Shown in pieces: positions 1-64,000 of a stretch of 64,000 nucleotides of DNA. Numbering within the stretch: position 1 is the stretch's first letter; each line of letters begins with the position of its first letter. The translations under genes and the position numbers were made by a program. The DNA is from an uncultured Elusimicrobia bacterium (GTDB lineage: Bacteria > Elusimicrobiota > Elusimicrobia > JACQPE01). The notes below the pieces were generated by a model. It ran no database searches. It was not told the origin of the DNA and worked only from the letters and a program-made list of their open reading frames with translations. The stretch is from the NCBI GenBank assembly GCA_964357255.1, contig CAYHKQ010000001.1, positions 5,018 to 69,017 of the forward strand, given 5' to 3'.

Positions 1-1844
1 ATTTTGGGGTCCTTGCCGAGATAAACGATACCCATAGCGCCCTTGCCGAGCTCCTTGATGATTTCATAGCGTCCCAGGGTCGGCTTTATGGAGGAGCCCT
101 CGACTACGACCGTGGCGTCTCTGCCTTGACCGATGGGTCCGCCCATAATCAATCCTTGCGCGGCTTTCTTGAGCGAGTCAATTTTTTGGGCGAGGTCTTT
201 ATAATTTTTGTCCTTCGTGGCGATGAATTCGTAAACCGCCACGGCCTTATTGAATTGGCGTTTTCTTTCAAAATCAAGACCCAGGTTGTAAAGCAATTCT
301 TTCATGCTTTCATCCACCGGGCATTTGCGAAATTTTTCAAAGGCTAAATCCAGCATGCCCTGCCCCTGGAAGGACAGGCCCAGCATCTTATTGGTTTCGA
401 TAGATTCCCCCTCAACTTGCTCCTTTTTCTTTTCCGTCACCAAAAACCGCTTGGTCACGACGAGGGTGTATCCGCACGCCAGCAGGAGGCAGGGGTAGGA
501 CATTTTAAGCCACCAGCCCTGAGCCGTGAAAAAGTAAATTCCCGCGGCTGAAAGAGCGGCGAGCATGACCGCGGAAACAATTGCGCCGGGCGTGGCTTTG
601 AGCTTCGGCAAAACAAAGCTGACGAAAAGTCCCATCAGCAAAATCAGGACGAGTTCGGCCGGCCCGCTCCACGAGGGGCGGGTGAGGAATCGTTTGCTCA
701 GAATGTTGTCAATGGTGTTGGCGACGATCTCGATTCCAGGAAGGTTGTGCGCCACCGGGGTGACGTATGAATTGCCCACTCCGATGGCCGTGGGCCCCAC
801 CAGCACGATCTTGTCCCGAAACGCGTCGGGCGTGACATTGCCCTGGATAACCTTATAAAAGGAATAATAAGGAAAGGCCTTCTCTCTCGCGAACGTGATC
901 GCGAAGTTTCCGGCCCCGTCTAAAGGCGCTTGGGAATTGCCGATTGAAATTCCATCGCCCGTTTTGTAGACCACGTCTTCATTGCCGAGCCCTAAATAAT
1001 GCTGGACCACCTTAAGAGAAAATGAGGGATAGGTTTTGTCCCCGTAAGCGATGGCGAGCGGTTCGCGGCGGACGGCGCCGTCAATATCCGGCTGGGTGTT
1101 GATATGGCCCACGCCCGCGGCCTTGGCGCTAAAGCGCTCCAGGGGTTCGGTGGCTTTAGAGGAGCTTAATAGCGCGTCGCCGTCTTGCGAGCCTAAATTA
1201 CTTTGGACCATGAGGGCTGACTTAGAAACGGCTTCCTGGAGTTCGGGCGCTTTGCCTTCCAGGCCGTCGGTCTGAAAGAATAAAGGAAGAATGACGCTAC
1301 CGGCCGAACTGATCGCTAACTCTAATTTTGCATCGTTATCCAAGGAGGCGTAGGCCTCGTCCATGGAGGATAAGAATTTTTTGTCCCGCTCGATTTGGTC
1401 TTGCCAGGACTTGGCGGCTATTTTGATATTGGCCAATTTTGGTTTTAGCTTGGCCAGTTCGGTTTCTTTGGCCGCGGTTCCTTCGCGGAATGTTTGACGA
1501 AGTTTTTCCAACTCGCCTAAGCCCTGATTTTGCTCAGGTTCCGAGAATAAAATGTTAAGCCCTATGGCCTTGGGTTTGGCCTCGGGGCTGGACAGATGTT
1601 TTAAGAGCCCGGCTATCCGCGATCGGGGCCAGGGCCATCGGCCGAGATTGGCCAGGCTTTCGTCGTCAATGGCGATGATGGCCACGGCCTTGGATGATTC
1701 CGAGGGTTGCCGGAGCTTGGCGCGGAAATCATAGAACTTGAGCTCAATGGATTCGAGGACGGAGCCGCCCTGGAGATGTCCCAGTAGAAAAAGAAAGGTC
1801 AGGACAACGCCATAGAGAATTTCAGACAGAAAAAATTTTTTCAT
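1..1844 (-). CDS. CHASE2-domain sensor fused to Ser/Thr protein kinase (partial; the kinase domain runs off the left edge)
   Basis: Manual minus-strand translation from ATG (complement of 1842-1844, preceded by a GGAGG SD) is stop-free to position 1. MKKFFLSEILYGVVLTFLFLL TM segment, then the CHASE2 hallmark VAIIAIDDESLANLGRWPWPR, more TM segments, then a kinase Gly-loop YEIIKELGKGAMGIVYLGKD at the edge. Absent from the ORF track only because there is no in-window stop. Confidence 0.75.
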   Translation of the reverse strand, partial: MKKFFLSEILYGVVLTFLFLLGHLQGGSVLESIELKFYDFRAKLRQPSESSKAVAIIAIDDESLANLGRWPWPRSRIAGLLKHLSSPEAKPKAIGLNILFSEPEQNQGLGELEKLRQTFREGTAAKETELAKLKPKLANIKIAAKSWQDQIERDKKFLSSMDEAYASLDNDAKLELAISSAGSVILPLFFQTDGLEGKAPELQEAVSKSALMVQSNLGSQDGDALLSSSKATEPLERFSAKAAGVGHINTQPDIDGAVRREPLAIAYGDKTYPSFSLKVVQHYLGLGNEDVVYKTGDGISIGNSQAPLDGAGNFAITFAREKAFPYYSFYKVIQGNVTPDAFRDKIVLVGPTAIGVGNSYVTPVAHNLPGIEIVANTIDNILSKRFLTRPSWSGPAELVLILLMGLFVSFVLPKLKATPGAIVSAVMLAALSAAGIYFFTAQGWWLKMSYPCLLLACGYTLVVTKRFLVTEKKKEQVEGESIETNKMLGLSFQGQGMLDLAFEKFRKCPVDESMKELLYNLGLDFERKRQFNKAVAVYEFIATKDKNYKDLAQKIDSLKKAAQGLIMGGPIGQGRDATVVVEGSSIKPTLGRYEIIKELGKGAMGIVYLGKDPK

Positions 1845-1996
1845 TCCCCCTCCTCCTAGGTTTTTACCTCCATTTTACCGACATGTCAATAGGCATGTAA
1901 AAAATTTCTTAACCGCTATTGAGCAGTGAGCGATTACACATTGCAAATTGGCCTATTGACATATAAAATTAATTTATAGTAAAAGTGGAGGTCCTC

Positions 1997-3778
1997 ATGA
2001 AAAGACATGTCTTAAGTTTAGCCGCAGTCATTGTCGCCGGGCTTGGCGTTTCAATGGCTGGCGCCGTGGCCCGAGTGCCGGACCAAATGCGCATCAGCGG
2101 GATTAAGGGCGAGGTGCAGATTTGTGATCGCTCGAATAATTGCAATCCGGCCCAGGAGGGCCAGGCTCTCAATCAGGGCGATATTATTAAGGTAGGCGCG
2201 GACAGCAAGGCGCGCCTCGATCATGGCGCTAAGGACCGGTTTGAGCTTCGGGAGAGAAGCCGTGTGATGGTGGACCAGTTGACTCCGCGTGGATCGAGGC
2301 TTGAGCTTTTTGTCGGAACTCTCAAGGCCAGGATTAAGAGCGGCTTTTTCCAGCGCCGCGACGTTTCCGTGGTGACCGCAGTGGGCGTTATGGCTGTGCG
2401 GGGCACTGAATTTCTTTGCAAAGCGGATGAGAACGGCAATGTGCAGACGGACGTGATGTATGGCCGCGTGGACGTCCTCGATAGCGACGGCGGTTACAAG
2501 GACAGTCTTATTCAGGGTGAATCCGGCAATGCCAAGGGCGACGCTCCCAAGGATGACTATAAAGCGGAAGGAAAATCAGGCGAGGATAAGGCCGGCGAGG
2601 GTGATAAAGAGGGTCAGGGGGAAGGCGCTCCTCCTCAAATGGGTGATTCTAAGGGCGGCAAAGGCGATGGGCCGCAAGGCAAGATGGAAAAGGGCGAAAT
2701 GTCAAACGAATCTTTCGCTGAAGGCTTTGGCGGCGTTGAAGGTTTTCAGGCTTACGGCAGAGCGAACGAGGAAAGCAATGATAAGGCCCAAGATTTTGCC
2801 GGAAATGAATCGGCCAAGGTCAGCGACATTGTCAGTTCGGTCCGCGAGGATGATTTGACCAGCGGCCGAGCCCTGATTGACCGGCATGGCAATTTGGTCC
2901 GGGTTGAACAGCGTTTACAGCGGCCCACCGGGGATACCTTGCAATTTGTTAATTTCGTCAAGCGCGATGAGTATGCCTTTAAGGGCTATTTTGCTCCGGA
3001 TAATTTAACCAGCGCCGCGCGCAAGGACTATATGAAGGCAACGGTTACTTTTAATAAGAGCCTACCGGAAAGCATAGCGGACTGGCCGGCATTTTTCTCG
3101 GAGAACAGCGATGTCCTTAAGGTTACGGGGATGAACGCTGAATTAGCCAATGGGATTGATGTCAACAATCAGGATTACATCAAGTTTAATACGGCTTACA
3201 ATTCCGCCAAGAATGAAGTCGGCGGAGCGCAGTGTCTTGGCAAACAGACCCTGGGAACCGATTGTTTTGAAGAAACCATTGTCGGCTTCGTAAAGAATAC
3301 AACGAAAAAGGGTGAATGGCGGGTGTCGGATTGCAATTCGTCCAATTGCGGGAGCACGACCGCGGAGATTAAGAGTCATGGCGGCGACGTTGACGACGGT
3401 GGCGATGGCTCAGGCAATCTGTGGGGCAAGGCGGAGGCTCCTATCAACGTTGAAAATGAAATTATTGATACGGAGAATTTGGTGGTTGAGGCTAACGCGG
3501 CCACGGCGGAAATGTGGCTGTTGACGGAAAGCTATGCCATTGACAATAGCGGCAGTATTCTGAATATCAATAATATTTTAAACTCTAATATTACCGACCC
3601 ATTTACCTTTATGAAATCGGTAGGAATTGAGACTGTTATGACTCTCAGGACTGATAAATCCGCCAATGCCGGCCAAACGATTTTTCAAAACAGAGGGAAC
3701 ATTGATTTGGTTATAATTCCTGATCTGATGGTTGACATCGTTCAGAAATACGCCGGGCAGTTGGCGGGAAGTCTATAA
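1997..3778 (+). CDS. FecR-domain secreted protein (sigma-regulator/FecR-like fold) with a long Gly/Lys/Asp-rich linker and C-terminal domain
   Basis: ATG at 1997 with GGAGGT 7 nt upstream. Signal peptide; FecR-type segment QGDIIKVGADSKARLDHGAKDRFELRERSRV...AVRGTEFL. Divergent from the CHASE2 kinase, a commonly seen pairing. Confidence 0.6.
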   Translation: MKRHVLSLAAVIVAGLGVSMAGAVARVPDQMRISGIKGEVQICDRSNNCNPAQEGQALNQGDIIKVGADSKARLDHGAKDRFELRERSRVMVDQLTPRGSRLELFVGTLKARIKSGFFQRRDVSVVTAVGVMAVRGTEFLCKADENGNVQTDVMYGRVDVLDSDGGYKDSLIQGESGNAKGDAPKDDYKAEGKSGEDKAGEGDKEGQGEGAPPQMGDSKGGKGDGPQGKMEKGEMSNESFAEGFGGVEGFQAYGRANEESNDKAQDFAGNESAKVSDIVSSVREDDLTSGRALIDRHGNLVRVEQRLQRPTGDTLQFVNFVKRDEYAFKGYFAPDNLTSAARKDYMKATVTFNKSLPESIADWPAFFSENSDVLKVTGMNAELANGIDVNNQDYIKFNTAYNSAKNEVGGAQCLGKQTLGTDCFEETIVGFVKNTTKKGEWRVSDCNSSNCGSTTAEIKSHGGDVDDGGDGSGNLWGKAEAPINVENEIIDTENLVVEANAATAEMWLLTESYAIDNSGSILNINNILNSNITDPFTFMKSVGIETVMTLRTDKSANAGQTIFQNRGNIDLVIIPDLMVDIVQKYAGQLAGSL

Positions 3779-3802
3779 AGCGATTGTGAAAGGATTTAGG
3801 TT

Positions 3803-4531
3803 TTGATTCTAAAGCGGTTTGCCCCCCTTCTTGCGGTTGCGGCATTGTTTGCCCTGCCCGCTCAGGCCAAGGTTGATTTTGCCTCAAAGGGCAAATCCTT
3901 GGCCCTCGAGATTGCGACTAATCCCGCGGGTTTTCTTTATGATCTTCATCAAATGAGCGAATCAGCCGCGCCCACGCGCGTAGGACGCAGGCTTTCTTTT
4001 GATTTTCAAATGATACCGACCCTCTTGCCTTTTACAATCGCCAACATCGGCGGTCGGTTAAATCTTTTGTCGGAACATCCCGGGCTTCCGCAGATCGAGG
4101 TTTTTGGCGGCATTTCCCGGCTTATGGCCCTGAGCTATCTCGACACTACCGAGGTCGAAGGCTCGATCAATGGCAATCATTACGGCGCGAGCGTGGTTTG
4201 GTCCGCGCATTCCAAGGCTCGCGTGCAGCTGGGCTACGAGGTGAGCACGCTCAAGGGCAAGGTGGAGTTCAAGAAAGAGCCCGTGGATGTGTTCGGAACG
4301 AAGCTCACTGAAATTACGGTGGGCGCTCAAGAGCGTTTTGTTTTGGTCGGCGCCGAGCTTTTGCGCGGCAACCGCCGTTATTTGTTCACTCAGATGGGAT
4401 ACGGCCTTCAAACCTCAAAGATTTTTTCCAGGGTTCTTTTCGTAGGCAGGGTGTTCCAGTGGGGATTTACGGTATTCCCGGAGAGCGCCCTGGTCATTTA
4501 CCCCAACTGGGGCTTTAGGATTGGATTCTGA
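3803..4531 (+). CDS. Predicted outer-membrane beta-barrel protein
   Basis: Signal peptide MILKRFAPLLAVAALFALPAQA, alternating amphipathic strands, C-terminal ...WGFRIGF ending in Phe (OMP signature). Stop overlaps the next start (ATGA-type coupling). Confidence 0.5.
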   Translation: MILKRFAPLLAVAALFALPAQAKVDFASKGKSLALEIATNPAGFLYDLHQMSESAAPTRVGRRLSFDFQMIPTLLPFTIANIGGRLNLLSEHPGLPQIEVFGGISRLMALSYLDTTEVEGSINGNHYGASVVWSAHSKARVQLGYEVSTLKGKVEFKKEPVDVFGTKLTEITVGAQERFVLVGAELLRGNRRYLFTQMGYGLQTSKIFSRVLFVGRVFQWGFTVFPESALVIYPNWGFRIGF

Positions 4532-5775
4532 TGGAAAAACAGCGGTTAAGCGGTTTAGCGGTTAAGCGGTTTAGTGTTTTAAGGAGCATCTTTTATTTAC
4601 TTACCTGCTTAAGCGCTCAACTGCTCAATCGCTATCCCCTGTCGGCGCAAGAGAAAATTTTTATGCCTTATTACCGGTTTAATTTTGGAGAGGGCGTAGC
4701 GCTTCCTTCCAAAGGCGACTTTTTCGCGAGCCACACGGTCGGCTCTCAGGTGGGCGGGCTCTTAAATGCCACAGACTGGCTTCATTTCTTTGGGTTATAT
4801 GATTTGACGTATCAGGGGCCGGGTTTGATTCGGTCCGAGGGCGAACTTTTTACTCAGCGTTCCATGCGGCACTCCTTTTTAATCGAGCCCTCTTTTACTA
4901 TCGCCAATGCAGGCAAATTGAGGCTTAAAGTTTTTACCATTAAGGAATTCAGGCGAAGCGGCACTAATGAAACTTGGGGCAAGGGACTTTATGATTACGC
5001 GGCCCAGGGCGGTTCCGTTGGTTTTGAGCGCGAATTTTTTGGCTTTCGTTTTTTCCCGGCCATCCGGATCATGCAGATGAAATTTCCCAATTACACTGAT
5101 CTTTTGCGGGAATTCCAAGAATCAGGCTTGAGCGCCGAACTTGCGGGCGGCTTAATGGATCAGAATGTGATGGCTTATTCACTTAATATTTCGAGAAAGC
5201 CGTTCAATGTGGGAGTGAGCTTGAGTTCACAAAAATATAAGAAAGAAAAAGTTGTCGGCCAGGGTGGCGTTTATACCAGCGACGCGCAGAAGGACAGCGT
5301 GACCGAGATCACGGCTGATTTTGATGTGAGCCTGTGGCGTTTCAGCCTGGTGCCGGAGGGCGCCTATCGGATGAAGCGTTCGAATCAGAATTATTTGCGT
5401 TTCGCTTATTTCGGAGACCCAAACCCGACATTTGTCCCCAAAAACTATGATTACAATGAGATGAGCGTCGGGGGTAAACTTTATTTGAAAATGACGGAAA
5501 AGAAAGCGATTTTTGGCTCGATAGATTTAAATAACAGGGTCTATCCTAACCGCCCCCCTCGCAATGCCAGCGGCGTTTATGCCGCCGCAGGCGAGATGCA
5601 GAACACAACCTGGGGAGCCTGGGGCGGAGGAATTCAGTGGAAAGTGTCTGATTACTCCACCTGGAATTTGGCCTATCATATGGTTTACAGCAAATCCAAC
5701 ATGAAGTACGATCGTTTTATCCCTTACAACTACACAGGCAACGTCGTCGGCCTGTACCTGAGTGTCTCCCCGTAA
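4531..5775 (+). CDS. Predicted outer-membrane protein with the conserved RLSGLAVKR...CLSAQ...LNR leader (paralog family)
   Basis: 414 aa, beta-rich, Tyr/Gly-rich. N-terminus MEKQRLSGLAVKRFSVLRSIFYLLTCLSAQLLNR is shared with the ORFs at 25510-26613 and 26615-27622. Confidence 0.5.
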   Translation: MEKQRLSGLAVKRFSVLRSIFYLLTCLSAQLLNRYPLSAQEKIFMPYYRFNFGEGVALPSKGDFFASHTVGSQVGGLLNATDWLHFFGLYDLTYQGPGLIRSEGELFTQRSMRHSFLIEPSFTIANAGKLRLKVFTIKEFRRSGTNETWGKGLYDYAAQGGSVGFEREFFGFRFFPAIRIMQMKFPNYTDLLREFQESGLSAELAGGLMDQNVMAYSLNISRKPFNVGVSLSSQKYKKEKVVGQGGVYTSDAQKDSVTEITADFDVSLWRFSLVPEGAYRMKRSNQNYLRFAYFGDPNPTFVPKNYDYNEMSVGGKLYLKMTEKKAIFGSIDLNNRVYPNRPPRNASGVYAAAGEMQNTTWGAWGGGIQWKVSDYSTWNLAYHMVYSKSNMKYDRFIPYNYTGNVVGLYLSVSP

Positions 5776-5817
5776 TCAACGCGCTCGTTTATTCTAATCC
5801 AACCGTCCCGGACGCTA

Positions 5818-7218
5818 TTACTCAAACGCCAGGGTTACGATGGCTTGGACGCCGTTGATGGGACGGGGTGTTTCCCCTGTAATTTCATAAGCTTTGCCCG
5901 GCGTGAAACGATAGAGGCCGACAGTGGCCTTGAACCGTTCGGCAAAATTTGTGGAAATGTCAAACGACCATTCACCGCCGAGTTCTTTTGAAATTCCTCC
6001 GGACCCCTCGGTGGCGCGCAATTCATGGCGAGACACGCCGAGGCGCAACGGGACATTGAGTAGATAATAAGGCTTGGATTTGACGCCAAAACCGAAGGTT
6101 GTCACGCCGGAGAGGCCTGCTGGAAGGCCGTTCCAGGTTCCGGTGGAGGCTAACGCGTCAAAGGTCGTGGCGCCCAAGGCTTTCCCCCATCCGGTCCGGC
6201 GCGCGCCATCAAAGCGCGTGGCAAGCGGCGCGAAATAAGCCTCGTCAACCTCCGTGTTTTTTTTATCGCCGCTACCCAAGGCATAGAGAAGATTCCACTC
6301 CAAAGGTCCCAGGAAATCCATTTTAGGCAACCTCCCCCGCCACAATCCTTCAAAGACGTACGCCACAGTTCTGGATTTGACTTTTTGGACAGGATCGGTC
6401 AAGCCGGAAAAATAACGCCCCTGGGACAAGACGAATTCTGAATGGAAGGCGAAATTGGCCTTCTCTTGATCATAATGGAGGTTGAAGGAGTTTCGGGTTG
6501 CCTTGCCTGAAACCGGCCCGCCTTCTAAGACGCGGGGCGTTTTGTCGGCCTCAGTGAGCATTGCGAGCGTCCATCGGCCCGTGCGTTCAAAGCCGACAGC
6601 GAGCCAGTTGAATATAATTCTGTCCGATCCAAAGCCGCTGGTTTCGGTGTTGCCGTTCATATATTCAAGGGATAGCGGCCCCAAGCCGCTGATTTTGATT
6701 TGAAAGCCGAAAACCCCGATGCCGTTATCGTCCAAAAGAAGGCTGTCATTCCTGCCTATGGGAATGGTGCCGGCCTTAAAGAACAACGGATGACTGCCAA
6801 GGGTTCCTTCATGAGCCAAATAGGCTTGGGAGACAAAGACCCCGGGGCCGGGCTTGGGATAGCGGGTTGAGGTGTTAGCCAGGGGAGGCGGGAGCTCTTT
6901 TACTCCGGCCAGAGAAATATGCTCCATGCGAAAGTTGAAGATCCAGGGGTCTTCCTTGATTTTGATGTTTACGCTTGCCCGCTGGGCGAAGAAGGAGTAA
7001 TCGGCGCGGCGCGGAGAGGTCGAGATTTCGCTAAGCGCGTAATACGCCGGCTGGGCTGTGACAGAGAGGTCTATCATAGAGATCGCGTTTTCCGCCGCTT
7101 GCGGCAACTGGGCGACTTGAGCCTTAAGCTGGGAGGTCAATAAGGTCAATAAGGTCAATAAGGTGAGCGATCTTTTGTCATTGCGAGCGAAGAGAAACAA
7201 TCTCATAGAGGAATTCAT
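5818..7218 (-). CDS. Predicted outer-membrane porin-like protein (signal peptide, beta-barrel character)
   Basis: 466 aa. Leader contains LTLLTLLTLLT encoded by a tandem 9-bp DNA repeat. Beta-strand-rich body. No recognisable enzyme motifs. Confidence 0.45.
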   Translation of the reverse strand: MNSSMRLFLFARNDKRSLTLLTLLTLLTSQLKAQVAQLPQAAENAISMIDLSVTAQPAYYALSEISTSPRRADYSFFAQRASVNIKIKEDPWIFNFRMEHISLAGVKELPPPLANTSTRYPKPGPGVFVSQAYLAHEGTLGSHPLFFKAGTIPIGRNDSLLLDDNGIGVFGFQIKISGLGPLSLEYMNGNTETSGFGSDRIIFNWLAVGFERTGRWTLAMLTEADKTPRVLEGGPVSGKATRNSFNLHYDQEKANFAFHSEFVLSQGRYFSGLTDPVQKVKSRTVAYVFEGLWRGRLPKMDFLGPLEWNLLYALGSGDKKNTEVDEAYFAPLATRFDGARRTGWGKALGATTFDALASTGTWNGLPAGLSGVTTFGFGVKSKPYYLLNVPLRLGVSRHELRATEGSGGISKELGGEWSFDISTNFAERFKATVGLYRFTPGKAYEITGETPRPINGVQAIVTLAFE

Positions 7219-7254
7219 TTTATGCTATTGCGTCACGGAAAACAAAAATTTCCG

Positions 7255-7299
7255 CTCAAAAAAACGCTGCCCTCCAGGGTTTTCGCACCGGGAGGGCAG
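7255..7299 (-). terminator. Rho-independent terminator candidate downstream of the YfgM-like gene
   Basis: On the minus strand, an 11-12-bp stem (ctgccctccagg / ccgggagggcag, one mismatch) with a 9-nt loop, immediately followed by a T7 run (A-run 7258-7264 on +). Confidence 0.45.
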
Positions 7300-7484
7300 G
7301 CCATGAGTAGGGATCTTGTGGCGTAAATACGCCTACCTTCGCTTAATTGACGTTTAATTGTTGATATTACTTAAAGGTTTGTCAACCCCCCTTGATCCAG
7401 ATTTTTTGGTTAACAGGGTAGAGTTCAAGTGTTATTAACTTCCATATTTTATTAAGTAGAGCTATTTTGAAGGAAGGCCTGCGT

Positions 7485-8156
7485 TCAGGGCGCCAGTTGG
7501 CTTGAAAAAACTTTTAGCTTCGCTTCGGCGTGTCTGGACCAAATAGATTCAGGATAAAGAACTCGGACTCGTTCCAGGAATTCCTTGGATTTAGATTGGT
7601 CGCCCTTGGCTTCGTAAAGTCTGGCCAAGCTTTCGTAGGCCTGGGGAAGCGCAAAATGATCGGCGTGTGCGGAGGTGAAATTTTGATAGGTCTCAACGGC
7701 TTTGTCTAAGGCATTGGTAGCTTCGTAGGCCTTCGCCAGGCCGATTGTAGCCATAGGAATGAGGGGCCTGACCCTGTTTCGCTCAATAATGGCTTTGTAT
7801 TTTTCAATTGAGCCGGCCCAATTTGCTTCGCGAGCCTGGAGCGTCGCGTCCAATAGAAGGGTGAAATCCAACGCTTTCGAGCGAGCGTAGCGCGATTCGA
7901 TCTCATTGATAATTTGATGAGCATCCTTGGTTTGACCCTGGAAGGCCAGCATTTGCGCCCGATAAAGCAGATACCAGCTCTGGCGTTCCATATCTCTTGA
8001 CTGAATTACAAAAGCCGTTCCTACGATACCCAAGAGAAGGGCAATGAAAGCTACTGTCAGCGTTGCGCCCTTATTTTTTTTAACCCATTCTATCCATGAG
8101 CCTAAGTTTATGTTCATATTAAAAACCTTCCATCTTTGGCGCTCCATCGCTTCCAT
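7485..8156 (-). CDS. TPR-like membrane-anchored protein (YfgM-like fold: N-terminal TM plus TPR)
   Basis: N-terminal TM segment ATLTVAFIALLLGIVGTAFVI followed by helical TPR-like repeats (AKAYEATNALDKAVETYQNF...LARLYEAKGD). Confidence 0.4.
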   Translation of the reverse strand: MEAMERQRWKVFNMNINLGSWIEWVKKNKGATLTVAFIALLLGIVGTAFVIQSRDMERQSWYLLYRAQMLAFQGQTKDAHQIINEIESRYARSKALDFTLLLDATLQAREANWAGSIEKYKAIIERNRVRPLIPMATIGLAKAYEATNALDKAVETYQNFTSAHADHFALPQAYESLARLYEAKGDQSKSKEFLERVRVLYPESIWSRHAEAKLKVFSSQLAP

Positions 8157-8173
8157 CCCCCCGCTTTCATTTT

Positions 8174-8245
8174 TGCCCCCGGGCGGAATCGAACCACCAT
8201 CTTCTCCTTAGGACGGAGTAACTCTATCCATTGAGCTACGGGGGC
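8174..8245 (-). tRNA. tRNA-Arg (anticodon CCT)
   Basis: Reverse complement folds as a cloverleaf: acceptor GCCCCCG/CGGGGGC, D-arm GCTC-AATGGAT-AGAG, anticodon stem ACTCC/GGAGA with loop GTCCTAA (CCT), T-arm GGTGG-TTCGATT-CCGCC, discriminator A, no encoded CCA. Confidence 0.8.
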
Positions 8246-8298
8246 GCTTTTGAAAGCGAGAGATCGTGGGAGGGATATATCTGCAGACAAGGGCAATC

Positions 8299-8859
8299 TC
8301 AAAATTGAATCAAAGAATAGAGAGGATACCGGCTGATTTTTTGACGGCCGCCAAGAGCGGCGAGTTCAATAAGAAAGGCTATGCCGATAATTTCCCCCCC
8401 CGCCTTTTCGACAAGTTGAGCCGTGGCTAGGGCTGTGCCGCCGGTGGCCAGGACATCGTCTATAATTAGCGTTTTTTTGTTTCCGGAAAAGGCATCCGCA
8501 TGAATTTCGAGAGCGTCCTGCCCGTATTCAAGCTCATAGGTGACCGAGAGGGTTTTGGCCGGGAGCTTTTTTGGTTTTCGGACCGGAACAAAGCCCGCGC
8601 CGAGGTTGTGGGCCGCGGGCGCCGCCAGGATGAATCCTCGCGCCTCAATGCCTACGACGTAATCAGGCGGCTTTTGGGAATATGGGCCGGCCAATAATTC
8701 AATAGTTTTCCTAAACAGTCCGGGATTTCCAAGAAGCGGCGTAATGTCCCGGAATAAAATTCCAGGCTTTGGGAAATCAGGGATATTGCGGATAGAGGCC
8801 CCAATGGCCTCTATGTCATCTTGAGTTTTTTGCCTAGAGTCAAGTTTTGTTTGGACCAT
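8299..8859 (-). CDS. apt: Adenine phosphoribosyltransferase
   Basis: DFPKPGILFRDITPLL, GIEARGFILAAPAAHNLGAGFVPVRKPKKLP, and the PRPP-binding LIIDDVLATGGTALA. Annotated start overlaps the 3' end of the sigma-factor gene by about 49 nt. Confidence 0.85.
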   Translation of the reverse strand: MVQTKLDSRQKTQDDIEAIGASIRNIPDFPKPGILFRDITPLLGNPGLFRKTIELLAGPYSQKPPDYVVGIEARGFILAAPAAHNLGAGFVPVRKPKKLPAKTLSVTYELEYGQDALEIHADAFSGNKKTLIIDDVLATGGTALATAQLVEKAGGEIIGIAFLIELAALGGRQKISRYPLYSLIQF

Positions 8860-9773
8860 ATAATTCCTCGCGTTAAGCGTAGAACATTTTTTGATTTTTC
8901 TTCACGGCGTGTCTGGGCCGCCGTGGCCCCGGACTCCACCAACCCCATGCGCTGGGTAATTCGGCGCAGACGTTCCAATGCGCGGGTTTCGATTTGCCGG
9001 ACTCGTTCGCGCGAAAGTCCTATATTATCCCCCACCTCTTCGAGGGTGCTGATCTCACTGCCTTTTAAGCCATAGCGCAGATGGAGCACCTGGCGTTCCC
9101 GTGGGGCCAACTCCTTGAGGGCACGATTGAGCTCGTCGTGGAGTTTTAGGACCCCTATTACGCGGTCCGGATTTTTTCCCTCTTCGTCCTTGATAATTTC
9201 TTCGAGGGCTAGATTTTCATCGCCCCCGATAGGACTTTCCAAGGAGCCCATATCCTTGGCCGCCTCCGCGGCATTGACAATGCCTTTGATTTGCCGCGAT
9301 GTCAGTCCCGTCATTTTGGACATTTCCGTGATGGTCGGGTCGCGGCCCAGTTTGCCGTGCATCCGGTCCCAGGTTTTAAACCATTTCCGCAACGCTTCCC
9401 AGGCATGGGGGGGAATTCGGATGGTTTTCGATTGCTCCTCGATCGCCCGGCGGATTCCCTGCTCGATCCAATAGGAGGCGTAGGTGGAAAACCGGAAGCC
9501 TTTTTCCGGGTCGAACTTGTCTATAGCGTGCATGAGGCCGAGATTTCCCTCTTCAATCAGATCGAGAAATTCCATGCCGGCCCGGTGGTATTTTTTGGCG
9601 ATAGGAATAACCAACTTGAGATTTGTTTCCATGATGGTTTTTTTGGCCGCGCTGAAGCCCCGTTTGGCTTTTTTCCAGAGTTTGTACATCTCCTCCCGGG
9701 ACATTTCCGGGAGGCGCTGGATGCCTTGGAAATATTGCCGCGTTAAATCGTAGGTCGAGTGATTCTCAGCCAT
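8811..9773 (-). CDS. RNA polymerase sigma-70 family factor (group 2/RpoS-RpoD-like)
   Basis: Region 2 NLKLVIPIAKKYHRAGMEFLDLIEEGNLGLMHAIDKFDPEKGFRFSTYASYWIEQ. Region 3/4 with LSRERVRQIETRALERLR (HTH). Confidence 0.85.
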   Translation of the reverse strand: MAENHSTYDLTRQYFQGIQRLPEMSREEMYKLWKKAKRGFSAAKKTIMETNLKLVIPIAKKYHRAGMEFLDLIEEGNLGLMHAIDKFDPEKGFRFSTYASYWIEQGIRRAIEEQSKTIRIPPHAWEALRKWFKTWDRMHGKLGRDPTITEMSKMTGLTSRQIKGIVNAAEAAKDMGSLESPIGGDENLALEEIIKDEEGKNPDRVIGVLKLHDELNRALKELAPRERQVLHLRYGLKGSEISTLEEVGDNIGLSRERVRQIETRALERLRRITQRMGLVESGATAAQTRREEKSKNVLRLTRGIIWSKQNLTLGKKLKMT

Positions 9774-9774
9774 A

Positions 9775-10053
9775 TTAATACGTTATATCAAAGGAATGGA
9801 ATTCATTGGCGCATGAAGCCCACTCAACCTCCAGCGCGTCAACCTTGGCCCAGGGGTGTTGAGTTCGCAATGTCTGGATAAAAGTTTCAATCAATGACTC
9901 CTCTCCTTCCGTCGTAACTTCAACGGAGCCGTCCTCTTTGTTTTTAACCCAGCCGGCCAAGCCGTTTTTTTTGGCGATTTTTTGTACGAAAAAACGATAG
10001 CCTACCCCCTGGACCTGCCCGCGTACCGTCAGATGCGCCTTTTTGGTTGCCAT
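9775..10053 (-). CDS. acyP: Acylphosphatase
   Basis: 92 aa; acylphosphatase signatures VRGQVQGVGYRFF and GWVKNKEDGSVEV. Confidence 0.8.
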   Translation of the reverse strand: MATKKAHLTVRGQVQGVGYRFFVQKIAKKNGLAGWVKNKEDGSVEVTTEGEESLIETFIQTLRTQHPWAKVDALEVEWASCANEFHSFDITY

Positions 10054-10193
10054 TCGGCATTAAGGATATTAAAAAAGTGATTTATAATCTATGGTCGGAA
10101 GGTAAATTAAGGCCGACAAGTCCGGAAAGAAAAAATTATTTTTCTAACCTTGCGCACATTGTCCACCTTGTCCGCTTTATCTGCTTGTGTTGT

Positions 10194-10265
10194 CGGGGGT
10201 TGGCGTAGTGGTAGCGCGCACGCTTGGGGTGCGTGAGGTCGTGGGTTCAATTCCCACACCCCCGA
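10194..10265 (+). tRNA. tRNA-Pro (anticodon GGG)
   Basis: CGGGGGT-TG-GCGT-AGTGGTA-GCGC-G-CACGC-TTGGGGT-GCGTG-AGGTC-GTGGG-TTCAATT-CCCAC-ACCCCCG-A. Anticodon loop TTGGGGT. Confidence 0.8.
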
Positions 10266-10294
10266 TTCTCTAGTATTTTTTTTCTAAATTATTA

Positions 10295-11500
10295 ATGATC
10301 CCCAAAAAAGTCCTTATCCTCTACGGCGCCCCTGGTTCGGGCCATGCCCAAGTGGCTTCGGCGTTGGCCCAAGCGATTAATAAAACTCCGGGTTGGATGG
10401 CCCACGAAGATCATCTCTTGCGTCATTGGCCGGCCTTGGGCGGGCTTTTGTTGCGGTTATATCGCTGGGTTCTTGGACATATGGCGGGGGCCTGGGGGCG
10501 TTTACACGGCAATCCTCGCTACTTGGCGATGGCTCGGCGAGCGGAAAGCGTTCTTTACGGCCTGGACATTTTTCGGATTCAAAAAATTCTAGACCGGCAT
10601 CAGCCTCATTTAGTGATCGCCGTCCATGTTTTGCCTCTCAGGTGCCTCGCAGTTTTAAAAGCCGGCGGCAAATTTTCTTTGCCTTTGTATGCCGTCATTA
10701 CCGATTTTTGGGCGCACTCTTACTGGCCCGTAGCAGGCGTTGAGCGCTACTTTGCTTCGAGTAAATGCTCCGCGGATGATTTAATCGCCGGCGGCGTTCC
10801 GGCTCGGCGCGTTGCGATCACGGGCATTCCGCTACGTGAAGAATTTCGTTCCCATCCTTCTAAAATTTATTGCCGCCTGAGGACTAATTTTGATCCGATT
10901 CGCAAGCTAATCCTGGTGATGGGCGGTCGTTATGGGATTTTTCCTTTCGAGGAGTTACTTGAAGCCGCGATGAACGTTTCGGTTGCGCGGCAATGGCAGT
11001 GGGCATTTGTTTTTGGCGGCAATGATCGGGCCTTAAGGCGCGCTCGTGAGAATTTGCCGCCGGAGGAGTCCCGGCGCATTCGCTTGACGGGGTTTCTTGA
11101 GGACATGGCTCCATTGATGGCGGCTTCGGATCTTTTGATCACGAAAGCCGGAGGTTCGACCTTGGCTGAGGCGCTGGCCTGCGGGGTAGCGATGATTCTG
11201 TGCCGCCCCATTCCCGGACAGGAAGAAGGCAATGCTCGTTTTTTAGTAAGCCTGGGAGCGGCGTTGCGTGCCGACACAGCCGGCGTCGCCCTGCAAATGG
11301 CTGCCGGACTTCTTCAATCGTCCGACAAGATCGAGAGCATGCGAGAGGCCGCGCGGTCGCTGGCCTATCCCGACGCGGCCGGCGAGATTGCCCGGAGGTT
11401 GGACTCCCCGCTTGTTTTTGGTGGAGCCGAGGGGGCTCGAACCCCTGACCTCTTCCTTGCGAAGGAAGCGTTCTCCCAACTGAACTACGGCCCCATTTAA
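10295..11500 (+). CDS. GT28-family glycosyltransferase (MGDG-synthase/UgtP/MurG-like diacylglycerol glycosyltransferase)
   Basis: N-terminal KKVLILYGAPGSGHAQVASAL, typical of MGDG-synthase-like N-domains, and a C-terminal GT-B domain (LITKAGGSTLAEALACGVAMIL). The last ~26 codons read across the antisense of tRNA-Ala, so the true C-terminus is uncertain. Confidence 0.65.
   Translation: MIPKKVLILYGAPGSGHAQVASALAQAINKTPGWMAHEDHLLRHWPALGGLLLRLYRWVLGHMAGAWGRLHGNPRYLAMARRAESVLYGLDIFRIQKILDRHQPHLVIAVHVLPLRCLAVLKAGGKFSLPLYAVITDFWAHSYWPVAGVERYFASSKCSADDLIAGGVPARRVAITGIPLREEFRSHPSKIYCRLRTNFDPIRKLILVMGGRYGIFPFEELLEAAMNVSVARQWQWAFVFGGNDRALRRARENLPPEESRRIRLTGFLEDMAPLMAASDLLITKAGGSTLAEALACGVAMILCRPIPGQEEGNARFLVSLGAALRADTAGVALQMAAGLLQSSDKIESMREAARSLAYPDAAGEIARRLDSPLVFGGAEGARTPDLFLAKEAFSQLNYGPI
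11422..11494 (-). tRNA. tRNA-Ala (anticodon CGC)
   Basis: Reverse complement GGGGCCG-TA-GTTC-AGTTGGG-AGAAC-G-CTTCC-TTCGCAA-GGAAG-AGGTC-AGGGG-TTCGAGC-CCCCT-CGGCTCC-A, with the G3:U70 Ala identity pair. Confidence 0.85.
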
Positions 11501-11536
11501 GTCTAAATTAATGGCGACACAAATGTTTAAAAAATT

Positions 11537-11609
<73 letters not shown>

Positions 11610-11715
11610 GCTTTAAAAAGAAGGCCAATGACGCCAGCAGGCCAATAGGGCTAAAAACGCAAACAGCGGCATTGTCCTCTTTGGCCTTCCGCTACAGTAT
11701 GCTAAATTACTTGTC

Positions 11716-11979
11716 GTGGATAAAGGAAAGCTGACGGCTCTGGTTCGCCTCAAGACCGGCTGGGACAAAGAGGCCTCTGATGGGGCCGTGGACATTGTTC
11801 TTGACTCGATCAGGGCGCTTTTGAACACCGGCGACCGCCTGACCATTCACGGCTTCGGAAGTTTTATCGTGCGTATTACCAAGCCTCGCCGTGGGCGCAA
11901 TATTAAAACCGGAGAATCCGTGGCTATTCCTCCCCAAAAGCAGATCAAATTCCGCATGAGCCAGAATTTTCTGTCGTAG
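11716..11979 (+). CDS. HU/IHF-family nucleoid-associated DNA-binding protein
   Basis: GTG start; 87 aa; the HU/IHF arm motif RLTIHGFGSFIVRITKPRRGRNIKTGESVAIPPQKQIKF. Confidence 0.8.
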   Translation: MDKGKLTALVRLKTGWDKEASDGAVDIVLDSIRALLNTGDRLTIHGFGSFIVRITKPRRGRNIKTGESVAIPPQKQIKFRMSQNFLS

Positions 11980-11981
11980 CA

Positions 11982-12368
11982 ATGCCGAAGGATACCCCAT
12001 CCGCCTTCACCCCCCATCCCTCTCTTTGGCGGCCTTCTTATACTATCCGGGAGGCGGGGCGTTTGACCCAGTTGCCTTCGCGCGTGTTGCGCTACTGGGA
12101 AAGCCGTCGTCTATTGAGTCCTGAGCGCTCCATCCGCGGGCACAGACGTTACCGCCAGTCGGACATTGAAAGGATTTTGAAAATCAAAGAGCTTTTTTAT
12201 GTCAAAGGAATGCGTTTGGAGGGCGCGCGCAAGGCCTTGATCGAGGAGGCCAAGAAGCGCCAAAAGAGCTCGGAACTTCCATTGGAACTCGCCACTCAAT
12301 CCGCGGCGTCCGACGCGTTGGCCCAAACAAAGCAGGTTTTGAAGGAAATTTTAGCGATTCTGCGCTAA
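11982..12368 (+). CDS. MerR-family transcriptional regulator
   Basis: MerR HTH YTIREAGRLTQLPSRVLRYWESRRLL, followed by a coiled-coil. Begins 3 nt after the HU/IHF gene. Confidence 0.75.
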   Translation: MPKDTPSAFTPHPSLWRPSYTIREAGRLTQLPSRVLRYWESRRLLSPERSIRGHRRYRQSDIERILKIKELFYVKGMRLEGARKALIEEAKKRQKSSELPLELATQSAASDALAQTKQVLKEILAILR

Positions 12369-12427
12369 CTATTTTTACAGTCGCACTTTCCCCTTTTGGC
12401 CTCTCCACCTGAAGGGTTGCCCAAGAA

Positions 12428-12976
12428 CTATTCATTTTCTTCCTCTTCTTCCGGAGGTTCCTGGTCTTTTTCTTTGGTTTTTTTTGAGCCCTTGTCCTTT
12501 AGGCTTTTGAAGATGTCCTCGGGTTTCAAATTTTTTATCTCTTCTTTGAATTTGCCCACCTCCTCCTCGGAGATGGGCTTGTTCATGGTGTGACATTTTT
12601 CAAAAACTTTTTCGTCAACGAAGATGACGCAATTAGCTCGCACGGCCAGGGCAATCGCGTCGCTGGGACGCGAGTCAACGACGTGTTTGGTTGAGTTGTG
12701 GCTGATGTGGACCTCGGCGTAGAATGTTTGAGCCCGCAGGTCGCTCACTACTACATGGTCTATTTTATAGCCTACGCTTTCGATGGTGTTGATCATTAAG
12801 TCGTGGGTCATTGGCCTGGGCAGGGCGATGTTGGCGAATTTGAGCGCGATGGCCTGGCCTTCGGCAATTCCGATCCAAATGGGCAAGAGCCTGGGGCCGT
12901 CTATTTCCTCAAGCAAGAGGACGCATTCGGTTCCGCTGGTGGCGATCGAGTAGACTTTGACCTTGATCATTGCCAT
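12428..12976 (-). CDS. Bifunctional nuclease family protein (DUF151/BFN domain) with an acidic/lysine-rich tail
   Basis: The DUF151 hallmark RPSDAIALAVRANCVIFV, and the N-terminal VKVYSIATSG...LLLEE block. Confidence 0.7.
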   Translation of the reverse strand: MAMIKVKVYSIATSGTECVLLLEEIDGPRLLPIWIGIAEGQAIALKFANIALPRPMTHDLMINTIESVGYKIDHVVVSDLRAQTFYAEVHISHNSTKHVVDSRPSDAIALAVRANCVIFVDEKVFEKCHTMNKPISEEEVGKFKEEIKNLKPEDIFKSLKDKGSKKTKEKDQEPPEEEEENE

Positions 12977-12977
12977 G

Positions 12978-13949
12978 CTATTTTAATCTTAACAGGAGTT
13001 CTCGGGATTTGGAAGGGGTGTTAAGGATAGTCTGGATTTGATGAAGCAGGGGGAGCCTGATCTTTTGCTTGGCGGCCAGGCGGTTGAATTGCCGGCAAGC
13101 CTCAACCCCCTCGGTGACCATGCCGATGCGCCGGCGCCCTTCTTCTAGGGAACAGCCTTTGGCCAGAATTCGTCCCAGTCCGGAATTTCGGGAATTAGGA
13201 GAAAGGCTGGTCGTTAATAAATCCCCCAAACCGGCCGGGCCCCAGGCCGTTTCTTTTTGGCCGCCGAGGCGTTCGCTCATGCGGGTTATTTCGTCCATGG
13301 CTCGGCACAAAAAAATCGCTCGGGCGTTGGCCGGGGCGCCCAAACCTTCGAGGATTCCGTAGCCCAAACCGTAAATGTTTTTCATGGCCCCGCCTATTTG
13401 GACCCCGATGATATCTTCGGAGGTTTGTATGCGCAGGTTGCCGCGCGACAGGATTTTTTGGATTTGACGGCGCTTGGCATTGGCCGGCCCGGCCAGAACC
13501 GCGAGGGTCGGCGAGCCTTGGAGCAATTCTTTGGCGATCGTGGGGCCGGACAGGGCAAAAATATCGTTTTTGCTTAAACCCAGGATTCTGCGCGCGTTTT
13601 GGCTTAACGGTAAGAGCGTTTTAGGATCGAGCCCTTTGCTTAGTATCAGGAAGGCAAGGGGCCGGGGTTGGAATTTGATCCGCTCAAGCGTTGATGAAAA
13701 AAAATCTCCGGCCACGGCCAGGATCAGAAGGTTTCGAGGTCCGATGCGGAGCGCTTCGATTTCGCCGGTCACGCGGATTGATTTGGGACAACGGCCTTGT
13801 CCGGCGAGCGCCGGATGAACGCCCGTTGTTTCAATCGCGCGGCGCGTGCGTTCGAGGTATTCCCAGGCGATGATATCGCGAATTCCATAATGCGCTAAAT
13901 GTATAGAAAGCGCCCCGCCCCAAGCTCCAAAACCGATGACGCGGATCAT
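12978..13949 (-). CDS. gpsA: NAD(P)H-dependent glycerol-3-phosphate dehydrogenase
   Basis: N-terminal Rossmann fold MIRVIGFGAWGGALSIHLA; GpsA-like length (323 aa); adjacent to plsY. Confidence 0.85.
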   Translation of the reverse strand: MIRVIGFGAWGGALSIHLAHYGIRDIIAWEYLERTRRAIETTGVHPALAGQGRCPKSIRVTGEIEALRIGPRNLLILAVAGDFFSSTLERIKFQPRPLAFLILSKGLDPKTLLPLSQNARRILGLSKNDIFALSGPTIAKELLQGSPTLAVLAGPANAKRRQIQKILSRGNLRIQTSEDIIGVQIGGAMKNIYGLGYGILEGLGAPANARAIFLCRAMDEITRMSERLGGQKETAWGPAGLGDLLTTSLSPNSRNSGLGRILAKGCSLEEGRRRIGMVTEGVEACRQFNRLAAKQKIRLPLLHQIQTILNTPSKSRELLLRLK

Positions 13950-13962
13950 AAATAAAAAATCA

Positions 13963-14580
13963 TCAACCTTTTTTTAACGAGCCGGCGAAAAATTCTCCTC
14001 CCGACAAGAGACGTTTTATGTTGGAAATGTGGCGGATGAGGATGATGACGCCGACGCCCAGAGCCATGATGCTTAAGGAGCGGGGAGCGCCCAAGAGAAC
14101 GCTTGAGAGCGGTAGCGTGACCGCCGCGGCCATGGAACCCACGGAGATGTGTCCGGAGAGCTTTGTTCCCAAGGCAAAAGCGCCCGTGGCGCACAGGGTG
14201 GGCAGGGGTAGAAGTCCGGCAAATACGCCGGCGCTGGTGGCTACGCCTTTGCCGCCTCTAAATTTTAAAAAAATTGTCCAGTTATGCCCGATGACGGCCA
14301 AGACTCCGGCGGCAATGGGGAAGAAAAGCGAATCCGGCCCTAGCGAGAAGGCCAAATAGGTGGGGATGTAACCTTTTAAGATATCAAGGATTGCGGTGGC
14401 GATGCCCTGCGCCTTGCCGCAAACGCGGTAGACATTGGCGGCGCCGGGGTTGCCCGAGCCATATTCGCGGATGTCAATGCCCTTGACACGTTTGGCGATC
14501 AGATAGCCCGATGGAATGGCCCCTGAGAGATAGCTCAATACCAGCAGGCCCATCTGAGCGGAATTTAGCGGCATAGTCAT
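13963..14580 (-). CDS. plsY: Glycerol-3-phosphate acyltransferase PlsY
   Basis: PlsY motif GSGNPGAANVYR, multiple TM segments, 205 aa. Confidence 0.85.
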   Translation of the reverse strand: MTMPLNSAQMGLLVLSYLSGAIPSGYLIAKRVKGIDIREYGSGNPGAANVYRVCGKAQGIATAILDILKGYIPTYLAFSLGPDSLFFPIAAGVLAVIGHNWTIFLKFRGGKGVATSAGVFAGLLPLPTLCATGAFALGTKLSGHISVGSMAAAVTLPLSSVLLGAPRSLSIMALGVGVIILIRHISNIKRLLSGGEFFAGSLKKG

Positions 14581-15119
14581 CGGTCGTTTAGTTTTTTACT
14601 GCCAAATGTCAGGTAGTCCACGAATGAGACAAAGGTCAGGAGCGCTACTCCATAAGACATGACTTCTAACACGGTGGCCATCCGGCCGCCCAAAGCGGGG
14701 TAGGCGTGGCTAAAGATGAGCAAGAGAAAATACACCATTTGCGCGCTAATGGCGAGCTTTCCGGAAAATCGAGAGAGGGTTTTGACGCTTTGTTCTCTCG
14801 CCAGGTAAATAATCCAACCTACGAGGATAGCAAAATCTCTAGACAGGAGTAAGATGAAAAACCATTTGGGAATGAGGCCTAGGTAGAGAAGGAGGGTGTA
14901 ACTCGGAATTAAAACGATTTTGTCCGCAACCTGATCCAGGAAGGCGCCGAATTTTGTGATCTGTCGGTATTTACGGGCCACAAACCCGTCGAGCGCATCC
15001 GTTAAGATGCTGGCCAGAAAGAACCAGAAGGCGGGATCATAGGTTTTATAAATCAGGCAGATTAGAAAAAATGGCGTCAGGCTGATGCGTAAAAGGGTGA
15101 TTTTGCTGGCGAAATTCAC
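14577..15119 (-). CDS. CDP-alcohol phosphatidyltransferase (PgsA-like)
   Basis: DALDGFVARKYRQITKFGAFLDQVADK matches the D-G-x2-A-R-x8-G-x3-D-x3-D signature. TM protein. Overlaps the plsY start by 4 nt. Confidence 0.8.
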   Translation of the reverse strand: MNFASKITLLRISLTPFFLICLIYKTYDPAFWFFLASILTDALDGFVARKYRQITKFGAFLDQVADKIVLIPSYTLLLYLGLIPKWFFILLLSRDFAILVGWIIYLAREQSVKTLSRFSGKLAISAQMVYFLLLIFSHAYPALGGRMATVLEVMSYGVALLTFVSFVDYLTFGSKKLNDR

Positions 15120-15171
15120 AAAAATTTTTCGCTCCGCTCGGACAAACTGAAAATTTTACCTGGAAAAATTT

Positions 15172-16458
15172 TCATGAGCGGGCCATTCCCTGTAGTTTTT
15201 TGATCTGTTCTCGGGGAGCCTGAAGCAGGATTCGGTATCCTCCCTTGCCGTCGGCGCGAAAGTTAAGAACCTTGCTGACTTTATACACCAAGGCCAGGAG
15301 ATGGCCTTGGTGGGCTGAGATTTTAATTTCGGCGCGCCCCCAGGAGGCGAGCAATCGTTTCTCGATCGCCGCTAAGAGTTTGTCTAGGCCTTCGCCGGTT
15401 TTGCACGAGACCCAAAGGCCCGATGCGCCCGGGATCAGGCGCTCATTTGAGCCGGCCGGGACAAGATCGGCCTTGCTGAACACTTGGAGTTGAGGATAGT
15501 CGTTCACTTCAAGGCTTTTGAGGATTTTGTTCACTTCGGCGTTCCTGTGAATCCGGATTTCGTCCGGGCAGGCCGGATCGCTCACATGGATGAGTAAATC
15601 AGCCCATCGGATTTCTTCAAGAGTGGCCCGGAAACTGGTCACAAGATGAGTCGGTAGTTTGCTGATAAAACCCACGGTATCCGTCAAAAGAATCGGCAAA
15701 CCGCAGGGAAGGTAAACGCGTCGCGTCATAGTATCGAGGGTTGCGAAGAGGCGCTCGTCGGCCCAGGCCGGTCCTGGTTCGCCGGCGCTCGAAGAGCGCT
15801 TCGACGCCACCAGCGCGTTAAGCAGAGAGGATTTACCGGCATTGGTGTAGCCCACAATGGCGGCCTGCGCCACGCCTTCTTTGAGGCGTTTAGCGCGTTG
15901 CACTTCACGCTCCAAGCGCACCCGATCGAGATCATTTTTAATGTGTTGAATTCTGGTCCGGATTCTGCGTCGGTCGTATTCCAGGGCGCGTTCGCCCGGG
16001 CCGCGCGTGCCGATTCCTCCCCACTGCTGGGACATCTCCCGTCCGCGTCCGGTGAGCCGCGAGAGAAGATAGCTGTGTTGAGCCAGTTCCACCTGAAGCA
16101 TGCCCTCTCTGGTTTTGGCGCGTTTGGCAAAGACGTCGAGAATTAGGCGCGTGCGGTCAATCACCTTGGTTCCCAGAAGGTTTTCGAGATTTCTTTGCTG
16201 AGTGGAACTCAACTCTTCGTCAAACACCACGCAGTGCGAGCCGGAGCGCGACGCAATGTCGGCTATTTCAAGGGCCTTGCCCTTTCCGATCAGAAAAGCC
16301 GGATCACGCGTCCGGCGTTTTTGCAGAATTTTTTCGGCTACCGCGCCGCCGGCGCTGATAACCAAGTTTTCAAGCTCGTCGAGAGCGTTGTCTGAGGGAC
16401 CTTGAGTCGCAGATGTAATCAGGCCCGCCAGAATGACTTTTTCGGATTGCCTTAGCAT
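15172..16458 (-). CDS. hflX: GTPase HflX
   Basis: HflX N-domain, G1 motif GYTNAGKSSLLNAL, DTVGF, and a C-terminal domain. Overlaps miaA by 7 nt. Confidence 0.85.
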   Translation of the reverse strand: MLRQSEKVILAGLITSATQGPSDNALDELENLVISAGGAVAEKILQKRRTRDPAFLIGKGKALEIADIASRSGSHCVVFDEELSSTQQRNLENLLGTKVIDRTRLILDVFAKRAKTREGMLQVELAQHSYLLSRLTGRGREMSQQWGGIGTRGPGERALEYDRRRIRTRIQHIKNDLDRVRLEREVQRAKRLKEGVAQAAIVGYTNAGKSSLLNALVASKRSSSAGEPGPAWADERLFATLDTMTRRVYLPCGLPILLTDTVGFISKLPTHLVTSFRATLEEIRWADLLIHVSDPACPDEIRIHRNAEVNKILKSLEVNDYPQLQVFSKADLVPAGSNERLIPGASGLWVSCKTGEGLDKLLAAIEKRLLASWGRAEIKISAHQGHLLALVYKVSKVLNFRADGKGGYRILLQAPREQIKKLQGMARS

Positions 16459-17450
16459 GGGACAGGGGGCGCCGGAGCGCCGGTCTCATGGAGAATAAAT
16501 TCCGAGGCTTGTTGGAGAAAATTCGGCTCCGGGGCAATGGGAATCAAATCTTTTTCTTGCCGAAACCAGCTACGTTGGCGTTTGGAGTATTGGTAATCGG
16601 CCCGTACGCAATCGGCCATGGCTTCTTCCGGCGTAGACCGGCCTTTTTGTAATTTCCAGATGGGTTCGGCCAAAAGCGCTTCAAAAGCGGCCAAATGAGG
16701 AGTTTTTTCGCCGTAAAGGGTTTCCATGCGCCGGACTTCGCCGAGCATTTTGTCCCAGGAGTCTTGAATGCGCTTGGAGATTCTTTCTTTGATTTGAGCC
16801 GCGGGTCGGTTCAGATAAAACGCTTTGAATTTCCAGGGCAGAGCAGGGCAAGCGGGATGGGCCTTGCGATAGAGGCTTAGCGGCTGACCAAGTTGAAGGC
16901 AGAGTTCCAGGGCGCGCAGTACGCGCCGGGGATTTTTCGCGTCGAGACGTTCGTAGGCCGCAGGGTCGCGCCGTTGGAGTTCGATCCCCAGGCTTTCGAG
17001 GCCTTCTTGCCGAAGGCGATTTTCCAGCCGCAGTCTTAACTGCGGGTCGGGATCCGGCGCCGGCGAGAAGCCTTGGCTCAACGCTCTCCAGTAAAAGCCG
17101 CTACCGCCGGCCACAATGGCCCAGGGGGATCGCGAGAGAATTGTTTTCAAGAGCGGACGGGCCGCTTTGCCGAATAAATGCGCGCTCCAGCGTTCGCGTG
17201 GATCGAGAAAATCCACCAGATGGTAGGGGATGCCTTCGTTGGTTTCGTAAATTTCATTTGTTCGAGCCTTTTTGACCCAGCGACCTTCGGGCACGGCCGT
17301 GAGCGAGGGCAGGCCCTTGTAAATACCCCGTGAATCGCAGGAGACGATTTGGGTCTTGAGGATTTTTGCCAAATGAATAGCCAACGCGGTTTTGCCTGAA
17401 GCCGTGGGCCCCAGAATGGCGATGACGCGCGGCGGCTCCTTAGGACTCAA
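16452..17450 (-). CDS. miaA: tRNA dimethylallyltransferase
   Basis: P-loop ILGPTASGKTALAIHLA and the MiaA fold, 332 aa. Confidence 0.85.
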   Translation of the reverse strand: MSPKEPPRVIAILGPTASGKTALAIHLAKILKTQIVSCDSRGIYKGLPSLTAVPEGRWVKKARTNEIYETNEGIPYHLVDFLDPRERWSAHLFGKAARPLLKTILSRSPWAIVAGGSGFYWRALSQGFSPAPDPDPQLRLRLENRLRQEGLESLGIELQRRDPAAYERLDAKNPRRVLRALELCLQLGQPLSLYRKAHPACPALPWKFKAFYLNRPAAQIKERISKRIQDSWDKMLGEVRRMETLYGEKTPHLAAFEALLAEPIWKLQKGRSTPEEAMADCVRADYQYSKRQRSWFRQEKDLIPIAPEPNFLQQASEFILHETGAPAPPVPC

Positions 17451-17453
17451 GAA

Positions 17454-17933
17454 TTATGGGGTGAGGATTTTTTGCGCTTTTTTGCACAGGTTGAAAAAGT
17501 GACAGCCGGAGCCGACGCAGATCTCCGGGATATTCAGGGCGGCCCTTGTCTCGCAGTCCGCATAGTCGTCCACGATGTGGCGCAGACGGTTGCGGACTTT
17601 CTCAGCCAGGCATGTGAAGCGCACGCCCAGCGTTTGAACGCCTTCTCTGTCGCGCAGATGAACCAGCGTGCCGTCGAGGCGAACGCGATTTAAGCCCGGC
17701 AGATTCGACACCAGTCGAATTCGGTCAACGCCTTCTAGAATTTTTTTGGAACCGAAGGCTACCAGGGCCATGCCTCCAGGCGAGATATTAGCCAAAATTG
17801 CGGGGATTCTTAGGGCTTTAACCTTAGATTTTGGCGTGGAGTCGGCGCTACGCAAGACGGCGATTTCAATCGGTTCGGCCAGATCGGCCGCCACGGGAAT
17901 TCTGGGGTGTTTTCTTCGGTCTTTTTTGATCAT
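17454..17933 (-). CDS. PilZ-domain protein (c-di-GMP-binding candidate)
   Basis: RRKHPRIP (the RxxxR motif) and ANISPGGMAL (the D/NxSxxG motif). C-terminal Cys cluster CVGSGCHFFNLC. Confidence 0.6.
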   Translation of the reverse strand: MIKKDRRKHPRIPVAADLAEPIEIAVLRSADSTPKSKVKALRIPAILANISPGGMALVAFGSKKILEGVDRIRLVSNLPGLNRVRLDGTLVHLRDREGVQTLGVRFTCLAEKVRNRLRHIVDDYADCETRAALNIPEICVGSGCHFFNLCKKAQKILTP

Positions 17934-19246
17934 TCTAAGGATAGTCTACCAAGTAATAGGCGGTTTTTGACTGCTTCAATCGTGACCTGGTTGGTGAATC
18001 CGGGCGAAATTTGAGCGGGTTCTAAAGGGCGGACAATCCAGTTGTTTCTAGTGCGGCCTTCCCCGTGAGTTTCCCAGAGGACTTTGACTTTACGGCCAAT
18101 TTGAGATTTTGCTTTGGCCCGGCCAAGGTTGTCGGTGAGCGCGAGGAGCCTGGACAGGCGTTCTTCTTTAAGGGATTGCGGAAGTTGGCCTTCATGGTTC
18201 GCGGCCTCGGTTGCATCTCGCGGTGAAAATTTGAAGCAATAAGCGCCATCGAAGCTGATCTCTTGAATGAAGTTTAGGGTTTCTTCGAATTCAGCTTCGG
18301 TTTCAGATGGAAAACCTACGATAATGTCCGTTGTAATGGAAATGCCTGGGATGGCCGAACGCAGGCGCTGGGCGATTCCGGCATAAAGCTCGCGGGTGTA
18401 GTTACGGCGCATAAGGCTCAAAATTCGGTTTGAGCCCGACTGTATCGGCAGGTGGATATGCTCGCATACCGCCGGCGTCGCGGCCATGGCCTCGATTAAT
18501 TTATCGTCCATGTAATGAGGATGCGGACTCATAAAACGCAAGCGTTCCACACCCGCGATACCGCCGACAGCTTTTAAAAGATCGGCAAAATTGCAACTTT
18601 GGCCATTAGCGTGGTGATAAGAATTAACGGTTTGTCCCAGGAGCACAATTTCCTTGGCGCCCTCGATCAAGCGCTCCCGGACTTCCTCGAGAATGGTATC
18701 TAAAGGCCGATAAACCTCCCGTCCCCGCACAAAAGGCACAATGCAATAAGCGCAAGTGTAATTGCACCCCCGCATGGTTGTGACGAAAGCCGAGGCCGCC
18801 CTATTTGTTTTTTCCTCTTTTTCCCACATTCCCTCATTTTCTTTAGCCCAACTAAATTTTTCTTTAAGCGCTTCCGCGATAATTTCAGGAAATTTTTCAA
18901 TTGACTTAGCCCCCATTACTAAATCCACATAAGGAAAGCGCCGGCGCAGTTCGTCTTTAGTCCGTTCCGCCGCGCACCCCGAAATAATGAGCAGTCGGTT
19001 GGGGTCCCGCATCTTCCAGTCTTTAAGTGTCCCCACGAAAGAAAACGCTCGATCCTCCGCGTGTTGGCGCACCGTGCAGGTATTGATGAAAATAATGTCC
19101 GCCTTCTCCTGCCCCGCCGCCACCCTCACCCCCTGCCTAGCCATAGCCCGCGCCATCTCCTGAGAATCCGCCGTATTCATCTGGCAACCAAAGCTGACGA
19201 ACATGCACTTGGGGGGTTTTTTATTTTTCTCTAGTTGAAGGCTCAT
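17930..19246 (-). CDS. miaB: Radical-SAM methylthiotransferase (MiaB-like) with a C-terminal TRAM domain
   Basis: The MTTase N-domain FVSFGCQMNTADSQ, the radical-SAM CNYTCAYC (CxxxCxxC), a TRAM tail. Located 4 genes from miaA. Confidence 0.8.
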   Translation of the reverse strand: MSLQLEKNKKPPKCMFVSFGCQMNTADSQEMARAMARQGVRVAAGQEKADIIFINTCTVRQHAEDRAFSFVGTLKDWKMRDPNRLLIISGCAAERTKDELRRRFPYVDLVMGAKSIEKFPEIIAEALKEKFSWAKENEGMWEKEEKTNRAASAFVTTMRGCNYTCAYCIVPFVRGREVYRPLDTILEEVRERLIEGAKEIVLLGQTVNSYHHANGQSCNFADLLKAVGGIAGVERLRFMSPHPHYMDDKLIEAMAATPAVCEHIHLPIQSGSNRILSLMRRNYTRELYAGIAQRLRSAIPGISITTDIIVGFPSETEAEFEETLNFIQEISFDGAYCFKFSPRDATEAANHEGQLPQSLKEERLSRLLALTDNLGRAKAKSQIGRKVKVLWETHGEGRTRNNWIVRPLEPAQISPGFTNQVTIEAVKNRLLLGRLSLE

Positions 19247-19324
19247 TTATGAGATTGCTTCGTCCGAGGCTCGCAATGATGGAAAGGACCTGAGCAGTCA
19301 TTCATATATTGCAAAATTTAAGGC

Positions 19325-20281
19325 ATGAGAGGCGCGTTGTTGCAGAAGCCGGATATTGAGGGGTTCCGGCGGTGGCTGGCCGAAAATAAAGATATGCGCC
19401 TGCGCTCGAAATTGATGTCCGAAGCCGAGGCTGTGCGTCGCTTTGTCCGGGACAAGGACTATATCGGCTTTGAGCTTTATGGCACGGTGCGCTGTCCCCT
19501 TTCCATTGCCAGGGAAGTCGTGCGTCAGGGTAAAAAGGGATTGCGCTTGGTGGGCCAAGGATTGATGGACGTGGATTACCTTCTGGCGGCCGGTCTTGTC
19601 AAGGCTATGGATATCACATACGTGGGTTATGAATCCTATGGCATTTCCCCCATTTTGCGCCGGGCCGCGGACCGCGGCCTTGAACTGGTTGAATGGTCGA
19701 ACGCCGCGATTGCCTGGCGAATGAAGGCCGCGGCCATGGGGCTTCCTTTTTTGCCTACGCGCTCCATGCTTGGCTCGGACACCTTAAAATACAGCGCGGC
19801 CAAGACCATGCGCGACCCGTTTAGCGGCATGAAACTGGTCTTGCTTCCGGCCTTGATTTTGGACTGCGGCATCATTCATGTTCACCGCGCCGACCCTTGC
19901 GGAAATTGTCAGATTGACGGCATCGCCGGATTCGCGCTGGAGATGGCTCGCGCGTCCAAGCGCCTGATTATTTCAGCGGAAGAGATTATCGAAACCGAGG
20001 AAATCCGCAGGCATCCGGAGCGAACCGTCATCCCGTTTTATCTTGTTGACGCGGTGGTGCGCGCTCCTTTTGCCTCGCATCCCGGCGAGACGTGTTATTT
20101 ATACCGCAGGGACGAGCCGCATATCCAGGCGTATCTTAAAGCGGCCCAAACCGAGGAAGGAACGAAGCGGTATCTGGATCAATATATTTACGGCGTTGGC
20201 GGGCATGACGAATATTTGAATTTGATCGGCCGCGAGAGACTAGCCGCGCTTGTCGAATCTCGCTTTTCATCGGCCGCATGA
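19325..20281 (+). CDS. CoA-transferase subunit A (glutaconate/3-oxoacid CoA-transferase family)
   Basis: CoA-transferase alpha-subunit fold. Overlaps subunit B by 4 nt. The true start may be an internal Met (MRLRSK/MSEAEAV). Confidence 0.75.
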   Translation: MRGALLQKPDIEGFRRWLAENKDMRLRSKLMSEAEAVRRFVRDKDYIGFELYGTVRCPLSIAREVVRQGKKGLRLVGQGLMDVDYLLAAGLVKAMDITYVGYESYGISPILRRAADRGLELVEWSNAAIAWRMKAAAMGLPFLPTRSMLGSDTLKYSAAKTMRDPFSGMKLVLLPALILDCGIIHVHRADPCGNCQIDGIAGFALEMARASKRLIISAEEIIETEEIRRHPERTVIPFYLVDAVVRAPFASHPGETCYLYRRDEPHIQAYLKAAQTEEGTKRYLDQYIYGVGGHDEYLNLIGRERLAALVESRFSSAA

Positions 20282-21054
20282 TGGAGTATTCAAGCACGGA
20301 GATGATCGCTTGCCTTGCCGCGCGTCTGATGGCGGGTCAGTCCACGGCCTTTATTGGCACTGGGATTCCTTTGCTGGGGGCGGCTTTGGCTAAGAAACTT
20401 TATGCCCCCGATCTGATTCCTGTTTTTGAATTTGGCGGCATCGGCTCGACTCTTGAAGAATTGCCTTTGGGCGTGGGCGAAGCGCGAACCTTTCGCCGCG
20501 CCTTGGCCGCGGCCGGAATTTGCGATGTCATGGAAACGGCTCAGCGGGGCCTGATTTCCATTGGCTTGCTCGGCGGCGCGCAGATTGACGTTTATGGAAA
20601 CTTAAACACTACGGTCATCGGCAGTCACGACCGTCCTAAGGTCCGCCTGCCCGGCTCCGGCGGGGGCAATGACGTGGGGTCGCTGTGTTGGCGCACGGTC
20701 ATTTTGATGAAACAGGATAAAAAACGTTTCGTCAAGAAGCTCGATTTTTTGACGACGCCGGGCTATCTTCGCGGGGGCCGCTCCCGCGAAAAAGCCGGGT
20801 TGGCCGTTGGCACGGGGCCTTATCGAGTGGTCACGGACCTGGGCCTATTTGACTTTGAGCCGGCGTCGCGGCGGATGCGGCTGATTGCTCTAAATCCGGG
20901 CGTTGGGCTAAGCGAGGCAAAGGCCGCTTCTGAGTTTTCTTTTTTAACAGCTAAAACGATTATTAAAAATGAACCCCCCACAGAAGTTGAGTTAAAACTT
21001 TTGCGCGAAGAGCTTGACCGGGAAAAGATTTTTCGTAAGACTTTAGCGGTCTGA
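20278..21054 (+). CDS. CoA-transferase subunit B
   Basis: Beta-subunit-like Gly-rich segment LPGSGGGNDVGSL; translationally coupled to subunit A. Confidence 0.75.
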   Translation: MMEYSSTEMIACLAARLMAGQSTAFIGTGIPLLGAALAKKLYAPDLIPVFEFGGIGSTLEELPLGVGEARTFRRALAAAGICDVMETAQRGLISIGLLGGAQIDVYGNLNTTVIGSHDRPKVRLPGSGGGNDVGSLCWRTVILMKQDKKRFVKKLDFLTTPGYLRGGRSREKAGLAVGTGPYRVVTDLGLFDFEPASRRMRLIALNPGVGLSEAKAASEFSFLTAKTIIKNEPPTEVELKLLREELDREKIFRKTLAV

Positions 21055-21061
21055 AGTTTCC

Positions 21062-21135
21062 CGCTCATCCTGAGCCTGTCGAAGGATGGGCGTTCCCGCA
21101 GTCTTGGCTCATGGTTCGACAGGCTCACCATGAGC
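21062..21135. repeat. Long imperfect palindrome (21/23-bp arms, ~30-nt loop) downstream of the CoA-transferase genes
   Basis: ccgctcatcctgagcctgtcgaa ... ttcgacaggctcaccatgagcgg. Confidence 0.5.
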
Positions 21136-21250
21136 GGCTATTTTGACTACTTCAATCCGCTAAAGTATTACGATTTTTCTTCAGTAGGACTGCGCTTCAA
21201 GACTTTGGTCCCATTGAAAATATTGGGTTTTCGGGCTAAACTTTGTAGAG

Positions 21251-22033
21251 ATGTTCAGATTGCGTTACATATCGGTCGTTACGCTCGCCGCCTTTTTTGT
21301 TATTTTGGCGTGTTCTGAGGCTGTTCTATCCAATGAGCCGGATGAGGGAAAAGCGGCCCAGAAGGAAACGACTCCCTATAGTATGGGCCGGCCGGCGCCG
21401 AGCAACTGGCAAAATGCCATTTTTAATGCAACCGCCGACCTGGTGCGGCCGTACGCTCAAGATATCGCCCTCTTCGTCAACGATAAGGGCTGTGTTCTGG
21501 ATCGCTCCGGCGTAGCCAAAAAAATTGACGCCGGCTATGTTAACAATATTATTAATAGCGCGTTACGCAGAACTGAAATTCTCTACCTTTATAAATCCGA
21601 AATGATTCGACTCACGGGAACCGAAAGCGCCCGGGCCGCCAGCATCACATCTGAGTTAAAAGAGACCTTTCACGATGAAAATGATTTTAAGATTGGAAAC
21701 ATGAACAAAAACGCCATCATTTTTGTCGGGAATCCCCCCCGCGCCGGGCAACCGCCGGATACCGGCAATGTCTCAGAACAACGCCATGGCCACGAGTTTC
21801 TTCATATTGTGTTGCGTCAATTCAACAACCGGTCGCTCGGAGGAGGGGACCGAAAATCGGATCCAGACAGGGAAATTGCGGCCGTCCATCACGAATTGAC
21901 CTGTTACTTGGGCTGGTCGCCGCAACAATGCGCCATCCAATGGAATCCTGATGAGGCCTCCTGCGCCTGCTGCGTTCCTACTCCTGATGAAGACGCTGAG
22001 AAAGATGAGAAAACAATGGTTGACGATGATTGA
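21251..22033 (+). CDS. Hypothetical secreted protein with an HEFLH (HExxH) motif and a Cys-rich acidic tail
   Basis: Signal peptide; GHEFLHIVL; C-terminal CACCVPTPDEDAEKDEK. Confidence 0.4.
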   Translation: MFRLRYISVVTLAAFFVILACSEAVLSNEPDEGKAAQKETTPYSMGRPAPSNWQNAIFNATADLVRPYAQDIALFVNDKGCVLDRSGVAKKIDAGYVNNIINSALRRTEILYLYKSEMIRLTGTESARAASITSELKETFHDENDFKIGNMNKNAIIFVGNPPRAGQPPDTGNVSEQRHGHEFLHIVLRQFNNRSLGGGDRKSDPDREIAAVHHELTCYLGWSPQQCAIQWNPDEASCACCVPTPDEDAEKDEKTMVDDD

Positions 22034-22093
22034 AGGATGGAAGGGGTCAAGTTTCCAAATTATTGAAATTGGAAGAGTTTTTGTGACGCGGAG

Positions 22094-23215
22094 TTGATGA
22101 GATTTCATCATCCCTTGCTTAAATCCCTGGCGTTCTTGGCTGATGTTGAGGTTTATTTGGTCGGAGGTTGCGTGCGTGATTGGATGCTGGGTCAGAGGCT
22201 CAAAGATTTGGACTTGTTAGCGCCCGGCGCGCGGCCGGAGCGGACGCTCCGCGTGCTCAGGGGGCATTTCTCTCCAAAAAAAATTGAGCGGTTCGATCAA
22301 TTTTTTACCCAGCGTTGGTTTTTGAGGAACGGCTTGCGCGTTGATGTGGCCAGACCCAGGACGGAGATTTATCCCAAGCCCGGCGTTCTGCCCGAGGTTT
22401 CGCCGGCCCAATCGGTTGAAGATGATTTAAAGCGCCGCGATTTTACGGTCAATGCCATGGCTTTGGGGATTTCCGGCGCCGCGCGGGGCCGGCTGATTGA
22501 CCCTTTCGGCGGACAGGAAGACTTAAAGAACAGAAGATTGCGCGTCCTTCATGAATTGAGTTTTCAAGACGATCCCACGCGGCTTTTCCGGCTTTACCGT
22601 TTTGCCGAGCGTCTTAAATTTCGCGCGGAGCCGAAAACCGCTCAATGGGCGGCCAGGGCGCTGAGGGAGAACTTCATCGCCACGGTTTCCCTGGAGCGGG
22701 TTTTAGGGGAGATTAAGAAAGCCCTTGGGGAGCAGGGGTGGCTGGAGGCTTTAGAAGCGTTTCGCGTGAACGGAATTGCCTCGGCCTGGATTCCCATGCC
22801 GGCCAAAAAACGGCCGTTGCCGGGCCTGCGCGAAATGGGCCCGCGCGCCTTATGGGTTGCGGAGCAGGAGTCAGCCGCGCGGCCTATTTTGGGCGATGGT
22901 TTTCAATCTCTACCCTGGTCGCGCCCACTAAGGGGCGCTATGCGGGATGTGATTGACTTGAAAAATTTTCGTTGGTCTCTGTCCCGCAATCTGCATTCCC
23001 TGGCCAAAGAATATTTTCGCGCCGCGCATCATCCTTTGGCTTACGTTTTTGCCAGGCGCCGGCCGTTTTATTTGAAAGGTTCGGACCTTCTTCGCCTGGG
23101 CGTGGCAAGGGACGAAGTCAAAGCGGCTGAGCGGCGTTTGATCGAAGGCGTGCTCTGCGGCCGCGTCAAAAATCGTTCCCAAGCCGAGGCCTTATTTTTG
23201 GAGCCATTAAGGTGA
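22094..23215 (+). CDS. Poly(A) polymerase/CCA-adding-enzyme-family nucleotidyltransferase (head domain)
   Basis: VEVYLVGGCVRDWMLGQRLKDLDL and RRDFTVNAMA (class II nucleotidyltransferase motifs). Confidence 0.7.
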   Translation: MMRFHHPLLKSLAFLADVEVYLVGGCVRDWMLGQRLKDLDLLAPGARPERTLRVLRGHFSPKKIERFDQFFTQRWFLRNGLRVDVARPRTEIYPKPGVLPEVSPAQSVEDDLKRRDFTVNAMALGISGAARGRLIDPFGGQEDLKNRRLRVLHELSFQDDPTRLFRLYRFAERLKFRAEPKTAQWAARALRENFIATVSLERVLGEIKKALGEQGWLEALEAFRVNGIASAWIPMPAKKRPLPGLREMGPRALWVAEQESAARPILGDGFQSLPWSRPLRGAMRDVIDLKNFRWSLSRNLHSLAKEYFRAAHHPLAYVFARRRPFYLKGSDLLRLGVARDEVKAAERRLIEGVLCGRVKNRSQAEALFLEPLR

Positions 23216-23277
23216 AATAAGGCTAATTTCTTGCCGCGACCCCGATTGCCGATTGATGAAACTCGCGGACATTTCGT

Positions 23278-25347
23278 TTATTCACCCGGCGACCTTCTCT
23301 CCATTTTATACGAATCTTGCCGATCATCAAATATCGTCCTTTCTGTGCTGGCCCATAAGCAACGTTGGACGGCTTGATGGCCCCGATTTTCAGCAATCAG
23401 CTCAAGTTGATTTTTCCCTTTTGGCAAGGCGAAATCTCCAAGCCGACTCCAGGATAGCGCGACAGGATCGCCGTCGGTGTCCGGCGTGAAAAATACAGGA
23501 AAATAAGGACCTTCGTCAAACCTGCCATAAAATTTTCCTCGCGCTGTTCCCCCTAAGAAACACCAAACACGGTATTGCCCATCGAAGGGAAGATTGAACG
23601 GAAAATTGATGCGGGCTACCACCGCGCCGTCATTCGGTCTAAAGAAAATCTGTCCAAAATTTGGGATGGAGGAAGTCCCCCATTCAGGTTGGTTCTCAGG
23701 TATCGCTTTCATCATATAGCCGCCTACGGGAAAGTGTCGGCGCCTTCTTAAGAGGCCGCCGAAAGGTAGCCGCTGAAAAAAAAGCGGGTCATCCGGAATT
23801 TGGTTCTTGAGCCCGAAGCGAAATTGGTACGCGGGTTTATCTGAAACGAGCAGCGCTTCCCGTTCGGGCCCTTGGGCCACCCAAGAATAACCAAGATATT
23901 CCTTCTCCTCCCTGAAGGTCCGGCCGTGGAATCCGGCTCCAGCCAAGGCCACAAAAGTATCCGGAGGAAAATCGGTAAAGACCGCCACATTTTTGGCGTT
24001 GGAGTAACGCTCCAGAAAAGCGGCGGCCGTCCGCGCGATCCGCGCAGTCATTCGATTCCTTTCGTTAGACTCTCCAATAAAGGACAGATGATAATCGGGA
24101 ACGTAAAACAGCCCAAACCCAACGACAATGGCCGCTTTGATGGCGAAAGCGGGAATACGAATGGCGCCGGGCAGAAAAGGAAGGCGTATGCTTTGACTTC
24201 GCCATAGACGGCCGATGGTTTCACCTGCCAGCAAAAGGATGGAGGGCAACACAATAAAAACATAACGGGGCTCATACCCAAAAATCAAAACAATCAATAC
24301 CACGGGGACTGTCAAAGAGACAAGAAGCGCCTTGTCTTGAACGGTGCGCCGCCGCAAGGCCCGCAGAACACCGGCGCCTGCGGCAATGCTCAGAAAAGGA
24401 TGAACCAATGGTTGGCCGGCGATATGGTCGAAGGGTGGCGGCAATTGAGGATATTCACGCGCGAGATAAAACCTCTCGCCACGCCAAAATAGTTCCCGAA
24501 CCAATGATAAAAATTGTTCCAAGCGGCCACCTGGCGCCCCATAGGCATCAAGTCCTATTTGCATTCCAAAACTTCGATCATCAAGGATCTTGAGGATATT
24601 GATAATGGGATCAAAAAAATTGGAGTAGCCCTGCAGTCTATAAGGCGCGCAAAGCAAGGCCGCGTAAACGCAGAAACTGACCGCCAGGAACGCCAAGGCC
24701 CTTCTTCCTATCGGCAGGCGCCGGCCCCAGGCGCAGACCGCCAAAAATACCGGCGGCAAAAAAACAACATTCCAAGCGCCAAGAAAAATACCCGACCCCA
24801 AACCAATTAATGTCAGAATGGCCAAGGCGCCAGGAATCCAAAAATTTTGAAAATCAAACCAGCGCCTTATCAAATAAAAGGTTGTTGACAAGGCCAGCAT
24901 AGGATAAAGCTGGGGATAGCAACCGGCACGCGCATAGGCGCTAAACCAACCGCAAGCGCTGGCTAGCGCCACAACCCAAAAACACTCCTCGGGCCCATAC
25001 CAACTCCAGGCAAGCCGGCCCAAAATCAAAATGACTGCCAAGGCGATACCCACGGAGGTCAACACAATGGGCCAATAGGGATCTCCTATCAAACGGGCCA
25101 AGCCAAGCTGAACGCCTCCGTAGGATGGAGTCAAGTAGCGCCACGACAGGCTCTCCATGGGTCCGCCATTGGCGGCCTGCGCTAAGGCCCGCAACACCTC
25201 CACATTGTCACCGGTGCTAGCCGGATAATAGATATCCAAATCTTTGAAAAAGAAAAAATAACAGGCAGTTGTGCCGGCCACGACTGACAAAATAAGCAAA
25301 AACCACGATCCAGCTTTACGAGAAGGAGAAGGGGAAGAAGGGGTCAA
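23278..25347 (-). CDS. GT39/ArnT-like membrane glycosyltransferase (polytopic, with a large C-terminal soluble domain)
   Basis: About 12 TM segments in the N-terminal 420 aa, a PMT_2/GT-C-like layout, 689 aa. Confidence 0.5.
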   Translation of the reverse strand: MTPSSPSPSRKAGSWFLLILSVVAGTTACYFFFFKDLDIYYPASTGDNVEVLRALAQAANGGPMESLSWRYLTPSYGGVQLGLARLIGDPYWPIVLTSVGIALAVILILGRLAWSWYGPEECFWVVALASACGWFSAYARAGCYPQLYPMLALSTTFYLIRRWFDFQNFWIPGALAILTLIGLGSGIFLGAWNVVFLPPVFLAVCAWGRRLPIGRRALAFLAVSFCVYAALLCAPYRLQGYSNFFDPIINILKILDDRSFGMQIGLDAYGAPGGRLEQFLSLVRELFWRGERFYLAREYPQLPPPFDHIAGQPLVHPFLSIAAGAGVLRALRRRTVQDKALLVSLTVPVVLIVLIFGYEPRYVFIVLPSILLLAGETIGRLWRSQSIRLPFLPGAIRIPAFAIKAAIVVGFGLFYVPDYHLSFIGESNERNRMTARIARTAAAFLERYSNAKNVAVFTDFPPDTFVALAGAGFHGRTFREEKEYLGYSWVAQGPEREALLVSDKPAYQFRFGLKNQIPDDPLFFQRLPFGGLLRRRRHFPVGGYMMKAIPENQPEWGTSSIPNFGQIFFRPNDGAVVARINFPFNLPFDGQYRVWCFLGGTARGKFYGRFDEGPYFPVFFTPDTDGDPVALSWSRLGDFALPKGKNQLELIAENRGHQAVQRCLWASTERTIFDDRQDSYKMERRSPGE

Positions 25348-25509
25348 GTCCCTAAATTACCTTAATTCTAATTTTTGTGCAGGTTACGATTAGCCTGCCT
25401 GAGTTTAGCCTTCAGCCTGGCCTCTTGTTCCGGAATTAGCCTGCGGCGGGTTTAGCGGAAGGGTTGTTTTGAGCAAGCGGTTGCGACGTTCCTGTCGGCG
25501 CATGGAGGC

Positions 25510-26613
25510 CTAAAACCAGACGTGGGTGAGGGCTAGAATTTCGTTGTTTGGCACGGAGGGCGTTTCGGTGACGATTCGGAGTTGGGTTTCCAGGGAAAGA
25601 TATTTCAGCAGGAACCACTCGGCGCCGAGGATGTAGCGTGTGCGCGAGTCTCCCGCCTTTTTGGTGTCGGGATTGAGATTGTCTAATTGTCCGCGCAGGA
25701 GCAGTTCATCCTTGGCCATTTCGTAGTTTAATTCGCCGTGAAAGGCCGTTTGATGGGTTTTTGCCGAGCCGGCATTCGCCGTGTTGGTCCCCCATCCTCC
25801 TTCGCCGATGAACACAATCATCCCAAATCGCGTCCAGCCGAATATTCCGTACCGGATTTCATTTTGCCCCGCGGCGCTGTCGGAATTTCGATGGTGGAAG
25901 AAGGTGGCTCCCATAGCCCCGGTTTTTCCGACAAATCCCCATCGGCCGGCAATCGCCTTGGCCTCGCTGGCCGCGGCGGCGCCGTTGGCGGCGCCATTGG
26001 TAACGGATAGGTTAAAAAAGTATTCGCTTTTTGGCGCCAAGCCGAATTCGATGCCCGTGTCTGACTGGGTCGGCGACAAGGAGAATCCGACCGAAGGCGC
26101 AAAGGGCGAGATGCGGGTCAGTCCGGAATTGTCGGGGTCGTTGAGTTGAAGGCCGTAGGGAATGAAAAAACGGCCCGCGCGCAGATAGGCCGGGAAGTCC
26201 CCAGGGAGCTTGGCGAGAGCGTACATTTCAGCCGTAGCGCCCTGATTGTTGTTGTAGAGGAGAGCCAACTCGGGAGTCGGAACGGCCAGCACGTAGAAGG
26301 CGTTGCGGACAACGGCGAAGGATGCGGCCGGTCCCGCCTCTTTTTTGTTCAGCATAAAACGGAAGTCCGCTCCAAGATTAACGGTGTCGCTTAATCGGGT
26401 GGGGTTGGAGGCCGATGGTTTTCTCATTCCACCTCCCGTCGGATTGATATGACAGGCCGCGCAGTTATAACCACGCGAAGCCGCATAATAGGGCTGAGCC
26501 TGGAGGAGGGAGCGGTTGAGCGGTTGAGCGGTTGAGCAGATAAGTAAAAAAAAGAATTTCCTTAAAACATTTAACCGCTTAACCGCTAAACAGCTCATCT
26601 GCCAACTCTGCAT
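25510..26613 (-). CDS. Predicted outer-membrane beta-barrel protein with an N-terminal CxxCH (haem-c-type) motif and the conserved leader
   Basis: Leader MQSWQMSCLAVKRLNVLRKFFFLLICSTAQPLNRS; GYNCAACHINPTGGG; beta-rich body; C-terminal ...THVWF (terminal Phe). Confidence 0.45.
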   Translation of the reverse strand: MQSWQMSCLAVKRLNVLRKFFFLLICSTAQPLNRSLLQAQPYYAASRGYNCAACHINPTGGGMRKPSASNPTRLSDTVNLGADFRFMLNKKEAGPAASFAVVRNAFYVLAVPTPELALLYNNNQGATAEMYALAKLPGDFPAYLRAGRFFIPYGLQLNDPDNSGLTRISPFAPSVGFSLSPTQSDTGIEFGLAPKSEYFFNLSVTNGAANGAAAASEAKAIAGRWGFVGKTGAMGATFFHHRNSDSAAGQNEIRYGIFGWTRFGMIVFIGEGGWGTNTANAGSAKTHQTAFHGELNYEMAKDELLLRGQLDNLNPDTKKAGDSRTRYILGAEWFLLKYLSLETQLRIVTETPSVPNNEILALTHVWF

Positions 26614-26614
26614 T

Positions 26615-27622
26615 TTATATTTTTACCCTTATCCCTAATTGATAGCTGTGGCCGAGTTGGCTGGAGGGTTGAACGGCCAGATCAAGACTTAGTGAACCCC
26701 ATTGAAGGCCGATTCCCGCGGTAAGACCGTCGAAGTATTCTCCAGGCCGGGCCGTTTCGGTGCGAAATCCGGCGCGGAAAGCCATGTAGAGAGGAATTTG
26801 GCGAAAGGGGCCGATCTCGGCCCATCGTTCCAGCCCCGCGTGCCAAGCCGGGTCATTGTCGCGCGCAACGACAAGGTCCAGGCTCGCAATGCCTTCGGGC
26901 AAGCCGGCTTGGTCTGCCTCGGGAGCCAGGCGGTAGGATAGGCCGGTTTTAAAGGTCAGGGGCAGGGGGGCCGAGGCTTGGCGTAATTGGACACGCTGGC
27001 CGATGTTGTCCGCGGTCAAAGAAAAGGCAAACGCTTTAACCCTGCGCAGGAGTCCCACGTCAAACGCTATGGCCTTTGCGGTTTCACCGTCAATGCCTTG
27101 GAAAATCCACTTTTCCGAGGCGCCAAGCGCCCAGGACCCGTCACCTATCGGCCGCGTCAGCGAGATGCAATAGGATTGATCCGATGGAGCGAACCTGCCG
27201 AATGCCGTTTCCGTGTTGTCTATTTTTTGGATTGCCTGGTGCTCAAGGCTTGTGAAAGAGAATCCGAACGTAAATCGTGAATAGCTCAGCGGCTGGGCGA
27301 AGGAAAGATAGCTGTAGCGGTAGAAGGACGGGAAATTATTGTGGCTGGCAACCAGTTCCCTTTTAGAAATTTGGCCCAGCCCGGCGGGGTTCCAATAAGC
27401 GGCGGTGGCGTCGTTAGCAACGGACGAAAAGGCTCCGCCCATGGCCGCGGCCCTGGCCCCGGCCGGGATTTTGAGAAATTGGGCTCCGGACGTGCCCCTG
27501 TCCCGTGAGGAGAAAGCCGCCCAGGAGGGGGAGCGGTTAAGCAGATAAGCGCTTAAGCAGATAAGGAAAAAAAAGGCGCTCAACCGCCCAACGGCCAAAC
27601 CGCTTAACCGTTTTTGTTTCAT
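26615..27622 (-). CDS. PorV/PorQ-like (FadL-type) outer-membrane beta-barrel protein
   Basis: Leader MKQKRLSGLAVGRLSAFFFLICLSAYLLNRS, then GARAAAMGGAFSSVANDATAAYWNPAGLG, characteristic of PorV/UPF0164-like barrels. 4-nt overlap with the upstream cargo-like gene. Confidence 0.45.
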   Translation of the reverse strand: MKQKRLSGLAVGRLSAFFFLICLSAYLLNRSPSWAAFSSRDRGTSGAQFLKIPAGARAAAMGGAFSSVANDATAAYWNPAGLGQISKRELVASHNNFPSFYRYSYLSFAQPLSYSRFTFGFSFTSLEHQAIQKIDNTETAFGRFAPSDQSYCISLTRPIGDGSWALGASEKWIFQGIDGETAKAIAFDVGLLRRVKAFAFSLTADNIGQRVQLRQASAPLPLTFKTGLSYRLAPEADQAGLPEGIASLDLVVARDNDPAWHAGLERWAEIGPFRQIPLYMAFRAGFRTETARPGEYFDGLTAGIGLQWGSLSLDLAVQPSSQLGHSYQLGIRVKI

Positions 27623-28887
27623 CGAATTATTGCCAGTTGGCCGGTTTTGACCCTGCCCCCATCATCCTGGGCGCTGTAAAGGTAGGTTCCGCTTGCCACG
27701 TCGTGGCCGCTACTGTTTTTGCCGTCCCAGAGTAATTGGTCGCCGGCGCCGGGATGTTTTTCCAGGGTCACCAGGAGTTCGCCGCTGACGCTGAAAATGC
27801 GGATCGTGGCGCGTTCCGTCAAGTATCGGAAGAAAATTCCCTGGCCGTCGAAATTTCCTCCGCTACCGGGCCGGTAGGGATTGGGTAAAACCGTTAACGA
27901 GTTCAGGCTTGAGGCGGAGGGAACGCCCAGGAGAGCGTAGACGGAAAAATGAGAAACCGGCGCTGAAATTTTTTTGCCGGATGTATTAAGCGAGAATCCC
28001 GGCACAGCCTCCCAGCGCTTGGAGGCCGCGTTGAGGGTGTAGAGTTGAAGCTGTTGGGCGCGCAAGGATGGCGAGGTGTTATCCACGACGCCGTCGTTGC
28101 TCGCGTCCGCGTAGGAAAGGCTGATGGTTATGGGACTGGCAAAATTATCGGTTTTTAATTCTCCTCCAGCCAGGGCGGCGAATTCTCTCAAGGAGCCGGC
28201 AAGAAGAATTTGCGACGAGTCTAGCGCGCTGTTGGCGCTCGCAATGTCGGCCGGCAGGGCTGTTATGGGCTTGGTTACGGGATCGAGGCTCACAAGCACG
28301 CTTCCCGCTCCTCCCAGGGCGCCGGCCGGGACTTGAACTTGCGTGGCGCCGTTTTCGGCGCTCAAGGCGGCATCCTCGTTGGCGCCGATGGATAGCGACG
28401 CGTCGGGAGTGATCACGGTTTGCGTGGAAGATTCGGCAAAGCCAAGATTATTTTCAGCTCTTAAGAGTCTTGAATAATTCGCGCCGGCCGCAAGGCCGGT
28501 TTCAATCCAAAAGGTGGTGGAGCCGCTCAGAGCGGCCAGAAATCCCGCCGTGCTCGTTGTGAGCGCATAGGCGCTGATATCGGCCTGGCTTGACCACGAC
28601 CATTTAATGCTTTCGGACGACAAGACTGCGCCTGAAAACGAGCTTGTCGAAGACGATTGGTTTGAGGCGGAGGAAATGGTGAAGACAAGGCCGTCCGAAC
28701 TTCCGATAGAGTTTTTTACCACGATTTTTCCTGTGGCGGTGGAAGGGATGACGGCTGTGATCGAGGTATCCGACCAGGAAGAATAAAAGGCGGTCATTGC
28801 GTTGAGCGTAACGGTTCCCGGGACAACGCCGAAAGCAACGCCGGTGATGGTTGTAGTGGAGCCGACGGCGCCGAAGGAGGGGGTCAA
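27619..28887 (-). CDS. Cell-surface protein with Ser/Thr-rich Ig/IPT-like repeats and a T9SS-type C-terminal sorting domain
   Basis: C-terminus LTVLPNPYRPGS...IRIFSVSGELLVTLEKH...LLWDGKNSSGHDVASGTYLYSAQDDGGRVKTGQLAIIR matches the NPF...IYDxxGRLV...WDGxN..G..VASGVYFY...GKL..IR pattern of Por_Secre_tail/FlgD-Ig-like domains. Confidence 0.55.
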   Translation of the reverse strand: MTPSFGAVGSTTTITGVAFGVVPGTVTLNAMTAFYSSWSDTSITAVIPSTATGKIVVKNSIGSSDGLVFTISSASNQSSSTSSFSGAVLSSESIKWSWSSQADISAYALTTSTAGFLAALSGSTTFWIETGLAAGANYSRLLRAENNLGFAESSTQTVITPDASLSIGANEDAALSAENGATQVQVPAGALGGAGSVLVSLDPVTKPITALPADIASANSALDSSQILLAGSLREFAALAGGELKTDNFASPITISLSYADASNDGVVDNTSPSLRAQQLQLYTLNAASKRWEAVPGFSLNTSGKKISAPVSHFSVYALLGVPSASSLNSLTVLPNPYRPGSGGNFDGQGIFFRYLTERATIRIFSVSGELLVTLEKHPGAGDQLLWDGKNSSGHDVASGTYLYSAQDDGGRVKTGQLAIIR

Positions 28888-29025
28888 TGAGGTTATGCTG
28901 GGAAGCTCGGCAACGGCCGCGTTAGTAAAATGGATATCGCCGTTCGGGGCTCCCCCCCCTCTGTTCGCGGCCGCGGAAAATCGGATTAAGGCGTTGCCGG
29001 CTGACCGCGCGGTCCAAGGGACCGT

Positions 29026-29455
29026 TCAGCTTGCGGCCGCGCTTTGGGCGGAATGTTTCCACCAATTAGCGCTGATCGTAGAATTCGAGCCTGCGTTTTT
29101 CCAGGCGCCGGCGCCCGAATGGCTTAAATTGCCGTCCCTGATTGTCGTGACTTCAAAACCGTTGCTACCGTTGTTATTGTCGCTGATAATGGTAAACGTG
29201 ATCGTGTAATCCGCGCCGGGTTTATAAGCCGAGGGGAGGGTCAGCGCGATGTCCGCGGAGCCGTTGGACGATGATCCCGCGCTGTGGCAGTCCGTGCATT
29301 GACCATCACCCGGCGCGCCGGTGTATCCGTCGGGCGGATTGGCGGTTTTGGCGACGACGCGGCGCAATCCAAAACCCAAGCACAGGGCAATTAATAATGG
29401 CAAGACAAGGATCGAGACGCGCCGTTGAAGGCGGGAAAAGAGAGGTCTAGTCCTC
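29026..29455 (-). CDS. Small secreted protein with a single CxxCH motif (probable monohaem c-type or metal site)
   Basis: Probable TTG start overlapping the DUF2203 stop (MRTRPLFSRLQRRVSILVLPLLIALCLGFG signal). NPPDGYTGAPGDGQCTDCHSAGS. The ORF-track Met at 29547 lies inside the upstream gene. Confidence 0.4.
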
Positions 29456-29881
29456 AATATCCCGGCAGGCAAATTCGGAAGGCAGTGGTTTTCGTCCCGC
29501 GAAACCGTCTTCAGGGCCGTGATAATGGGAAATTTCTTTTTCGCCATATTTCCAACACAGGTAGACTTCGCGGCCGCATAATCGGTGCGGGAAATCCACC
29601 AGGCATGGCTCCAATCCCTTGGGCATGCAACCTAGTTTAGCGATTTCGGAGAGCTCATCTTCGATTTGTGAGACAAGAAAATCGGCTTGAGAGCGGGCCA
29701 GAAGAAGGTCAACCGGATTGGCCTTGGGATTTTTTTCCTGCCGATGAAAATGGAGAACTTTCTGTTCGGCATGGCCCTTGAGCGCCAAGACCCGTCCCAG
29801 CGTTTCTTCAAGACGAGGAATTAGAGACTCAGCCTCTTCTAAAGAAAAATAACGCACCCATTTATTATAGCTGAATTTCAA
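29447..29881 (-). CDS. DUF2203-family protein
   Basis: MKFSYNKWVRYFSLEEAESLIPRLEETLGRVLAL matches the DUF2203 N-terminus; 144 aa. First gene of the minus-strand operon. Confidence 0.5.
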   Translation of the reverse strand: MKFSYNKWVRYFSLEEAESLIPRLEETLGRVLALKGHAEQKVLHFHRQEKNPKANPVDLLLARSQADFLVSQIEDELSEIAKLGCMPKGLEPCLVDFPHRLCGREVYLCWKYGEKEISHYHGPEDGFAGRKPLPSEFACRDIED

Positions 29882-29954
29882 TTCATCAAATTGCGGAATT
29901 TTTTCGTTTTTCCGTTTACTAAACCGCTTATCTGTCGTCTGTCTAACCGTTTTT

Positions 29955-30787
29955 TTATCGTCGAGCTTCTACGGCTTTTTGGGCTTCGCGGACGCGGTCG
30001 TTTTTGGTGATGGAGTTGAGCTCGTTTAACGCGATTTCGCCGTCTCTGGCCCGGCGGATGATCTCGATGAGGAATTCGTAATTCTGGCGTGAAATTTCCG
30101 TTACTTTATCTATAACGTCAATTTGTTTTTCACCTTGCGCTGTTTGCACGACCTTGATAGCGTAGCGGATGTTGAGCAGGTGGCGGTTGCTGATTTGCCG
30201 GGCATACGCCGACATGCGATCGCGGATCATCGCGGCGTCGTCGGCGTAGTCCTCGGCCCGTCCGGCGTTTTGTTCCCATTGGTTGAGAGAGTGAATATAG
30301 TTGCCATGGGAATACTGTTGATTGTCGAGGTAATTGAGGCGTTTTCCCATATCCTTGAGCCGCGTTTCCCAGTATCCGTTGATATCTTTGGCCTGTTGCG
30401 CGAGATCCTCGAATCCTTTGATCGCCTTAAGCGCGTAATCTTCGTGTTTTTTCATTTCGCGTTCGATTTTGAGCGTGTTGGTCAAGGTATGGACGTCCAT
30501 CTGATGGCGTTTTTTTGGTTTGGGCTGTGGACGGGCCGCAGGAGTTTCGCCAAAGGGCATCAAGAGCGTAATAGCTTCTTCTCGCGGTTCGATCCGGACC
30601 TCATCAGACCGCTCGGCGTACCAGTCGTTTTCATCTGCTTGGTGGCCATGGCGGCCGCCAAAGAGGCTATGGGTCAACGCGTTGCTCGTCCCCAGGAGAA
30701 GCCAGAGCGTCAGCATCCTACTCATGGCCTGCCTTAACGCAGGGCTTGATTTTGGCGGATTGCGAAAGAAAATTCCCCTATTGCTCA
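29955..30787 (-). CDS. Hypothetical secreted coiled-coil protein
   Basis: Start probably at MSNRG (AGGAGAACC-ATG). Signal peptide MSRMLTLWLLLGTSNA; helical, Glu/Lys/Gln-rich. Confidence 0.35.
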
Positions 30788-30864
30788 TGGTTCTCCTGGG
30801 GCGAGCCCCCACCTTTCTTATTTACCAGAAGAACGGAAAATTTTCAAGGTTTATTTTGTAACCA

Positions 30865-31653
30865 TCAGCGTAGCCAGCCTTGGAGGTTTTCTTTGCGGGT
30901 TTGAACAAGGATCCAGCCTTCTTTTTTTTCTAGAATCCGGACGAATCGGCCTTCGGGGATTTGGGTGGTAATCGGCAGGCTCTCGGAAGGACCGGAGCGC
31001 AAAAGACCGGGACCTTTTAGGATCATCCATTCATATCGTCCGGCCGCTGCGTGGGAGAGCGTCAGCGCCAATGAAACCGCCAAACCGGCTCCGCCGGCCC
31101 AGGCGATCGCTCGCAGATTGGCGGAGGTTTTCGCGCCGGGCCGATATTTCAGGACGAACAGCGAGAGCGCCAGGGCCCACCACAAAATTAGAGTGAGAGC
31201 CGTCCATTCGGGGAAGTTCAAAAGATTCCACAGTCTGTAAAGGGCATAAGGCACGCCCGCGGGAGCCGGCGTGTCGCCGGTTTTTTGGCAGGCGATGGCC
31301 AAATTGCGCCAGAGGGCGTTGCTTCGGGGGTTGACGTGGATGGCCTTCCAGTATTGTTCAAGGGCTTCCGGATAATTATTGGCCTTAAAATCGGCGTTGC
31401 CCGCGTTGTAATAGGCCTGCCAGATTTCGGGGTTTTCCTGCGAGAAACGTCCATAAAGTTCAGCCGCCTTGAGGTAGTTGCCGTCTTTGTAAGCCTGAGC
31501 GGCCTCCTGCCACAGGGAGGTTGCGCGTGGTCTCTGGCCCCAGATCGAGTTGCCATGGCAGAATACATTAGCCATGCAGACAAGTAAAAACAAGCGCTTG
31601 AGTAATTTGAGGCAATTTTTTTTATCACTCAACCGTTTGACCTCTATTATCAT
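30865..31653 (-). CDS. batE: BatE-like TPR/TM/SH3b protein
   Basis: TPR repeats (AAQAYKDGNYLKAAELY...AGNADFKANNYPEALEQYWKAIHVNP), a TM segment, C-terminal SH3b-like GRFVRILEKKEGWILVQ. Last gene of the Bat operon. Confidence 0.6.
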   Translation of the reverse strand: MIIEVKRLSDKKNCLKLLKRLFLLVCMANVFCHGNSIWGQRPRATSLWQEAAQAYKDGNYLKAAELYGRFSQENPEIWQAYYNAGNADFKANNYPEALEQYWKAIHVNPRSNALWRNLAIACQKTGDTPAPAGVPYALYRLWNLLNFPEWTALTLILWWALALSLFVLKYRPGAKTSANLRAIAWAGGAGLAVSLALTLSHAAAGRYEWMILKGPGLLRSGPSESLPITTQIPEGRFVRILEKKEGWILVQTRKENLQGWLR

Positions 31654-33641
31654 GAAAGTTTTTCCAAAATTTTTTTTGCCTGGAGGACGCCCTCGAGAAC
31701 CTCGCTGAGAATTTCCTGCGCCTCCTCTTGGCGCGCCGGGGCGAATCTTAGATAATGCAGGCTCTCAAGAGTTTGGCGCAGAGTTTGGACTTCGGCCGAC
31801 GAAATTTTACCCCGGGCTTTATTGGCGATTTCTTCCGGCAGAGTTTTGGGGGTGACGGCCTCGGCCAAGCCAAGGATTTGGCGCAGAGCGCCCTCGAGGG
31901 CCGGAGCCAGCGCGCCGGCCATTTCAATCGGTTTATTTTCTTGGGCAAGGACTGAGGCTTTTTTGATGGCGTCGGCCAGGCGTTCAAGGGGCCGGCTTTT
32001 TTTAGCCAGGCGTTTTTTTCGCGCCATCCCGATTGCGCTTGTGGCCAGCCACAGGAGAACCGGTAGCCCTCCCGCGCCGGCCCAGCGCCGCGTCAAAGTC
32101 ATGCTTAGGCGATGGAAAATCCCTGGCGCGGGTGTCGCCTCAATGATGAACCCGATGTCCTCGCCAAATTTTTTGGCGTCCCCGCGCCCTCCGGCGGCGC
32201 CGGAGGCCGTGTGGATCGGCTCGCCGGAAACATTGACTGAAAGCGGCCGGGTTTCGCGGCGCACGTAGCCCTTGGCCTTGGGATCAAAGTACACGAAGCG
32301 GATGGGAGGGATGATCAGAGCGGGGTTGCCGGGGACTTGCGGAATCAACAGAAGCTTGAAGGTTTTTTTGCCGCTGATTTTTCCGTCTTGCTTGGTTATG
32401 GTTTCCGTTTTTTCAGTCTCATAACTGCGGAAGACGCCTTCTAAATTGGGATAGGCCGGGCTCGGCAAGCTGCGGATATTGCCTTCGCCGGAAATGGCGA
32501 CCGTCAGAGTCAGCGTGTCGCCGATTTTAATGCCGGTTTTATCGAGCCCGGCTTCGAGATCGAATTGGCCCACGGCGCCGGAAAAATCCCTGGGGCGCGA
32601 CTCCTGCGGCAGGGCAAAGGCCGTGATTTCCACGGATTTGGTTTCCAGGAGATGGGTCTGGCCGGATCCTCCGCCGAAGAAACGTTGAAAAAATTGCGGA
32701 TCAAAAGGATCGTTTGAGCCTGCGCCGGCCTGTTCGATTTCCATCTGAACCTTGGCCGGGCTGATTTTGAGCTTGCCAGGATTGGTCGGGAAGAGAATCA
32801 GGGGGATTTCCGTGGCTTGATAAGGAGTTCCGCGCACGTTGGTTTGAAAGGTTTTCTGCGGCAAATTTTCCTGCCAGAATCCGCTCGTATTGGGCGGAAC
32901 ATACTGAGGTTGCGAAAGGAAAGCGACGCGGGTGTAGAAAAGAACGGAGAGTTTGACGGGCTCGCCGACATACGCCTCATGCTTATCCGTCCTGGCTTCA
33001 ATAAAAACCAGAGGCGGCGCTTCTTCCGGGGCCTCCTTGGGTCCCTTGCGGCGGGTCTCGCCGTCCGGGCCTGGGCCCGGAGATTGGGCTCGCTCAGCGC
33101 GTTTGTCTTCGAGCATTTGCCGGGTTGTGCGAGGGAAATTCGGCACGGCAAAGGGTTGGATGATCCCCTGGGGCGCGCCCTGCACCTGGGCGGATTTTTG
33201 GTCCGCGACTTCTATGGACACGGTATTGGAGGCGATTTCCTGGCCGCCGCCGGCGTCAATTTTGGCGGGACCAAGTTTATATGCTCCGGGCTTTGACGCG
33301 GATAAAAGCAATGTGTAGATTACGCTGGTCGTCATTTTCCAGTTGACGATTTCGACTTTTTGGCTCTTCGATTGGGAATAGACGGAGAGTTCCGGCGGGA
33401 TGATGATTTTGGGTTCACTCAAGCCCCCTGAACTTCCGTTGACGGAAATTTCAAGCGCCGCGGTGTCGCCGAGGAGCATTTTGTTTTTATCCAGGCGCAG
33501 GACGATCTCGACACCGGCCCACAGGGGGAAGGCAAAAAAGGCCATAAACGCCAAAGAGGCCAAAGAGGCGAAGGAATAAATATTTTCCTTATAGCCTTTT
33601 TGGCTTTTATGGCCCCCGGGGCTTCTTTTGCCTTGTTTCAT
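31650..33641 (-). CDS. batD: BatD-like protein (oxygen-tolerance family)
   Basis: 663 aa, N-terminal signal/TM, a large beta-rich ectodomain, a TM near the C-terminal third followed by a helical tail. 4-nt overlaps with both neighbours. Confidence 0.6.
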   Translation of the reverse strand: MKQGKRSPGGHKSQKGYKENIYSFASLASLAFMAFFAFPLWAGVEIVLRLDKNKMLLGDTAALEISVNGSSGGLSEPKIIIPPELSVYSQSKSQKVEIVNWKMTTSVIYTLLLSASKPGAYKLGPAKIDAGGGQEIASNTVSIEVADQKSAQVQGAPQGIIQPFAVPNFPRTTRQMLEDKRAERAQSPGPGPDGETRRKGPKEAPEEAPPLVFIEARTDKHEAYVGEPVKLSVLFYTRVAFLSQPQYVPPNTSGFWQENLPQKTFQTNVRGTPYQATEIPLILFPTNPGKLKISPAKVQMEIEQAGAGSNDPFDPQFFQRFFGGGSGQTHLLETKSVEITAFALPQESRPRDFSGAVGQFDLEAGLDKTGIKIGDTLTLTVAISGEGNIRSLPSPAYPNLEGVFRSYETEKTETITKQDGKISGKKTFKLLLIPQVPGNPALIIPPIRFVYFDPKAKGYVRRETRPLSVNVSGEPIHTASGAAGGRGDAKKFGEDIGFIIEATPAPGIFHRLSMTLTRRWAGAGGLPVLLWLATSAIGMARKKRLAKKSRPLERLADAIKKASVLAQENKPIEMAGALAPALEGALRQILGLAEAVTPKTLPEEIANKARGKISSAEVQTLRQTLESLHYLRFAPARQEEAQEILSEVLEGVLQAKKILEKLS

Positions 33642-33643
33642 GT

Positions 33644-34330
33644 TTACCAGTCATTCTCCACATTTGTTTCCTGGGAGCGGCGTTTTTTCATTTTTTGGGC
33701 TTGCTTCATTTGCTCTTGCTCGAAGGAATCGAGGAGCGACTGTATAGCCTGTTGGTCCATTTGGGACTCTTCATTTTTTTTCTGTTGGTCCTGTTTGTCT
33801 TCCCCCCCTCCCTGGCCGCCGGAATTTTTTTGGTTCTCCGGGGGTTTGGTAAGCCTCAGCGCCAGGGCCAGATTATGCCGCGCGTCCTCGTCTGCGGGAT
33901 TGAGCAATAGAGATTTTTTGTACGCTTCAACCGCTTCCTGGGTTTTGTTCTGACTGTAGAGCGCGTTGCCCAAATTGTACCAGCTTGCCGCTTGAAGTTT
34001 CGTGTCTTTGGCTGACGATTGTCTTGATTGGGCAAAGGATCGCGAGGCGTCTTCTAGGTCGCCTAGTTTATATGTCGCGCAACCCTTATTAAATTGAATG
34101 ATGGGATTTTTTGGATCGAGCCGGCCGGCCTGATTGAACGAGTTTAACGCCGATTGGTAATCGCCTTTTTTGAATTGGTCCGCCCCCTCCCGCGTGGGAG
34201 GCTTCCAGGAAGCCGCATGAGGAAAGGTGAATGAGGTGAACAACGTCAATAAGGTAAACAATGCAAAAGACAACCAAAGAGTATTTTTTTTAACCTGATT
34301 CGCCTCATTCGCCTTATTCATATTATTCAC
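33644..34330 (-). CDS. batC: BatC-like TPR protein
   Basis: N-terminal TM, TPR repeats (YQSALNSFNQAGRLDPKNP, NLGNALYSQNKTQEAVEAYKKSLLLNP), a C-terminal charged low-complexity tail. Confidence 0.6.
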   Translation of the reverse strand: MNNMNKANEANQVKKNTLWLSFALFTLLTLFTSFTFPHAASWKPPTREGADQFKKGDYQSALNSFNQAGRLDPKNPIIQFNKGCATYKLGDLEDASRSFAQSRQSSAKDTKLQAASWYNLGNALYSQNKTQEAVEAYKKSLLLNPADEDARHNLALALRLTKPPENQKNSGGQGGGEDKQDQQKKNEESQMDQQAIQSLLDSFEQEQMKQAQKMKKRRSQETNVENDW

Positions 34331-35343
34331 TTTCTTTTTTTCTCCGGTATCGCCATTTCCGCCAGTAGCAACATAAATCCGACGGCCAACGGAATCTGGA
34401 ACCGGTTTTGAAGTCGCGTCCTTATTCCTTTGTCCTTTTTAGAGTCCGGATTGTTCACGATGGACCCGAGCTCCGCTTGCGGATCAGCGCTGTTATCGAG
34501 CCGGATAAACCGGCCCCCTGTCTTAGCCGTTAGTTCTTCCACCGAATCGGCCTTAGCGCGCGTTAGAACCGTTTTGTCCTCTCGATTCTTTTTATACCCT
34601 AAAAAATTTCCATTTTCATCTTTTAGTGGAATGGGTTCGCCTTCCGGAGAGCCGACCCAGAGCGTGGAGACCCGGATGCGGTTTTTAAGGAGGGGGCCGG
34701 TCATGCTACGCGCGTCCCCTTCGTGATTTTCGCCGTCCGTAACTAGCAGGACGTCGCGCGCGCCGGCCACTTTAGACAAAAGATTCTGCGCGGTTTTTAA
34801 GCCCGCGGCGATGTTGGTTCCGGGATGAGGCAGGCTGCCGGGAGCCACGGTTTCAAAAGCAAGACGCAGGGCGCCGGCGTCGAGAGTCAGGGGGCATTGC
34901 AGGTAGGCTCGGCCGGCGAAGGTGACTAGGCCCAGGCGAGAGAGGGCTTGAGCGCTACTCTTGGCGTAGGCGGAGATGATCTCGAATTTGGCGCGCTCGA
35001 AGCGGCTCGGTTTGATGTCTTGGGCCAGCATAGAGTCCGACACGTCCATCACAATTATGAGATTGTTGCCCAAGAGCGGCGTTTTCTCAAGGCGCGCGCC
35101 CCATTGCGGCCCGGCCAGGGCCAGGACGCTAAAGAATAAGGCGGCAGTTAAAAGCCAGGCTTTGGAACCTCGAAGGTCGAGCCCGCGTCCCGATGCCAGG
35201 AGCGAGCGAAGCGTGTGCGACGCGATGAGCCGCGCTAAAAGCCGGTTGCGCTTTCGCGGCAGCCAACGCAAGGCGGCCAGAGCCAATATCCCGCCATAGA
35301 GGAAGAACCACAGAAATTGAGGAAAAGCGAATAAATCCGTCAT
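34327..35343 (-). CDS. batB: BatB-like von Willebrand factor A domain membrane protein
   Basis: Two N-terminal TM segments and a VWA domain with the MIDAS motif DVSDSM. Confidence 0.7.
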   Translation of the reverse strand: MTDLFAFPQFLWFFLYGGILALAALRWLPRKRNRLLARLIASHTLRSLLASGRGLDLRGSKAWLLTAALFFSVLALAGPQWGARLEKTPLLGNNLIIVMDVSDSMLAQDIKPSRFERAKFEIISAYAKSSAQALSRLGLVTFAGRAYLQCPLTLDAGALRLAFETVAPGSLPHPGTNIAAGLKTAQNLLSKVAGARDVLLVTDGENHEGDARSMTGPLLKNRIRVSTLWVGSPEGEPIPLKDENGNFLGYKKNREDKTVLTRAKADSVEELTAKTGGRFIRLDNSADPQAELGSIVNNPDSKKDKGIRTRLQNRFQIPLAVGFMLLLAEMAIPEKKRK

Positions 35344-36368
35344 GGCAAAGTCAGCAGTAGCGTGCCGCGCAGAAGGATTTCGGTTCCCAAGAGAAACAGA
35401 GCCGCCATGAGTAGCGGCGGATACAGCTCTTCGTAGTGATGCGTCTTGGGCGGGGCGGCCTCGGTTTTTTCAAGGCGGTCGATTTCTTCGAAGATTCCCT
35501 TGAGTTCGTTGAGTTCCGTGGCCCGGAAGTATTTCCCCTCCGTGATTTCGGCGACCTTGGTGAGCGTATCCTCGTCAATCTCTTCCTCAGGCCGGCGAAT
35601 ATAGCGCGTTCCGAAAATCGGGTCCACCACAGGGAAAATTCCGCCGCCCCGCTTTCCGGTGCCGATGGTGTAGATTTTGACGCCGAGCGCTCGCGCTGTT
35701 TTGGCTCCGGTGACGGGGTCCACGGATCCCGCGTTGTTTCTGCCGTCCGTCAGAAGAATAATGGTTTTTGATTTGCTCGGGACTTTTTTGAGATGCGCCA
35801 GGGAAACCATAATCGCGCTACCTATGGCCGTGCCGTCGGTTTGGGTCATATTGATTTCGACTTGCTCTAAGAAACTTTGCACGGCCTGTTTGTCTAGCGT
35901 CAAGGGGCACGCGAGGATAGCCGCCCCTCCAAAGGCCACAATGCCGATGCGATCTGAGCCGCGTTTATCCACGAACTCCGAGGCGATTTTTTTGGCGCCC
36001 TGAAGGCGGTTGAAGGGCTGAAAATCCAGGGCTTGCATCGAGCCCGAAGTGTCGAGGGCGAGCGCGATGTCGACGCCGAGCAAGGGTTCCAGCTGTTCAG
36101 TGGTCACTTTTTGCGGCCGCATCAGGGCCAGGACCAAAACGGCCAAGGCGGCCGCGCGAATGAGGGCAAGAATTATAGAGGACGGGTGGCGTCGGCGCAG
36201 GCCGCTTTGTTGATTTAACAATTGATAGTTATGTTCCGCTTTGGAGTAAATCAGGGCGGCTGAAGCCGAGACTTTCTTATGTTTGAGGATTTGGATGATC
36301 AAAGATACGCCGAGTCCAAGAATCAGGCAAGCCAGGCCGAGCCAGGGAGATGCGAACTCGAGTTTCAT
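35340..36368 (-). CDS. batA: BatA-like von Willebrand factor A domain membrane protein
   Basis: N-terminal TM and VWA with MIDAS DTSGSM...TDG. Confidence 0.7.
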   Translation of the reverse strand: MKLEFASPWLGLACLILGLGVSLIIQILKHKKVSASAALIYSKAEHNYQLLNQQSGLRRRHPSSIILALIRAAALAVLVLALMRPQKVTTEQLEPLLGVDIALALDTSGSMQALDFQPFNRLQGAKKIASEFVDKRGSDRIGIVAFGGAAILACPLTLDKQAVQSFLEQVEINMTQTDGTAIGSAIMVSLAHLKKVPSKSKTIILLTDGRNNAGSVDPVTGAKTARALGVKIYTIGTGKRGGGIFPVVDPIFGTRYIRRPEEEIDEDTLTKVAEITEGKYFRATELNELKGIFEEIDRLEKTEAAPPKTHHYEELYPPLLMAALFLLGTEILLRGTLLLTLP

Positions 36369-37339
36369 GCGGTCTTTTGCGTTGCCGCGTTTTCCGGCTC
36401 CGCCGCCGGCGCAGGGCGCGCTCGGTGCGCCTCGACAAATTCTTTAAGAATCGTCACTGCGTGGGCGTTCTCCCCGTCGTCCGGCGCGTATTTGGCGAAT
36501 TTGGCAAGGTCGGTAATTTCAAGGCTTTCTTTTAAGCGAATCACGGCCGGCAAGTCAACGCCCAGGCTCTGGCGCTCCCTGTGCAGGAGGCGCGTGAGTT
36601 CCGCGCTGGTCAAGCTTTGGGTGTCGAGGCTAAAGCGCCGGTCAAGATACTTGCGGTAAATCTCGCTTAACGCGAAATAAAATTCCCGGTTTTTTCGTGA
36701 TTCCAAGAGGCGCATCTGAATCAGCGCGGCAAGATCGCGCTCGAAAGTTTCTTCAGCGCTGAGCTTGGATTGCGCCTGACGTCCGGCTTGAGCCTGGATT
36801 TTATGACGCGAGCGCAAAAACCATAACAGCGCCAGGATTCCCAGAATGCCGCCCACGCTAAAGCCGGCAATCACCCATGGCTTCTCCCAGAAGTAAAGGG
36901 GTTTTCTGGGTCGCTTGATATCCCGAAGCTCGGCCGGGTTTTTCGCGTTGTGCGTGGGGTCGAGAATTTTAAGATGAACCGGAGGGGTTTTAACGACAGT
37001 CGTTTGCCCGATGGTTCCTTGGGCGGGAATTTCCAAACTCGGCACATCCATATCTCCGATTTTAAACGCCATCAGCGCGACGTCCAGCATGGTGATTTTT
37101 TTGTCGCCGTCTTTGCCTTCCTTGGAATGGAAATCCCACAGCGTAAAATCCCCCCATTGAGTTTGGCCGGTTTTCCAAGAGGTTAAGTCAATTTTGACGG
37201 CATTGCCCGAACGAATCGTGTAGGCAATGGCTACCGGATGGGCCAGGGGAACCTCGGTTTGCCTGGGTTTGGCTTCAACGCCGATAGTTTCCTGGCCGAA
37301 GGCAAGGGTTATTAGGAGTATCCAAATTGAACTGTTCAT
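36365..37339 (-). CDS. DUF4381-like membrane protein (the usual upstream partner of batA)
   Basis: Signal peptide, KILDPTH...IKRPRKPLYFWEKPWVIAGFSVGGILGILALLWFL (the ILDIRPP...PW motif plus a TM). Confidence 0.45.
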   Translation of the reverse strand: MNSSIWILLITLAFGQETIGVEAKPRQTEVPLAHPVAIAYTIRSGNAVKIDLTSWKTGQTQWGDFTLWDFHSKEGKDGDKKITMLDVALMAFKIGDMDVPSLEIPAQGTIGQTTVVKTPPVHLKILDPTHNAKNPAELRDIKRPRKPLYFWEKPWVIAGFSVGGILGILALLWFLRSRHKIQAQAGRQAQSKLSAEETFERDLAALIQMRLLESRKNREFYFALSEIYRKYLDRRFSLDTQSLTSAELTRLLHRERQSLGVDLPAVIRLKESLEITDLAKFAKYAPDDGENAHAVTILKEFVEAHRARPAPAAEPENAATQKTA

Positions 37340-37366
37340 GGGACGAAAAATATTCTAACTTACTTA

Positions 37367-37518
37367 GTAACTATTCAGGTGCGGCGCTCCCCTTGCTGTC
37401 ATTCCCGCGAAAGCGGGCCGTTCGCAGGGCTCGCGGCACCTTGGGGCGCCGGAGGCGCTGATCGGGAATCCAGGCCCCGACCCCCGCCTTCGCGGGGGTG
37501 ACGGACCTGAACAGTTAC
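37367..37518 (+). mobile_element. MITE-like repeat, copy A (152 bp)
   Basis: TIRs gtaactattcagg / cctgaacagttac (12/13 inverted). 8-bp flanking direct repeats cttactta / cttgctta. Internal perfect hairpins cccgc-GAAA-gcggg and cccccgc-CTTC-gcggggg. About 95% identical to copy C. Confidence 0.7.
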
Positions 37519-37556
37519 CTTGCTTATAAATAATAATTTCAAGAGGAGGCGACGCC

Positions 37557-38894
37557 GTGAAAACTTTAACCAAACCGATCGCTAAAAAAGAGAATATGTC
37601 GTTGAATAGCGCGCACTGGAAGGACCGCGAACGCTATGTCACCGGCAGTTTTTACCATTACACCCGTATTTTTATTAAAGAGGCGAGCGGGGCCGTGATG
37701 TGGGACGTGGACGGCAAGCGCTATTTGGATTTCACCGGAGGCATCGGCGCCTTGAACGTGGGCCATTGCCATCCAAGAGTGGTCGAGGCCATCCGCCGCC
37801 AGGCCGGGGAGTTTCTGCACACCTGTTTTCCAGCGATCGCTTACGAAAATTATGTGCGCGTATGCCAAAAATTATGCGAGGCCGTGCCAGGAAATTTTCC
37901 GAAAAAAGCCATGCTCGTTAACAGCGGCGCCGAGGCCGTTGAGAACGCGGTTAAGTTTGCCAAGAGTTATACCAAGCGGAGCGCCGTTATTTCCTTTGGG
38001 CAGGCTTTTCATGGCAGGACGCTTTTGGCCTTCACGTTGACCGGCAAGGAAAATCCCTATCGCCTGGGCCTGGGGCCTTACGCGGCCGACGTTTATCACG
38101 CGTATTATCCTTATTCTTACCGGCCTCCCGTGGGAGTGGCGAGCCGCGACGTATGCGCTTATGCGTTGGGCCGCTTGGAGGAGATGTTCCATACCCAGGT
38201 GGATCCCAGCCGCGTGGCCGCGATTTTGGTGGAGCCGGTGCAAGGCGAGGGCGGCTTTGTGGTGCCTCCGACGGATTTTCTCCCCGCCCTTCGTAAAATT
38301 TGCGACCAGCACGGGATCGTCTTAATCGTGGACGAGGTGCAGACCGGCTTTGGCCGCACCGGCAAGATGTTCGCGCATGAGCACGCGGGGATCACATCGG
38401 ATCTCGTGACCGTGGCTAAATCCATCGCGGCCGGGCTTCCCTTGGCCGGCGTGGTGGGCCGGGCTCAGATTATGGACGCCGCGGAGGAAGGCGGCGTGGG
38501 TAGCACTTACGGAGGCAATCCGGTAGCTTGCGCGGCGAGCCTGGCAGTGTTTGAAATTTTTGAGCAAGAGAGGCTCCTGGAGCGCGCCAGAAAAATCGGT
38601 TTAACTATCGAGACGCGTTTTAAGTCCTGGGCTAAACAGATGCCGATGGTCGGCGAGGCGCGGGGCTTGGGAGCGATGCAGGCCGTAGAACTCGTGGCGG
38701 ACCGCTCCACTAAAGAACCGATGCCCTTAAAAACCATGAAGGCGATTTTGGGCGATTGCTCAAAAAAGGGATTGATGATTCTTAAAGCCGGAGCCTACGG
38801 CAATGTGATCCGCACCTTAGTTCCCCTGGTGGCTACGGATGAGGAAATTACCGAGGGGCTGGACATTTTGGAATCGGTGTTAAAGGAGCTTTAA
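37557..38894 (+). CDS. Class III (omega) aminotransferase (GABA/putrescine aminotransferase-like)
   Basis: AT-III fold; the PLP-lysine region VDEVQTGFGRTGKMFAHEH...TVAKSIAAGLPL; 445 aa. Confidence 0.8.
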   Translation: MKTLTKPIAKKENMSLNSAHWKDRERYVTGSFYHYTRIFIKEASGAVMWDVDGKRYLDFTGGIGALNVGHCHPRVVEAIRRQAGEFLHTCFPAIAYENYVRVCQKLCEAVPGNFPKKAMLVNSGAEAVENAVKFAKSYTKRSAVISFGQAFHGRTLLAFTLTGKENPYRLGLGPYAADVYHAYYPYSYRPPVGVASRDVCAYALGRLEEMFHTQVDPSRVAAILVEPVQGEGGFVVPPTDFLPALRKICDQHGIVLIVDEVQTGFGRTGKMFAHEHAGITSDLVTVAKSIAAGLPLAGVVGRAQIMDAAEEGGVGSTYGGNPVACAASLAVFEIFEQERLLERARKIGLTIETRFKSWAKQMPMVGEARGLGAMQAVELVADRSTKEPMPLKTMKAILGDCSKKGLMILKAGAYGNVIRTLVPLVATDEEITEGLDILESVLKEL

Positions 38895-38895
38895 G

Positions 38896-40437
38896 ATGAG
38901 CGCGGCCACTGTCGAAAAGAAGCAAGGTCTGAAAACTCAAAAGGCTCGCGAATTTAAAATGTTGCTCGGCGGGCGCTGGTCTGGCGCGGCAAGCGGAGCC
39001 ATAAGGACCTTAGTGAATCCCGCCAATGCCAAGCCCTTGGCTACGGCGCCGGAGGCCGGCGTCAAGGACGTAAATTTTGCCGTGGCCCAGGCCAGGAAGG
39101 CTTTTGAAGACGGCCGCTGGTCCAAGAAACCCCCCTGTGAACGTTCGCTAACCCTCTTTCGCTTGGCCGACAAGATCGAACAAAATATTGACGCTCTGGC
39201 CGAACTCGAAATAGCCAATTGCGGCAAGCCCCGAAAATTGGCGCGCGAAAGTGATTTGCCTTTTGCCATTGATAATGTGAGGTTTTTTGCGGGAGCCCTC
39301 AGAACATTGGGCGGCTCCGCGTCGCTCGAGTATGCCGGCGGTTGCACAAGTATTATTTGCCGCGAACCCATCGGCGTCGTGGGGCTCGTGGCCCCGTGGA
39401 ATTACCCTTTTTTGATGGCAGTTTGGAAAATTATGCCGGCCCTGGCCGCTGGTAATGCGGCTATTTTTAAGCCTTCGGAATTGACGCCGCTGACTGCGCT
39501 TGAACTGGGGCGTTTGGCTTTGGAGGCCGGGATACCCGAAGGCGTTTTGCAAATCGTGACCGGAGCCGAAGAGGCGGGCCGGGCGCTTAGCGCGCATCCC
39601 GGGGTGGACATGATTTCTTTTACCGGGGACACGCAAACCGGCAAAAAAATTCTGGCCCAGGCCGCGCCTACTCTGAAAAAATGCCACATGGAGCTTGGCG
39701 GCAAAGCGCCTTTTGTCGTTTTTGCCGATGCTGATTTAGAAGCCGCGCTTCAAGGGGCCGTGGTGGCGGGCGTCGTCAATGCGGGGCAGGATTGCACCGC
39801 GGCCACGCGCATCTATGTCGAGGAAAAGCGTTATGACGAATTTCTAGAGAGGTATGTGAAATTAATGAAAACTGTCCGCGTGGGCGATCCCTTGAACAAA
39901 CTGACCGACATGGGCCCTTTAATCAGCAAGAATCAGAGGGATCGGGTGGAAGGCTTTGTCCGCCGCGCCTTGTCCGCCGGCGCCAAGGCCCTTTGCGGCG
40001 GCGAGCGGCCTTCCTCGGCCGAAACCAAGGACGGTTATTATTTTCTTCCTACCGTGATCGTCGGCGCCAAGCAAGATTCTGAGATTGTGCAGAATGAGGT
40101 TTTCGGCCCGGTTGTTTGCGTTTTGCCTTTTAAGACCGAAGAGGAGGCTGTCCGGCTGGCTAATGATGTGCGCTATGGCCTGGCTTCGAGCGTATGGACC
40201 AAGGATGTTCATAGGGCTTGGCGGGTTTCAGCCGCGCTCAAATTCGGCACGGTCTGGGTTAATGATCACTTGCCGCTGACATCCGAAATGCCGCATGGCG
40301 GCTGTAAGTCCAGTGGTTTTGGCAAGGATTTATCGGTTTGGGCCCTCGAAGAGTACACCCAGATCAAACATATCATGGCCGACACCACTGGCCTGGCCCG
40401 AAAACCCTGGCACTACACCGCCTTTGGCTCAGTCTAA
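38896..40437 (+). CDS. NAD-dependent aldehyde dehydrogenase (aminobutyraldehyde/betaine-aldehyde DH-like)
   Basis: Catalytic glutamate MELGGKAP; NAGQDCTA; 513 aa. Confidence 0.8.
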   Translation: MSAATVEKKQGLKTQKAREFKMLLGGRWSGAASGAIRTLVNPANAKPLATAPEAGVKDVNFAVAQARKAFEDGRWSKKPPCERSLTLFRLADKIEQNIDALAELEIANCGKPRKLARESDLPFAIDNVRFFAGALRTLGGSASLEYAGGCTSIICREPIGVVGLVAPWNYPFLMAVWKIMPALAAGNAAIFKPSELTPLTALELGRLALEAGIPEGVLQIVTGAEEAGRALSAHPGVDMISFTGDTQTGKKILAQAAPTLKKCHMELGGKAPFVVFADADLEAALQGAVVAGVVNAGQDCTAATRIYVEEKRYDEFLERYVKLMKTVRVGDPLNKLTDMGPLISKNQRDRVEGFVRRALSAGAKALCGGERPSSAETKDGYYFLPTVIVGAKQDSEIVQNEVFGPVVCVLPFKTEEEAVRLANDVRYGLASSVWTKDVHRAWRVSAALKFGTVWVNDHLPLTSEMPHGGCKSSGFGKDLSVWALEEYTQIKHIMADTTGLARKPWHYTAFGSV

Positions 40438-41007
40438 TTTTTCTGCGGCAGTTTCTTCCTCTTTGAGTAATTTCTCACCCATTTGAGAATGACCGCGCAG
40501 GGTATCAGCTTCCCTTTCCGCGCTTTTGGCGGGGAAGTAGGCGACAGCCCATCCTGCCACAAATAAGCCGGCTCCGCCGAAAAAGAGGAGAGCCCCCAGA
40601 ACCGGCAATCCGCTCATTCCAATGGCCACGCTTGCCCAAGAGGTTGCGAATCCTGGAATGGCAAGAGACCACGATAAAACATGCAACGCGGTTGCCTTTG
40701 AGGAGGCGTTTTGCGCCTTTTCTTCCCAGTAATTTTTTGCGGTTTTAAGAAGAAATTGATTACGTTGCCGTTGCTTCATTTGGTGGTTTTTACGCTCAAG
40801 CCCGGCATCGTCCTGGGCGATATCTCCGATTTGGACAGGCGCATTTGGCGTATTGCCTTGAGGCGCGGCGCCATGCATTAAATTTTCCACGATTATTTTG
40901 CCTTGAATTGCTTGATCTTGCGAAGTGGGGCTGGGGTTGGCCAAAAGACTAGCAACACAGCCACCGATCGCACTGACAGTAATAAGAATTTTTTTGTTGG
41001 TTAGCAT
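40429..41007 (-). CDS. Hypothetical membrane protein
   Basis: Start taken at MLTNKK (AAGGAG SD); the longer ORF-track start lacks an RBS. N-terminal TM/signal, C-terminal hydrophobic segments. Confidence 0.4.
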   Translation of the reverse strand: MLTNKKILITVSAIGGCVASLLANPSPTSQDQAIQGKIIVENLMHGAAPQGNTPNAPVQIGDIAQDDAGLERKNHQMKQRQRNQFLLKTAKNYWEEKAQNASSKATALHVLSWSLAIPGFATSWASVAIGMSGLPVLGALLFFGGAGLFVAGWAVAYFPAKSAEREADTLRGHSQMGEKLLKEEETAAEKLD

Positions 41008-41128
41008 AGTCGTTCTCCTTCGTTGTCTCCGCTTTATACTCGGACAAGGGGCTTGCTGACTGCCACCTTTCGTCCGCTGTTTACATATATATTGTAACAA
41101 AGTGGAAGGGGTCATTCATTTTATTTTT

Positions 41129-41356
41129 GTAACTACTCAGGTTCCTCTTCCCCGTCATTCCGGCGAAAGCCGGCCGTTCGCAGAGCTCGCGGCACCTTGG
41201 GGCGCCTGAGGCGCTGATCGGGAATCCAGGATTTCATTCTGCAAATCAAGAACTGGATACCGGCTTTCGTCCCGTCAGGAGACGGGACAGTCCCCTCAAT
41301 TTTAATAGAGGGTTGGGACGCCGGTATGACGAATCCAAAAAAACCTGGGTAGTTAC
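41129..41356 (+). mobile_element. MITE-like repeat, copy B (228-bp variant)
   Basis: TIRs gtaactactcagg / cctgggtagttac. Perfect 8-bp TSD ttattttt on both sides. First ~105 bp homologous to copies A and C, then a different module with the hairpin gtcccgtc-AGGA-gacgggac. Confidence 0.7.
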
Positions 41357-41432
41357 TTATTTTTAACCATGAGAGCGTTTGCGGATTTCGTTTTAATCAG
41401 TAAAATGGAGACTTGACCCTTAAAAATGACCC

Positions 41433-42044
41433 TTAAAAGTGAACGGCCAATTTGTCTTTTTGGACTTCGAATTTTTGGATGCCGTAGGGCAGAGGAAAGA
41501 GGCGCGAGAAGTCCATGGGCGGGCGTTGGTTTTCGCCGAGATACCGAAGAATTTGGCTGACCAGACTTTCCGGAACGGTGATTCCATTAATTTTTAGGGA
41601 AAGGACTTTGACATAGCCTTTGCCTTTGGCCGATCCGGATTGAAGTTGGGCCTCGATTGTGCTGCCGATGCCGCCGGCCTTGGCCAACAGTTTTGCGCTC
41701 ATTGAATTGCTATCCGCCTTAAAAACTTTTTTCCATTCCACGCGCGCTACGGCCCGGACCGTCAGAAGCTTGTCGCCGAGAAGAGTAATATTAACGGATT
41801 GTATTTGATCCTTCCCTTTTTGAGCCGCGAGATTGGCCAGATAGGCGTTGAGTTCTTCTTCGCTTACGGCGACCGTCTTGCCGCTCAGGGGCGAACGTTG
41901 GCCGGGATTAGTCACGTTTTTGATTTTTTCAACGATGTTGTGAATTTTATGGATGGCCGTTGCGCTGGCGTTTATGGATGCCACGGACGCCGCGTTTGTC
42001 CCCGCGGCTAAGGCGGCGCCAATAAGAATTTTTAGAATCGTCAT
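41433..42044 (-). CDS. Hypothetical secreted protein
   Basis: Signal peptide MTILKILIGAALAAGTNAASVAS. No diagnostic motifs. Confidence 0.35.
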   Translation of the reverse strand: MTILKILIGAALAAGTNAASVASINASATAIHKIHNIVEKIKNVTNPGQRSPLSGKTVAVSEEELNAYLANLAAQKGKDQIQSVNITLLGDKLLTVRAVARVEWKKVFKADSNSMSAKLLAKAGGIGSTIEAQLQSGSAKGKGYVKVLSLKINGITVPESLVSQILRYLGENQRPPMDFSRLFPLPYGIQKFEVQKDKLAVHF

Positions 42045-42134
42045 ATTTTTATTCCTCCTTTGGATAAGGCCAGCAGTTCAGTTTAGAAAATTTCAAGACT
42101 CCCGATGCGGAGCAATATTAGATAATCCAGGGTA

Positions 42135-43217
42135 ATGGAAATTGGGATTGTCGGTCTTCCGAATGTGGGCAAGTCCACTCTTTTTAATGCGCTAACCTCC
42201 GGTCATGCCGCGTCCTCCAATTATCCCTTTACTACGATTGAGCCAAATGTGGGCGTGGTGAGCGTTCCGGACGCGCGTTTGAAGCGCTTGAGCGAGATTT
42301 TTAAGTCGGAGAAAACGGTCCCGGCCGCGATCCGGTTTGTGGATATTGCGGGGCTGGTTCAAGGGGCCAGCGAAGGCCAGGGGCTTGGGAATAAATTTTT
42401 AGCCAATATCCGCGAGGTGGACGCGATAGTCCATATCGTGCGATTCTTTGGCAATCACGACGTGGTTCATGTCATGGGCGGGGTGGACCCTAAGCGCGAT
42501 ATTGAGGTGATTAATACGGAGTTGGCGCTGGCGGATTTGAGTTCGGTGGAAGCTCAGATGGACAAAGCCCAAAGCCAGGCCAAAAGCGGCGACAAAATCG
42601 CGATTGAACGCTATGATATCGCCAAAAAAATTCATGCGGTTTTGGCCGAGGGTAAGCCGGTTCGCGCCATGGGTTTGCCCAAAACCGCGACGCGCTCTTT
42701 CGGGCTTTTAACGGACAAGCCCGTGCTTTACGTTGGCAATATGGATGAACCGGGCAAGGAGAGTCCTGCTTTGGCCGGCGCGGTGGAGCAATTGGCCAAG
42801 GGGGATGGCGCCGGGCTTTTGGTTCTTTGCGGTAAGTTAGAGGCCGAAATCGCCGAGCTCGAAGGCGCCGAGAGGGAGATTTTTTTAAAGGAGATGGGTC
42901 TGGAGCTTAGCGGTTTGGACCGCCTGATTCACGCGGCCTATAAACTTTTAGGCCTTATTACTTTTTTTACGGCCGGGCCCAAGGAAAGCCGCGCTTGGAC
43001 TATTACTAAGGGAACATTCTCGCCGCAGGCCGCCGGCAAAATTCACACCGACATGGAGACTGGATTCATACGAGCTGACGTCTATCGTTTTGACGATATG
43101 GACCGTATGGGTTCTGAAGCCGCCCTGCGCGAGAAGGGCTTGATCCGTTCCGAAGGCAAGACTTATGAATTTCAAGACGGGGATACGGTTTTTTTTCACT
43201 TCCAAAAGCCGCGTTAA
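42135..43217 (+). CDS. ychF: Ribosome-binding ATPase YchF
   Basis: MEIGIVGLPNVGKSTLFNALT, a coiled-coil insert and a TGS domain; 360 aa. Confidence 0.9.
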   Translation: MEIGIVGLPNVGKSTLFNALTSGHAASSNYPFTTIEPNVGVVSVPDARLKRLSEIFKSEKTVPAAIRFVDIAGLVQGASEGQGLGNKFLANIREVDAIVHIVRFFGNHDVVHVMGGVDPKRDIEVINTELALADLSSVEAQMDKAQSQAKSGDKIAIERYDIAKKIHAVLAEGKPVRAMGLPKTATRSFGLLTDKPVLYVGNMDEPGKESPALAGAVEQLAKGDGAGLLVLCGKLEAEIAELEGAEREIFLKEMGLELSGLDRLIHAAYKLLGLITFFTAGPKESRAWTITKGTFSPQAAGKIHTDMETGFIRADVYRFDDMDRMGSEAALREKGLIRSEGKTYEFQDGDTVFFHFQKPR

Positions 43218-43336
43218 GGGTTTGCGCCGGAATTAATCATAGATTTGCCGGACCGAACATGAGAAAATCATAAGGCCTACAACAATAGGGACTAAAGTCC
43301 CTTGTATTGCCGCATTTGCAGGGGTAAGCTAATAGC

Positions 43337-45466
43337 ATGGATCAACTTCCATCGCGGTCATGGCGCGTTGCGGCGATAGCTGGGCTTGGCTTGACGCAAT
43401 TTTTTGCGTTGCCGGATTTAAGAGCGGATGATCAGGCTAGCCAGGTCCAGGCCGGCCTTGAGAGCGAGTTTGACGGCGCCAAGGCGGCTAAACCGAGCCG
43501 CAAGAAAACCGCGGTCGCGGTTCCTGCGGCGTCGTCCGAACGGCCGGAGCCGGAAAAAGAGCCGGAGCCATCCACGCAGAAGCGGACCGGCGAAAAACAA
43601 CTCAATGAAAGCGGCGCCTCCAAGCAGGTTCTTCCCCGTTGGCCGCCCATTGTTCATGTCAAATTAAGCGATTATCAGGTGGAGGAGTCTCTTATTTTTC
43701 CCATGACGACAGGATTTTCCCTTGGAACCAGAGCCGGATTGATTTCCGCTCAAAGCTTTTTGGGCGGATCAGACTTGCCCTTCGGAACCCTGTTGCCCAG
43801 CCCTTACGGAACATTGAGTTCAAAATTTAAGCATCAGGGTAAAGGCATAGATGTTATGACTCTTGTGACAGGCGGGTATCTTTATTTGAACACGGAGCCA
43901 AGCCTGCCCAATGTCAGGACAAAGGTTTCGGGTCCGGCGTGGTTGAAAGGAGGCAAGGATGACAATGGTTTGGTCGCCGAAGGCTTGGTTGCGGGGAGCT
44001 TTTATTCCGACGTAATTTCTCCATGGCGAGTGGGCGGCCGTGCTGCTTTGGCCGCTTTTGGCGGGGGCGGAGTTTTTGGAATGGGGAATTTTTCAGATGC
44101 CTACACATGGCAGGGCATGTTGGACGCGAACGCGGGAGTGGCATTGGCCGTTAAGGTTGCGGATTCGGAGATGCTTCGCTACTGGGTTCAGGGGGAGGCG
44201 GCAATGGGGCAGGCGGATTCTTATCGTAATATTACCGAGAAGGGAGTGCCCAACTGGGCTTTTTTTTACGAGGGGATCAGCATGGGCGCGGATTATTCGC
44301 GTTATCTTGGGCCTTCGCAACATATCCGCGCCTGGTCGCAAGTCGCCGCGCGGATGCCTTATACCGACTTTATGATAGGCGCGGATTATGCCAAGGACGC
44401 CATAGTTGTTTCCCCGTCGGTGATGGCCAGGGTGAGCCATAGCCCGTGGTTCGCCAATGAGCAGGGCGGGGCTCTGAAAATCGGATTGCGCCCTCTCGAC
44501 AAGCTGGGCGTTGATTTGACCGGCTCCTTGGCCGCTCGAAGCGATATCGATGGGCGGGCGTTGTCTGAGAATTATTCGATCCAGGCCGGTCTTTCCTGGA
44601 CGCCGGGGGACGGCGTCAACATTAAAACGAGCCGTTATCTGGCCAGGCAAGTTTATGATACTCCTGATCCGAAACTTATCCAAGCGTTGGACAAATCTTA
44701 TGAAAACATTGATCAGGAGTTTATTGATGGTTTCAAGGAGGCGGTCAAGGCGTCGCCCGACTTGCCTTCGTTCGCGCGGAATTTGAATGTCGCAAGCTTG
44801 CGGGACATTCTTTATGCGGCGTCCCTTATGACGGGTTTTCAAGACGTTGTAAATTATAATTCTAATGAATTTTCCGTTCCTAATGCGCAGAGCGACGATG
44901 AGATTTATGGGCGTTGGAGGGCGGCCTACATGGATTTATTGGCGGACCCTGAGAGCCGCGGCGACCCCATGCTGGTTTGTATCGGCTCGGCGCAGAGCGC
45001 GTCCGGACTTGTCATGGCTTTGAGCAGAAAATTGGGTTTAGATCTTCAAGCTGGGCCGGTGAGCGTGGTCAAGCGCGGATCGGAAATTGGCCTGACAACG
45101 GCGCACGCGGCGGCCATTATCAGAAGTCCGGAGGAAGGATTTTTCTTTGTGGACTTTGGCGACATCATGCCGACCGGCACCTTTGATCCTGACGCGGCCT
45201 TGGCGATTTATCAGGCCAAGAGAGGCTCCGTGAGCGTGTCGCATTATTTTGGCGACGTCTCCCGTGGCGGCCGCACCGAAGCGCGCAAAATCAGCGAACA
45301 GGGCAAAATTGTGTTGGACGCGGTTTCTTTTTATGGAGACCCGGAGCTTCCAAGGTCGCGCGAGCGGGAAATGTACAACCGCGATCCCAGGAGTTCGGAA
45401 ATCACCCGAGATCGGGCCCTGGAGTCCTTGCGCAAGACATTGATGCCTCAGGAGGAAGCTGAATAA
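43337..45466 (+). CDS. Large secreted protein: N-terminal beta-barrel-like region plus a C-terminal transglutaminase-like cysteine-protease-like domain
   Basis: Signal peptide, a Pro/Glu/Lys-rich linker, a beta-rich Gly/Tyr/Trp region. C-terminus has a Cys...His...Asp arrangement (MLVCIGSAQSASGLVMALSRKLGL ... TAHAAAIIRSPEEGFFFVDFGD) resembling the transglutaminase-like superfamily. Confidence 0.35.
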   Translation: MDQLPSRSWRVAAIAGLGLTQFFALPDLRADDQASQVQAGLESEFDGAKAAKPSRKKTAVAVPAASSERPEPEKEPEPSTQKRTGEKQLNESGASKQVLPRWPPIVHVKLSDYQVEESLIFPMTTGFSLGTRAGLISAQSFLGGSDLPFGTLLPSPYGTLSSKFKHQGKGIDVMTLVTGGYLYLNTEPSLPNVRTKVSGPAWLKGGKDDNGLVAEGLVAGSFYSDVISPWRVGGRAALAAFGGGGVFGMGNFSDAYTWQGMLDANAGVALAVKVADSEMLRYWVQGEAAMGQADSYRNITEKGVPNWAFFYEGISMGADYSRYLGPSQHIRAWSQVAARMPYTDFMIGADYAKDAIVVSPSVMARVSHSPWFANEQGGALKIGLRPLDKLGVDLTGSLAARSDIDGRALSENYSIQAGLSWTPGDGVNIKTSRYLARQVYDTPDPKLIQALDKSYENIDQEFIDGFKEAVKASPDLPSFARNLNVASLRDILYAASLMTGFQDVVNYNSNEFSVPNAQSDDEIYGRWRAAYMDLLADPESRGDPMLVCIGSAQSASGLVMALSRKLGLDLQAGPVSVVKRGSEIGLTTAHAAAIIRSPEEGFFFVDFGDIMPTGTFDPDAALAIYQAKRGSVSVSHYFGDVSRGGRTEARKISEQGKIVLDAVSFYGDPELPRSREREMYNRDPRSSEITRDRALESLRKTLMPQEEAE

Positions 45467-45475
45467 GGGGGGTCC

Positions 45476-46396
45476 TTATCCGCCTTTCGTTTTGCGGCGT
45501 TGGCGTTTTTTGAATAGATCCGCTAGCGCGTCCGTAAAATTTCCCCTCGTGTCCAGGCGCAGGCGGTCCATGCCGCAATGTTTGAAGAGTCGTTCTAATT
45601 CTTCTTCCCGGCGGGCGTTTTCTTGATTAAGCAGGCTCACGAGATCGCCGCGGCGCAAATCAAGTTCGTGAACGGCGCCGGGTTGTTCCGCGTCCTCAAA
45701 GCGCGCAATGCCCGAGATGGCCGGCAGTTCCCTCTCCGCGGGGTCTTCCACGGTTATAGCTATCGTGTCGTGCTTTTTAGCCAGAACAGCCAGCTTTTTG
45801 GCGAAAGCCGGCGTTGCGTCATCGGCTCCGACCGGCGCTAGAAAATCAGAAATCAAAAAGACAATCGCCCGTTTTTTGATCATTTGCAGAAGATAACTTA
45901 AGGCGAATTCTATATTCGTTTGGCGCGATTGGGGTTCGAATCCCACTAACTCCCGCAGGATTCTTAAGGCGTGGAAGCGTCCCCCCTTTGGGGGCAGAAA
46001 AAGTTCGGCGCGATCGCTAAAGAGCAGGAGGCCCGCCCTGTCCTTATTTTTCATGGACAGATACGCCAGCGCGCCCGCGACGTCCTGGACGACTTCGCGC
46101 TTGGAGCGGGATTGGGAGCCGAAGTCCTGGGAGCCTGAAATATCCACGGCCAAAATTACGGTTAACTCGCGTTCCTCTGTGAAGCGTTTGATGAAGGGTT
46201 TGCCCGCGAACCGCGCCATAGCTTTCCAGTGCATGGCCCGGATGTCGTCCCCCCACTGGTATTCGCGCGCGTCGGAAAATTCTAGGCCCCGGCCCTTGAA
46301 CACGCTTTGATATTTGCCCGCGAACATTTCCTCCACCAGCTTGGCGCTGGTGATTTCGAGCCTGCGAATTCTAGCGATAAGTTCGGAGCTTAACAT
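45476..46396 (-). CDS. DUF58 protein (MoxR-associated, VWA-like)
   Basis: DUF58 core GEYQWGDDIRAMHWKAMARFAGKPFIKRFTEERELTVILAVDISGSQDFG. Confidence 0.75.
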   Translation of the reverse strand: MLSSELIARIRRLEITSAKLVEEMFAGKYQSVFKGRGLEFSDAREYQWGDDIRAMHWKAMARFAGKPFIKRFTEERELTVILAVDISGSQDFGSQSRSKREVVQDVAGALAYLSMKNKDRAGLLLFSDRAELFLPPKGGRFHALRILRELVGFEPQSRQTNIEFALSYLLQMIKKRAIVFLISDFLAPVGADDATPAFAKKLAVLAKKHDTIAITVEDPAERELPAISGIARFEDAEQPGAVHELDLRRGDLVSLLNQENARREEELERLFKHCGMDRLRLDTRGNFTDALADLFKKRQRRKTKGG

Positions 46397-46426
46397 CGGG
46401 ACAGAAGGAGCCCCTTAGTCTTTTTT

Positions 46427-47968
46427 TTAAGGGGCCTGGTTGGTGAAACGAACGCTGACCTCGTTTCCTTCGACGGCGAGCGAACCGGGTATATCCGCGT
46501 CCAATTTAAATCCATTCTCTTCAATTTTAAGATTTTGGAATGCCCAGGAGCCGTCCGTTAAGACGAGGGGCTTGCCGTCTAGAAAAATGGTCCCGTCACC
46601 CACGAGGTTGGTTTCGGGGTTTGACATGTTGCGAAGGAGAATGATCCGCCCTGAGGCGCTTAAAGCATAGCCTGGGCCGCCGATTTCAAAGTCGCCGCCT
46701 TTGATGAGCCAGCCTTCCGGCAGGTCATCATATAACTCGCTTTTAGAAATATTGAAGCCGGAAACCTTCTTGGGCATGAGCCGCAAACGGCGTCCCGGGG
46801 CGTTCTTAAATTCATTCATGGCCTCATCCCGCGAGGTTGTGTAAGTTTGGATTTTTTGTTGGGCCTCGGCTAGCAATATGTCGTATTGATATTGGCTCTT
46901 GGCAAGGTTCAAGCGATTTTGGGATTCGATCTCGCTCAAAGGCCAAGCTACGCTAAGCGCCTGCCAGGGGTTTTGCCCTTGTTGGATTTTTTTTCTCCAT
47001 TGCCCGGCGACAAGGCCGTCGAGCAGATAGCATTGCGCGGCGCCGGTTATGTAATAGCGCCATTTTTTCATCATGTTGAAGTGCAGTTCCTTTTGAAGTT
47101 CCATTGACAATTTTGTCCGTGGATTTTGATAAAAGGCGGTTTCAAGGGCCTCTAGTTCAACAAATCGCGCCGTGCCTTCATTGCGCTCCTGCCACGCTTC
47201 GGCATTTTGAGCTTCTTGGGATAGCCGTTGATACCGGGCCTGGCGGATGGCGATGAAATTTTTTGTTTTTTCAAGGCGTTGCGGCCACGCGGTCGCGCCG
47301 AGCGCATCGGCCAGGGTTCGCTGTTCTAATGCGGCCAAGGCAAGATTAACTTCATCCAGCACAGGATAATTTTGGTTGCCGCCGCTCGATGATTTCCAGG
47401 AATCTTGGAAGCCGTGGAATCGTTCATGGACTACGGTTGCAAATGTTTCATCGGCGCCGGCGCCTGATTCAACGCGATAGAGAAAAGCGCTCTGGCCGTT
47501 AATCTGATAGTCAAAATCCATGTAAGGGGCATTGGAAATGCCGCCGTTGAGAATATAAACGGGGACGCGCGGGGCGCTTGGCGCCGGGTAGCGCAGGTAG
47601 CCGTCTGGAGGATCGGCCATGGCGATTAAGATGGCCGTTTCCCCGGGCGTATTAAGAAGAATTGGTTTGTCAAAAACTTTGTAGCCCGGCCATAGGGCTT
47701 CTATTTTAGCCGCGCTTGTCGCCAGTTTAGAAACTAACGATTGAAAGGAAGGTGAAAGCAGTGGGGGCCGAGAAGCCGGGCCGGATATTTTGATCTGTCC
47801 AAGATTCAGCGGCCCGATCAGGACAGGCTGGGCCGAGCGGCCATGAAAGACTTGCTGAATTCTCGTATGAACGCCGCCGGGGTCTTGGCCCCAGAGGGGC
47901 AAGGCGGCTAAAGCAAATAAGGTCAATGAGGCGAAAAAGGCAAGGCCAATCGCTCGCTTCAATAGCAT
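46427..47968 (-). CDS. Hypothetical secreted protein with an HERFH (HExxH) motif
   Basis: Signal peptide MLLKRAIGLAFFASLTLFALAALPLWGQ; TFATVVHERFHGFQDSW; 513 aa. Confidence 0.35.
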   Translation of the reverse strand: MLLKRAIGLAFFASLTLFALAALPLWGQDPGGVHTRIQQVFHGRSAQPVLIGPLNLGQIKISGPASRPPLLSPSFQSLVSKLATSAAKIEALWPGYKVFDKPILLNTPGETAILIAMADPPDGYLRYPAPSAPRVPVYILNGGISNAPYMDFDYQINGQSAFLYRVESGAGADETFATVVHERFHGFQDSWKSSSGGNQNYPVLDEVNLALAALEQRTLADALGATAWPQRLEKTKNFIAIRQARYQRLSQEAQNAEAWQERNEGTARFVELEALETAFYQNPRTKLSMELQKELHFNMMKKWRYYITGAAQCYLLDGLVAGQWRKKIQQGQNPWQALSVAWPLSEIESQNRLNLAKSQYQYDILLAEAQQKIQTYTTSRDEAMNEFKNAPGRRLRLMPKKVSGFNISKSELYDDLPEGWLIKGGDFEIGGPGYALSASGRIILLRNMSNPETNLVGDGTIFLDGKPLVLTDGSWAFQNLKIEENGFKLDADIPGSLAVEGNEVSVRFTNQAP

Positions 47969-48207
47969 AGGTCAATTTTGTCATGAGATTCAATCTCAAG
48001 CCAGGGCCTAAAGTCCCAAATTCTTCCGGGACTCTGGGCCGCTAAATTTACCCCGAAAGTCCCTGGTTGGCCTGTTGGAAATGGGAAATCGGGAAATCGG
48101 GGGGCAGTGTGCCAAGAAAACTTATCAGGACTAGAAGGATGCAATGTCCTTTCCAGCCAAAGCCTTGAAGATATACCTATTTAGGTATATACTTATAAGG
48201 GTATATA

Positions 48208-48570
48208 ATGGCGCTCAAAATAAAGTACTACCCCCATGGTGACTCTGGTGAAGTTCGTGAGTATCTGGAGGCATTGCGGCAGGATGGCCAGAGAAAGAAG
48301 GCGGCGGTCAAACTGGATATCGATCTGCAGACGCTTGAGGAGTTTTGGCCTAAAACCATGAATGTGACAGTCAGAACTCTCAAAGGGCGGGAACCCTTGA
48401 AGGAGATTAAAAGACGCTTTGACAAGATCGCTTACCGGATTTTTATTTGCATCAAGAAGAGCGAGCTTTGGCTTCTTTCGGCCTATGAAAAGGAATCGGA
48501 TGATACGCCTAGAAATGAGCTCGAAAAAGCTTATAAGCGAATGAAGGAAATTTTGGAGGCGAAACCATGA
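48208..48570 (+). CDS. Type II toxin, Gp49/COG4679 (HigB/RelE-like) family
   Basis: 120 aa; KIAYRIFICIKKSELWLLSAYEKESDDTPRNELEKAYKRMKE (phage-derived Gp49-like killer motif). 4-nt overlap with a downstream XRE gene. Confidence 0.6.
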   Translation: MALKIKYYPHGDSGEVREYLEALRQDGQRKKAAVKLDIDLQTLEEFWPKTMNVTVRTLKGREPLKEIKRRFDKIAYRIFICIKKSELWLLSAYEKESDDTPRNELEKAYKRMKEILEAKP

Positions 48571-48914
48571 AAAGAAAAAAACAGGAAATTCAATTCGACC
48601 AAGATGTGCGCAAAGCCATTGAATCTGACCCTGAATATGCAACAGAATATTTTGAGGAGCTTATGCAACGTCCTCTTCCCGTGCAATTTGCGCTTTTGCG
48701 TAAGTTTCTAGGCATGACCCAGGAACAACTGGCCAGAGCCTTGGGGCTTAAACAAACCCACATCTCTAGGCTTGAAAATGTGGATTCTGACCATCTTTTG
48801 AGCCTTTATAAGAGGGCTGCCGAAAAGATGGGATCTCGTTTGGCCATTGTCCCAGAGAATATGACTCTGGTCCCTAGAGATTATCTCCAGAAGTTCCATT
48901 CAGCGCATCTTTAA
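48567..48914 (+). CDS. XRE-family HTH antitoxin (HigA-like)
   Basis: HTH LRKFLGMTQEQLARALGLKQTHISRLENVD. Translationally coupled to the toxin. Confidence 0.6.
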   Translation: MKRKKQEIQFDQDVRKAIESDPEYATEYFEELMQRPLPVQFALLRKFLGMTQEQLARALGLKQTHISRLENVDSDHLLSLYKRAAEKMGSRLAIVPENMTLVPRDYLQKFHSAHL

Positions 48915-48920
48915 GAAATC

Positions 48921-49030
48921 GTAACTGATCCGTGATTCCGCAGTTGGCTTGTCACCACCGCGAAGGCGGGGCCCAGACTCCGACGAGACCCGGATTCCCG
49001 CTTTCGCGGGAATGAGTGTGCCAAGAGGGT
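48921..49030 (-). repeat. Degenerate, inverted copy D of the MITE-like repeat
   Basis: Begins gtaactgatcc and contains ccaccgcgaaggcgggg and cccgctttcgcgggaatg. These are reverse complements of the two hairpin modules of copies A and C, in swapped order. The far end has decayed. Confidence 0.4.
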
Positions 49031-49066
49031 TGAGAAGGGGGCAAGTTTCCATTTTCCTGTTATTGT

Positions 49067-49504
49067 CTAAGGCGTATTGCAGGAAACCTCTACGTCATAA
49101 CAAGTAGTGCACGAAGCAAGTTCGGAAGACTTTTTGGTTTCAAAAGCCGATGGCTTCGATGACGATAGGGGCGAAATTTTGCACTCACGAGAGCTTGGCC
49201 AATTCCCGCTCCCCGTGCATTGCTTGAAACATTTCTTGGCAAGATCACTATCGGGATTAGCTTGTTGGAAAGCTTTGCGCTTAAGCAAACATATTTTATC
49301 AATCTCCTCCTGATTGGTAAAGTTGCTTCTGATATTCTGTGTTCTGGAGTTGTCTATTTTTTCTTGCATGGACTGGCTTTTTTGTAGCGATAATTTTTTA
49401 TCCGGCAGTTTTTTTTCTTCGGCGCGCAGACCCGTCGCCAGGCAACCTCCGACGGCAAGGACAAGCGCGCACGTTAGCGCTTTTGATTCTTTTGTTATTA
49501 GCAT
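49067..49504 (-). CDS. Small Cys-rich putative lipoprotein
   Basis: Signal with LAVGGC lipobox-like cysteine; 9 Cys in a 145-aa, Lys/Ser-rich protein. Confidence 0.35.
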   Translation of the reverse strand: MLITKESKALTCALVLAVGGCLATGLRAEEKKLPDKKLSLQKSQSMQEKIDNSRTQNIRSNFTNQEEIDKICLLKRKAFQQANPDSDLAKKCFKQCTGSGNWPSSRECKISPLSSSKPSAFETKKSSELASCTTCYDVEVSCNTP

Positions 49505-49599
49505 ATTGCCTCCTATATTGTCGAATTATCACTATAAAGATTTTAAGGCAGGTCAGGAGACAAGTCAATAGCCAATTTTTTTGGCGGGAGTTAAAGTTT

Positions 49600-50595
49600 T
49601 TATGGAACGCTGATCGTTTCGAGGATTTCGTGGATGATGTCTTCGCTCGTGATGTTTTCGGCTTCGGCTTCGTAGCTTAGAAGCACGCGGTGGCGCAGGA
49701 CGTCAAAGGCGATAAGGCGGATGTCCTCAGGCGTGACATAACCCCTGCCTTCGAGAAAGGCGGAGGCTTTGGACGCCTGGGCCAGATAGAGCGTGGCCCG
49801 GGGACTCGCGCCGTAGGCGATCAAGGATTTGAGTTTTTCAAGTTTGTGGTCCTGTGGGAACCTGGTGGCGAAGATGATTTCTATGATGTAGTCCTTGAGT
49901 TTGGGGTCGAGGTAAATTTGGCTCAACGTTGCGCGGGCTTGTAAAATTTCTTCGGTCTTAAGGAGCGGATGGGGTTCGCGCCGGCCGTTTTGCCCTGCGT
50001 AGAGGTCTAAAATTTCAAGCTCGGATTTTTTTGAGGGATAGGTGACTTTTAGTTTTACCAAGAATCGGTCCACCTGGGCCTCGGGAAGAGGGTAGGTGCC
50101 TTCCTGTTCAATCGGATTTTGCGTGGCCAGGACTAAGAAGGGTTCCGTTAATTTGAAGGTTTCATCCCCAATCGTGATTTGTCGCTCTTGCATCGCTTCC
50201 AGAAGGGCTGATTGGGTTTTGGCCGGCGCGCGATTGATTTCGTCAGCCAGAACGAAATTGGAGAAAATCGGGCCTTTTTTGACGATAAAGGTTCCGTCTT
50301 TGGGATGAAAAATCGGGGTTCCCACGATGTCGCCCGGCAGAAGATCGGGCGTAAATTGAATCCGGGAGTAATCCGCCTGGATGAGTCGGGCAAGGGTTTT
50401 CATCGCGAGCGTTTTGCCCAGGCCAGGCACGCCTTCTAAGAGGATATGCCCGTTTGCCAAGAGGGCCAGAATGGCTTTGTGAACTAAATCTTCCTGCCCG
50501 ATGATGAATTTTTCAAGCTCCCGCCGGAGTTCTTGAAATGGCAGGGCCTGTTGACGGATGATCTCAGAGATTTGCTTTAGACTTAATGTTTCCAT
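49600..50595 (-). CDS. MoxR-family AAA+ ATPase
   Basis: Walker A GVPGLGKT, Walker B VLADEINRA, sensor motifs; 331 aa. Confidence 0.9.
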   Translation of the reverse strand: METLSLKQISEIIRQQALPFQELRRELEKFIIGQEDLVHKAILALLANGHILLEGVPGLGKTLAMKTLARLIQADYSRIQFTPDLLPGDIVGTPIFHPKDGTFIVKKGPIFSNFVLADEINRAPAKTQSALLEAMQERQITIGDETFKLTEPFLVLATQNPIEQEGTYPLPEAQVDRFLVKLKVTYPSKKSELEILDLYAGQNGRREPHPLLKTEEILQARATLSQIYLDPKLKDYIIEIIFATRFPQDHKLEKLKSLIAYGASPRATLYLAQASKASAFLEGRGYVTPEDIRLIAFDVLRHRVLLSYEAEAENITSEDIIHEILETISVP

Positions 50596-51431
50596 AAAAA
50601 TGGTTTCACCTCGTATTGAATTTTTCCTTTTTCGGGCCAGGCTTTCAAGAGCCGATGCATGGCCATGACCCGCCAGCCTGGATCCGGGCTGAATTTTTCC
50701 GAGCCCACGACTAGGCGGCGGCCTTCATTCTCAAGCCGCAGGGCCATGCGGTTGTAGGGCTGATCTCTCAGGCATAAGGACTTGCGCTCAACGAGCATTA
50801 GCGAGTGGCATAAGGCCCAGAGATTCCGGCCGTCGGAGATCGCGGCGTTTAAGCCCGTGTAGGGAAATTTCCAATTATTTTTTTTGGATTTGGGCAGGGA
50901 TCGCCACAATTGCCAGATTTCTCGCACCGTTTCAACCAGCGCTTCCGGGATTTTTTTGGTTTTGTCATACCACTTGCACAGAATCCAAAAGTAGATTTCG
51001 CTGTCGTTTTTTCCCTCAAGTTTGCGACGATACGCTCCCAGGAGCTGATCGCGCGCCGCGGCCGCGATGTTGAGAGTTCCGTTATGGGCGAAGGCCAGAC
51101 GGCCAAAGCCGAAAGGCTGGTTATGCTCGCGCGCGATTAAATCTTTGCGGGGAAGTTTCAGGGGGTTTGAGGCGGCGCGAATATGGGCGATGACGATGCG
51201 CGAGGAGCTCTTAGCGGCCTGTTCGATGAACAGGGGGCTTTCTCGGTAAGCGGGGTTGGGGCTTTTGAAAATGTGAAAACCGCCCGGGGCGAGCGTTGCG
51301 ACGCCCCATCCGTCCTTTTGAAGAAAATTTTTTTTTGCCTTGCTCTGCGCCAGCAATGAAGCGCGGGATTTAACGAGATATTCCGAGGGATTGTGGGGCG
51401 TTACGCTGAGTTGAGCAAAAATTCTGCACAT
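50583..51431 (-). CDS. Class II (Ntn) glutamine amidotransferase domain protein (YafJ-like)
   Basis: N-terminal nucleophile MCRIFAQLS; the GATase2 fold; 282 aa. Confidence 0.65.
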   Translation of the reverse strand: MCRIFAQLSVTPHNPSEYLVKSRASLLAQSKAKKNFLQKDGWGVATLAPGGFHIFKSPNPAYRESPLFIEQAAKSSSRIVIAHIRAASNPLKLPRKDLIAREHNQPFGFGRLAFAHNGTLNIAAAARDQLLGAYRRKLEGKNDSEIYFWILCKWYDKTKKIPEALVETVREIWQLWRSLPKSKKNNWKFPYTGLNAAISDGRNLWALCHSLMLVERKSLCLRDQPYNRMALRLENEGRRLVVGSEKFSPDPGWRVMAMHRLLKAWPEKGKIQYEVKPFLWKH

Positions 51432-51478
51432 AAGGATGTCCCCATTATTTTATGTTTTTGATAAAATATATTTTTAAG

Positions 51479-51630
51479 GCAACTATTCAGGCGCGGCGCT
51501 CCCCTTGCCGTCATTCCCGCGAAAGCGGGCCGTTCGCAGGGCTCGCGGCACCTTGGGGCGCCGGAGGCGCTGATCGGGAATCCAGGCCCAGACCCCCGCC
51601 TTCGCGGGGGCGACGAACCTGAGCAGTTAC
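51479..51630 (+). mobile_element. MITE-like repeat, copy C (152 bp)
   Basis: gcaactattcagg ... cctgagcagttac. Direct repeat atatttttaag abuts both ends. Same two hairpins as copy A. Ends 22 bp upstream of the aspA-like start codon. Confidence 0.7.
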
Positions 51631-51652
51631 ATATTTTTAAGTTAAATTTCCG

Positions 51653-53053
51653 GTGTGGTCAATGGAGAATCGTAAAGAAAAAGATTCGCTAGGCGAACGC
51701 GAGGTTCCTAATTCCGCTTATTGGGGCATTCAAACCCTTCGAGCGCAGGAAAATTTTTCTATCAGCGGACGGCGCGCTGGCGCTGTTTTTGTGCGGGCCT
51801 ATGTTTTAATTAAAAAGGCCTGCGCCTTGGCCAATAGGGATTTGGGCGCCCTGGGCATGGACCGGGCCGAAGCGATTATGGCCGCGGCCAATGAAGCGCT
51901 CGAAGGCAAACATCTCGATCAATTTGTCATTGACATTTATCAGGCCGGCGCCGGCACATCGTTTAACATGAACGTCAACGAGGTGTTGGCTAATCGGGCA
52001 TTGGAAATCATGGGCAGGAAAAAGGGCGAGTATGAGGCCCTTTCCCCCAATGAACATGTCAATTGCGGGCAATCCAGCAACGACACTTTTCCAACGGCGA
52101 GTCATTTGGCGGTTCTTTTGGAGTTTCCCCGGCTCTCAAAGGCCATTGAAACTCTTGTAAAGGCTTATGCCGCCAAGGGCAGGGAGTTTGCCGATGTTCT
52201 TAAATCCGCGCGCACGCACCTACGGGACGCCGTGCCGATTACATTGGGTCAGGAGTTTGGGGCTTACGCGGTGGCGATCGAGGAGTGTCACACGCAAATG
52301 GCCGGGGCGAGCGACTTGTTACGCTACGTTGCCCTGGGGGGCACGGCGGCCGGCACCGGAATGAACGCGGCCAAGGGTTTTCGCCAGGCCGCGATCAGTT
52401 CCTTGGCTAATCTTTCGGGCGTCAATCTCTATGCGGCCCGGGACGCGAGGTACGCCCTTCAGAGCCATTTTCCGCTGTTGGCCTTTTCCGGCGCGATGCG
52501 GAACTTTGCTTTGGAGTTGATTCGTCTTGCCAACGATCTTCGGCTCTTGGCCTCCGGGCCTTTGACGGGATTGGGCGAAATTACGCTTCCAGCCGTTCAG
52601 CCGGGCTCTTCGATGATGCCCGGCAAGGTTAATCCTTCTATGGCCGAGGCGCTTAATCAAATCGCTTTTGACGTGGTGGGCGCGGATGCTACGACTGCGC
52701 TCGCGTCCCAAGCCGGGCAGTTGGATCTTAATGTCATGACGCCTATTTCTATTTTTCGGATTTTAGATTCCATGAGTATTCTTGGCAACTTTTTACCTGT
52801 GTTCGCTAAAAAATGCGTTGAAGGGATTACCGTGGACCGCGAGCGTTGCCGTTATTATTTCGGCATTAGCCCTTCGTTGGCTACGGCGCTGACTCCAAAG
52901 ATCGGTTATTTAAAATCCGCTGAAATTTTTAAGGAGTGCGTTGAAAGCAAGACGCCGGTCCCAGATTTGGCGCGGCAAAAGAATCTGATCAGCGAAGAAG
53001 AGATGAATCGTCTTTTTGATCCCAAGGCGCTCACGGGTGAGGCGGACGCGTAA
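51653..53053 (+). CDS. aspA: Aspartate ammonia-lyase / class II fumarase-family lyase
   Basis: The fumarate-lyase signature GSSMMPGKVNPSMAE, and QAGAGTSFNMNVNEVLANRA. The QxGAGTS and NEHVN contexts are closer to aspartase than to FumC. Confidence 0.75.
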   Translation: MWSMENRKEKDSLGEREVPNSAYWGIQTLRAQENFSISGRRAGAVFVRAYVLIKKACALANRDLGALGMDRAEAIMAAANEALEGKHLDQFVIDIYQAGAGTSFNMNVNEVLANRALEIMGRKKGEYEALSPNEHVNCGQSSNDTFPTASHLAVLLEFPRLSKAIETLVKAYAAKGREFADVLKSARTHLRDAVPITLGQEFGAYAVAIEECHTQMAGASDLLRYVALGGTAAGTGMNAAKGFRQAAISSLANLSGVNLYAARDARYALQSHFPLLAFSGAMRNFALELIRLANDLRLLASGPLTGLGEITLPAVQPGSSMMPGKVNPSMAEALNQIAFDVVGADATTALASQAGQLDLNVMTPISIFRILDSMSILGNFLPVFAKKCVEGITVDRERCRYYFGISPSLATALTPKIGYLKSAEIFKECVESKTPVPDLARQKNLISEEEMNRLFDPKALTGEADA

Positions 53054-53055
53054 CC

Positions 53056-53913
53056 ATGGAACATCCATCGGTCATCGGCAGGGTTCGCTCGGCGCCTGCC
53101 CAGCTGTACTACAACAACCTGAAATTTTTTGGTTCCTATGTCACAATACCGGTTAGCGCCGGGGTTTTGGCCGACCTGGTGCTTCGAGGCCGTATTATGG
53201 CCGGTCCGGTGGCCGCTGGTGATTTGACCCGTTTGCTTCAGGAAGGATGCGAAGAACTGGCTGATTTTGGAATTTTTATTAATCCGTACAAGGCTTACGC
53301 CGAACTGCCGGATGAGTCCGCGCAGGCGGCCATCAATCATGCCCCTTATGTGATGCTGACCCGCCGTCCTATTGAAGAGCACGGGCGGCTTAAAGTCGGC
53401 ATCTCTGAAGAAATCTTGAGCTTGGCGCCCGAGGCCGCGGTGTTGGCTAAACTGCTGTTGTCGTTTTATTGGGAGATGGACCACGAAATTAGCTCCGAGC
53501 TTAGCCTGGAGGATGATGTTTGGGTGTGCCAGGGCGGGCCGTATCTTGGCTCGCGGTCCAGGCAGTTTTTTGGATTTTCCTACGCCTACGATTTGGCGTG
53601 GGAATGGTATCGTTGGAAACGCGCCCCCTTTTGTCTTTACCGTTGGGTTTGCCAGCCGGGTTTAGAGCGTGATCAAAAAGATGAATTGATCAGCGTGATC
53701 CGGCGCACCTTGGAGCTGAATTTGCGTAACTTGAGCCAAATGGCGGCTCAAGAGGCGTCTTTAAAGGGTCTCGAACGCGGTGAAGTCCTGGACTATTTGC
53801 AATGCTTCGGGTTTCGCCTGGATCTCTGGAGAGAGTCCGCGCAAAATGCGCTCTGCAATTTAGTGTCCATGCTCAAAGAGTCGGAGATTTTTTCTCTGAG
53901 CCCCAGAGCCTAG
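53056..53913 (+). CDS. MqnA/MqnD-family (periplasmic-binding-protein-like) protein, possible chorismate dehydratase
   Basis: IGRVRSAPAQLYYNNL...LVLRGRIMAGPVAAGDL parallels the MqnA pattern IGxIxxLNxxPLYxGL...LxxGxLDxGPV. Confidence 0.4.
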   Translation: MEHPSVIGRVRSAPAQLYYNNLKFFGSYVTIPVSAGVLADLVLRGRIMAGPVAAGDLTRLLQEGCEELADFGIFINPYKAYAELPDESAQAAINHAPYVMLTRRPIEEHGRLKVGISEEILSLAPEAAVLAKLLLSFYWEMDHEISSELSLEDDVWVCQGGPYLGSRSRQFFGFSYAYDLAWEWYRWKRAPFCLYRWVCQPGLERDQKDELISVIRRTLELNLRNLSQMAAQEASLKGLERGEVLDYLQCFGFRLDLWRESAQNALCNLVSMLKESEIFSLSPRA

Positions 53914-53980
53914 CGTGAGTTTACTGCGGTTGCGTAATTCCGGGGACACCCCACTTAATTCATATGTTCTAAAATCCTCC

Positions 53981-54090
53981 ATGGCCCGCATTGCCAGAAT
54001 CGTTGCTCCGCATATCCCCCACCATGTCACGCAAAGAGGAAACCGAAGGCAGAATACTTTCTTTTGCGACGATGATTACCAACTGCGTTT
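53981..54090 (+). pseudogene. Truncated RAYT/IS200-like (HUH Y1) transposase, N-terminal ~37 codons only
   Basis: MARIARIVAPHIPHHVTQRGNRRQNTFFCDDDYQ matches the RAYT/TnpA-IS200 N-terminus (G..YHVTxRGNRRQxIF.DDxD). The frame then runs into tandem repeats. Confidence 0.55.
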
Positions 54091-54094
54091 TTCG

Positions 54095-54215
54095 GTCCAA
54101 AGTGGCCACCCTTTTCGGCGGCATGACGGCCACCTATTTCGGAACATGACGGCCACCCTTTTCGGCCGGAAGACGGCCACTTTCTAGATCCTTCCGAAAG
54201 GGTGGCCATCATGCC
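54095..54215. repeat. Tandem ~23-bp iterons (4 direct plus 1 inverted copy), putative IS21-family multiple terminal repeats
   Basis: gtggccacccttttcggcgg / gacggccacctatttcggaa / gacggccacccttttcggcc / gacggccactttctagatcc, then inverted ccgaaagggtggccatcatg. Located 85-200 bp upstream of the istA start. Confidence 0.6.
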
Positions 54216-54300
54216 CGAAACACCCCCGCAGCGAACGGCGTTGGTTTAACCACAATTCGCCGTAGAATCCTTGCAATGTTTCCAGCATCAAGGAGGTTCT

Positions 54301-54960
54301 ATGGCACAAGAGAGGTTAACCATGCGCACAACAAAGGAGGTTTGCAGGCTTAAGTTTGCCTGCTACCTGAGCAACCGCCAAATTGCCAAGAGTCTTGGCA
54401 TTGGCCGTACAACAGTCGCGGATTATCTGGGGCGCGCTCAAGCCGCGGGCCTGGCGGATTGGCCGGCGATTGAAACCATTGGTGAAGAGGAACTCGAACA
54501 AAAACTCTTTTCTCTGCCACTGGACAACCCATCGGCCTCATCAAAGCCCCTGCCCGATTACGCCAGGGTCCATGAGGAGCTTCGCAATTCCCATGTTACC
54601 CTGACGCTTCTGTGGCAAGAGCACAAGGAGCAGCATCCCGATAGCCACGGCTACACCCAGTTCGCTCATTACTACAGCGAGTACAAGAAAAAGCTGGGCC
54701 TGGTGATGCGCCAAGAGCATAAGGCCGGGGAGAAAGTCTTCGTGGATTACTGTGATGGCCTCGGGATCATTGATCCCGATACAGGAGAGATTGTCCCAAC
54801 CCAGCTCTTTGTGGGAGTCTGGGGAGCGTCGAACTACACCTACGCCGAGGCCTCCCGAAGCCAGGACCTGGCCTGCTGGACCATGAGCCATGTGCGGGCC
54901 TTTGAATACTTCAACCGCGTTCCGGTAAGCTTGCAACGTCCCAACCTCCGGAAGCCATAA
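54301..54960 (+). mobile_element. istA: IS21-family transposase IstA, N-terminal fragment (truncated; no istB follows)
   Basis: AAGGAGG SD; HTH RQIAKSLGIGRTTVADYL; IS21 IstA-like N-terminal body ending prematurely at ~220 aa. Confidence 0.65.
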
Positions 54961-55006
54961 TTATATATGGCTATTTTGCCATATTCCTGGTATACTAATC
55001 TTAGTC

Positions 55007-55291
55007 ATGTTGCATTTTGAGTGGGACAGCAGGAAGGATCGGAAAAATCAACTAAAACACGGGGTATCCTTCAAGACTGCCCAGTACGCATTCTCCGATC
55101 CCGAACGCGTCATCGCCGAAGACTTGGAGCATAGCGAGAAAGAGAAACGTTTCTATTGTTTCGGCCGAGTTGAGGAAGAAATATTGACCGTTCGTTTCAC
55201 GTTTAGAAAAGAGCGGATTCGGATTTTTGGAGCTGGATACTGGAGAAAAGGAAGGGTTGTTTATGAAAAAGAAAATAAAATACACGGATGA
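55007..55291 (+). CDS. brnT: BrnT toxin (RelE-fold ribonuclease)
   Basis: MLHFEWDSRKDRKNQLKHGVSFKTAQYAFSDP...RFYCFGRVEEEILTVRFTFRKERIRIFGAGYWRKG is the BrnT/DUF497 family signature. Confidence 0.75.
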   Translation: MLHFEWDSRKDRKNQLKHGVSFKTAQYAFSDPERVIAEDLEHSEKEKRFYCFGRVEEEILTVRFTFRKERIRIFGAGYWRKGRVVYEKENKIHG

Positions 55292-55499
55292 GCCGCTCGG
55301 AAAACTTCGGATAATCAAGGATTTTTTGCCTCCTCCGGAAGAGCTGGCTTTCAAAGAGAAGGGCGTTAAGGTGACGATGACGCTCAGCAAATCGAGCGTC
55401 GAATTCTTCAAAAAGGCCGCTGAAAAGTACCACGCTCCATATCAGCAGATGCTTCGCAAATTGATCGATGCCTACACGGCTCACCATTTCTTGCCCTAA
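55263..55499 (+). CDS. brnA: BrnA antitoxin
   Basis: MKKKIKYTDEPLGKLRIIKDFLPPPEELAFKEKGVKVTMTLSKSSVEFFKKAAEKYHAPYQQMLRKLIDAY is the BrnA family pattern. Overlaps brnT by 29 nt. Confidence 0.75.
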   Translation: MKKKIKYTDEPLGKLRIIKDFLPPPEELAFKEKGVKVTMTLSKSSVEFFKKAAEKYHAPYQQMLRKLIDAYTAHHFLP

Positions 55500-55863
55500 T
55501 GCGAATTTAGAATAAAAGTAAAAGGAGACTTGACCCTCAAACAGGAATTCCGGGGACACCCCGCTTAATGCAGGAACCGCTACAAAAAAAAGTTTCCCGT
55601 AGCCTACGATCAATACGCCAAGCTCCTGGAAGAAAAGCAAGCGCAGGAGTCTGCCTTGGCCCAGCTCACGCAGGAATACCTATTGTTAAAAAAAAGAGTG
55701 AGTTAGTGAATTCCGGGGGAATTCCGGAATTTTAAAGCTATTGCGGGAGAATAAAAAAACCGAAGTTTGTCTATACGGCTTGTAGCGCAGAAAAAAGCTG
55801 ACTGTTCGAGGGAAAAATTAGGTTTTAGGGCCGCGTCACGCCCCCAACCGCAGTAAACTCACG

Positions 55864-56907
55864 CTAGGGCACGAGCACGATTTTTCCAAAGAATTGGCGC
55901 GAGAGCATTTTTTCCTGGGCTCCCCGCGCGTCCTTGAGTCCCCAGACGGAATCAATCACGGGACAGAGTTTTTTTTCTTCCACCAGTTGGGTAATTTTTT
56001 GAAACTCGGCCAAGGTTCCCATGATTGATCCCTGGAGCCGGATTTCGCGGGTGAAAAAATATCGAAGATCAATCGGAGCTTCTGGGCCGGCGGTGGCGCC
56101 GCAGGTGACGATGATCCCCCCTTTTTTAACCGATTTAATGGAATTCGCCATCGTTGCCGGGCCCACGTGTTCAAAAACAATGTCTACGCCCCTGCTATCC
56201 GTGGCCACAAGCGCCTCGCGGTAAAACGGGGTTGAGCCGTCGGGCTTGGAAAGGATGGTAATATCGGCGCCCAGGGCCCTGGCCTTGTCTAGTTTGTCCT
56301 CGTTGCCGGCCACCGCCAAGATTGGCTTGGCGCCTGCGAGTTTGGCGATTTGGATGGCGGCAACGCCGATTCCGCTGGCGGCTCCAAGAATTAAAACGCT
56401 GTTGCCTGCCGCAAGGTTCCCCTGGGTCATGAGCATGTGCCAAGCGGTAAGGAATGTCAGCGGGTAGGCCGCCGCTTCCTCAAAGCTGATGTTTTTTGGT
56501 TTGGCCGCTAATTGTCGGGCTTTGACCTTGACAAACTCGGCCAGACCTCCCGGAACATGCTCGCCTAAGATGCCGTAGGCGACGCAAAGATTGTCCCTGC
56601 CCTCCAGGCAGAAGGGGCACTTAAAGCAGGAGATTCCCGGCGAAATTACCACGGCCTCTCCGGCGATCCATCCCTTGACCCCGGAGCCGAGCCGGGCAAT
56701 TTCGCCGCTCGCGTCGCAACCTGAAATGTGGGGCAGGGGAACTTTTAAGCCCGGCAATCCTTGGCGCACCCAGATGTCCAGGCGGTTAAGCGCCGTTGCT
56801 CGCACGCGGACCAGGGCCTCGTCTTGGGCTAAGACCGGATCGGGAAAATTTTCAACATATTCGAGTTTTTCAGGCCCGCCGTGTTCGCGGAAGATGACGG
56901 CTTTCAT
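55864..56907 (-). CDS. Zn-dependent alcohol dehydrogenase / quinone oxidoreductase (MDR family)
   Basis: GAASGIGVAAIQIAKLAGAKP Rossmann fold; the MDR N-domain with the CxxC..C structural-Zn-like cluster CFKCPFCLEGRDNLC. Confidence 0.75.
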   Translation of the reverse strand: MKAVIFREHGGPEKLEYVENFPDPVLAQDEALVRVRATALNRLDIWVRQGLPGLKVPLPHISGCDASGEIARLGSGVKGWIAGEAVVISPGISCFKCPFCLEGRDNLCVAYGILGEHVPGGLAEFVKVKARQLAAKPKNISFEEAAAYPLTFLTAWHMLMTQGNLAAGNSVLILGAASGIGVAAIQIAKLAGAKPILAVAGNEDKLDKARALGADITILSKPDGSTPFYREALVATDSRGVDIVFEHVGPATMANSIKSVKKGGIIVTCGATAGPEAPIDLRYFFTREIRLQGSIMGTLAEFQKITQLVEEKKLCPVIDSVWGLKDARGAQEKMLSRQFFGKIVLVP

Positions 56908-56947
56908 AAAAAGGCAATTTTATTGCCCGAGAGCCCACGAGCCACGG

Positions 56948-57409
56948 TTATCCCCCCCGGGCTTCAAACAGGGTTTGACACGCGAGGCAGTAGCGGCTGT
57001 AGGGAATGACGCGGAGGCGTTTCAATGGAATTGGTTTTTTGCAACGGTCGCAATAGCCGAAGGTTTTATTCGCGATGCGTTGCAGGGCTTCTTCGATTTG
57101 CATCAGGGTTTCTCGTTCCGAGCCGGAAATCTCAAACAGCATTTCTTTTTCGTAGGTTTGCGTGGCGACGTCGGCGTCATCGCCCGGGCTGACCTCGATC
57201 GTGGATGGCAACTCCGTTTTTTTGAGGTCTTCAAGGTCGGCGGCGAGCCTGGCGTGGATTTCAAACAATTCTTTTTTGAACGCCGTCAGCGCCCTGGCAG
57301 GCAGGGGTTTGAGGCGGATTTGCGCTACGGGCGCAAGCTTGGCTTTCGCCGTCAGCTTTGTTTTTATTTTTTCCATAGTCCCTCCTAGCCGATTATTTCG
57401 CTTTTTCAT
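56948..57409 (-). CDS. DksA/TraR-family C4 zinc-finger protein
   Basis: C-terminal CDRCKKPIPLKRLRVIPYSRYCLAC (CxxC-x17-CxxC) after a coiled-coil. Confidence 0.65.
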   Translation of the reverse strand: MKKRNNRLGGTMEKIKTKLTAKAKLAPVAQIRLKPLPARALTAFKKELFEIHARLAADLEDLKKTELPSTIEVSPGDDADVATQTYEKEMLFEISGSERETLMQIEEALQRIANKTFGYCDRCKKPIPLKRLRVIPYSRYCLACQTLFEARGG

Positions 57410-57551
57410 AAGTGGCCGCTATTATAGAAATTCAAATAGGCGACCAGGGTGGCGGTGGAGGGGGCGCAGAATTTTCCCGAGGAACGGAAAAAAGGGGCGT
57501 CATGGTTGGTTTTGCCGTCAATGGTTGTTTCTACGATATCTGATCGAATGT

Positions 57552-58064
57552 TCAGGAGGCCATCGCCGGCGTGCCGGCCTTTTTCTCGATCCAGGAGGCG
57601 GCCCAGAAAAAGGCGGTTCCGTAGAGCATGGTGGCGGCCATTTCGTTGAACAGGAACGGCAGGGCTACGGCGTAGCAGGTGGCCAGGCCGGCCAAGTTGT
57701 GAGGGTACATGCCGGAGACGAGCCACACGCCCAGATTGCTGACGGTAAAAAAGATGGCGGAGGAAAGGCCCAAGCCTCCCAGGCGGCCAGCCCGGCTCGT
57801 CCCGCACCGGCGTCCCAGCCAGGTCGCGGCGAAAAAACCGGCGTATACGAACAGCATGGTCGAGTGCCAGCCCAGGATGGCGTCGGAGGCAAGGAGAATA
57901 ATCATCGGCAAGGCATAAGCCCAAATCCCGGCCATTTTGTTGCCGGAGAAGAAGGCCATGGCTCCGGTCGGCGTGAAATTCGCCGGATGCGGCGCGAGCC
58001 GTGCCGCGGCTCCCAAGAGGATCAGCCCCGCGTAATAAAATTCTTTTTTGTCTATTTTGTTCAT
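57552..58064 (-). CDS. Polytopic membrane protein (ECF-transporter S-component/DUF6580-like)
   Basis: 5-6 TM segments, 170 aa. No catalytic motifs. Confidence 0.35.
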   Translation of the reverse strand: MNKIDKKEFYYAGLILLGAAARLAPHPANFTPTGAMAFFSGNKMAGIWAYALPMIILLASDAILGWHSTMLFVYAGFFAATWLGRRCGTSRAGRLGGLGLSSAIFFTVSNLGVWLVSGMYPHNLAGLATCYAVALPFLFNEMAATMLYGTAFFWAASWIEKKAGTPAMAS

Positions 58065-58108
58065 TGTATTGATTCTCCCTTGTAAACGTTTCTCGACATT
58101 ATTCTATT

Positions 58109-58678
58109 TTATTTGAGCGGCTCAATAATCAAAATGGAAGAATTCCCTTCGCGCCGGGGATTATATTGATCCGGCGTTTTTTTCCCTTCCACAAGATAGT
58201 GGTAGCGGTAGGTGCCGGGGGTAATTTCTATTCCGGCCCTCCAGGTTCCGGGTTTTTCTTTGTTCATTTTAATCGGCGACCAAGAGTTGAATTCGCCGGC
58301 CAGGAAAACTTCCTTGGCGCGATAGTTGACGCAAGTAAAAAGAATGTGACGGGGCAGGAGAGATTTTGTGTCCACGGCTGTTTTGGCTTTTTCAATGTCT
58401 AGGGCGGGCGGCGGGCCGACCGGCTGGGAGGAGATGATAATGGTGGGGCCCTGCGGCAGGCCGGCGGATTTGGGCGTGACGGGACGCGTAATTTTTGCCT
58501 TAAGAAGATCCTGGGTTCGCTTGCGTTCCAAGCGATGGTAGCGGTAAGCGGCGGTGTATCCCGACAGAAAAGAAACCGACAGCGATAAAACGATAATAAT
58601 TTGAAGTTTGGTTTTATCTCTCCCTTGCTGATCGCGCGGCTTTAGGGGTTGCGGCTGTTGTTCTTGAGGGTCGGCCAA
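58109..58678 (-). CDS. Secreted protein with a CBM48/AMPK-beta glycogen-binding-like (E-set) domain
   Basis: N-terminal TM. C-terminal HILFTCVNYRAKEVFLAGEFNSWSPIKMNKEKPGTWRAGIEITPGTYRYHYLVEGK is the CBM48 pattern. Confidence 0.55.
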   Translation of the reverse strand: MADPQEQQPQPLKPRDQQGRDKTKLQIIIVLSLSVSFLSGYTAAYRYHRLERKRTQDLLKAKITRPVTPKSAGLPQGPTIIISSQPVGPPPALDIEKAKTAVDTKSLLPRHILFTCVNYRAKEVFLAGEFNSWSPIKMNKEKPGTWRAGIEITPGTYRYHYLVEGKKTPDQYNPRREGNSSILIIEPLK

Positions 58679-58953
58679 GTGCTTAAGATTTTCTCCAGCG
58701 TTTTGGCCAGGATGAAGTCAAGCTCGGTGACTGCACTGGCGCTATGCGTGAAGAGATTTAGGCGCATTTTGCAGAAAGAAAGATGAATATCCGGATGATG
58801 GTTCATTTCCTCGCAGATGGGGATGAGATTGTTGATGAAACCCACGGCATCCAAGAAATCCTGGAATTTGACTTCGCGGACCAATTGGCCGTTGTCCATC
58901 GTCCAAAGGGGCAGGCTTTTTAGAAGCTCGTTAATTTTTTGTTCTTGAAGCAT
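58642..58953 (-). CDS. Pterin-4a-carbinolamine dehydratase (PCD/DCoH)
   Basis: EEMNHHPDIHLSF matches the PCD motif [EDKH]-x-H-[HN]-P-x-[IVLM]; 103 aa. Confidence 0.75.
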   Translation of the reverse strand: MLQEQKINELLKSLPLWTMDNGQLVREVKFQDFLDAVGFINNLIPICEEMNHHPDIHLSFCKMRLNLFTHSASAVTELDFILAKTLEKILSTWPTLKNNSRNP

Positions 58954-58975
58954 AAAAATTAATTATAGTTTTTCA

Positions 58976-59989
58976 GTGAGATTTTTTATCCTTGTCTTGC
59001 TGGCGGGCAGTTGGGCTTTTGCCCAGGGCGAAGCCAAAAACCCTTTTGTGATGAATGGCTTTCATCTTTTGGCCTGGACTCCGGAGGGTTACGCCCAGGC
59101 CCAGGCCGGGCAGAGCCTGCGCGATATCGCGGCCACCGGAGCCAATTGGGTTGTTATTACCCCGTTTAAGTTCATGGCCGACAAAAATGCCTCGGTGATT
59201 TCCTGGAAAAACGATGCGGCCGGGGATGACGCTTTGCGCGGGATTATCCGCCAAGCCAAGGCATTGGGCCTTAAAATCGCGCTTAAGCCCCACGTGGACA
59301 GCCGCGACGGAACATTTCGTGGATTTATCGATCCCAGGGACACGACGGCTTGGTTTGTGAGCTATTCCTCCATGATCTTCCACTATGCGGCGCTGGCTGA
59401 ACAATCCGGCGCTGATGCTTATGTGGTTGGCACGGAGCTTATGTCCATGACCAAGCCTTTGTTTGCCGGATATTGGCAACAAATTATCCGTCAAACCAGA
59501 CGGATTTATCATGGACATTTAACTTACGCGGCCTTTATGCTTGAATTCGGCGGCATTTCGTTCTGGCCTGAACTCGACTCGATCGGCGTGGACGCTTATT
59601 TTCCGATGGGCAAGCCTGGCTCTTCTGCGACGGCCGGCCAGATGACTAAGATCTGGCGGACCGTTTATATCCCCGCGCTTCGCGTTTTGGCCCGGATAAA
59701 TGGCAAGCCCATTCTATTTTCTGAAATCGGCATTTCCAGCCAAGAGGGCGCCCATGTGATGCCCTGGGTGTATCGGCGAATCGGCAAGATTAACCTTGAA
59801 GTGCAGGCCGATTATTTTGCCGCCTTTTTTGACGCGTTTGACGGCCAGGATTCCTGGTTTTTAGGCTTTTGGCAATGGGGGTGGACCGTGGACCCTAATG
59901 ACGGCGGCCCGAACGATCATACCCATGCCATCGAGGGCAAGCCCGCGCTCGAGGTTTTGAAGCGAGAATTTACGAAAAAAAGCGACTAA
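58976..59989 (+). CDS. Secreted TIM-barrel glycoside-hydrolase-like protein (GH113/GH5-like)
   Basis: Signal peptide; GTELMS and FSEIGISS are candidate catalytic Glu positions typical of clan GH-A. Confidence 0.45.
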   Translation: MRFFILVLLAGSWAFAQGEAKNPFVMNGFHLLAWTPEGYAQAQAGQSLRDIAATGANWVVITPFKFMADKNASVISWKNDAAGDDALRGIIRQAKALGLKIALKPHVDSRDGTFRGFIDPRDTTAWFVSYSSMIFHYAALAEQSGADAYVVGTELMSMTKPLFAGYWQQIIRQTRRIYHGHLTYAAFMLEFGGISFWPELDSIGVDAYFPMGKPGSSATAGQMTKIWRTVYIPALRVLARINGKPILFSEIGISSQEGAHVMPWVYRRIGKINLEVQADYFAAFFDAFDGQDSWFLGFWQWGWTVDPNDGGPNDHTHAIEGKPALEVLKREFTKKSD

Positions 59990-60000
59990 CCCCCGTTTTT

Positions 60001-60690
60001 TTATCCTGCGGTTTCGGAAGCGTTTTTTTCCTCGATGTGGTGACGAATGTCTTTGCCCAGCGTCATGAATATGACGTCTTCCGCTATGTTGGTGGCGTGA
60101 TCGGCGATGCGCTCGAGGTTGCGGGCGATCAGAATGAGCCCCAGCGCCCTCTGAATCGTGGAAGAATCCGATTGCATCAGGCGCATGAGTTCGTGAAAAG
60201 CGTGGCTTTTAAGTTTATCTTCCTCGTCATCCCTTTGGATCACGGAACGGGCTAGATCCGCATCCTTTTTGACAAAGGCATCCAGGCTGTCCTTGAGCAT
60301 AGATTTGGCGAGATCCGCCATGCGAGGGATGTCGAGAGGCTTTTTTTCCAGTTGCGGCTCGTTAAGCAAAACAGCGGTGTTTTCAGAGATGTTCACCGCC
60401 TGATCCGCGATTCTTTCGAGATCCGAGTTGATCTTGACGGCGGCTATGATGAACCGGAGGTCCTGGGCCGCCGGCTGGTGCAATGCTAAAAGTTTAAGGC
60501 AACGATCGTCAATTTCGATGTGAAGACGGTTCACCTCCTCTTCATTTTGAGGCACTTTTTTGAGAAATTCCTCTTTTCTTTCCAAGAGAGCCTTGGTGGC
60601 CAAATGAATCATTTCCTCCGCAAGGCTTCCCATGTGAAGGAGCTTGTTTTTGAGCTCCTCCTCAATTTCTTCAAAATACCGGCGCATCAT
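60001..60690 (-). CDS. phoU: Phosphate transport system regulator PhoU
   Basis: Two PhoU repeats with ERIADQAVNISE and ERIADHATNIAE. Confidence 0.85.
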   Translation of the reverse strand: MMRRYFEEIEEELKNKLLHMGSLAEEMIHLATKALLERKEEFLKKVPQNEEEVNRLHIEIDDRCLKLLALHQPAAQDLRFIIAAVKINSDLERIADQAVNISENTAVLLNEPQLEKKPLDIPRMADLAKSMLKDSLDAFVKKDADLARSVIQRDDEEDKLKSHAFHELMRLMQSDSSTIQRALGLILIARNLERIADHATNIAEDVIFMTLGKDIRHHIEEKNASETAG

Positions 60691-60701
60691 GAGCCTCCTT
60701 T

Positions 60702-61517
60702 TTAGCCGAACCTGCCTGTAATGTAGCCCTGTGTCCTTGAGTCTTGAGGATTGGTGAACATTGTATCCGTCGGCCCGAACTCCACGAGCTCTCCGAGAAG
60801 CATAAATCCCGTGAAATCCGAAACCCGCGCCGCTTGTTGCATGTTGTGGGTAACGATGACAATGGTCAGGTTTTTTTTAAGTTCCATTAGAAGCTCCTCG
60901 ATTTTGGCCGTGGCAATGGGGTCTAAAGCTGAGCAGGGTTCATCCAAAAGCAATACCTTGGGCTGGACCGCCAGCGCTCGGGCGATGCAGAGGCGCTGTT
61001 GTTGCCCTCCGGAGAGATCTGTGGCCGGGGATCGCAGTTTGACTTTTACCTCATCCCACAGAGCGGCCTGGCGCAGACTTTCTTCAACCAATTCTTCCAG
61101 GCTTTTGTCGCCGCGCAGGCCGTTTAAGACAAGACCCGCGGCGACATTTTGAAATATCGTCATGGAGGGAAAAGGGTTGGGCCGCTGAAAGACCATGCCC
61201 ACCTGCCGTCTCAAGAGCACCGGATCCATTTGGAAGATATCCTTGCCGGCCAAGGCCGCCCCCCCCTCCACCGTCGTTCCTGGAATTTCCTCGTGCATTC
61301 TATTGAGACACCTAATCAGGGTGGACTTTCCGCAACCGGAAGGGCCGATGATAGCGGTGATTTTTCTGTCGTAAAATTGGATGCAGACATTTTTTATGGC
61401 GTCACCGGAGCCATAGCCGGCGCTTAAGTCCTTGGTTTCTAAAATAGGAGTGGGGGCTAACGCAGAGCGGAACCCGCCGCTATCAGCAGATGACATTTTT
61501 TTTATCTCCAGCCTCAT
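60702..61517 (-). CDS. pstB: Phosphate ABC transporter ATP-binding protein
   Basis: Walker [10 protein letters not shown], the ABC signature [15 protein letters not shown], Walker B LLLDEP. Confidence 0.9.
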
Positions 61518-61523
61518 AATCCA

Positions 61524-62372
61524 TCAGGCCGCATGGGATCGGCGCATGATGCGGCGCGCGGCGACATTGCCGGCGAGCACAACCAACAGAAGAATAAGCG
61601 CCGCGGCCCAGGCCTGCCTGTGCCAGTCTTCGTAAGGAGAGATGGCGTAGGCGTAGATAGTTAGCGGCAATGCGGCCATAGGGTTTAAGAATCCGTTGTC
61701 CCAGAAGCGGTTTCCAAAAGCGGTGAAGATCAGAGGCGCCGTCTCACCGGCAATGCGGGAAATGGCAAGGAGAATCCCGGTCAATATGCCATGCGAGGCC
61801 GCAGGGAGAATGATTCTCAAAATAACCTTCCAACGAGGCACTCCCAGCGCAAGACCCGCCTCCCTAAGGGAATGGGGAACAAGGCGTATGAATTCCTCTG
61901 TGTTTCTAAGGACAATGGGGATCATGATGATCGCCAATGCGGCGCTTCCCGCTAAGGCGCTGAAGCGCTTCATGGGAAGGACAATCAGAGCATAGGCAAA
62001 CATTCCAATGACGATGGAAGGCATTCCGTTTAAGAGATCGGCTGCGTAGCGGATCAAAAAACCTATGCGATTTCTGCCGTATTCCGCCAGGTAAACCGCG
62101 CCCAGAACGCCCAGGGGAATCGCCATTAGCGCCGCTAGCCCCACGATCTTGGCCGATCCCATGATGGCGTTGGCGATGCCGCCGCCGGTTTCTCCGACGG
62201 GCTTGGGAAGTTTGATAAGAAAATTCCAGGAGATCGAGGAAACGCCATGATAGACAATATAGCCTAAGATGAAAAATAAAACGGACAAGGAAAGCGCTGT
62301 GCACAGAGTCGTCAGGCCGAACATGAGGAAATTGATTTTTTTGCGTCGCTGAAACCGTATTTCTTTTTCCAT
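61524..62372 (-). CDS. pstA: Phosphate ABC transporter permease PstA
   Basis: 6-TM permease with the EAA-like loop; adjacent to pstB and pstC. Confidence 0.8.
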   Translation of the reverse strand: MEKEIRFQRRKKINFLMFGLTTLCTALSLSVLFFILGYIVYHGVSSISWNFLIKLPKPVGETGGGIANAIMGSAKIVGLAALMAIPLGVLGAVYLAEYGRNRIGFLIRYAADLLNGMPSIVIGMFAYALIVLPMKRFSALAGSAALAIIMIPIVLRNTEEFIRLVPHSLREAGLALGVPRWKVILRIILPAASHGILTGILLAISRIAGETAPLIFTAFGNRFWDNGFLNPMAALPLTIYAYAISPYEDWHRQAWAAALILLLVVLAGNVAARRIMRRSHAA

Positions 62373-62376
62373 TCCC

Positions 62377-63357
62377 TCAGACCTTCGCTTCCTGAAGAGT
62401 TAACCGGCGCGTCATGAGCCTCGCTAACGCATTGATCACCAGGGTAATTCCGAAGAGAACAAGCCCTATGGCGACAAGAGAATGAACGTAAAGGTCCGAC
62501 GTGGCCTCAGTCAGCTCATTGGCCAGGACCGCCGCCATGGTGTAGGAGGGGTCAAGCAGGGATAGAGAAATTTTAGGGGTATTGCCGATCACCATGGTGA
62601 CAGCCATGGTTTCTCCCAAAGCGCGACCAATAGCCAGAAATACTGAACTCAGAATGGCAGACCTGGCATAAGGGAGGCTTACCAGGCGCACCGCCTCCCA
62701 CTGGGTGGCCCCCAAAGCCAGCATTCCTTCCTTAAGGGGCCTGGGCACAGAAAGAAGCGCTTCCCTGGAGATGCTGGTGATATAAGGAAGAATCATGAAA
62801 CAAAGAATAAGACTCGCCGAGAGTAGCCCTACCCCGTAAGGAGCGCCGCGGAAAAAGGGAAGAAAGCCAAGATATTTGTCCAGCAAGGGCTCCACGGCGC
62901 GCACTGCGGGCACTAGGATGAATATGCCCATTAGTCCCAGGACAACGCTCGGAATGGCGGCCAGAATTTCAATAAGGAAGGAGCAAACATCGGATATTTT
63001 CCTTGGAGCCAACTCCGCCAAGAAAATGGCTGAACCCAGCCCCAGGGGCAGAGCCAAACAAAGAGCCAGAAAGGAAGAAACCAAGGTGCCATAGATGAAA
63101 GGCAGGGACCCGAAATTTTCCGCCACCGGGTCCCAGACGCTTTTCCAAAGGAAAGAGAGTCCAAACTTGGACCAAGCGAGGCGAGAGTTAAGCAAGAGCT
63201 CCCAGGCCAGAAGGAGGGCAAGGCCGATCACGGTAATCCCAAAGCTCATGACCAAGTAGCGAAAAAAGAGATCACCGGCCTGCTCGCGCAATCCGAGGCT
63301 CTTTCTTTTTATGGCGCTAATTTTATCGGCCTTTCTTTCGATTGTTTTTGCAATCAC
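62377..63357 (-). CDS. pstC: Phosphate ABC transporter permease PstC
   Basis: Polytopic permease, 326 aa, upstream of pstA. Confidence 0.8.
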   Translation of the reverse strand: MIAKTIERKADKISAIKRKSLGLREQAGDLFFRYLVMSFGITVIGLALLLAWELLLNSRLAWSKFGLSFLWKSVWDPVAENFGSLPFIYGTLVSSFLALCLALPLGLGSAIFLAELAPRKISDVCSFLIEILAAIPSVVLGLMGIFILVPAVRAVEPLLDKYLGFLPFFRGAPYGVGLLSASLILCFMILPYITSISREALLSVPRPLKEGMLALGATQWEAVRLVSLPYARSAILSSVFLAIGRALGETMAVTMVIGNTPKISLSLLDPSYTMAAVLANELTEATSDLYVHSLVAIGLVLFGITLVINALARLMTRRLTLQEAKV

Positions 63358-64000
63358 TTGATGCGTTGGATTGTTTTCTTGACCATTTCTTTGACGTTTT
63401 GTGGAAGCGGCGCGTAGCCCAGATTAGGAGCCATCTTCTGCCCCTCCTCAAGCATCCAGACCGAGAAGTCTTTGAGTATCCGGCCTTTGCCCGCAGGGTT
63501 TTCTTCGTAGATCAAAAGCCAAGTGAAGGTGGAGATGGGGTAGGTTTTCCCTCCGGCAACGTTCGTGATGGAGACCCTGAAGTCCTTGGGCATATTTTTG
63601 GCCGCGCCGGCAGCGGCCTGCGTCACCGTTTCCACGGACCCTTTGATGAATTGTCCGGCGGCGTTTTTGACGGGAGCATGCGAAAGCTTGTTATGCTCCG
63701 CATAGATAAGTTCCACATAACCGATGGAATTAGGCGTTTGTTTAACCAAGCCGGCAACACCCTCGTTGCCCTTTGCGCCCAAGCCCGTAGGCCAGTTGAC
63801 CGAGGTCCCTCGTCCCACCTTCTTTTCCCATTCTTTGCTGACCTTGGAAAGATAATCCACAAAGCAGAAGGTCGTTCCGGAGCCGTCTGAGCGATGCACG
63901 ACCGTGATCGGTTCATCGGGAAGCTTAACGTCTGGGTTGACTGTCCGGATAGCGGGGTCATTCCAGCGTTTGATTTTTCCAAGGAAGATGTCCGCCAGAA
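63354..64000 (-). CDS. pstS: Phosphate-binding protein PstS (C-terminal part; the gene continues beyond the right edge)
   Basis: The PBP fold segment GSGTTFCFVDYLSKVS...IGYVELIYA. The reading frame is open to position 64000. Confidence 0.75.
   Translation of the reverse strand, partial: LADIFLGKIKRWNDPAIRTVNPDVKLPDEPITVVHRSDGSGTTFCFVDYLSKVSKEWEKKVGRGTSVNWPTGLGAKGNEGVAGLVKQTPNSIGYVELIYAEHNKLSHAPVKNAAGQFIKGSVETVTQAAAGAAKNMPKDFRVSITNVAGGKTYPISTFTWLLIYEENPAGKGRILKDFSVWMLEEGQKMAPNLGYAPLPQNVKEMVKKTIQRIK

Follow-up and report, generated by a model that had tools for sequence, protein, structure and literature searches.

MITEs are short elements (<~600 bp), which possess terminal inverted repeats and target duplications and are present in multiple copies. 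Such elements are well known from the promoter regions and leaders of Neisseria, enterobacteria, pneumococci and Coxiella. The Correia elements (CREE) of Neisseria, which are MITEs of ~100-155 bp and possess terminal inverted repeats, often lie directly upstream of genes (PMC10969869). Co-transcribed Correia leaders fold into long hairpins, which are cut by RNase III, and the elements can supply promoters (PMC10969869). The ERIC/IRU repeats and the pneumococcal BOX, RUP and SPRITE repeats are small, imperfectly palindromic intergenic repeats; they are transcribed as parts of mRNAs, whose stability or termination they can affect (PMC10969869, PMC3049150). In the IS66 family, insertion generates 8-bp direct repeats and the terminal repeats are 20-30 bp and start with GTAAGCG (PMC11946415).

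In the window (the whole 64-kb stretch of DNA that was analysed, from an uncultured Elusimicrobia bacterium), copies of a short repeated element are present (Table 1). This element is a MITE, that is, a non-autonomous DNA transposon, because it combines short size, terminal inverted repeats, target-site duplications (TSDs) and multiple copies. It does not contain a transposase ORF; the ORFs that overlap copies in two other contigs (L002 and L004) are short and spurious. Copies are present at six or more distinct loci, counting the window and other contigs from this groundwater metagenome. Copies A and C have the same orientation and make up a direct-repeat pair of 150 nt that is 96% identical. 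A 20-nt core motif was found five times in the 64-kb window and not at all in 100 shuffles. When up to three mismatches were allowed, the 15-nt end sequence GTAACTATTCAGGTG was present at both ends of the intact copies A, B and C (7 matches, against 0.5 expected from shuffles). The terminal inverted repeats (GTAACTAYTCAGG) start with GTAAC and are clear over 13-15 bp, with looser pairing to ~21 bp. The TSDs directly abut these repeats and match at 11 of 11 positions in copy C, 7 of 8 in copy A and 8 of 8 in both copy B and a copy in L002 (GTTTTCGT). Thus, the TSD is 8 bp in three of the four intact copies and 11 bp in copy C. All four of these clear TSDs are T-rich on the plus strand of the element.

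Table 1 Coordinates of the MITE copies, flanking genes and candidate promoter sequences in the window
Feature	Position	Strand	Description
MITE copy C	51479-51630	+	152 bp, 70% GC; terminal inverted repeats GCAACTATTCAGG / CCTGAGCAGTTAC
Copy C, left TSD	51468-51478		ATATTTTTAAG; identical 11-mer on the right, 51631-51641
MITE copy A	37367-37518	+	152 bp, 68% GC; terminal inverted repeats GTAACTATTCAGGT / ACCTGAACAGTTAC
Copy A, left TSD	37359-37366		CTTACTTA
Copy A, right TSD	37519-37526		CTTGCTTA; 7/8 match to the left TSD
MITE copy B	41129-41356	+	228 bp; exact 8-bp TSD TTATTTTT at 41121-28 and 41357-64
Copy D, degenerate short relative	~48920-49021	-	Between convergent genes; uninterrupted hairpin ATTCCCGCGAAAGCGGGAAT
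Copy E, probable remnant	19247-19303	+	Exact right-end motif ACCTGAGCAGT; plus-strand ATG 19325 is 26 bp downstream
aspA, aspartate ammonia-lyase	51662-53053	+	NF008909, 591 bits (cutoff 510)
Class-II glutamine amidotransferase-like gene, divergent	50583-51431	-	GATase_4 in the syntenic locus L006
gabT-like transaminase, 4-aminobutyrate-type	37557-38894	+	TIGR00700, 526 bits (cutoff 507)
Aminobutyraldehyde dehydrogenase	38896-40437	+	Next gene after gabT
Extended -10-like box TGATAAAAT, putative ancestral aspA promoter	51459-51467	+	11 bp left of copy C
Block AAAAATATTCTAACTT	37346-37361		Left of copy A; conserved in orthologs L012 and L013
Hybrid promoter candidate	37508-37537	+	TGAACA in the right terminal repeat of copy A, 18 bp, AATAAT in the flank

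Copy B has the terminal repeats and the left 100 bp in common with copies A and C, whereas its right half differs. The right half of copy B carries its own inverted repeat of the GTCATACCGGCG...GCCGGTATCC type. The composite structure of copy B suggests that the MITE family is modular. In one internal hairpin of copy B, there is a compensatory double change (from CCCGCG..CGCGGG to CCGGCG..CGCCGG). The hairpin that is whole in copy D is split by a GC-rich insert of ~49 nt in copies A, B and C. Remnant E is located in a third divergent intergenic region, and a hairpin of the CATTGCGAGCC...GAAGCAATC type precedes its right-end motif. In other Hainich contigs, the copies at 1315-1360 of L002 and 6589-6610 of L004 have a common aberrant end, CTCATCGTTACCCATATCTTT, which is joined at the loop of a CCCCCGC..GCGGGGG hairpin. 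These two copies look like hairpin-mediated deletion derivatives, in which a mini-element of ~45 bp is left. A gene start is located 33 bp downstream of the aberrant-end copy in L002.

Among the described systems, the Correia elements are the best functional analogy for this family. However, Correia elements duplicate a TA dinucleotide, whereas 8-11 bp are duplicated here; furthermore, an internal promoter was not found in the Elusimicrobiota element, and the host phylum is also different. We take the terminal repeats of Correia elements to have no sequence similarity to the ends of this element. The 8-11-bp TSDs and the unrelated ends rule out membership of the Correia family. The GTA...TAC ends suggest a TA duplication of the IS630/mariner type, but in copy B and the L002 copy the GTAAC/GTTAC ends are directly bordered by exact 8-bp repeats, and this reading was therefore also rejected. 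The ERIC/IRU and BOX/RUP/SPRITE repeats are unrelated in sequence, and the Elusimicrobiota element lacks the true terminator-like hairpin of SPRITE. REP/BIME sequences, which are mobilized by RAYT (Y1) transposases, resemble the element in being GC-rich intergenic hairpin repeats. However, REPs are not known to have terminal inverted repeats of such a type or to generate target-site duplications, and the TSDs exclude a REP/RAYT reading of the element.

The exact 8-bp TSDs that flank the copies point to a DDE cut-and-paste enzyme. Both the 8-bp TSD and the GTAA start of the ends are like those of IS66. In contrast, the ends begin with GTAACTA instead of GTAAGCG, with four bases shared; moreover, the clear repeat is 13-15 bp and the TSD of copy C is 11 bp. 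Based on the 8-bp TSD and the GTAA termini, an IS66-type transposase is a possible mobilizer. Neither an autonomous IS with the same ends, nor a full-length parent, nor an IS66-type transposase was found in the 64-kb window or the fetched loci.

The hairpin ATTCCCGCGAAAGCGGGAAT also occurs in the gonococcus, in a 20-mer that is presumably a neisserial dRS3-type repeat. dRS3 repeats are targeted by an IS110-type recombinase. The 20-mer (ATTCCC-N8-GGGAAT form) is identical to an N. gonorrhoeae sequence printed in PMC7593972. The likeness to dRS3 is limited to this 20-nt hairpin and nothing suggests common descent or IS110-type targeting; we take the match for a coincidence.

When the 20-nt core was searched in 185,579 species-representative genomes, a set that lacks the source genome, only a single chance match was obtained, in a Myxococcales MAG, without surrounding similarity. 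A scan of a metagenome collection with the same core returned Hainich contigs only, and a search of a plasmid database with the element gave no match. Contigs from well H41 of the Hainich aquifer are identical to the window across copies A and C, and a look-up with the GabT sequence returned an identical Hainich contig. The identical filled sites were assembled from several independent samples of one aquifer well. The closest named relatives of AspA and GabT are from Elusimicrobia/Elusimicrobiota MAGs.

The first-pass annotation had placed MITE copies upstream of two plus-strand metabolic genes, at distances of 22 bp (from GTG 51653) and 38 bp (from GTG 37557). The ends, the TSDs, the near-identical pair of copies and the gene families agree with this description, and both distances are correct for the start codons that were used. 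For aspA, however, translation more probably begins 31 bp from copy C, at the in-frame ATG 51662. This ATG is preferred because an identical database protein has 463 aa and the orthologs begin with METRKEKDSLG. The GTG start of gabT is backed by a strong ribosome site (AAGAGGAGG) and by the ortholog start MKTLTKP. In the minus-strand ORF at 40429-41115, the start of the longest ORF is probably wrong, and the ATG at 41007, which is preceded by AAGGAGAA, is likelier. Elsewhere in the window, 3.2 tandem copies of a 24-nt unit, GGCCACCCTTTTCGGCAGCATGAC, are present at 54104-54180, inside a small ORF (53915-54187).

Relatives possess the same loci without the element. The AspA orthologs with 80% (L005) and 71% (L006) identity have upstream regions of 44 and 78 bp, respectively, and the same divergent amidotransferase gene; an ortholog with 68% identity (L010) has 47 bp upstream and a MoxR-type gene directly opposite. 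In the case of GabT, the upstream regions are 47 bp (L012, 80% identity) and 58 bp (L013, 64% identity), and both orthologs are opposite the same divergent VWA/BatA-like operon as in the window. When these five loci were searched with nhmmer, no copy of the element was found. Removal of the element and one TSD copy from the window leaves intergenic regions of 67 bp (aspA) and 57 bp (gabT), which are like those of the relatives. The filled and empty aspA sites were compared manually; MAFFT misplaced the right flank. Because the element-free orthologous loci have equally short spacers, copies A and C are recent insertions. Thus, judging from these orthologs, the comparison shows that both copies were inserted recently into very compact, AT-rich divergent promoter regions. 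In more distant AspA orthologs (L016 and L017), the upstream contexts differ and synteny is gone. In another relative with 70% identity (L009), the region upstream of aspA (3057-3467) is 411 bp and full of other small palindromic repeats, namely GACTAAAGTC three times and GTCATTCTGAGCCGCAGGCGAAGAATC. Therefore, the region before aspA holds small repeats in another lineage too.

The first-pass annotation had further regarded the position of the copies as a recurrent gene-proximal arrangement. Intergenic DNA is ~8% of the window; around the insertions, it has 27-35% GC once the element and one TSD copy are removed, as compared with 53% for the window. As a null model, we used the distances of AT-rich (>=6/8) intergenic 8-mers of the window from start codons: 37% of these 8-mers are located within 40 bp upstream of a start codon. 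Two of the four window copies (five copies if remnant E is counted) are within 40 bp of a start. Under the 37% null, the probability of at least two of four is ~0.47, and the common orientation of the two copies gives p = 0.25 at best. Therefore, the "recurrent" placement is the chance expectation, and this part of the annotation is not supported. Moreover, copy D and the first L002 copy are located between convergent genes, the latter directly after a terminator, and copy B is 121 bp upstream of the minus-strand gene, given its probable start at 41007. A preference for AT-rich 8-mers and the concentration of such sites at promoters would bring copies to within a few bases of -10 boxes, on the downstream side. 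The right end is the one that faces the gene in all four copies or remnants close to a gene, namely A, C, E and the second L002 copy (p ~0.125, with ~8 copies examined). This same-end-facing pattern could hint at a non-random orientation.

Each of the four syntenic loci (the window, L005, L006 and L010) has a TAAAAT upstream of aspA, 11-31 nt from the ATG; because the window and L005 share ancestry, the independent occurrences are only those in L006 and L010. The box has the TGATAAAAT form in the window and L005, and outside the box the spacers of L006 and L010 could not be aligned. Among the plus-strand candidates for aspA in the window, this box scores best (5/6, with a TG extension); a convincing -35 sequence for it was not found, and Elusimicrobiota promoters are uncharacterised. 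The left TSD of copy C begins at the base immediately after the box. A separate TAAAAT, likewise left of copy C, precedes the start of the divergent amidotransferase-like gene by 15 nt. Because the conserved -10 box is left of copy C, transcription most likely includes the whole MITE, in a leader of ~190 nt. Accordingly placed, the box is in line with the earlier suggestion that the hairpins could be present in a 5′ UTR. For aspA, a structured leader is thus the likeliest reading, with the transcription start read from the -10-like box alone. More widely in the window, 5/6 matches to TATAAT (TAAAAT, TAGAAT and TATATT) are found 9-17 nt before the starts at 1985, 19325, 25347, 37339, 51431 and 56907. 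Boxes so close to the starts suggest that many genes of this genome are transcribed with very short leaders or as leaderless mRNAs.

We propose, with a probability of about 0.6, that the MITE is read through as a leader at aspA, and likely also at gabT, as the outcome of a recent AT-targeted insertion, which is probably tolerated. The element would prefer AT-rich 8-mers, which are concentrated at promoters in a compact genome. Transcription of aspA would start at ~51473-51476, that is, ~7 nt past the box and inside the left TSD, and RNA polymerase would read through the whole MITE. The aspA leader would thereby change from ~24 nt to ~190 nt. The element RNA would fold on itself, with its ends paired as a long interrupted helix, and the ribosome-binding region would stay about as accessible as before. 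If expression is affected, the most plausible route would be a change in how stable the transcript is or how it is processed at the long double-stranded stem. Read-through of this kind is also likely at gabT; alternatively, a hybrid promoter with the -35 sequence in the right end and the -10 sequence in the flank may act there.

RNA folding calculations are consistent with this proposal in several respects. The terminal repeats are predicted to form a duplex of -18 to -23 kcal/mol, and the extended arms of copy A form an interrupted helix of ~27 bp. In copy C, a weak AU-rich terminal stem is followed by ATATTTTT. The mean unpaired probability in the region of the ribosome site and start codon of aspA is 0.40 with the element and 0.45 without it; for the gabT ribosome site, the values are 0.52 and 0.58, respectively. 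Because the accessibility is almost unchanged, the element behaves as a self-contained domain. A self-contained fold that spares the ribosome site suggests that the insertion is probably tolerated and has at most a modest effect on expression. An anti-Shine-Dalgarno pairing was considered and rejected: in one minimum-energy fold, CUCCCCUUG of the element pairs with CAAGAGGAG of gabT, but an ensemble calculation from the inferred start disagrees. The hairpins had also been described as terminator-like; however, we found no intrinsic terminator (stem and T-run) inside copies A and C on either strand. By analogy with the Correia and ERIC repeats, the most plausible effect, if there is any, would be on transcript processing or stability.

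It is possible, although unlikely, that the element instead donates a promoter, as the first-pass annotation had also suggested. In that case, an outward -35-like hexamer (TGAACA/TGAGCA), which is 5 bp from the right end, would act with a -10 sequence in the flank and drive gabT, possibly also aspA. Upstream of gabT, the hybrid TGAACA-18-AATAAT matches at 9 of 12 positions and is the sole sigma-70-like match of the scan, so that the best-scoring site is the hybrid and not the site left of copy A. AT-rich targets make -10-like hexamers frequent beside the element end, and both hybrid and element-borne promoters have been documented for Correia elements and other MITEs (PMC10969869). However, ~0.2 such sites per region are expected by chance. 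The equivalent site at copy C is poor (TGAGCA-17-TAAATT, 7/12), and in the second L002 copy the distance from the end hexamer to the flank CATAAT is only 12 bp. Furthermore, the gabT start predicted from the hybrid falls within the Shine-Dalgarno sequence, and an ancestral candidate exists left of copy A. On its minus strand, the conserved block AAAAATATTCTAACTT contains TAGAAT, 12 nt before the ATG of the divergent gene. On its plus strand, it contains TATTCT, a candidate gabT -10 sequence, and TTGAAC is found 18 bp upstream (8/12). Thus, promoter donation keeps a weak hybrid candidate at copy A and loses ground at copy C, and no promoter-like site was found inside the GC-rich element. As read from these motifs, the position of the gabT promoter, left of the element or hybrid, is ambiguous.

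We consider it rather improbable that the insertions are disruptive. This explanation assumes that the promoter context is separated, or that read-through is partly terminated or destabilised, so that aspA and gabT expression is lowered and the copies are mildly deleterious or a drifting polymorphism. Consistent with it, the start codon is separated from the -10 box by an additional ~160 bp of GC-rich hairpins, and an upstream -35 or UP sequence of the divergent promoters would be displaced. On the other hand, there is no canonical terminator, both ORFs are intact, and identical filled sites are present in several independent samples of the aquifer well.

That the element is a selected, mobile cis-regulatory leader (an RNase III site, an attenuator or a protein-binding RNA), which brings aspA and gabT with the aldehyde dehydrogenase gene under common control, seems very improbable to us. 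Both genes belong to amino-acid or nitrogen catabolism and have near-identical leaders in the same orientation; moreover, the ~27-bp interrupted helix of copy A, the U-rich tract (AUAUUUUU) that follows the terminal stem of copy C and the compensatory change in copy B would suit such a module. However, the other copies are located between convergent genes or far from genes, and the placement fits the AT-target null. In a consensus fold of the four full-length copies, no compensatory change was found among 44 predicted pairs. At the gathering threshold, Rfam matches in the window were only four tRNAs (8174-11609), with none on the element, and at E<=1 two chance-level matches were obtained. As compared with dinucleotide shuffles, the fold energies (z = -0.38 and -2.45) are not clearly better and are unexceptional for the composition. 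Covariation, Rfam and ribosome-site accessibility thus gave no signs of selection for a regulatory role. Furthermore, the element is absent in the 80%-identical relatives and is therefore not part of conserved regulation. It is hardly credible that the host has co-opted the element as a mobile, self-folding 5′-leader module, the right end of which is always toward the gene, for one post-transcriptional control of aspA and gabT with its aldehyde dehydrogenase gene (e.g. by RNase III at the ~27-bp helix or by attenuation at the terminal stem and T-rich TSD).

The element represents a previously undescribed MITE family, the behaviour of which is already known from other MITEs and the regulatory effect of which is putative. 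It therefore adds a new family and not a new principle. If read-through at aspA holds, this locus would be a clean natural case of a MITE that gives a near-leaderless mRNA a structured leader of ~190 nt. The filled and empty sites are directly comparable, in a phylum with almost no experimental genetics. In addition, these loci may give first hints of the promoter architecture of Elusimicrobiota, with -10 boxes 9-17 nt from the starts and divergent promoters within ~50-70 bp.

Follow-up and report, generated by a model that had tools for sequence, protein, structure and literature searches.

In an uncultured Elusimicrobiota bacterium, two housekeeping genes that converge are separated by a locus of ~1.9 kb that holds broken mobile elements and one intact-looking toxin-antitoxin pair and is framed by the arms of a perfect inverted repeat. 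How did this segment come to lie between the two genes, and what was the inverted repeat before the foreign DNA arrived? Both questions were addressed in the 64-kb stretch of DNA that was analyzed (referred to here as the window, to which all coordinates refer) and in related genomes and metagenome contigs. The best reading is that the two arms are halves of one former intergenic hairpin that was split by insertion, for which we estimate a probability of about 55%. As an insertion hotspot the locus is neat but unremarkable, and each of its parts is of a known kind.

Flanking genes and the inverted repeat

The left flank is an MqnA/MqnD-like gene encoding 285 amino acids (53056 to 53913, plus strand; Pfam VitK2_biosynth, E = 3.1e-10), and its product is 100% identical to the NCBI entry "MqnA/MqnD/SBP family protein [Elusimicrobiota bacterium]." The right flank encodes a zinc-type medium-chain dehydrogenase/reductase of 347 amino acids (55864 to 56907, minus strand; Pfam ADH_N, ADH_zinc_N, and ADH_zinc_N_2). 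Its earlier annotation as a quinone oxidoreductase is plausible, but all specific NCBIfam models score below cutoff. For each junction of the locus, two or more independent assemblies agree with the window at 99.9 to 100% identity, which excludes an assembly artifact.

A repeat search placed the left arm (CCTAGCGTGAGTTTACTGCGGTTG) at 53909 to 53932 and the right arm at 55845 to 55868. The original prediction described a perfect inverted repeat of 22 bp; the repeat is perfect, but its length is 24 nt owing to an extra outer CC/GG, and a C at position 55869 in a variant contig (L021) would extend it to 25 nt. As predicted, each arm includes the stop codon of a convergent gene. The left arm contains the last codon and the stop codon TAG (53911 to 53913) of the MqnA-like gene, and the right arm contains CTA (55864 to 55866), which terminates the dehydrogenase gene on the minus strand. 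When up to 3 mismatches were allowed, the arm was found twice in the window, with no third copy, and 0 times in 100 shuffles. The exact 22-mer of the arm had 0 matches in GTDB representative genomes, a result explained by the absence of the source genome from the representatives. In the metagenome collection the 20-mer core was found at this locus only; since the collection is incomplete (the 20-mer search missed L013, a carrier of the right arm), the result argues weakly against a dispersed repeat.

Joined through a placeholder loop, the arms form a rebuilt hairpin that folds at -45.7 kcal/mol, directly abuts coding sequence, and has no adjacent U-tract or T-run. The palindrome had been proposed to be a bidirectional terminator. 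This role was not supported, because a flanking U-tract is lacking and a terminator scan of 53700 to 56100 was negative, as was a promoter scan of the region; "terminator" is therefore an inferred label only. The 64 kb contain no other long perfect hairpin, so the putative ancestral hairpin would be exceptional for this stretch.

An IS21-family element inserted in a TIRYT gene

A TIRYT element, or TIRtron, consists of a Y1 (HUH) transposase gene homologous to RAYT genes, with a terminal inverted repeat containing GGGGWSAS on each side. The left repeat of such an element (AATTCCGGGGACACCCCACTTAATTCA; 53936 to 53962, plus strand) begins 3 nt inward from the left arm. Its core, GGGGACAC, fits GGGGWSAS, the motif of TIRYT/TIRtron terminal repeats (PMC3733652), and is located 39 nt before the ATG, a near-canonical distance. 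The repeat also agrees with AATTCCGGGGACAGTATACTTAATT, the 25-nt consensus at the flanks of relatives. Downstream of it, at 53981 to 54084 (plus strand), a Y1 (HUH) transposase gene of TIRYT type with PF01797-type homology is preserved for its first 34 codons plus 2 nt, where an IS21 element cuts it. The N-terminal 34 to 56 amino acids are 73 to 85% identical to PF01797 proteins that are ~220 amino acids at full length and carry PNHVHL; in the window, the HUH and tyrosine motifs are deleted, and the fragment is too short to score in Pfam. What had been described as a RAYT/IS200-like transposase of ~37 codons is a Y1 transposase fragment of 34 codons plus 2 nt and of TIRYT type.

The uninterrupted continuation of the TIRYT gene is visible in two contigs, L022 and L002. 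L022 carries a second truncated TIRYT from the same community (copy B), which is 98% identical to the window element from the terminal repeat inward, the homology starting at this repeat. To the left of copy B is an IS3-type OrfA fragment instead of the 24-nt repeat. Since the sequence common to copy B and the window element starts at the terminal repeat and excludes the 24-nt repeat, the latter is, as judged by sequence comparison, a property of the site and not of the TIRYT element. We considered L002 as a haplotype without IS21 and rejected it, as it is an assembly chimera of the window TIRYT remnant and copy B, joined through an identical stretch at 53990 to 54084. The same stretch explains the contig ends at 54019 and 54044.

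Among 52 full-length TIRYT relatives, the terminal repeat is present upstream in 41, downstream in 32, and on both sides in 28. No outer inverted repeat or palindrome was found beyond the terminal repeats in these 28, and no preference for palindromes is seen among TIRtrons of other genomes. These data also bear on the 24-bp hairpin repeat that had been suggested to mark IS200-like ends, which is really the TIRYT terminal repeat with its GGGGWSAS motif. IS200/IS605 elements are defined by a direct subterminal hairpin at each end, the lack of terminal inverted repeats, and a short TnpA of ~130 to 150 amino acids. Membership in this family was rejected, since the relatives are ~220 amino acids long and have inverted terminal repeats and the GGGG/CCCC mini-hairpin is not conserved in relatives and folds no better than shuffles in the window copy.

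RAYT genes typically have inverted REPs on both sides (PMC3116915, PMC6006769), and a Y1 transposase remnant is located just inside the left arm. The two arms could on this basis be a cognate REP pair around a RAYT gene (a REPtron), derived from a genome-wide REP/REPIN family. The repeats of a REPtron are hairpins that carry a GTAG tag and occur in many genomic copies. This explanation is largely refuted and very improbable: this Y1 clade has its own cognate repeats, the terminal ones with GGGGWSAS that are found upstream in 41 of the 52 relatives, copy B of the same gene is without the arm, and the arm has no GTAG tag, no self-complementarity, and no further copy in 64 kb.

The left end of the IS21-family element, with its terminal TG, occupies 54084 to 54220 (plus strand). 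It contains four direct repeats, at 54090, 54113, 54137, and 54160 (spacing, 23 to 24 nt), and one inverted copy at 54197 to 54220. Two independent breakpoints, that of copy B and the start of contig L021 at 54084, set the tip of the element at 54084/54085. IS21 terminal repeats are direct repeats that are 23 bp apart and end in CA (PMC10122671). The "tandem 23-bp iterons" of the original prediction are thus present, at 54090 to 54220, and are IS21 left-end repeats. A truncated istA follows at 54301 to 54960 (plus strand; NCBIfam NF033546 transpos_IS21, E = 9.3e-38). In agreement with its description as truncated, it covers positions 2 to 179 of the 294 in NF033546, and because of the truncation it scores 130 bits against a full-length cutoff of 160. 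IS21 homology stops near 54927, and the final ~11 codons are unrelated read-through; the gene call in L001 is 219 amino acids. No istB is present downstream of istA, since the element is cut near 54927. These data show that the TIRYT gene was interrupted at codon 35 by an IS21-family element, which was itself cut short later, inside istA.

Next to this remnant is a brnT toxin gene (55007 to 55291, plus strand), intact and encoding 94 amino acids that match positions 1 to 75 of the 77 in Pfam PF04365 (E = 4.7e-22; 78.5 bits versus a cutoff of 34.5). The brnA antitoxin gene (55263 to 55499, plus strand; 78 amino acids) matches PF14384 (E = 4.5e-6), its 27.4 bits being barely over the cutoff of 26.1. 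The two open reading frames are co-oriented and overlap by 29 nt, and the brnT sequence is the same in all contigs. The pair is intact-looking, as had been predicted, and brnTA alone in the locus looks functional. As a speculation, it may serve as stabilizing cargo that makes loss of the segment costly. The BrnT/BrnA type II toxin-antitoxin system was first described in Brucella abortus.

Downstream of brnTA, at 55546 to 55572 (plus strand), a repeat search identified another TIRYT terminal repeat, standing alone and oriented like the first. Both copies of the 24-bp repeat noted earlier at 53936 and 55546 are present, and they extend to 27 nt with 93% identity. This direct repeat has no further copy in 64 kb, no GTAG tag, and no conserved hairpin. 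The second copy is non-canonical as a right end, since a right end would be inverted. An inversion producing it was rejected: the 3' end of the TIRYT gene would then lie reversed to the right of this copy, but tblastn found no trace of this 3' end there or anywhere else in the window. The remaining 272 nt (55573 to 55844) have no assigned feature. Searches of this segment and of a small open reading frame at 55568 to 55735 with Pfam, NCBIfam, PADLOC, and Rfam found nothing credible. Positions 55707 to 55731 (TGAATTCCGGGGGAATTCCGGAATT) may be a degenerate fragment of the outer end of the terminal repeat, a weak match (p of ~0.007 to 0.04 versus shuffles). No recognizable element end was found at the right boundary of the insert.

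The gap in relatives and the origin of the arms

The fumarase-MqnA/ADH-DksA-DUF6580 neighborhood is kept in seven relatives, and the gap between the convergent genes is its variable spot. It contains only a hairpin in one of the seven and cargo in five; in the other (L011/L012), the MqnA-like and ADH genes overlap by 4 nt. In the closest relative found (L007, at 76% identity), the gap is occupied by a peptidase gene and the repeat is absent. Three toxin-antitoxin pairs are present in two of the five cargo-bearing relatives, a ParE-like pair and a PemK pair in L010 and a ParE-like pair in L108. The best explanation is that this lineage of Elusimicrobiota has an insertion hotspot in the mqnA-like/dehydrogenase gap. 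The varied content of the gap (hairpin, overlap, or cargo) favors the split of a former hairpin as the origin of the arms.

It had been predicted that an empty site would appear as one hairpin between the convergent genes. This architecture is seen in L008, the gap of which is 57 nt and consists almost wholly of one hairpin with 26-nt arms (-36 to -41 kcal/mol) that overlaps the MqnA stop. Its sequence, however, is unrelated, so it is an analogue and not an empty allele, and none of the relatives showed an empty site with the arm sequence of the window.

A rather unlikely alternative is that the inverted repeat is secondary and that no ancestral hairpin existed. In that case ~25 nt of one gene end (including GCC-TAG) would have been copied in inverted orientation onto the other, a process that could have occurred by template switching or inverted duplication while the island was built or trimmed. 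Such copying would fit a window of 64 kb without any other perfect long hairpin, as well as arms that are still perfect though the interior decayed via several events. Gene-end duplications have also occurred at this site: in L010 the ADH 3' end is duplicated directly over 56 nt, with a copy on each side of the island, and L108 has an ADH-like remnant beside the MqnA stop. The duplications in relatives are direct, however, and not inverted. Copying would also need both reading frames to be kept with both stops near their native positions, and L008 shows a similar-sized hairpin at the same spot as a natural state.

The positions of the stops bear on another alternative, which we regard as improbable: that the arms are terminal inverted repeats of a larger mobile element of unknown type, which carried the cargo and supplied CTAG stops to both genes. 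The arms coincide with the two outer borders of the foreign DNA, and CTAG provides a stop codon on both strands. The MqnA stop is within a few codons of its native position. The ADH stop, in contrast to what this alternative predicts, is at its native position relative to five orthologues (ending in GKIVLVP here versus GKIVIKV or GKIIVKV). Moreover, no target-site duplication is adjacent to the arms (...CCCAGAG on the left and GCACGAG... on the right), no transposase is tied to these ends, and no other arm copy was found in the window, the GTDB representatives, or elsewhere in the metagenome set.

Under the preferred reading, that of a hairpin split by insertion, the locus would have begun as a gap of ~45 nt containing a single long palindromic hairpin, the 24- to 25-bp stem of which would have reached the stop codon of each gene and the codon before it. 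A TIRtron, as its adjacency to the arm suggests, would have landed at or near the hairpin apex, and the IS21-family element then entered the TIRYT gene at codon 35. At least one deletion presumably explains why IS21 is now without its right part and the TIRtron without the remainder of its gene and its right terminal repeat. Left over, next to these remnants, are the intact brnT-brnA cassette, the solo terminal repeat, and the 272 nt. The half-stems are now 1.9 kb apart, a local hairpin is no longer possible, and no intrinsic terminator is detectable between the genes. A highly tentative extension is that long perfect palindromes between convergent genes of this lineage act as landing pads, with hairpins extruded on single-stranded DNA and Y1 (TIRYT) insertion at the apex opening the site to cargo. 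This would explain the repeated gain of toxin-antitoxin pairs in the mqnA/adh gap of different relatives.

Significance and comparison with known systems

The main value of these findings lies in annotation, as they trace, in an uncultured phylum, how nested insertions and deletions built up a small gap between genes. Two labels are corrected, from IS200-like ends to a TIRYT terminal repeat and from "iterons" to IS21 transposase-binding repeats. Two results have wider use: the TIRtron GGGGWSAS terminal repeat is conserved as a ~25-nt consensus across many phyla, on the basis of 52 newly examined loci, and one convergent-gene gap repeatedly hosts toxin-antitoxin modules across a lineage. Neither alters current understanding.

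The pair in the window resembles the BrnT/BrnA system in having the toxin gene first and the antitoxin gene second, overlapping open reading frames, and near end-to-end Pfam coverage; it is a predicted pair, with a marginal BrnA score. The TIRYT remnant resembles TIRtrons (described in 2013 [PMC3733652] and placed in subclass 2.1 of TnpA-Y1 by Quentin et al. in 2018 [PMC6006769]) in the identity of its N terminus to an HUH-bearing family, in the 25- to 27-nt flanking repeat with GGGGACAC at a near-canonical upstream position, and in its presence in at least two copies in the community. Unlike a complete TIRtron, it keeps only 34 codons and has lost the right (inverted) repeat, and its second repeat copy is direct and 1.6 kb away. 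IS21 family members (PMC10122671) share with the window element the terminal TG, the left-end direct repeats spaced 23 to 24 nt apart, and the IstA N-terminal helix-turn-helix region with the start of the catalytic core, whereas the window element is without istB and a right end and has a cut istA.

Insertion sequences in extragenic palindromes (Tobes and Pareja 2006 [PMC1525189]; IS110-family ISPpu9 in REPs [PMC12288879]) show the same palindrome-splitting layout, with mobile DNA 3' of convergent genes and half-stems left as a flanking inverted repeat. The window palindrome, in contrast, is not established as a dispersed REP, and TIRtrons and IS21 are not known to target palindromes. The gap also differs from core-gene integration hotspots in being tiny (0 to 4 kb), with no integrase and no att-type repeat in the window, while two relatives have direct ADH 3'-end duplications instead. 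Integration hotspots between conserved core genes gather toxin-antitoxin and defense cargo, and the gap resembles them in its conserved flanks, variable cargo, and recurring toxin-antitoxin modules.

The inverted repeat and its locus

A repeat search identified two 24-nt arms, at 53909-53932 and 55845-55868, that are 100% complementary, lie 1,912 nt apart, and bracket debris between two convergent genes, a MqnA-like gene (53056-53913, plus strand) and a zinc-type dehydrogenase/reductase (ADH) gene (55864-56907, minus strand). The left arm includes the TAG of the MqnA-like gene and the last two bases of its final codon, and the right arm includes the same parts of the ADH gene. The original prediction of a perfect inverted repeat covering both stops therefore stands, with its length corrected from 22 bp to 24 nt. 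In contig L021, another assembly of this locus, a C at 55869 makes the last ADH codon GCC, as in the MqnA-like gene, and the repeat would there be 25 nt long. No further copy of the arm with up to three mismatches was found in the 64 kb, and none was found in 100 shuffles. A 22-mer of the arm was not found in GTDB representative genomes, and the 20-mer core returned two contigs only, both from this locus, from a metagenome collection that is incomplete (contig L013, also of this locus, was not returned). An interpretation of the arms as a REP pair has little support.

The window is from an uncultured Elusimicrobiota MAG, and its MqnA-like protein matches an NCBI entry of that name at 100% identity. 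Independent assemblies from several Hainich H41 groundwater samples and Logan runs cover the region at 99.9 to 100% identity (contigs L001, 53023-55678; L003; L013, 54996-60300; L015/L018, 54842-58692; L019, 54835-56418), so all junctions described here are backed by at least two assemblies. L020, also from Hainich, aligns to the window between 53993 and 50991; its last 117 nt (L020:3004-3120), beyond 50991, diverge, which suggests that strains vary or a repeat ends near that position.

The window also contains at least three copies (37369-37518, 41152-41230, and 51481-51630), 95 to 96% identical, of a repeat about 150 nt long that has palindromes within it (CGTCATTCCCGCGAAAGCGGG ... CCCGCCTTCGCGGGGG). 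One copy lies directly upstream of the fumarase gene, and the family looks like a miniature mobile element. A nested palindrome is located at 21033-21173; its outer arms measure 25 nt (88%), and its inner arms, which contain CCGCTCATCCTGAGCCTGTCGAAGGATGGGC, measure 31 nt (84%).

A TIRYT remnant beside the left arm

A 27-nt repeat (53936-53962; AATTCCGGGGACACCCCACTTAATTCA) follows the inner end of the left arm after 3 nt (CGT), and a solo second copy with 93% identity lies in the same orientation at 55546-55572. Downstream of the first copy are 34 codons of a Y1 transposase (53981-54084), which are 73 to 77% identical to PF01797 proteins, some named RayT; identity reaches 85% with full-length relatives, some 220 aa long, that have the HUH motif PNHVHL. 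Among 52 such full-length relatives from many phyla, the forward repeat was present upstream of the ATG in 41 (distance, 42 to 158 nt; mode, 55), the inverted repeat followed the stop in 32 (2 to 45 nt; mode, 6), and 28 had both. The window repeat agrees with the consensus of these relatives (AATTCCGGGGACAGTATACTTAATT) at 21 of 25 positions and is therefore a TIRYT terminal repeat. This is the repeat originally described as hairpin-containing; its GGGG/CCCC mini-stem is not conserved in the relatives, and it folds no better than shuffled sequence. The relatives show the published TIRtron/TIRYT arrangement, in which the terminal repeats share GGGGWSAS (PMC3733652; PMC6006769, subclass 2.1). The transposase remnant, originally called RAYT/IS200-like and about 37 codons long, has 34 codons and is probably a Y1 remnant of TIRYT type. 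The 3' part of the TIRYT gene has left no trace anywhere in the window.

The same TIRYT 5' part was found, via a ZnuB-like permease gene, on an 11.9-kb contig from the same samples (L022), where it is 98% identical over 150 nt and adjoins the permease stop. Contig L002, as read, passes from the MqnA gene through the left arm, the TIRYT start, and 21 further codons into a ZnuB-like permease gene. It was considered as a haplotype without IS21 and rejected as an assembly chimera through the identical stretch 53990-54084, because L022 places the same 5' part beside the permease stop. The presence of this stretch in two loci also accounts for contig ends at 54019 and 54044. Homology between L022 and the window begins exactly at the terminal repeat, to the left of which L022 has a 28-aa IS3-type OrfA fragment and not the 24-nt arm. 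This finding indicates that the arm is part of the site and not of the TIRtron. No further inverted repeat was found outside the terminal repeats in the 28 relatives with both repeats. The second remnant (L022:8690-10300, minus strand) lies within another debris patch, between the permease stop and the OrfA fragment, which is N-terminal; HicB-like, HTH_3, and Cas3-like genes are nearby.

An IS21 remnant and the brnTA pair

The left end of an IS21-family element begins with TG at 54084 and carries four direct repeats, followed by one inverted, at 54090-54220. IS21 ends are built of direct repeats with 23-bp spacing that end in CA and are bound by IstA (PMC10122671), and the window repeats resemble them in being direct with 23- to 24-nt spacing. 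The tandem 23-bp iterons noted originally are present and are the IstA binding sites of this left end. istA starts at 54301 behind a good ribosome-binding site; its homology covers positions 2 to 179 of 294 in the NCBIfam IS21 profile and ends near 54927, confirming a truncated gene. The insertion point is marked twice, as the second TIRYT copy runs past 54084 uninterrupted and contig L021 begins exactly there. L021 carries a different IS21 variant in the same place (L021:1-751, equal to window 54084-54834), with about 88% identity as far as 54834; from there on the contig is near-identical to the window, with three differences. Three of its 23-nt left-end repeats share the same ACG-to-GTA change (54126-54128, 54149-54151, and 54173-54175), so these binding sites for the transposase were altered together. 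The cause is either recombination between two IS21 variants or a mixing of copies during assembly.

Judged by Pfam coverage, brnT (55007-55291) and brnA (55263-55499) are both intact, as predicted, and show no difference among all contigs. The 272 nt after the solo second repeat gave no protein- or RNA-family match; at 55707-55731 they may contain a piece of the outer end of the repeat. Many TIRtrons, including those at ten other loci, have short partial tandem copies of the terminal repeat's outer 8 to 12 nt directly outside the repeat, e.g., AATTCCGG-AATTCCGGGG-AATTCCGGGGACA, and 55707-55731 is similar. Such copies may be a footprint of cleavage and joining chemistry.

The gap in relatives and the origin of the arms

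The order fumarase, MqnA-like, and then convergent ADH, (DJ-1), DksA/TraR, and DUF6580 is conserved among relatives, and the MqnA/ADH gap is the sole variable part, which makes it a recurrent insertion site. The gap holds a peptidase S8 gene in L007 (76% identity), ParE-like and PemK toxin-antitoxin pairs and a TPR gene in L010 (59%), DUF922 and a small ORF in L105 (51%), and a ParE-like pair in L108 (53%); in L011/L012 (64%), the genes overlap by 4 nt. In L008 (57%), the gap measures 57 nt and is nearly all one hairpin, indicating that a large gap-filling hairpin is a natural state. This hairpin has 26-nt arms with 96% complementarity. On one side it takes in the MqnA stop, on the other it falls 5 nt short of the ADH stop, and its folding energy is -36.5 kcal/mol on one strand and -41.2 kcal/mol on the other. 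The fumarase and MqnA genes of L008 have a second near-perfect hairpin between them (L008:5934-5973; 18-nt arms, 94%), and long hairpins seem commoner in the L008 genome than in the window.

In L010 and L108, the island in the gap is accompanied by a residual stretch of ADH 3' sequence beside the MqnA stop (L108:1290-1370), and in L010 a 56-nt direct duplication with 91% identity (L010:2703-2758 and 6118-6173) brackets a 3.4-kb island. These leftovers suggest that the ADH 3' end was a site of insertion or recombination.

The ADH stop of the window has the same position as in orthologues, and the MqnA C terminus is 3 to 4 residues longer, likewise in the closest relative. The arms have therefore not taken the place of truncated gene ends. 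The main rival explanation is that one gene end was secondarily duplicated in inverted orientation; duplicated ADH ends do occur at this site in relatives, but in direct orientation. A reading of the arms as the ends of an unknown element has little support. The original reading, a single palindrome split by mobile DNA, is partly supported and fits best, because the arms abut native stops, L008 offers a hairpin analogue, foreign DNA begins 3 nt from the left arm's inner end, and there is neither a target duplication nor a second locus carrying the arm. We infer this split rather than observe it, since no empty allele of the same arm sequence was found among the relatives, a perfect long hairpin occurs nowhere else in the window, no element end can be recognised at the right boundary, and the rebuilt stem has no U-tract. 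That stem folds at -45.7 kcal/mol, computed with a placeholder loop; as it lacks a U-tract, the bidirectional terminator originally proposed remains putative. All components are of known kinds, namely, a TIRtron, an IS21 element, BrnTA, and mobile DNA inserted in an extragenic palindrome (compare PMC1525189).
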